26,726 nucleotides of DNA, from assembly GCA_002269645.1 (NCBI GenBank), contig NIVC01001333.1, forward strand, positions 1-26,726, written 5' to 3'. Below are positions 1 to 26,726 of this stretch, piece after piece; the stretch's first letter is position 1; the number at the start of each line of letters is the position of its first letter. The DNA is from Macrostomum lignano. Taxonomy: Eukaryota. The notes under the pieces were generated by a model that was not told the origin of the DNA, did not search any database, and saw only the letters and a program-made list of their open reading frames with translations. A program made the position numbers and the translations under genes.

Positions 1-43
1 ACATCCGGAAACTTATTGCTCAGCCCTCGACGGGGTTATCAAT

Positions 44-705
44 TTACATTGACATGGTTATAGAGCTCCGGGCATTGTTGGCCCTCGAAGAAGTTCGGGT
101 CTTCAGGTCGTCCTCATTATTTAACTTTTTGCCGGCTGAGGGCGGCAAACAGGTGATAATCGGTGGGTGCTGTACGGTGGGAAAGAATCTTCCAGCCCAA
201 CTCGAGCAGCTTCTGACGGGTCGACTGTGCCTTGTGCGCAGGTGCGTTGTCGTGCAGCAATATGACCCGGCGACGTTCAGGCGCACCTCAGCCAGCTTCT
301 GATGCAGGCGCTCAAGCTGCTCCTGGTGGAAAGTGGCATTGATGCTAATGTTCTTCAACAGCAGCTCCCACGTTATGATTCCTTTCGTGTCCCAGAATAC
401 TGAAAGCATGACCTTCTTGGGGTGCAGCTCAGCCTTGGTCTCTCACTCTGGCTTTGCATCGGAATCAACCTGTTAATGGAGGTCAGCTGGTGGAGCACCC
501 AGCATCCCCAGCTTTGGCTTCTTGTTCAGACGGTCAAGGTGGTCAGCAACAGTGGAATGATGCACAGCCAGCTGCGCGGCCAGCTCACCCGTGGTCTGCC
601 GGGTGTCCCTTTCAAGCAGCAGCTCAAATGCACCGCCGTCCAGCTCTGCGGCCAGCCACTGCGTGGCTTGTCTTCGAGGCCCTCCTCCCCATCTTCGATC
701 TTTTA
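44..705 (-). mobile_element. Decayed mariner (Tc1/mariner) transposase remnant, internally deleted and frameshifted
   Basis: Minus-strand frames give LEDKPRSG, TRQTTGELAAQLAVHHSTVADHL, WVLHQL (484-501, the WVPHEL motif), KAELHPKKVMLSVFWD, LLHDNAPAH (HDNA at 243-254) and a truncated H..APTDYHLF. The segment carrying the first catalytic Asp is deleted between WVLHQL and KAELHPKK. Confidence 0.93.
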
Positions 706-707
706 GT

Positions 708-864
708 CAGGGGGCGTAGCCAGGAATTTCCTACGGGGGGGGATACACCAAGGTAAAAGTGCTCACATGGTAGCATGTATAGCAACAAAGGGCAACAAAA
801 AAGTTTTCATCAGGCTCTTCGGAGGGGATATACATCCCCCCATTCCCCCCTCCCTACGCCCCTG
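708..864. mobile_element. hAT-type MITE, 157 bp
   Basis: Ends CAGGGGGCGTAG and CTACGCCCCTG form an inverted repeat. The 8-bp flanks CTTTTAGT and CTTGTAGC match 6/8, as a decayed hAT target duplication would. No coding capacity. Confidence 0.75.
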
Positions 865-1508
865 CTTGTAGCCTTGTAAGTACTTGTAAAGGTTGCAATA
901 CTTTGATAGCACAAGACTATTGTATTGTACGAGCGTACTCGTAGAACGATACGATAAATCTGCTACTCTTATCCACTCTCCTTGTATGAAAGCGTAGCTG
1001 CGAGAATTCGTTGTCTACTGTATATGTATAAATCATTTTATTGTCGATGTTTCACTTATGTTTGATAATAATTTAATGATTTCTGTTGTTAATAATCTCA
1101 ATAATTCAATCACTATTTTTGATAATAATAATAAATGTAATACTAATAATAAACTTATCATCACTCAACTGTAATATTCGTGATCATTCTGTACTTCCAC
1201 TTAATAGTTATTACTACTGTTACTAACACTGCCACTAATAATACTACGAGTAATACCCTTTTGTCACTATTTTTGTTGTAATAATATAACAATAAACTGG
1301 CGGCCAATATTCAACAATAAATGGCAGACTTGTGACGCCTGTCGAAAACGCATGAAAATTTTCAAAAGAAATTCGTTCTTTTCCGAATTTTGCATTATTT
1401 CGCTAAGTTTGCAGCGTACTGGGTTTCTAGCTGAAGAGCATGCACTTTCTATGCACCAGAAATGAGGATCCAGCAGTCTGTTCAAGGCCGGTAGTAGTAA
1501 CGACTCTG

Positions 1509-2085
1509 TAACGCGTCCGAAGCGCCTCAGATGCGACGCACTAACGATTCTATAGTGGCGCTAAAGCGCTTCTTTTGCGACTTTTTAGCGACTGTATAAC
1601 GCTTCTAACGCGTCCAGAGCGCCTCAGAAGTGCCGCAGTAACGATTCTACAGTGACGCTAAAGCGCTTCTTTTGCGACTTTTTAGCGACTGCAAAACGCC
1701 GCTGAAACGCCGGAAATGTGACTCTAATTCATAAAGTGACGCAAATGCGCTTCAAACACAACTTAGTGACTCTAATGCGACTCTGGAACGCGTCAAATAC
1801 GACTCTACGGCCCCAGAATCGTTATACCGTCGCCCCAGAGTCACTAGAGTCGCGCCAGAATCACTTGCGTCGCCCCAGAATCGTTTTAGAGTCGCAGACA
1901 ATGAAACGCTTCAAAGTGATTCTGGGGCGACTCTTTGACGACTTTTTGGCGACTTGTACCGTGACATTTCGTCGCTTTAGAAGCGTTTAGAGTCACTTCT
2001 GTCCCATTTAACCTATGTAATCTGCAACGCGTCTAGAACGATTCTGGGGCGACGCAAGTGACTCTGGGACGCTTCTTGGCCTGGG
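1509..2085. repeat. Complex direct and inverted repeat element (MITE-like body)
   Basis: An ~86-bp direct repeat at 1509 and 1606 (97-bp period), and a 30-bp inverted repeat at 1861-1890 vs 2031-2060 with 1 mismatch. GCGAC/GTCGC and GACTC/GAGTC words recur throughout. Confidence 0.75.
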
Positions 2086-2821
2086 TACCGTTTTCATCGG
2101 GCTGGCTGGTTAAAATCTCTCAGCTTAGCTTAACTAATAAGAGGTTGACGATTCTCTATTGATGAGACTGCATGATTTGTCAAGCAGGGTTTCTAGTGCA
2201 GTTTCAGACAGTATCAAACCCATATCCGCCATACGTCTGGGCCCTGGAAGCAATATAGAGTGCGACAGCAGGGTTCCTGAAGTCGAGGGCTGCGATAGAA
2301 AATCGATCAAATGCATAAACTTCACGTCACATTCCCGACTGCCTGTTCCGCTGGCGGGAGGCAAATTTGTTTCTAAAAATAGAAACAATCGGAGCGCCTG
2401 CACGCCCGGCCTGGCCTGGTTTTCAAACGCGACGAGAGAAATTATTCTTCTTCAATCCTACGCGTTTCTGGCTACTGTAAGTAGAAAAACTCGATTTTTG
2501 ATGTTTAAAAAATATTCAAACATTGTAAAATGTTTACTTAGATTAGAAGTACAACAAGGCTGTCTCGTAAAGGCATTTCTAACAATATAGAAATATGACT
2601 CCTCAAAGATGTAAATGACGACTTTAAAGACAACTTTTAGTATTTAACCTTTATTGTGTCATCTTGTGGTAAAATAACTTATTAGCGAGTAAAAGGCACA
2701 GAAAAAATAGTTTTTTTAAGTGTTTGTCATCTTCAAATTGACAGGAAAGTAACTGATGCTACAGAACACTAAATTAATGCATGCAGAAACTTAAAATATG
2801 CTTGCGTTAGCTTCAAAAAGT

Positions 2822-2976
2822 CAGTGGCTTACGCAGAAATTTTAATACGAGGGGGTCGCTACCCTAAGGGGCACCAATATTTGGTGTTGGCGGGCGCCCC
2901 TGCCTCTTGGCGAGCGGCTCTGTCTCTGGGTGGGCGCCCCGGTCCCAGCCCTGGCCGCCTTTCTGCGCAACCACTG
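2822..2976. mobile_element. hAT-type MITE, 155 bp
   Basis: Left end CAGTGGCTTACGCAGAAA vs reverse complement of the right end CAGTGGTTGCGCAGAAA. GC-rich interior in AT-rich flanks. The target duplication is not convincing (4/8). Confidence 0.6.
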
Positions 2977-3232
2977 AAACCGGTTGTTTCTAACAAAAAC
3001 AAGGTTAACGAATCAAGCGACTGATAGAAAGAATATTACATTTTAGAGGAAAATAACGATAAAGAAGGTAAAATTTGCGGTACCGTTGGAGCGAAAAAAG
3101 CAAGGTGACAATTAAGAGAACACCGACAGTTACATAAAACTACAAACGCGTGTTTGCGGTTGAGTTTGTAGCTCAGCAGTAGTTGGAACCAGTTAATTAG
3201 GAATAAACCAAAATTTTCACGGTATGCGACGA

Positions 3233-3550
3233 AAATAAATAATAATAATTGAGTACACCTGCCCTAATATGCAGGTGTGCAACCGACAGCTCAGCCGCAG
3301 CTATTGCGCGGCGCATCTGAAGGCTGCGTACGGCTGTTCAGTCCAAGGACTGGGAAGGGGGGTCGCCACACACACCCTCAATTACCCCAGCTAATGCTGG
3401 TGCCCATTTTACAGCTGGGTGAACTGAAGCAATGCAGAGTTGAGTGTCTTGCTCAAGGAGCACAAGTTGTTCCGAGTGGGGTCGAGAATCGAACCTCCGA
3501 CCTTTCAGTCATTAGTCCGGCGCTCTGATCACTAGGCTGCCTACAACCCC
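3233..3550 (-). mobile_element. Full-length tRNA-derived SINE with CORE domain
   Basis: The minus strand shows an A-box-like GGCAGCCTAGTGATC and B box GGTTCGATTC. These are followed by TTGTGCTCCTTGAGCAAGACACTCAAC...CAGCTGTAAAATGGG (3403-3465), resembling the MIR CORE consensus, and an (ATT)n tail at ~3233-3250. Confidence 0.8.
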
Positions 3551-3647
3551 TGCGACAAAAATCAAAATAAACCTCAGTTTTACAAACAGCAACGTTCCAT
3601 TTTTTTCTAAAAACATTTCATCTGCAATCTAATCGATTGATGCAAAA

Positions 3648-4871
3648 TCACAGAAGCAGCATCTCGAACTCCTTCATCGAATAGTAGTAGCCAAATGGAT
3701 ATCTCCAGCAGACGCTCTTGGCATAGACAGAAGTATTGAGAGCAGTGGGCGAATAAAAGTAAAGTCCGTTCGGGTTGGTGCAGTGGCACGAACCGTACCA
3801 CCAGCCTCCCTTGAACGAGGCGCTGCAGCTCCCTGAATAAATGTCGTTGTCCGAATCAAAGGTGCTGAACTTCATGCCGTTGCAGATAGCCATGCAGTCT
3901 CCGAGTCCTGAACTGCCGCTGAAGCCGCTGATGTTGGCTTTAAACTTGCTGTCCTCGCTGTCCACAGAGAAGGAGCTGTAGTTCGCCCAGTACTCCGTGT
4001 CGTTCCACAGCCTCATCCGAATGAGCAGCGGCCGACCGGAAGGCCACGTGAGGGAGTTGAGGCTTCTCAGACCTGTTAATTGAGCAAGCGCAACTGTGAC
4101 ATACGGTACGGTACACACGGTAAACACTGTATATGCATACTACGATACACACTGAGTCGCCTGCATGCGGAAATTGCAGCCTCACCGATCCAGTGGTTGC
4201 TGTGCGGCCCCGGACCGAAGCCGGCTGCGTATTCGGCCCAGCTGCGATCGAAGCTGGTCGAGTCGTCGACTCGGCGCTGAACGCTGATGAGGCAGCCGCT
4301 GAGCGACGTCACAAACACCTGCAACATCGGGTGGGGGTCGCAGTTAGTAGCTGGCCATCTCACAGCACACGGACAAAGGTTACACAGAGAACTGCAATGG
4401 TCAGTCACCCTGGTGCAGCACGGAGACGCCTCAGTCGGCGGCATCAGGCGGCGACACACCGCGCCACTCCGGCTGGCTGAAGTGCAGCGATGCGAGATGG
4501 GGATGGGATTAGAATGAAGCCAGTGCATGCATCAGTGTTTGGCGAGATCGGGATGAAGATTACGACGGGGATGAATGAAATCAGTGCGTGCAACTGCGGT
4601 TGGCGTGCAACTCACCCAGAATGCACTGCGACCGTCCCACACCGAGGCCTTCGATGAAGACCAGAAACTGGTCAGGGAGCAGCCTCTTGGCGGCAAGTAC
4701 CGCGCACTGCAGCTCGCCACGGACACGAGTTTCTTCCGCAATGTGGAACTGGTGAACCCGATCGCCAGACCAGCTGCTGCTGTGAACTTCGTACAGCACT
4801 TCGAGCGGCTCTGCAGTGGCCAAGGAAATCTTGAGAAGCAGATGCAGCAAAGAAATGAATAAAGACATCAT
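3648..4871 (-). CDS. Secreted fibrinogen-related protein (FReD/FBG domain), 293 aa, 4 exons: 4871-4616, 4476-4409, 4318-4186, 4072-3648
   Basis: Hydrophobic signal peptide MMSLFISLLHLLLKISLATA. FBG motifs QRRVDDSTSFDRSWAEYAAGFG, HWIGL, KFSTFDSDND and CSASFKGGWWYGSCHCTNPNG. All three introns are GT-AG with compatible phases (1,0,1), and the exons total 882 nt. Confidence 0.9.
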
Positions 4872-5457
4872 TGCAGAGTCCGGAATGCAGAAATTTGCGG
4901 ACTGGAAAGCGGCTGCTTGTTTTCACTGTCATGCTGACGATTGCGTTCCCATTATTTAAGTTACAGCAGCCTCCAATGCAATACTGTCGGAAAACAATTG
5001 AAGGCCATTCTTTGTCTTGACAATGTCTTGTAGCTCTGGGTTGGCTGGTTCTATAGTCATGAAATTTCCATGCAGTGAATGCCCAATTAGCGTGGCTGAA
5101 AAGCTGAATTCAAGCCGGCACCCTGGGCCAAAAAATGCGGCGCCGTCAGCCCTAGCAACGTTACAATGCTGAAGACTCATTGGCAAGCGGGACAGTGGAA
5201 GGCTGCAAGTCCTGGGCAGATATGAAAACAGTTTTATCGCCTGAAAAATAAAATCTACAGAATTCTGCGCAGATGCCAGTGAAGCCGCAATTTTTAAGAT
5301 GGGAGAAGCTCCAGGTGCCAATACTGTAATTCCCAGCAAAAAGGTTCATTGTTAGCCAATTATTGGCGCCTATTTCAACACATTTTAAGGCTGCTGTGCG
5401 CAGGGCACCCCAAGGTAAAAATATGCAATTCGTCCGATAAAAAGGGGCGTCACTTGC

Positions 5458-5744
5458 GTCGCCATGGAGTCGTTACAGGTGACACAGGTAAAATACGAGT
5501 AGGGAAGTGACTTGTGTCGCCATGGAGTCGTTACAGGTGACACAGGTAAAATACGAGTAGGGAAGTGACTTGTGTCGCCATGGAGTCGTTACAGGTGACA
5601 CAGGTAAAATACGAGTAGGGAAGTGACTTGTGTCGCCATGGAGTCGTTACAGGTGACACAGGTAAAATACGAGTAGGGAAGTGACTTGTGTCGCCATGGA
5701 GTCGTTACAGGTGACACAGGTAAAATACGAGTAGGGAAGTGACT
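5458..5744. repeat. 58-bp tandem minisatellite, ~5 identical copies
   Basis: Unit GTCGCCATGGAGTCGTTACAGGTGACACAGGTAAAATACGAGTAGGGAAGTGACTTGT starts at 5458, 5516, 5574, 5632 and 5690. Confidence 0.97.
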
Positions 5745-6460
5745 CGAGACGACTCCAAACGACGAGATGACACGGCACAAGTTCCGTAAGAGTCTTCTGA
5801 GAGTCAATTTGAGACGTTTTATTTTCTGCGACTCTGCAGCTCAAGTGATGCGCTCGTGACTCAATAGTCACCTCTCCGTCACATTGCAGTCGTTTGAGTC
5901 GCCCTCAGAGTCACTAGTGAGTTGTTCGCAACGAGTCTTTCGCGATTCTTGTCACGGCATTGTCTGGCATTAGAAACGAATGTTGAAGCCTCATTATCCT
6001 ATTATTTGCTCAAAAATAGGTGCAAGTAGAAATCAGCTTTCCTTTTTTTGTTTCGAACGATATGGTTCGCTCTGCAATGTATTGTCAAATTATTTAACTT
6101 CAACACGTGGCAAATTTCTTTCGAGCAACTAATGATGCAGAATTGATACAAAGCGACACTGTGTGGAAGTAGATAACCAGCAGATAGTTGCTGAGCAGAG
6201 TACTCATGGTAACAAGCAAAGCAAATCAACATGATTTGCATTATACTGAAGTGATGCAGTTGAATGTCTAAACAGAAGCGGGCTTGAAAATGCAAAAGCA
6301 ACTCCAATTGCTTTGCAGGCAAACAGTTCAGCGGATGCATGAGCATGATAGAAATATTGGGCTGAATTTAGCTGTCATCAGATAATTCGCCAAGACTCAA
6401 TACTTTTGCCCTGGGATTAGGAATCAAGTGACACACAGAGAGAGAGTTGGCCAACTCAGC

Positions 6461-7147
6461 TCAACGTTTCCCGCCACTTTTTCTGTCTGCGCCAGCCTTG
6501 GCCCGCACCTCTTTGGCCTGCCGCTGCAGCTTCAGATAAGTTTCCCGGCTCTTGTCGCGCGTGATCGCGCGCAGTCGGTCCTCGGCGCGCAGCTTGTCGA
6601 TGAGGCCGAGCCGGCGCAGGGCGGCCAAGGTGGGCGGAGTCAGCAGGATGGTGCACAGGTCGCGCACTGGGAAGATCAGCTTGTAGAGCACCAGAGCGGC
6701 GGCCAGGGCGCCAACGCTGGGATTGGACAGAGTCTCCATCGCCTGGTCGGGAATGGCCGAGTACAGCCCCTTGGGCAGGTAGCGCCGCAGCAGCTGGGGC
6801 AGGTTGACCTCGCTACTGCTGACGAAGGTGTACACGCAGGTAAACCAGATCACGGAGCCGACAATGTGCACACCCAGCACAACCTTTGTTTGGGTCTTGT
6901 AGGTGCGCCAGATTCTCTGCCAGAATGACTCGGAGCTCTGCTGCTGCTGCTGTTGGGAGCAGAAATATCGTACTGGGCACTGCTGTTGCTTAGATAGTTG
7001 GCATCTGGTTGCTAGGTTACCAAGATGGACTGGCGCAGAGTTGCTGGCTGCCGACATGCCACTGATGAGCTGCGGCAGCGTGCGGCGACAAGTTGCGCCG
7101 CCGAACAGGCGGACTGCACAAAGGGTAAGCGACTGGAATGGAGACAA
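6461..7147 (-). CDS. FAM210A: FAM210A-like (DUF1279) mitochondrial inner-membrane protein; conserved part is uninterrupted, 5' end uncertain (first in-frame ATG at 7057)
   Basis: YKTQTKVVLGVHIVGSVIWFTCVY and LAAALVLYKLIFPVRDLCTILLT match the two conserved FAM210 blocks. A basic, targeting-like N-terminus and a charged helical C-tail, as in FAM210A. The A versus B assignment is tentative. Confidence 0.82.
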   Translation of the reverse strand: MSPFQSLTLCAVRLFGGATCRRTLPQLISGMSAASNSAPVHLGNLATRCQLSKQQQCPVRYFCSQQQQQQSSESFWQRIWRTYKTQTKVVLGVHIVGSVIWFTCVYTFVSSSEVNLPQLLRRYLPKGLYSAIPDQAMETLSNPSVGALAAALVLYKLIFPVRDLCTILLTPPTLAALRRLGLIDKLRAEDRLRAITRDKSRETYLKLQRQAKEVRAKAGADRKSGGKR

Positions 7148-9257
7148 ATCACATGGGCAATCACACAGCCTATGCCATAGACTAGTGCTCTCTTGTGTGA
7201 CAGCAGCTCAGGCTCGATTCCAAGTGCAGTCACATTGACTTGGGGCTAAATTGGAATATCAGCTTGGGTCTGCCTGTGCAATCAATGCCCTTGAGGGCCA
7301 ACCCCACAAGGCACAGTAAAGTGTGCACGCCTACCTCAGTCAGGGGCACTGTACCCTCTTGTGTAAGTGTGCCTATGTAAGTATCTGCAATCTTGTATAC
7401 ATGCTTGGGGAATTTGGTATAATGGGCAGTAATGCCTATTGTGGGCTGTGAAAACAATGATTAGAGTGCACCAGGAAGCACACAGCCCCCTATATCTAAT
7501 AAAACCATAGGCACTGACCAGGTGTAGATTCAGAAAAATTTTAATGGGGCACAGATTACTAAGGTACATGTATATGTGTATCATGTATATGTACATGTAC
7601 ACAATAATGTGTATTTATTGCATTTTTATTTTTAGCCAATATAAATTGTGGCTAAACCAAAGATAAATAATAAAATTGATGACTTCTGACAAAATTGACA
7701 AATTAAGTTGCATGGCCATTATAGATAATTTCAGAGATGATATAAGTAGGTCTAATATATATACATATATGTCATTAGTCTAAAAATTTATAATAGGTAT
7801 TTATGAATAAGTTGGCAAATGTTTATACAAATAATTCTATTGGAATAAGTTGATAAACCATTGGAGCTCTTGTTAGGTCTCAAAAAAGAATTGAAAGTCT
7901 GATTGCTTGGTTTAAGTAGACTGCCAAATCAATATGGTATACTAAAAAAATCCATAGAGTAAAATAAGAATACCATATGTAATATAAATTTATAATATAA
8001 TATAAATAAATCTCACCAGTCTAGATCATAGTAGACATATGCTAGAATAAAAAGCCTAGTTTTTTAATTCTATATTAATACTGATGTATTGCCTACTTGA
8101 ACTTAGGCCAAGCCATTTTTACTGGCAGATCAAGAATTTTAAAGTAGGCCAAAGGCAAAAATAAGCCCCAAATTAGCACAAAATTATAATAAGTGTGACA
8201 TTGTCAATTTAAATAGCCCCACCAAGGGCTGTTTTGACATACAGTACCAATCTTTAATATTACTAGTTCCATTCTCTTACATTTGCTTAAAATAAATAGT
8301 ACCCAAAGAATTTTAATCAGCTGCATACATTTGTAGAACCTGCATATACTACGCGATCAATAATTTCTGTTTCTGTTTTTCTTAGCCAGCCAATAGAAAA
8401 GCCGCACATTAATTATACTAATTTCTCCTCGCGCATTTTCCCTAGCCCATTCCTTATCAATTCTGTCTAGCTGTGCGCTCGGGGTTTAGACCTATTTAGA
8501 CTCTCGTACCCTTGCGATCCTTGCAACGCTTTAGACTTGGAACCCGCCTGGCTTTGCGTTCCCAACTATAGACTCTTGCCACCTTTACTTGTTTACTTGT
8601 CTTTTCTCTCTCCGCCTTGCTCCACCATGGTTCTAGCCACACCTCTACCACTCTTAGCCATGCCACTTCTATTACCTAAGCTATCTAATATGTTGTTGTG
8701 TAGCTGCCAGTGCATCATTGCAAATCCAATTTGTATTTCTGTTGACAATAAACCAAGTCTGTAGCCATCAATCACATTAACATTAACTAACATTATTATT
8801 CTTGAGGCCACCACACTAGTATCGTCACATTAAGCTTTTATATTGAAGTTTAACCATGACAAAAAATAGGGGTGGCCACCCCCTTTAGATTTGCTACTGC
8901 CATTTTTATGTCATCTTAGACCTAAAAATTCTTTGACTCTATAACAAGGTCTATAGACTATACTAAGATTTTTAGTAAGGGGAAATATTCTAGAATTTTT
9001 GGTAGGTAAAAACTGCCACGTTACGACCCGCCTGATCTTTGCACTTGCACACTTTCACTGCACCCAGCCAAAGCAACTTTGAAGCACTTCGCACCTCTTT
9101 TCTCAAGTCTCAACCAATAACTGTACAAGGCTACTTTACTAATTCTAGTGTATTAAGGCAATAACAGCACTTGATTTTGGTAAGTAAATTATGTTTACAT
9201 TGATAAAATCAATCCTCATGAAGAATCTCCCCACCCTAAAACCTCCCATTCCCCATG

Positions 9258-9417
9258 CACGGTGCTACCATAGTCGGAAAATTGCTAAAAAAATTCACCG
9301 GAAAAGTTATTTGTCACAATTGATACTCAAATTAGTAAGGATTCTTTAGAAGCAAAAATAAAAATTGTAGTTGTTTGTTTTAGCTCAAAAAGTGCTATTT
9401 TCAGCTTTTACCATAGA
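9258..9417 (+). repeat. Left terminal inverted repeat (~160 bp)
   Basis: CACGGTGCTACCATAGTCGGAAAATTGCTAAAAAAATTCACCGGAAAAGTTATTTGTCACAAT...TTTTACCATAGA aligns to the reverse complement of 12703-12867. Confidence 0.92.
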
Positions 9418-10102
9418 CGAATTAATAAAAACGTATCACTGTACTGTTTAGAAATCAGTTCGATTGAGTCCAGGATCAAAGGCAAGCATTAAAAAACATG
9501 TTACTGATATTCATCAATGATTGGTTGATGCCTAAAAGCTACACATTTGACTTGGATGGGCCTACCACAAGAGAGTCTTAAGGCCCATTCACACTGCCAT
9601 CAAATGAGACCAAATTTCAAGTGATCACACGACATGTGCATAGTTTTTCATCCCTTTGTACGTAAGTCATGTGAGTTGGTTGCTTGTTTGATGGCGTTGT
9701 GAATGAGCCTTTATACTTGTACTCACCCTGTTTGGATGAGTCACTGGTTCAGATCCACCCAGCCCGCCCAGACCCAAAGCTTTACCCTCAGCCAATCCCT
9801 CCACCATTCTACATACGTAGGTAAGCACTCGTATGCTGTGGCTTGCTCTCTCTCTTCCTGAGCTGTACGTACAAAGTATGATATTGTACATTGGTGTGTG
9901 CTCTTTGCACCAAGCACTCGCTGAACCACCCTCAGTCTTGTAATGCCATCGTGCTCATTTATGTTTTTCATCAATATAAACATCAAACCTCAAACATAAG
10001 GAGGTCCCATTTGAAGAGGTTTTGTTGTCCAACTCTGTCTAAAAGTGTTTCATCCAAACATTTAGTTGCAACGATTGTGCTTGCGTGTACACAGTTTTTG
10101 TC

Positions 10103-12124
10103 ATGCCACTGTCACACGAAGATTGCCTCAATTGGATCTGCATTTTGTGCTTTTCGAAGGCAAAAGAGTTGCAATCCGTTACGCCCTGGATGCTGGCTAT
10201 CATCAATCGGCACAGTGGCTGGCTCTACGATCTGCACAATAATCGCATTCCCAAGGCAATTTGTGGCACGTGCAGATTTGCTCTGCAGCAGCTGGAGAAG
10301 GGCCAACAGGCTGATGTGCCACCGATGTATGACTTCAGGTATGTGCAGCCACTGCCAGTGACCCGATCAGTGGGCCAAGATGAATGCGACTGTAAGATCT
10401 GCAGCACTGCCAGATGCAGAGTCCATCCTCCAGAAGCCAACGTCCCAAAGCGGTCTGTTGAGCGGCCGAGTTTGATGGCGGACGAGGCTACAACGCCCAA
10501 GCCCGAAATGGTCAAGGTCTGCTCCTTCTGCATCAGTCCTATTGGCAGGGGCAAGCCGCACACATGCAACAGACCCACAAGACTGCAGAATGCGCATGCC
10601 CTGTTGCAGGAAGCATCCCCAGAATTCCCAGAGCGGCTCGCCACAACAATTGTGCGGCAGAAACTTATTACTTCAGGCTCCGGAGACACAGCCTCGGGCA
10701 TCACCATGCTGGCATCCAACGCTGGACCCTCAATGAGGCTGGCCGTGAATCCGCCGCCTCGGAGCCAACAGCGGTCTTCACGGCGGATAATATGCATCAT
10801 CTGCAAGGTGAGCTGGGCCTCAGTTCACGCAAAATGGAGGTTGTACTTCGAAATCTTCGGTCTTCGATTGGCGCCTCAGCTGTCCAGAGCAACATCGGCA
10901 GACATTGAGGGAGATGGATCACAAACTGGATGACCTCTTCCAAGCGAAGCAGCTGGCGTTTATCTGAGAAGAGAGGGGAAGGCAGACTCCAGCTGAGCAG
11001 TGGGCCGTTGTCTGCACTGATGTGGTCGAGCTCCTGGGCCGCATGATTGCAAACCGCCGGCTGATGGATGTTGCTTCCACAGTCGTCAGAATTGGAATCG
11101 ATGGTGGAGGTGGGTTCTTGAAGCTCTTGATATCCGTTTTTGACCTGTGCGTGTGTGCTGGTGAGGAGCAGCAGAAGGGGGCTGATCGCCGATTCCTTGA
11201 CACTGGCGTGCATTGGGCCATCATCCTTGGCATCGCTCTCAACATGCAGGAGAACTACAGGAACCTGGAGTGTCTCTGGGAGAGCTGCCGCCTGCAGCTT
11301 CTGTCAGCGAACATCAGCATCGCGTGCGACCTGAAGCTCGCCAACATCCTGCTCGGCTTGATGGCCCACAGCAGCTCGCATCCCTGCACCTGGTGCAACG
11401 TCAATAAAGGGAGCCTTGACAGCTGCGGCGAGCCAAGGACCTTTGGCAGCCTCAGTGAGAAATACCAGGTCTACCTGGCTGCTGGTGGTGAACGCCAACT
11501 AGCTAAGCACTTCGATAATGTCGTCCAGCCCAGCATCTTTTCCGCTGGAGTTGAAGTCCTGGTGTTGCACATTGTCCCTCTGCCGGAGCTGCACCTGCTG
11601 ACCGGTGCGGTCCATGTGCTGTACGAGGGTCTGCATGGTGTGTGGCCCGAGAGCAAAGCTTGGCTTACAGCTTGAAAATGTCCAACGTGACCAGCATCAC
11701 GGTGGCAGCTTCACTGGCAATGCAAGCCGCAAGTTGCTGCGCAACGTGGACCTGCTAGAAGCGATGTGCCCGATGGCAGCGCTGCCGTTTGTTGCCACCC
11801 TTCGAGCGTTGAACTCGGTTGTGGTGTCATGCTTCGGGAGTGAGCTGCGTCCCAATTTCGAGCAGGCGATTCAGGAATTTCGCACCAGTTATGTCGATCT
11901 TGGCATTTCCATCAGTCCAAAAATCCATGCAATTTTCCACCATGTCGGTAACTTCTGCCGCGCCAAGGACAAAACAGGCCTGGGGCCATGGAGCAAACAA
12001 TGCACGGAGTCAATGCACAGAGACTTCCTCCTGCATTGGGAGAGATACAAGGTGGCGAGCACGCATCCTCTTTGCTGAAAGGCTCCTGGCAGCTGTGCGA
12101 TGTTACAACAGTTGCCATTTGTGA
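10103..12124 (+). pseudogene. Chapaev/RAG1-core-like DDE transposase with frameshifts near 10770, 10905, 11673 and 12070 and an in-frame TGA at 10965
   Basis: N-terminal H-x7-CxxC (HEDCLNWICILC), PKAICGTC, CDCKIC and CSFC..GRGKPHTC. Core IGIDGGGGFLK, CDLKLANILLGLMAHSSSHPCTWC, PELHLLTG, FTGNASRKLL, PKIHAIFHHV, GLGPWSKQCTESMH. C-terminus LLAAVRCYNSCHL*. Confidence 0.92.
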
Positions 12125-12702
12125 GCGTTTTGTGGAAAGTGCGAATCCGGAACTGCAACAGTTGAACTGCAAAGCAAGTATTGGACAGTTATGAAGTCAG
12201 AAAATTTAGTAGCATAATTTTTTGACCTACTCAGTTATTGTAGTCAAAGCCTCCAGGAAAATCAACCCGCTAAATGTCCCCTTTGAAGTCTATATATTAA
12301 ATTGCAATTGTAACGATTCTAATTTGAATTGTAAGGTAATACAAAACCTTGTACAATAGGGGTGCTTTCACAAACCCAAAATTTCATAGCATCAAGAACA
12401 TATTCACATGGTTTGGGGTTAGATATTAAGGTGAAAGAATATAAAAAAATAATTTTTATGTTGTAAAATTTGGGGTTTATGAAACGCCGCAGCACCATGC
12501 TGCTTTGAGTTGTTTTGCTTCATGTAAGACAGGATGCTAAGCTTCAAGTAGATTTAAAATGTGCATACAATACAATATTCATGGATTTGCTAAAAAAAAT
12601 TGTGAATTTGTTTTGATTTAAATTGTATTAACTCTTCTTTAATACGTATATTGACAACAATTTGAAAGAATTCAATTACAATGGAATAAATTTCCAATAT
12701 AA

Positions 12703-12867
12703 TCTATGGTAAAAACAGAAAATTGTTTTTTTTAGCTAAAACGAATGAGTACAATTTTAATTTTTTCTTCCATGGAATCCTTAATAACTTGATTGTTGAT
12801 TGTGACAAATAACTTTTCCAGTGAATTTTTTAAGCAATTTTCCACCTATGGTAGGCTTAGCACCGTG
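12703..12867 (-). repeat. Right terminal inverted repeat (165 bp)
   Basis: Reverse complement reads CACGGTGCTAAGCCTACCATAGGTGGAAAATTGCTTAAAAAATTCACTGGAAAAGTTATTTGTCACAAT...TTTTACCATAGA. Confidence 0.92.
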
Positions 12868-13011
12868 CATGCCCTGGTGGTTGGCTTTAAGCTACATATA
12901 ATAGGTTAAAGCTACCAAAAATGGAGCTCAAATTTGAAATCAGCACCATCAAAAACTTTTATAGAGATAGAATTATGATCCTATCAAAATTGCAACTATT
13001 TTATCAACATA

Positions 13012-13483
13012 AACTTCAAGAAGCCCACTGACAGTGCTATACAATAAGGCACTATTATAGGTAGGTTATATAATAACTAATTAATAGTGTAATACACTAT
13101 CTATATTAAATGATGGGAATGAAAATATTTATACAGAAGAAAAGTCTAAGTAAGAGATACACAATAGGGCTTTCCGTAAAAATAGTTATTACATTTTCAC
13201 TATTTTAGTGAGATTTTTCATTTGTAGATATAAATAAAATGATATAAATAAATATTTATATTTGTAGATATAAATAAAATGAAAAATCTCACTAAAATAG
13301 TGAAAATGTAATAACTATTTTTACGGAAAGCCCTATTGTGTATCTCTTACTTAGACTTTTCTTCTGTATAAATATTTTCATTTCATCATTTAATATAGTG
13401 TATTACACTATTAATTAGCTATTATATAACCTACCTATAATAGTGCCTTATTGTATAGCACTGTCAGTGGGCTTCTTGAAGTT
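13012..13483. repeat. Long foldback palindrome: arms 13012-13223 and 13277-13483, 53-bp spacer
   Basis: The arms are reverse complements apart from about 2 substitutions and 2 small indels. Confidence 0.96.
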
Positions 13484-14629
13484 CTTAATTAAGATGATAT
13501 ATTTAAATCATCTAAGCCTTTATTCTTACAATCCTTGTATAAATGAATGAAGCCTAGACTGTTAAAGACTGTTCATCCAGTTAAAAGTGCACTAGACATA
13601 GCGCTTTTAAAACTTTAGGAACTTAGGTGAAATTTAAGTCATTCAACTTGTGTACAACGAAAGCGTTTTTTTAGAATGGAAAGGGACTTTCAAAACAAGC
13701 TTAGTTATCGCATGGTCGAGTGGCCCGACTTGGCCTGGCCATATCACTATTGACGTCAAGTTGTCACCAACACCAAATGTCTGTCACGTCACCGAATTGT
13801 GGGACCCGGCGCCTGACCAGCCAGCCGATCCATTGATAATTCCGTTCTTCGGGAATTCTAATCAGGCACTGATTTTCTTTGAAATTCTAGTTGGTTACAA
13901 CAAAAATTTCTTTACATTGCAGGCTCCATCAGCGAGTGCTTCTGGTTTAGAGGATAGTCGTCAATTCGATGTATTTGTGATTCTTCAAAAGACTTGCAGC
14001 TCTCATGACAACCACGGGAACTTTGACAACTTTTGACCTGGGCTCTATTGGATCTATACATGTAAATGAATACTTTGTCTGTTCTTTGGTTTTGACTCTT
14101 CATGGTTCCGATGAGTTTTTGTGTTCTAGATATTTTGTGAGTGTTTGCTGCAATCACTGCAAATTTATGTGTAAAAATATCAGGCCATACATATTTGAAT
14201 TTACCTTACAGACACTCAAAAAGTTAACTATGTATATGTTGCTACAAAGTAATTTTATTTAACCTCCGATTATCGAGCCCTCAGTAGTTGCAGCTGCACA
14301 TGTATAAATAACGAAACAAAGTCGACGTAAGTATTAATCTCGAGTTAGTAATGGCAGCTTACACCATGAGCGGACATACATGTACGCTGCATGCAGCTAC
14401 TGCGCCAAAGATAGAGTTCGTTAACCACATTATGGTAACAACTAACGATGAGGTACCCTTTAAGCTATAACTTGAAGAATCGTTAAAGCTGCGCAAGTTT
14501 ACATGTTTTGTCGAAAGATCGACTGCGATTAAAATTACGCTACTTAATTGTGTCACTACATGTGCATAGGTGTTGTAACACAACAACAAACGTGTTGAGT
14601 GCGGGCACCACAAGGCGTTAGAATCATGA

Positions 14630-15815
14630 GACATATGCCTTCAGTCATGCCGCGCTGTAAAGCTGTTTAACCGGATGCTGTTATCGCGGTTGCAGTCGCA
14701 GTGCTTAGATCCGTGCCTGCGTCCTTTACATGTAGCAGTACGGCTTCTGGCCCCGTGGCCATTCGAGAAGGCATTCGACTCGGTTGTCATGTCCAAGCTC
14801 ACAGAGGTTGCTCCGTGCGTACAATCGTGCCAGAGAAGCTTTAGTACATGTATCTGCCATCATGGCAATGTACCGTGATGCAAAACCTGCTTTTGCAGCA
14901 CCGGATAGCCTATCATACCTTTTCGAGACATCCTCCTAGAGTTCTGCAGGGAGATACGCTATTACCGTTCCTGTTCCTTTGGTGCTTGACTAAGTGCTGC
15001 GAATTGCTCTTTCAAACAACGACGACGGCTTCGACGTCAACCGACGTGGGTCGATGTCAACCGCGGAGAGGCGACTCTGCGTGCTTGGATACGCCGACGA
15101 TTTCGCCCTGCTGTCGAGGGCGCTCAGCGACAACTGGACAAGCTGATTGCTGTTGCGGTGAGTGTCGGCCTGGTGGTCAACACGCAGAAGACCGCGTCGG
15201 GCTTTGCGTGCCGGACGACATCGAGTCTGCAATTTTGCGCCGAGGACAGGTGACGGAGCTTCCGAGTAGTCAGCAGTTCATCAACCTCTCGGTGTCTTGT
15301 TCTGGTTCTCGTCGTCCGTGAGGACCTGCTGCGTCGCCACGGGCTTGCCTGGGCTGCCTTTCGTTCTGTGAGGGCAGTCCTGCACTACGAGGCCGTACCT
15401 GACCGCCAGAGGGCAAGCGCTGTTTTAGGCAGTGGTCGAGACCGTCCAGCTGTACCACGTTGGGAACTGGATGCTGAACAACTCGCTCGAGCAACAAGTA
15501 GACGCGGAACACTAACGCGCTGCCTTCAAGATTGAGTTTCCAACGCGGCACTGTATCACAGCGCCGGCCTGGTCCGTCCAAGAGACGCGCGTGTTGTGCC
15601 GTCGGCAACTCCAGTTGACGGGCCAGAACAACCGCACCGAGTAGTACTTCCCACAGACGGTGCAGGAGATGCTGCTGCTGACGCTGCAGACACCCAGCGG
15701 GGACAGGCGCGGACTCGGCGTTTCGTCGACTTGCCTGCTGGCTGACGCCGGTGTCTCGGCATCGGTCAGCGGCGGGGCCTTCGTTGCGCACCTGGCCCAT
15801 AGGCGCGCCCTGTGA
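14630..15815 (+). mobile_element. 5'-truncated, heavily decayed non-LTR retrotransposon (RTE-like reverse transcriptase)
   Basis: Across shifting frames: KLFNRMLLSRLQ, FEKAFDSV (14762-14785), VLQGDTLLPFLF (QGD 14947-14955), VLGYADDFALLS (YADD 15090-15101), LDKLIAVAVSVGLVVNTQKT, AVVETVQLY..NWML and RRQLQLTG. Last stop at 15813-15815. Confidence 0.9.
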
Positions 15816-17263
15816 CGTTGCCTTCTAAAAACCCTGACAGCTTTTGTTATTGTAGCGATCTCTAAAAATAAACATATTTATATGATCACTGTGCATGTAT
15901 AAACACAACAGTAGCTGCAGGCATCTACAGCACTTTTGTACAACGGCTGCATATACGTACATGTACGTACACGCATGTCCTGCATATATTTGTATTGACT
16001 GTATTTGCCTGGTCGGCTTGGATAATTGATTTTGAAGTGCGCACGTAACAAATTTCGTATCTTACTTCGAATAAGTTGAATCGAAAAGCATTGAGGCGTT
16101 TCTGGACTTAGACGTCACAACTTAATTTCTTATCAACAGCAAACAGAAAGAAGACCGCTAAGGTCCGTAATTAAAGATTCTTCCCTGGGCCTCCGCACCA
16201 TTGGGCACCGGACATGGACTTCAAGGGGCTCTTACTCTCTGATACTGACATTTTCTGCGGTAGCTGGGCAATCCGACAGTATCCAATCGCTCTCTCTCTC
16301 CTGCGCCTCTCCCGGCATGCACGTCATCTTCTGCGGAGGGCGTCCGGCAATCTGGCGGACATTCTCTCGGGGCACTCGCAACACGCCAGACCGCTGATCT
16401 ATAGGGATATTCTCCCTTCCATCGGTGGCGTCTTCTCCCCATATTTAGTCCGACTTTGCCAACGTCTGGCGCACGCGCGGTTAGCGCATTTTCGTCAGAT
16501 TCCAGCTTCATCTGCTTTCTCCTTGGGCTGGCCAAACTGCCCTCATTCAGGAGGCCGGGGTTGTCCCTTTTGTGGGTCGTTCGCTTGCAAGGAACCGAAA
16601 CGGAAAGCGAGATAGAAGAGATAGAGAAAAAGCGGCTGCAGAACGCTAGGGAAGAAGGTCAGCTTAGGAGACTGGGCATCACGTGTGCGTGCGGCGCCGC
16701 TGTGTTCTTCTCTTCGTTGTCCACTGGCCTCCCGCCCAGAAGGGCTTAGCCGAACCCACAGCTTATCTGTTCCCCCATTCCTCTTCCCTAAGTCTCTTCC
16801 CTTGCGATATCTTGATCCACCATTCGCTGGCGCGCACCTGGGGGGTTTCCTGCGCGCATTTGCACTTTTTTTCTAACGTAAGCGGGCAACTTGATGGAAT
16901 AGAGAAAAGCGAACGGCGCCCAGAGATCCGCTGCTGCAGGCTTCCCCGAGCTCCCCCGGCTTCTCCCTGCTGCCCTCTGCTACCTTTTTGTTCTGAAGCA
17001 GAGAAACTTCTTGATTGCTTTTGACCTGAACGCTGAAGCGGGTAGCGGTATAGAGAGGGTGCTGTTGAGTTTTTACTTTGACTCGCCGCTCAAACACAGG
17101 CCAAATCATTGATCACAGGGAGCACTCGGATCCTCTCACGGACTACCTTAAGTCCTGCGAGGCAGCGGAGGCCGACGGATCTACGGTGGCCGCTCGGCAG
17201 CAGCCGAACCGCAATTTGAAGCCTCCGCAGGCTGGCGGGGCGAACTTGGCGCGGGGCTCCACC

Positions 17264-19534
17264 ATGGGCTCGGCGATGCCGAACGGCCTGGCGCCCATCG
17301 TGCGGGTGGACCGCATCCTGGTTGGGAGGCCGATCAAGGTGAGCGCCCCCTGCATCCATCTGTTCTCCCCTCTCTTCATCTTAAACAAATCCCATCGGGT
17401 TTCAGTCTCTCTGAATTGGACAATACGATAAGATTCGAAGCTTCTGACCGTGTTAGAGAATTATGTTGTTTTAGACCAGGCGAGCTCGGGTGCTTTGAAC
17501 GCTTTGAGGTTCTTCTTTCAAATCTTCTTCTTTCAGGTATTGGCCTTCATGATGTCCCTGGGTCACCTGTTCTTCATCATGATAGCCATAGCCAGCAGCA
17601 GTTGGATCGTGTCCGACAGCACCTGCAGCGGCCTCTGGGAGGAGTGCTGGACCCGCAACAATGTCTCCGACTGCACTTACCGGCCAGCCAATACGGGTGA
17701 GATTTCGATTTTGAATTAACTTCAGAGCAGGACACATGCATGAGGCTGGAAAGTCTTCAAAGTTTCAAGTCCTGATTTCACCCCTTATTTTGTAAAGGAT
17801 ACTCAGCCGCCTGCGGTGTCCTGATGCTCTCTGCTGCCCTCATCAGCGGCATAGCGGCCACGTCCTACGCCTGCGGCATGTTGACTAAAGACTCCAACAA
17901 GAAAGCCGTGATTTACACCTTCACCATCGGACTGCAGGGGGTGTCAGGTGAGAGCTGTCAACGAGCCGCTGACAAAAAGAAGGTAGTGGGGGACAGAGTC
18001 AGAGAAGAGTCAGCAACCCAGCCACTAGCTCTATGCTGTGCATGACATTTCACTGCAGAAACCCTTAGGCTGCCCCTCAGATCGCGACACAGCAGTTGCG
18101 TCTCTCGTTGCCCGAAGCTGTTTCTCGATCTGCCCGTCTCTCACGCACAGATGAACATTGTAGCGCCGCGACCATGCATGGCTCTTCGAATCCCTGTCTC
18201 TGTGGCAGCGGACTCCCCCTTCCTGCCTCTCACGCTCTGAAGAAAAATGTCAGCCTCGAATGCGGAGGTGAAGTGGAATCGCGCAGTGCATCGGAGGGGG
18301 TGGCAGAGGGAGGGCAGAAAGGGCAATCGCGCTGCCCTCGGATAGCAGAAAGTTCCCATGCGTGGCAAAATCATTTTCTGAGCGATTTCGCGGCCTCCCG
18401 ATTCTGATTTCTAGTCTGGCACGGTAATTTCCCGGAGCTCGGGATTGGTCGAGCAAAAACCCACGCAAAGAAAAAAAGTGCACGCAAAGAAATTATTAAA
18501 AGCGCAGATGAAGTTCACAGCTGAAGGGGTCCTGCGGTGCGCACGAGGGTGTGATTAAATACACACTGTTTCTGGCCCCAAAGATAGCAGCGAACGGCTA
18601 CAAAATTAATTTTTCAACTACTTGAAGTAGCATCGTTTAGGCTTCTAGTTTTGAAAACTTAGAACGAAACTTCATCAACGACTCCTAGTTGTACTCTTGT
18701 CAGTTCAGAACCAACTACTTCAACGATATGAATTTTACGTCTGTACGGCCATCTCATTTAATGTAAGACTGTCATGAAATGCAGGAAAAAATCAAACCAA
18801 AATTTGCCTGCTTACTGTTGAAGCCTTGTAACAATTGGAGCCTCTGACGGACCCTCCTTTAAGACATCGGTAACTCTCTCTAGAGCCTCTGACAACCCCC
18901 TTCACACGTCAGTAACTATTATACCCTCTAGAGACATTAGTAACTCTTTAGAGCCTCGATCCGACAACGCTCTAGAGACATTGGTAACTCTTTAGAGTCT
19001 CGATCTGACAGCGCTCTAGAGATATTGGTAACACTTTTAGAACCCCCGATAACGTGATCTAGGGGCATTGGTAACTCTTTAGAAGAGACATTGGTAACTC
19101 CTTAGAAGAGACATTGGTAACTCTTTAGAAGAGACACTGGCAACTCTTTAGAGCCTCCGACAACCCTTTCGAGACATTGGTGACTCATTCGACAGAGCCT
19201 GAAGATGCGTAAATGGAAAAAAATCAATCCATATCGCCTCAAAGCCGCATGCAGGAAAACACGCATTGACATCGCTACATATCGGACACCTCCCACAGCC
19301 CTGGTCGAGTCGGTGGCCCTGATCGCCTTCCCCATCAGCCACATGCGCGAGATCTCGGAGCGCCGGGCGCCGCAGACGGCTGCCCAGTGGGACATCGGCT
19401 GGGCCTACTACATCGGCTGGGTCTCCGTGCTCAGCGTCATCGTTGCCATGGTGATGCTGTTCCTAGACATGAACAGCGAGGAGCTGGTCTACAGGGAGCG
19501 GGTCACCCGCTGCGACGAAGTAGACGACGTCTGA
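17264..19534 (+). CDS. TMEM47/VAB-9/PERP-like tetraspan protein (PMP22/claudin superfamily), 206 aa, 4 exons: 17264-17338, 17537-17696, 17798-17947, 19299-19534
   Basis: Kozak-like CCACCATGG start; RPIKVLAF..IAIASSSW..GLWEEC..C claudin-type first loop; four hydrophobic segments; FPI..WDIGWAYYIGW and LDMNSEELVYRE tail. GT-AG introns are phase-compatible (0,1,1) and the exons total 621 nt. Confidence 0.88.
18860..19190. repeat. Degenerate ~22-bp minisatellite in intron 3 of the TMEM47-like gene
   Basis: GAGACATTGGTAACTCTTTAGA recurs. It is spaced 44 bp apart at ~18931, 18975 and 19019, then head to tail at ~19063-19150. Confidence 0.8.
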
Positions 19535-20332
19535 GACGGCGAAACACACGACGTGCGACGATGGAGAAAGTTGAGACTTAATTGTGTTTGGAAATTCTTT
19601 GTTGACATGCATATGTACTTCTAATCCACTGCATCACCTACGGGATTTGAGTGCAGATTCCTTAGGACACTACGCCCAGTTAGCTAGATATGTATTCGCC
19701 GAAAGAAGCGTTGGCGACCGCGCTGTATCGATTTTTAAGTTCAGAAAAGTGTCAATTTTGGAAATTCAAATTCGCGCCGAAACGCAGAAAACAAACCCGG
19801 AAAAGCGAGTAGAAAATCAAATTTACATTTTCATTTGTTGTCACCTTAGCTGCTCTGCTATGTCAATGTGACATTTACAGCAAACCAGCAGCCCTCTTGA
19901 TCGATTCTAGAGCCAAGTTTTCTTGGCTTTTCACCTTTATTTCACGTAAAGTTGATCGAATTATTTATTTTTTAGAAGAAATTCATTTGCTCGAATAATC
20001 CCCACCTGAATCCTGCCGGTCAGGTGTTGAATGCGCTGATCTGTGCACTCTGCGCTGATCTAGAAGAATCTTTTTAGGAAAAATGCCTGCACTGAATGCT
20101 CAGAAACCGGATTGGAGAGGTGAGACTAGCAACCCTTTTTACCTTTGCATATCTCAATGGAAATTTAGCTTCAAAATTTTTGATGACTCTATATGTAAAA
20201 GCCCAAAGAACGCAAGCGAGTGAAGTCACAAGCGAAAGTTTTTAATAAAAAAAAAATATGCTTGATTGGATTGTAGCACAATTGCAAGTCTCCTGTGTTT
20301 TACTAAATTTGGTTGTGGTGGTTTATATAGTA

Positions 20333-20692
<360 letters not shown>

Positions 20693-20982
20693 TATTAATT
20701 TCAAATATGAAGAAACGTCAAATACTTTTTAACTTCGGGTCGAAAAGTTCATTATAAAGCATACAAGATTAATTGCAATCTCCAGTGTTTTATTGTAATA
20801 AAATCTATTTGAATATCTCTAGAGACAAAATTAAAACGGACATTGAAGCAGAGTACCTATTTCAATGCAGGCTTTGCTCTGCCTGCAAATAAATTCGCAT
20901 GGCTTCTGATCGAGAGCTCGATGAATATGGAAATGCTTTATTCGTATTGATACTCTGTTACAGTGAAGCTAGTATGGAGCCT

Positions 20983-21103
20983 GGTCACGGTTGGGTGGTC
21001 ACGGTTGGGTGGTCACGGTTGGGTGGTCACGGTTGGGTGGTCACGGTTGGGTGGTCACGGTGGGGTGGTCACGGTGGGGTGGTCACGGTGGGGTGGTCAC
21101 GGT
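20983..21103. repeat. 14-bp G-rich tandem repeat GGTCACGGT(T/G)GGGT, 8 full units plus a partial
   Basis: Units at 20983, 20997 and so on to 21081; the first five carry T, the last three carry G. Confidence 0.95.
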
Positions 21104-21183
21104 GGTCGGTGGGCTGGTCACGGTGGAAGGCCAGAACGCAAATTTGAGCACAGTGAGTCCAGCAGTCGCCAGTGCCAATCAGG

Positions 21184-21330
21184 TCATTGCAGGCCTGGCA
21201 GCGGCACAATCTGGGCATTGCGCAGGTCCGGAGACCGGACTCCACAGGCCTGGAACAGGGCGTACCCGGTGAACAGGTGCGACACAACCAGGATGCGAAA
21301 GTCAGCCTGCGACTTGTTGTCGGCGAGCTC
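21184..21330 (-). pseudogene. Duplicated terminal exon of the histidine phosphatase gene (orphan or alternative last exon)
   Basis: 147 nt identical to 23075-23221 except GAA>GAC (E>D). It keeps the GCAACACTTTGCAG acceptor and the stop codon. Confidence 0.85.
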
Positions 21331-22095
21331 CTGCAAAGTGTTGCAGGAGTTTGGAAATTCTTTGTTGACATGCATATGTACTTCTAATCCACTGCATCAC
21401 CTACGGGATTTGAGTGCAGATTCCTTAGGACACTACGCCCAGTTAGCTAGATATGTATTCGCCGAAAGAAGCGTTGGCGACCGCGCTGTATCGATTTTTA
21501 AGTTCAGAAAAGTGTCAATTTTGGAAATTCAAATTCGCGCCGAAACGCAGAAAACAAACCCGGAAAAGCGAGTAGAAAATCAAATTTACATTTTCATTTG
21601 TTGTCACCTTAGCTGCTCTGCTATGTCAATGTGACATTTACAGCAAACCAGCAGCCCTCTTGATCGATTCTAGAGCCAAGTTTTCTTGGCTTTTCACCTT
21701 TATTTCACGTAAAGTTGATCGAATTATTTATTTTTTAGAAGAAATTCATTTGCTCGAATAATCCCCACCTGAATCCTGCCGGTCAGGTGTTGAATGCGCT
21801 GATCTGTGCACTCTGCGCTGATCTAGAAGAATCTTTTTAGGAAAAATGCCTGCACTGAATGCTCAGAAACCGGATTGGAGAGGTGAGACTAGCAACCCTT
21901 TTTACCTTTGCATATCTCAATGGAAATTTAGCTTCAAAATTTTTGATGACTCTATATGTAAAAGCCCAAAGAACGCAAGCGAGTGAAGTCACAAGCGAAA
22001 GTTTTTAATAAAAAAAAAATATGCTTGATTGGATTGTAGCACAATTGCAAGTCTCCTGTGTTTTACTAAATTTGGTTGTGGTGGTTTATATAGTA

Positions 22096-22113
22096 TAGTA
22101 GTAGTAGTAGTAA

Positions 22114-22154
<41 letters not shown>

Positions 22155-22155
22155 A

Positions 22156-22203
<48 letters not shown>

Positions 22204-22235
22204 TAGTAGTAGTAGTGGTAGTTGGTAGTAGTAAA

Positions 22236-22281
<46 letters not shown>

Positions 22282-22282
22282 A

Positions 22283-22324
<42 letters not shown>

Positions 22325-22341
22325 TTGGTAGTAGTAAAAGA

Positions 22342-22377
<36 letters not shown>

Positions 22378-22417
22378 GGTAGTAGTAGTAGTAGTAGTGG
22401 TAGTTGGTAGTAGTAAA

Positions 22418-22457
<40 letters not shown>

Positions 22458-22474
22458 AAAGTAGTAGTAGTAAA

Positions 22475-22506
<32 letters not shown>

Positions 22507-22529
22507 TAGTGGTAGTTGGTAGTAGTAAA

Positions 22530-22625
<96 letters not shown>
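22096..22625. repeat. (TAG)n compound microsatellite, copy B
   Basis: Same structure as 20333-20692 but ~170 bp longer. Confidence 0.98.
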
Positions 22626-22915
22626 TATTAATTTCAAATATGAAGAAACGCCAAATACTTTTTAACTTCGGGTCGAAAAGTTCATTATAAAGCATACAAG
22701 ATTAATTGCAATCTCCAGTGTTTTATTGTAATAAAATCTATTTGAATATCTCTAGAGACAAAATTAAAACGGACATTGAAGCAGAGTACCTATTTCAATG
22801 CAGGCTTTGCTCTGCCTGCAAATAAATTCGCATGGCTTCTGATCGAGAGCTCGATGAATATGGAAATGCTTTATTCGTATTGATACTCTGTTACAGTGAA
22901 GCTAGTATGGAGCCT

Positions 22916-22994
22916 GGTCACGGTTGGGTGGTCACGGTTGGGTGGTCACGGTGGGGTGGTCACGGTGGGGTGGTCACGGTGGGGTGGTCACGGT
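22916..22994. repeat. 14-bp G-rich tandem repeat, 5 full units plus a partial
   Basis: Two T-type and three G-type units. Confidence 0.95.
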
Positions 22995-23074
22995 GGTCGG
23001 TGGGCTGGTCATGGTGGAAGGCCAGAACGCAAATTTGAGCACAGTGAGTCCAGCAGTCGCCAGTGCCAATCAGG

Positions 23075-23641
23075 TCATTGCAGGCCTGGCAGCGGCACAA
23101 TCTGGGCATTGCGCAGGTCCGGAGACCGGACTCCACAGGCCTGGAACAGGGCGTACCCGGTGAACAGGTGCGACACAACCAGGATGCGAAAGTCAGCCTG
23201 CGACTTGTTTTCGGCGAGCTCCTGCAAAGTGTTGCGATGTGTGTCACGCCAGTAACAACAAAGCACAAGTGCAGGAGAATAGCAATCGCTCACCTGCAGC
23301 AGGCGGTTGCGCACCTGGCTGACCCGACTGGCGAAGCTCGCGTCCGACTCGCCCAGCTTCTCGTAGCCCTCGCCAGGCAGCAGGTCGCTGCCTTCGTTCA
23401 GCTGCTCGCGCAACTCCTGGACGGTCTCCAGCCGGTCGTAGGTGATCTCGCTGAGCCGCAGGGTGAGCTGGGCGCGGCGCATCGGCGAGCAGAGCACCAG
23501 GCTGAAGTGGCCGCTGAGCTGCCGCGCCTGGGCCTCGCCAGCTAAGGAGAGCGGCACGTCTGGCGAGTTGTCGCCGCTGGAGTTGAAAGTCGACTGGGCG
23601 TGCCGGCAGAAGTACACCTTAGCTGCCTGCTTGGCGCTCAT
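23075..23641 (-). CDS. Short histidine phosphatase (phosphoglycerate mutase-like, branch 1), 164 aa, exons 23641-23294 and 23221-23075
   Basis: VYFCRHAQSTFN (RHG-type motif), PLSLAGEAQA, LVLCSPMRRAQLT, ELRE, GES..F..RV and ILVVSH. A 72-nt GTGAG...TTTGCAG phase-0 intron. Confidence 0.9.
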   Translation of the reverse strand: MSAKQAAKVYFCRHAQSTFNSSGDNSPDVPLSLAGEAQARQLSGHFSLVLCSPMRRAQLTLRLSEITYDRLETVQELREQLNEGSDLLPGEGYEKLGESDASFASRVSQVRNRLLQVSDCYSPALVLCCYWRDTHRNTLQELAENKSQADFRILVVSHLFTGYALFQACGVRSPDLRNAQIVPLPGLQ

Positions 23642-23768
23642 GCTGTGCAGCAAGTGACGGATCGGTATAGTTGGTCGATGATCGGGAATCGAACCCCAAG
23701 TGAGCGAGCAACTTGAGCGAGAGCTGCTTTGTGGTGCAACAGGGCAAAATAAATTCCCCAAAACTTAC

Positions 23769-24475
23769 GGGGATCGCTGAGATGCCCAAGACTCATGGGG
23801 AATCGCTGCAATGCCCAAGACTCATGGGGAATCGCTGAGATGCCCAAGACTCATGGGGAATCGCTGAGATGCCCAAGACTCATGGGGAATCGCTGCAATG
23901 CCCAAGACTCATGGGGAATCGCTGAGATGCCCAAGACTCATGAGGAATCGCTGAGATGCCCAAGACTCATAGGAAATCGCTAAGATGCCCAAGAATCATG
24001 AGGAATCGCTGAGATGCCCAAGACTCATGGGGAATCGCTGAGATGCCCAAGACTCATAGGAAATCGCTAAGATGCCCAAGAATCATGAGGAATCGCTGAG
24101 ATGCCCAAGACTCATGGGGAATCGCTGAGGTGCCCAAGACTCATGGGAATCGCTGAGATGCCCAAGACTCATGGGGAATCGCTAAGATGCCCAAGACTCA
24201 TGGGGAATCGCTGAGATGCCCAAGACTCATAGGGAATTTCTGAGATGCTTAAGACTCATGGGGAATCGCTGAGATGCCCAAGACGCATGAGGAATCGCTG
24301 AGATGTCCAAGACTCATGGGGAATCGCTGAGATGCCCAAGACTCATGGGGAATCGCTGAGATGCCCAAGACTCATGGGGAATCGCTGAGATGCCCAAGAC
24401 TCATGGGGAATCGCTGAGATGCCCAAGACTCATGGGGAATCGCTGCAATGCCCAAGACTCATGGGGAATCGCTGG
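23769..24475. repeat. 29-bp minisatellite, ~24 copies
   Basis: Unit GGGGAATCGCTGAGATGCCCAAGACTCAT with recurrent variants (CTGCAATG; AGGAAATCGCTAAG..GAATCATGAGG). No unique spacers. Confidence 0.97.
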
Positions 24476-25049
24476 CGCAATGGTCAAAAGGGATTTGTTG
24501 GTAGGCCATGGCTTAAAGGGGTGCTTTGATTCCAAAGCTCAAGAAAATGCTGATATCTTAGGCTAAATAGCTGGCTTTCATGGTTGATGCATTTTTCTTA
24601 AAACATTATTTTATTATAGCAATTAACAATAGATATCGATAATCTAACCAGTATATTTATCTCCATAAACAGTGGAAAACTTTATTGGGTACAAACAAGT
24701 TAAGTTGAACAAAAATGGCAAATGTTATAAAAATCACAGTTGTTAACCATCATCGTCTTCAACTCGAGATTAGCATTTTGTCTACCAAGAAGTTCTACTA
24801 CATGCGTGTAATTAGTAGAACTATTGTAATAGTCGAGGCTGTATGCCATAGTTACTAAATATATAATATTCTACGATTGCATTGGAAATCTAAGAGAAAG
24901 ATCGAATTCGCGAACATATGCAAAACTGACTACTATTGAGTAACAACATCTGCATCTGACAGCCGTGCGGAATAGTCAGTAAAAGTGCTATTAAATTTGA
25001 TTAGAATTATTAAAGTAGGTAAAAAACACAATTAAATCTAGGACTTGGA

Positions 25050-25512
25050 AATGGGACAGCGCTCTGGTGTAATGGGACAGCGCTCCGGTATAATGGGACA
25101 GCGCTCTGGTATAATGGGACAGCGCTCTGGTGTAATGGGACAGCGCTCCGGTATAATGGGACAGCGCTCTGGTGTAATGGGACAGCGCTCCGGTATAATG
25201 AGACAGCGCTCTGGTGTAATGGACAGCGCTCCGGTATAATGGGACAGCGCTCTGGTGTAATGGGACAGCGCTCCGGTATAATGGGACAGCGCTCTGGTGT
25301 AATGGGACAGCGCTCTGGTGTAATGGGACAGCGCTCTGGTGTAATGGGACAGCGCTCTGGTGTAATGGGACAGCGCTCCGGTATAATGGGACAGCGCTCT
25401 GGTGTAATGGGACAGCGCTCCGGTATAATGGGACAGCGCTCTGGTGTAATGGGACAGCGCTCCGGTATAATGGGACAGCGCTCTGGTGTAATGGGACAGC
25501 GCTCTGGTGTAA
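25050..25512. repeat. 21-bp minisatellite, ~22 copies
   Basis: Units AATGGGACAGCGCTCTGGTGT and AATGGGACAGCGCTCCGGTAT, mostly alternating. Confidence 0.97.
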
Positions 25513-25598
25513 TCAAGCAGCAATCTCTGTAATCCTCGAGTCATTGGGCAATTCAATAAAATTATGCTAATGCTTGCAACTTCTTGAATATTTGAATA

Positions 25599-26140
25599 TT
25601 AGCTGGCAGGCGAGCTGAAGTCCAGGTTGAACGGGTAGATGACGGCATTGGCGATGTTGCCGATCGGCCTGTCGCAGCCGCACACTCGGAACAACTCTCG
25701 CCCGAAGGCGGCGTGCGACACCAGCAGGACGCTGCGCGGCGCCGCGTCTTCAACGCCAGCACCATTGACTGACAGCAGCGAGCGGAGCCGCTCTCGAACC
25801 ATCTGACAGCGCCGCTCGATGTCGACAAGCGACTCCCGAAGTTCGGCCGGCTCCCGGCCATCTGGTCGGACAGATCGAAGATCCACTCGCGCATCTGCGG
25901 CACAATCTCCAGGCGTTGATAGCGAATGCCGCTGAGGTCGAGAGTTCGGCGAGCCCGACGCATCGGCGAGCAGAGGACGAGGTCGAACTCGCCGGTCAGC
26001 GCCCGCGCCTGCGACTCGCCGCGCTCCGATAGATCAACGTCGACGCTGTTGTCTCCGAAGGCGTTGTGACGCGACTCGGCGTGGCGGCAAAAGTACACGG
26101 CGGACTTTTTAGTGTCCGAGCTCTGCTCATTTCCGGACAT
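25599..26140 (-). pseudogene. Second short histidine phosphatase paralog, intronless, one frameshift near 25866
   Basis: MSGNEQ..VYFCRHAESRHN..DLSERGESQA..LVLCSPMRRARRT..MRE continues in another frame as PDGREPAELRES..RC..VLLVSHAAF..IANA*. ATG to stop spans 542 nt (3n+2). Confidence 0.85.
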
Positions 26141-26726
26141 GTGGCAGATTGCTGGGTGATATTGGGACCGGTTGCTAGGTGATTTCCGGCGGCATGAATT
26201 GCAGTTAATGTTGACTTGAATGTAGCCCAAAGTAATTTGACTTCGGCTTACTTTGAAAAGCTGCCAGCCAATCACAGCTGGCGAACTGTGATTCAGCAGC
26301 TAAGCAACGCGATAGATAGTTTATAATCATTACTATTATATTTCCTTAGCAACGGGTAAAAATGAAAAGGAAGGATAAACATTACTGTGGAATCAAAATT
26401 CTTAGTGATTATGTTTTCACAATTATATTTCTGCAAACAAGACAGGCATAAACAAAGCGCATCTTTTTACTTAAAGCACGCGGATGTGCCACAGTAGGGA
26501 CAAGTATGAAAAATAACTAGAACTGTTGAGGATCTCTGAATAAACGAGGAGCTTCACTGCAAACACGTGGAACCAATCAGGCAACAGTAAATACGAGCCC
26601 CAATCTCGAAATTGAAGCATTTAAAAGCACTGCTTTCGCATGATTAGATTACGGTGAACAGTCTCAAGCTCAGAGGCAGCCATCTTGCCATTTCCGTTGG
26701 CTCTTCTGTCCGGACAGGGTGGTCAC

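Follow-up and report, generated by a model that had tools for sequence, protein, structure and literature searches.

The locus described here raises the question of what kind of transposon it carries, and how that transposon is related to the recombinase RAG1. An earlier reading of the sequence had proposed a complete element which would combine a RAG1-like catalytic core, a zinc-binding N-terminus and ends resembling recombination signals, and which might belong to an undescribed family. The window, i.e., the whole analysed stretch of 26,726 nt from Macrostomum lignano, very probably contains an autonomous cut-and-paste DNA transposon of the Chapaev group, which is old and inactivated but complete in structure. 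This kind of element is not new: Chapaev, the Chapa domain and the relation to RAG1 and Transib have all been published.

The element and its locus

Both terminal inverted repeats (TIRs) and the CATG on both flanks which the sequence-only reading had reported were found, together with the following features.

9258-12867: the whole element, bounded by the TIRs and flanked by CATG
9254-9257, no strand: left copy of the target site duplication (TSD), CATG
12868-12871, no strand: right copy of the TSD, CATG
9258-9417, + strand: left TIR, beginning with the heptamer-like CACGGTG (9258-9264)
12703-12867, - strand: right TIR, terminating with CACCGTG (12861-12867), with 6 extra bp right after the heptamer
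9287-9295, + strand: A-rich nonamer-like block AAAAAAATT, 22 bp inward of the heptamer
9266-9273, + strand: outer copy of the 8-mer TACCATAG
9409-9416, 12704-12711 (mirrored) and 12846-12853 (mirrored): further copies of TACCATAG
9574-9717, no strand: 144-bp palindrome within the non-coding 5' part; its 31-nt arms are 84% complementary

The TIRs are about 160 bp long and their arms are 83% identical over about 153-160 bp, with a 6-bp indel directly inward of the terminal CACGGTG; the outermost 14 nt including CATG (9254-9267 and 12858-12871) are 100% complementary. The four occurrences of TACCATAG in the window, against 0.65 expected, all lie within the TIRs, and the 8-mer is a candidate subterminal binding site. 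The palindrome could represent a nested MITE, or else a hairpin. No second copy of the element is present in the 26,726 nt.

Since CATG is itself palindromic, the TSD is in this copy alone indistinguishable from an extension of the TIRs. The insertions of relatives resolve the ambiguity toward a target duplication of 4 bp: 10 of them have perfect 4-bp duplications. An empty site was sought at the homeologous M. lignano locus (NIVC01000891.1), the flanks of which are about 95% identical in DNA up to 7616 and from 13489, and none was found there: the 5.9-kb block with the element (7616-13489) is swapped for 1.4 kb of unrelated sequence. Because the whole block differs, the CATG duplication is unconfirmed by an empty-site comparison. 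A FAM210-like gene in the window (6461-7147) shares 98% identity with BOX15_Mlig024466g1 of M. lignano.

The transposase gene and its relatives

The element carries one transposase gene on the + strand (10103-12124), which can be stitched to a product of 683 aa. The lesions, mapped by tblastn with four homologues and by three-frame translation, are 4 frameshifts and 1 stop, exactly the count given by the earlier reading.

10103 to about 10760, + strand: segment 1, window frame 2, with the start codon
10115-10117 (H), 10139-10150 (CxxC), 10262-10273 (CxxC) and 10385-10402 (CxCxxC): Chapa-type zinc domain of segment 1
10460-10468: degenerate GRP/AT-hook position of segment 1, here ERP
10520-10567: CxxC..HxC knuckle of segment 1
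about 10760-10775: frameshift 1
about 10762-10899, + strand: segment 2, frame 1, matching the family block ..IQ..LNLS....LA...R.A.
about 10890-10899: frameshift 2
10896-11672, + strand: segment 3, frame 0, with the in-frame stop TGA at 10965-10967
11100-11102: codon of the first catalytic D, in GIDGGGG (segment 3)
11325-11396: CDLKLANILLGL-x8-CTWC (segment 3), with the codon of the second D, in CDLKL, at 11328-11330 and CTWC at 11385-11396
about 11583-11594: PELH (segment 3)
11677-12069, + strand: segment 4, frame 1, beyond frameshift 3
11710-11739: FTGNASRKLL
11923-11946: IHAIFHHV, with the H codons of H-x4-H at 11926-11928 and 11941-11943 (segment 4)
11989-12009: WSKQCTE, with the codon of the catalytic E at 12007-12009 (segment 4)
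12071-12124, + strand: segment 5, frame 2, beyond frameshift 4, with the C-terminal tail ..LLAAVRCYNSCHL and the stop at 12122-12124

All the motifs on which the sequence-only reading was built (IDG, CDLKLANILLGL-x8-CTWC, IHAIFHHV, WSKQCTE, FTGNASRKLL and the N-terminal H-x7-CxxC and P-x3-CxxC patterns) are thus present. The short segment 5 is aligned by tblastn with two homologues, P0006 and P0005 (12071-12121), and is where the family alignment has its C-terminal pattern ..LL.AV..YNS.H. The non-coding remainder, 685 bp on the 5' side and 578 bp on the 3' side, contains no ORF with homologues. With 4 frameshifts, 1 stop and TIRs which have diverged by 17%, this copy is unable to make transposase any more.

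A total of 88 homologues was collected. The full-length proteins have 640-730 aa, and Hydra, beetles and many metagenomes have full-length homologues that are 32-35% identical to the 683-aa protein; a profile search gave 9,932 clusters at E≤1e-3. The databases contain no exact or near-identical protein, the nearest being 51% identical and encoded on a metagenome contig. Hydra vulgaris has many intact 658-aa copies, which shows that the relatives are mobile, multicopy elements. When 39 family members are aligned, D338, D414, C433 and C436 are invariant, and H617, H622, E644, PPELH and GN..(R)KLL are near-invariant; each part of the set D338, D414, C433-x2-C436, PELH (502), H617-x4-H622 and E644 is invariant or at least 90% conserved. 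The motif residues are therefore not chance look-alikes.

The catalytic core

The stitched protein has no significant Pfam family and a phmmer search of the PDB gave no RAG1 or Transib match, and sequence alone leaves the transposase unclassified. The AlphaFold2 model (pLDDT 85, pTM 0.66) was compared to the PDB with Foldseek, and all 23 significant matches are RAG1 or HzTransib. The RAG1 core takes places 1-18 (E=1.7e-13 to 9e-11, target-normalised TM 0.44-0.56), with 4WWX at E=1.7e-13, and HzTransib places 19-23 (E=5e-7 to 1.5e-4), while the next match, the hAT transposase Hermes, has E=0.12. Taken as a whole, the model matches the core of mouse RAG1 (384-1008; PDB 4WWX, 6CG0) best, at about 12-14% identity in the structural alignment; for HzTransib (PDB 6PQN/6PQR/6PQX) the core fold is predicted to be alike as well (E=5e-7, target-normalised TM 0.55), without significant sequence similarity. 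The transposase core is thus predicted to fold like that of RAG1, which the literature has already proposed for this group of transposons; the RAG1-like catalytic core of the earlier reading is supported.

The sequence ties of the core to RAG1 and Transib are weak. An hhalign comparison of the family profile to mouse RAG1 389-1008, a sequence confirmed to be identical to the PDB chains, gave E=5e-4 and a probability of 31%. It pairs D414 with D708, C433 and C436 with C727 and C730, H617 and H622 with H937 and H942, and W638 and E644 with W956 and E962, and sets GN..RKLL on the GNFARKLM of RAG1. The alignment is dependable only from the second D onward; greedy hhalign toward the first catalytic D put GIDGGGG out of register with RAG1, at zero confidence, so that the pairing of D338 with RAG1 D600 is putative. 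The spacing of D-x18-CxxC, H-x4-H and W-x5-E is the same as in RAG1, and the motif GN(F/A)(A/S)RKL(M/L) is common to both. A profile search of the PDB sequences had HzTransib on top, on the H..H..E block, at a non-significant E=0.25.

The N-terminal zinc domain

The earlier reading had seen a Chapa zinc motif in the N-terminus. BLASTP bears this out: residues 5-121 match the Chapa domain published for Chapaev-2_HM with E=2e-15 (32% identity), and the Hydra homologue P0026 matches Chapaev-1_HM with E=1e-17 (37%); the reference sequences were taken from an OCR'd paper supplement in which a few residues may be wrong. Across 28 sequences H5, C13, C16, C54, C57, C95, C97 and C100 do not vary. The zf-AD family of Pfam is matched by 12 of the 39 members (best 6.8e-8), and the N-terminal AF2 model (pLDDT 84.7), compared by Foldseek to a PDB set without the RAG1 N-terminal zinc domain (NZD), has ZAD domains as its best match (E=0.3, TM 0.56, rmsd 2.0 Å). 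These two results agree with a report from 2026 that ZFa, the first zinc module in both the RAG1 NZD and the Chapa domain, is ZAD-like and that the best fold matches of the RAG1 NZD itself are likewise ZAD domains (preprint 10.64898/2026.01.24.700457).

The proposed link of this N-terminus to RAG1 comes from the published Chapaev alignments, whereas direct sequence similarity to vertebrate RAG1 is undetectable: an hmmsearch with the N-terminal profile against the PDB sequences including full-length RAG1 gave no match, and hhalign against the human NZD gave a probability of 6%, covering the P-x3-CxxC helix only.

Chapaev and the neighbouring groups

Chapaev (Kapitonov and Jurka, 2007) is filed variously, in the CMC superfamily, in the CMCT clade, or in the Transib superfamily in a broad sense. 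Its hallmarks are a TSD of 3-4 bp, invariable 5'-CAC...GTG-3' termini and the C(2)C, LH and H(4)H motifs (PMC4079192), and an N-terminal Chapa zinc-finger domain (PMC4411706), which among transposable elements is confined to the Chapaev/TransibSU/RAG1 group (Kapitonov and Koonin, 2015). Every tested hallmark, i.e., the termini, the length of the TSD, the motifs and the Chapa domain, is found in the element. The closest system is Chapaev without a RING finger, represented in Repbase by Chapaev-1_HM, -2_HM and -5_HM of Hydra and Chapaev-1_AA of Aedes, which are aligned in Additional file 5 of Kapitonov and Koonin (2015). The element has in common with it the Chapa ligand pattern (H-x7-CxxC ... 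P-x3-CxxC ... TRS..CxCxxC, then ..KxCxxC), the DDE triad together with C(2)C, LH and H(4)H, the CAC..GTG termini, the 4-bp duplication and a single transposase without introns, about 650-700 aa long. It differs from the named relatives of Hydra and beetles in protein sequence (about 32% identity), in host phylum, Platyhelminthes, and in being a pseudogene copy.

The ends of relatives were tabulated. Because most of their metagenome contigs break inside the TIRs, the ends are readable in only 12 related elements, all of which start with CAC, save CAT in one mutated end. The terminus CACGGTG recurs in L002, L004 and L085, whose full-length transposases are about 23-36% identical to that of the element. 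Perfect 4-bp TSDs were found in 11 of the 13 readable insertions, the window included (CATG, CACC, TTAT, GACT, CAAC, TGTA, CTAG, TGGT, GAGG, AAAA and GTAA); the right flank of L002 is 3 bp long only. The two relatives without a clean duplication are L004 (GGTC/CGTC) and L023 (AGGT/GGTG).

It is very unlikely that the element belongs to another CMC branch, EnSpm/CACTA or Mirage. These have CA..TG termini as the element has, and the C(2)C and H(3-4)H motifs are common to the whole CMCT clade (PMC12730594); furthermore 8 of the 39 family members have weak matches to DUF1280, a family of unknown function (best 1.6e-4), and one relative, L086, has CACTA-like termini, CACTATTG. However, the termini of the element itself are CACGGTG and not CACTA, it has a Chapa domain which EnSpm/CACTA and Mirage lack, and neither Transposase_21 nor any other named transposase family of Pfam is matched by the 39 members at E≤1. 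The duplication length of those branches is also another one: what has been described as consistent with EnSpm is a 3-bp TSD with CAC..GTG termini (PMC12730594), against 4 bp here.

A strict-sense Transib or a RAG-like transposon of the ProtoRAG type, which would make the element a direct relative of the ancestor of RAG1, is a reading that we consider largely refuted and extremely improbable. The exclusive Foldseek matches to RAG1 and HzTransib, the CAC-heptamer termini and the resemblance of the left end, heptamer-22 bp-AAAAAAATT, to the Transib TIR consensus speak for it. Against it, Transib duplications are invariably 5 bp (PMC4840297; also PMC1131882), while 4 bp were found here and at 10 related insertions, which upholds the choice of Chapaev over Transib made by the sequence-only reading. 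Transib proteins have no NZD/Chapa-like N-terminal domain (preprint 10.64898/2026.01.24.700457), whereas such a domain is present here and matches Chapaev-2_HM significantly; the long TIRs of the element are also unlike Transib. Neither phmmer nor hmmsearch gave a significant match to RAG1, RAG1L or Transib chains. In contrast to RAG1 and ProtoRAG there is no RING/ZDD domain and no RAG2-like partner gene inside the TIRs, where only one long coding region lies, and in contrast to RAG1 there is no detectable nonamer-binding-domain sequence; the element is a selfish transposon, not a recombinase.

That the gene is a domesticated, transposase-derived host gene is hardly conceivable: its coding part is GC-rich (53-56%) amid AT-rich surroundings and the frame is traceable end to end, but it has 4 frameshifts and a stop, both TIRs and the target duplication are kept, the whole block is missing from the homeologous locus, and the best database protein is only 51% identical.

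The placement in Chapaev thus appears essentially right; its basis is the N-terminal domain together with motifs, termini and TSD rather than a phylogeny of the core. The papers searched contain no description of Chapaev in Macrostomum, and it is plausible that the element represents an undescribed family in M. lignano.

A model for transposition

The model starts from the anatomy, family membership, predicted fold, motif conservation and duplication length established above, and adds to them the probable chemistry, the DNA which the zinc domains would bind and a likely order of the steps. An intact element would encode one intronless transposase of about 680 aa, with an N-terminal Chapa-type two-zinc domain whose first module is ZAD-like, followed by a basic linker and the CxxC..HxC knuckle. 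The transposase would bind the TIRs of roughly 160 bp and cleave precisely at their 5'-CAC ends; the chemistry would probably be nicking followed by hairpin formation, as demonstrated for RAG1 and Transib. Reinsertion by a 4-bp staggered cut would then give the 4-bp duplication, CATG in this case. No biochemically characterised Chapaev transposase was found in the literature consulted, so the hairpin mechanism is extrapolated from RAG1 and Transib.

The ends of the element

RAG1 contacts the nonamer with its GGRPR motif. The earlier reading had called the ends of the element RSS-like, and this held for the heptamer. For the nonamer the left end, CACGGTG-22-AAAAAAATT, matches the layout of Transib, whose TIR consensus is CACAATG-N23-AAAAAAATC, i.e., a CAC-heptamer, a spacer of about 23 bp and an A-rich nonamer (PMC1131882), whereas at the right end the A7TT block lies 28 bp in. 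An asymmetry of the 12/23 type was dropped: the two arms differ by the 6-bp indel, and the ends of relatives are alike.

One proposal, which we regard as doubtful, is that the Chapaev clade including this element keeps a bipartite, RSS23/Transib-like end, in which 22-23 bp separate a CAC-heptamer from an A7TT 'nonamer', and that an AT-hook-like GRP motif, situated in the linker behind the Chapa domain, perhaps recognises the A-tract in the manner of GGRPR in RAG1. In 4 of 12 families a run of at least 6 A begins at positions 29-32, where the measured background gives a chance of about 0.01 per family; besides this element, L002, L024 and L052/L070 have such a run from about 30 bp in. The identical 9-mer AAAAAAATT occurs at the matching position (about 30 bp in) in L052/L070, and at position 13 in L023. 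All four families with the A-run have a GRP-type linker (ERP in this decayed copy, GHP in L052/L070), and none of the six families without such a linker has an A-run at positions 29-32. Common descent of the four families could explain the A-run and the GRP linker without a functional link.

Significance

For the annotation of M. lignano the element is an ordinary dead DNA transposon, to be masked. To the Chapaev group it adds a flatworm representative and a full-length, high-confidence structure prediction of a transposase, which is closer to RAG1 than to other solved proteins. It gives independent support to the idea, already published, that a single ancestral core underlies Chapaev, Transib and RAG1, and also speaks for the likewise published equation of the Chapa domain in transposons with the N-terminal zinc domain of RAG1. 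For research on the evolution of RAG the sole possible draw is the RSS23-like ends of some Chapaev elements; if the proposal were true, the split between Chapaev, Transib and RAG would be younger than the heptamer-spacer-nonamer signal and the way in which this signal is recognised.

Transposase gene and its homologues

The transposon (9258-12867, 3,610 bp) has a single coding region, on the + strand, from an ATG at 10103 to a stop codon at 12122-12124. Its segments were defined by three-frame translation together with tblastn using four homologues; the five segments are collinear, and stitched together they give a product of 683 aa, to which residue numbers refer.

Segments of the transposase gene
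10103 to about 10760, +, segment 1, window frame 2, with the start codon
About 10762-10899, +, segment 2, window frame 1
10896-11672, +, segment 3, window frame 0, with a TGA at 10965-10967
11677-12069, +, segment 4, window frame 1
12071-12124, +, segment 5, window frame 2, with the stop at its end

The gene is thus disabled by four frameshifts and one premature stop, the same count as in the earlier, sequence-only reading. The stitched protein has 88 homologues, many of them full length (640-730 aa) and 32-35% identical to it, the closest (51%) being on a metagenome contig; those with a named source are from Hydra vulgaris and two beetle genera, Brassicogethes and Psylliodes. In Hydra one 90% cluster holds many intact 658-aa copies, as is characteristic of an element that is mobile and multicopy. 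The transposase family is large: when its profile was searched against 1.84 billion representative proteins, 9,932 clusters scored E<=1e-3 and 1,596 scored E<=1e-30. In an alignment of 39 family members the invariant or near-invariant positions are D338 (GIDGGGGF), D414 (DLKLAN), C433 and C436 (PCTWC), PPELH, GN..(R)KLL, H617 and H622, and E644 (SEQ..ES.H), which are precisely the motif residues chosen in the sequence-only reading. Eight of the 39 also match weakly the Pfam family DUF1280, of unknown function (best E=1.6e-4; stitched residues 227-350), and DUF1280 proteins may be transposase-derived.

Catalytic core

Pfam and plain sequence searches of PDB gave no significant match to the stitched protein. 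An AlphaFold2 model from the family alignment was confident (pLDDT 85, pTM 0.66), and comparing it by Foldseek with PDB gave 23 significant matches, all to enzymes with which a structural comparison had been proposed: RAG1 core chains account for 18 (E=1.7e-13 to 9e-11) and the Helicoverpa Transib transposase for the other five (E=5e-7 to 1.5e-4). The first match beyond these is the hAT transposase Hermes, at E=0.12.

At the sequence level the family profile was aligned by hhalign to mouse RAG1 389-1008, a sequence confirmed to be identical to the PDB chains (E=5e-4, probability 31%). The alignment pairs D414 with D708, C433 and C436 with C727 and C730, H617 and H622 with H937 and H942, and W638 and E644 with W956 and E962; the local spacings D-x18-C, H-x4-H and W-x5-E are the same in RAG1 as in the element. 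It also pairs PELH with DALH and GN..RKLL with GNFARKLM, as had been proposed from the likeness of FTGNASRKLL to MNGNFARKLM. The claim that the element has the RAG1 triad and zinc-site spacing thus holds for the second D, CxxC, HxxxxH, W and E; sequence alignment did not bring the first D, D338, onto D600. The whole-chain fold match and the strand-then-DG context suggest that D338 corresponds to D600. A profile search of PDB sequences placed HzTransib at the top of the list on the H..H..E block, at a non-significant E=0.25.

N-terminal Chapa domain

The N-terminus has the pattern H5-x7-C13xxC16 ... P50-x3-C54xxC57 ... C95xC97xxC100, followed by C140xxC143 ... H153xC, and this pattern is invariant across 28 sequences. 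With the Chapa domain (the N-terminal zinc domain of Chapaev transposases) as printed in Additional file 5 of Kapitonov and Koonin (2015), BLASTP matched the window N-terminus to Chapaev-2_HM (E=2e-15, 32% identity) and the Hydra homologue P0026 to Chapaev-1_HM (E=1e-17, 37%). Pfam zf-AD is matched by 12 of the 39 family members (best 6.8e-8), and the top fold matches of an AlphaFold2 model of residues 1-160 (pLDDT 84.7) are ZAD domains (TM 0.56 target-normalised, rmsd 2.0 A). In the solved RAG1 N-terminal zinc domain (NZD), which has no solved homologue, the first zinc module is ZAD-like, and Chapa domains are its sole consistent relatives (2026 preprint 10.64898/2026.01.24.700457); the matches of the modelled N-terminus agree with this. 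Of the zinc motif supposed to be common to Chapaev and the RAG1 N-terminus, the Chapaev part is borne out; our searches detected no direct similarity to vertebrate RAG1 NZD.

Element ends and target duplication

Both terminal inverted repeats (TIRs) previously noticed, with CATG at each flank, were found again. They are about 160 bp each and 83% identical outside the outermost 14 nt, which including the flanking CATG are perfectly complementary; a 6-bp indel between the arms lies directly after the terminal CACGGTG. The window holds no second copy of the element. Metagenome and genome contigs yielded 12 related elements in which both ends are present. Their termini have CAC in all 12, one mutated end being CAT, and CACGGTG itself recurs in contigs L002, L004 and L085. 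Tabulating duplication length, as had been suggested, gave a perfect 4-bp duplication in 11 of the 13 insertions, window included (CATG, CACC, TTAT, GACT, CAAC, TGTA, CTAG, TGGT, GAGG, AAAA and GTAA); of the others, GGTC/CGTC has a single mismatch and AGGT/GGTG is ambiguous. These 4-bp duplications, which differ in sequence, settle the palindromic CATG of the window as target duplication rather than an extension of the repeat. In one relative (contig L086, 1494-6318) the TIRs are 659 bp long and 99.5% identical, the termini resemble CACTA (CACTATTG) and the CAAC duplication is perfect. This element seems to have been active recently; beside it is a piggyBac-like gene (DDE_Tnp_1_7).

The left end is laid out as CACGGTG-22 bp-AAAAAAATT and closely matches the Transib TIR consensus, CACAATG-23 bp-AAAAAAATC (PMC1131882). 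At the right end these blocks recur with a spacer of 28 bp. The suggestion of RSS-like ends holds for the heptamer; the A-rich 9-mer is nonamer-like, its spacer fits at the left end and does not conform at the right, and no 12/23 asymmetry was seen between the ends.

Bipartite ends (CAC-heptamer, 22-23 bp, A-rich 9-mer; the 9-mer is AAAAAAATT in three of them)
9258-9295, window
174-212, contig L002
134-172, contig L024
4331-4368, contig L052
6604-6641, contig L070

Sites of the 8-mer TACCATAG (two per TIR, 143 bp apart)
9266-9273
9409-9416
12704-12711
12846-12853

A run of at least six A starting at positions 29-32 is found in 4 of 12 families, the window's and the unrelated-looking relatives L002, L024 and L052/L070; from the measured background its chance is about 0.01 per family. 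It goes with a GRP-type motif, AT-hook-like and in the linker after the Chapa domain (4/4 families with the motif, 0/6 without, a small sample), which reads ERP in the decayed window copy. A subset of Chapaev relatives in which a Transib/RSS23-like end is tied to the GRP motif is a lead and not a result, because the four families may simply form one clade. The 8-mer has four matches in the window against 0.65 expected, and being restricted to the TIRs, twice in each, it is a candidate for a subterminal repeat bound by the transposase.

With a fold like that of RAG1 and Transib, the transposase probably acted as those enzymes are shown to act: it would bind the TIRs, nick at the CAC border and release the element with a hairpin on the flanking DNA, and integration would follow with a 4-bp stagger.

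Age and locus

The insertion is old, as judged from the 17% divergence between the TIR arms and the five lesions that disable the gene. Macrostomum lignano contig NIVC01000891.1 has about 95% DNA identity to the window on both sides of the element region; with the 98% identity of the FAM210-like gene listed below, this identifies the host as that flatworm or a very close relative. The element lies in an AT-rich 5.9-kb block (7616-13489), in place of which the homeologous locus (8075-9511) has 1.4 kb of unrelated sequence; no empty site is readable there, the whole block being absent. Short inverted matches flank the element (8995-9014/12903-12922, 9135-9155/13090-13110 and 9193-9209/12998-13014), and this arrangement suggests insertion into another repeat. 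In the 5' non-coding region a 144-bp palindrome (9574-9717, 31-nt arms 84% complementary) could represent a MITE nested in the element or else a structural hairpin.

Neighbouring features
44-409, -, mariner-type transposase fragment (Pfam Transposase_1, E=4e-12)
3648-4127, -, exon for a fibrinogen C-terminal domain (Pfam Fibrinogen_C, E=6e-30)
6461-7147, -, FAM210-like gene, 98% identical to a Macrostomum lignano protein
23075-23761, - and 25562-26275, -, tandem paralogous histidine-phosphatase (His_Phos_1) genes
23757-24474 (29 bp x 25) and 25050-25513 (21 bp x 22), long tandem arrays, one adjoining each His_Phos_1 gene
5452-5744, 20328-20692, 22091-22625, 20982-21103 and 22915-22996, listed jointly: 58-bp repeat x 5 (aligned by the homeologous locus as one unit), two long TAG microsatellites and two 14-bp arrays (TGGTCACGGTKGGG)

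Classification

Transib in the strict sense is ruled out by the 4-bp duplication and the Chapa domain, since the duplications made by Transib always measure 5 bp (PMC4840297) and Transib is without a Chapa/NZD-like domain (2026 preprint 10.64898/2026.01.24.700457). According to published work (PMC4079192), Chapaev elements are recognised by a duplication of 3-4 bp, termini of the form CAC..GTG and the motifs C(2)C, LH and H(4)H; the window element has all of these, and the earlier assignment to Chapaev rather than Transib, made from the ends and the 4-bp duplication, stands. None of the papers searched describes Chapaev in Macrostomum. Earlier publications (PMC4411706, PMC12730594 and the 2026 preprint) already cover how Chapaev is related to Transib and RAG1, as well as the Chapa domain and the zinc motifs in common. 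The sequence-only observation is confirmed, and the evidence supports its interpretation: the element is a decayed and apparently new member of Chapaev, itself a known group.
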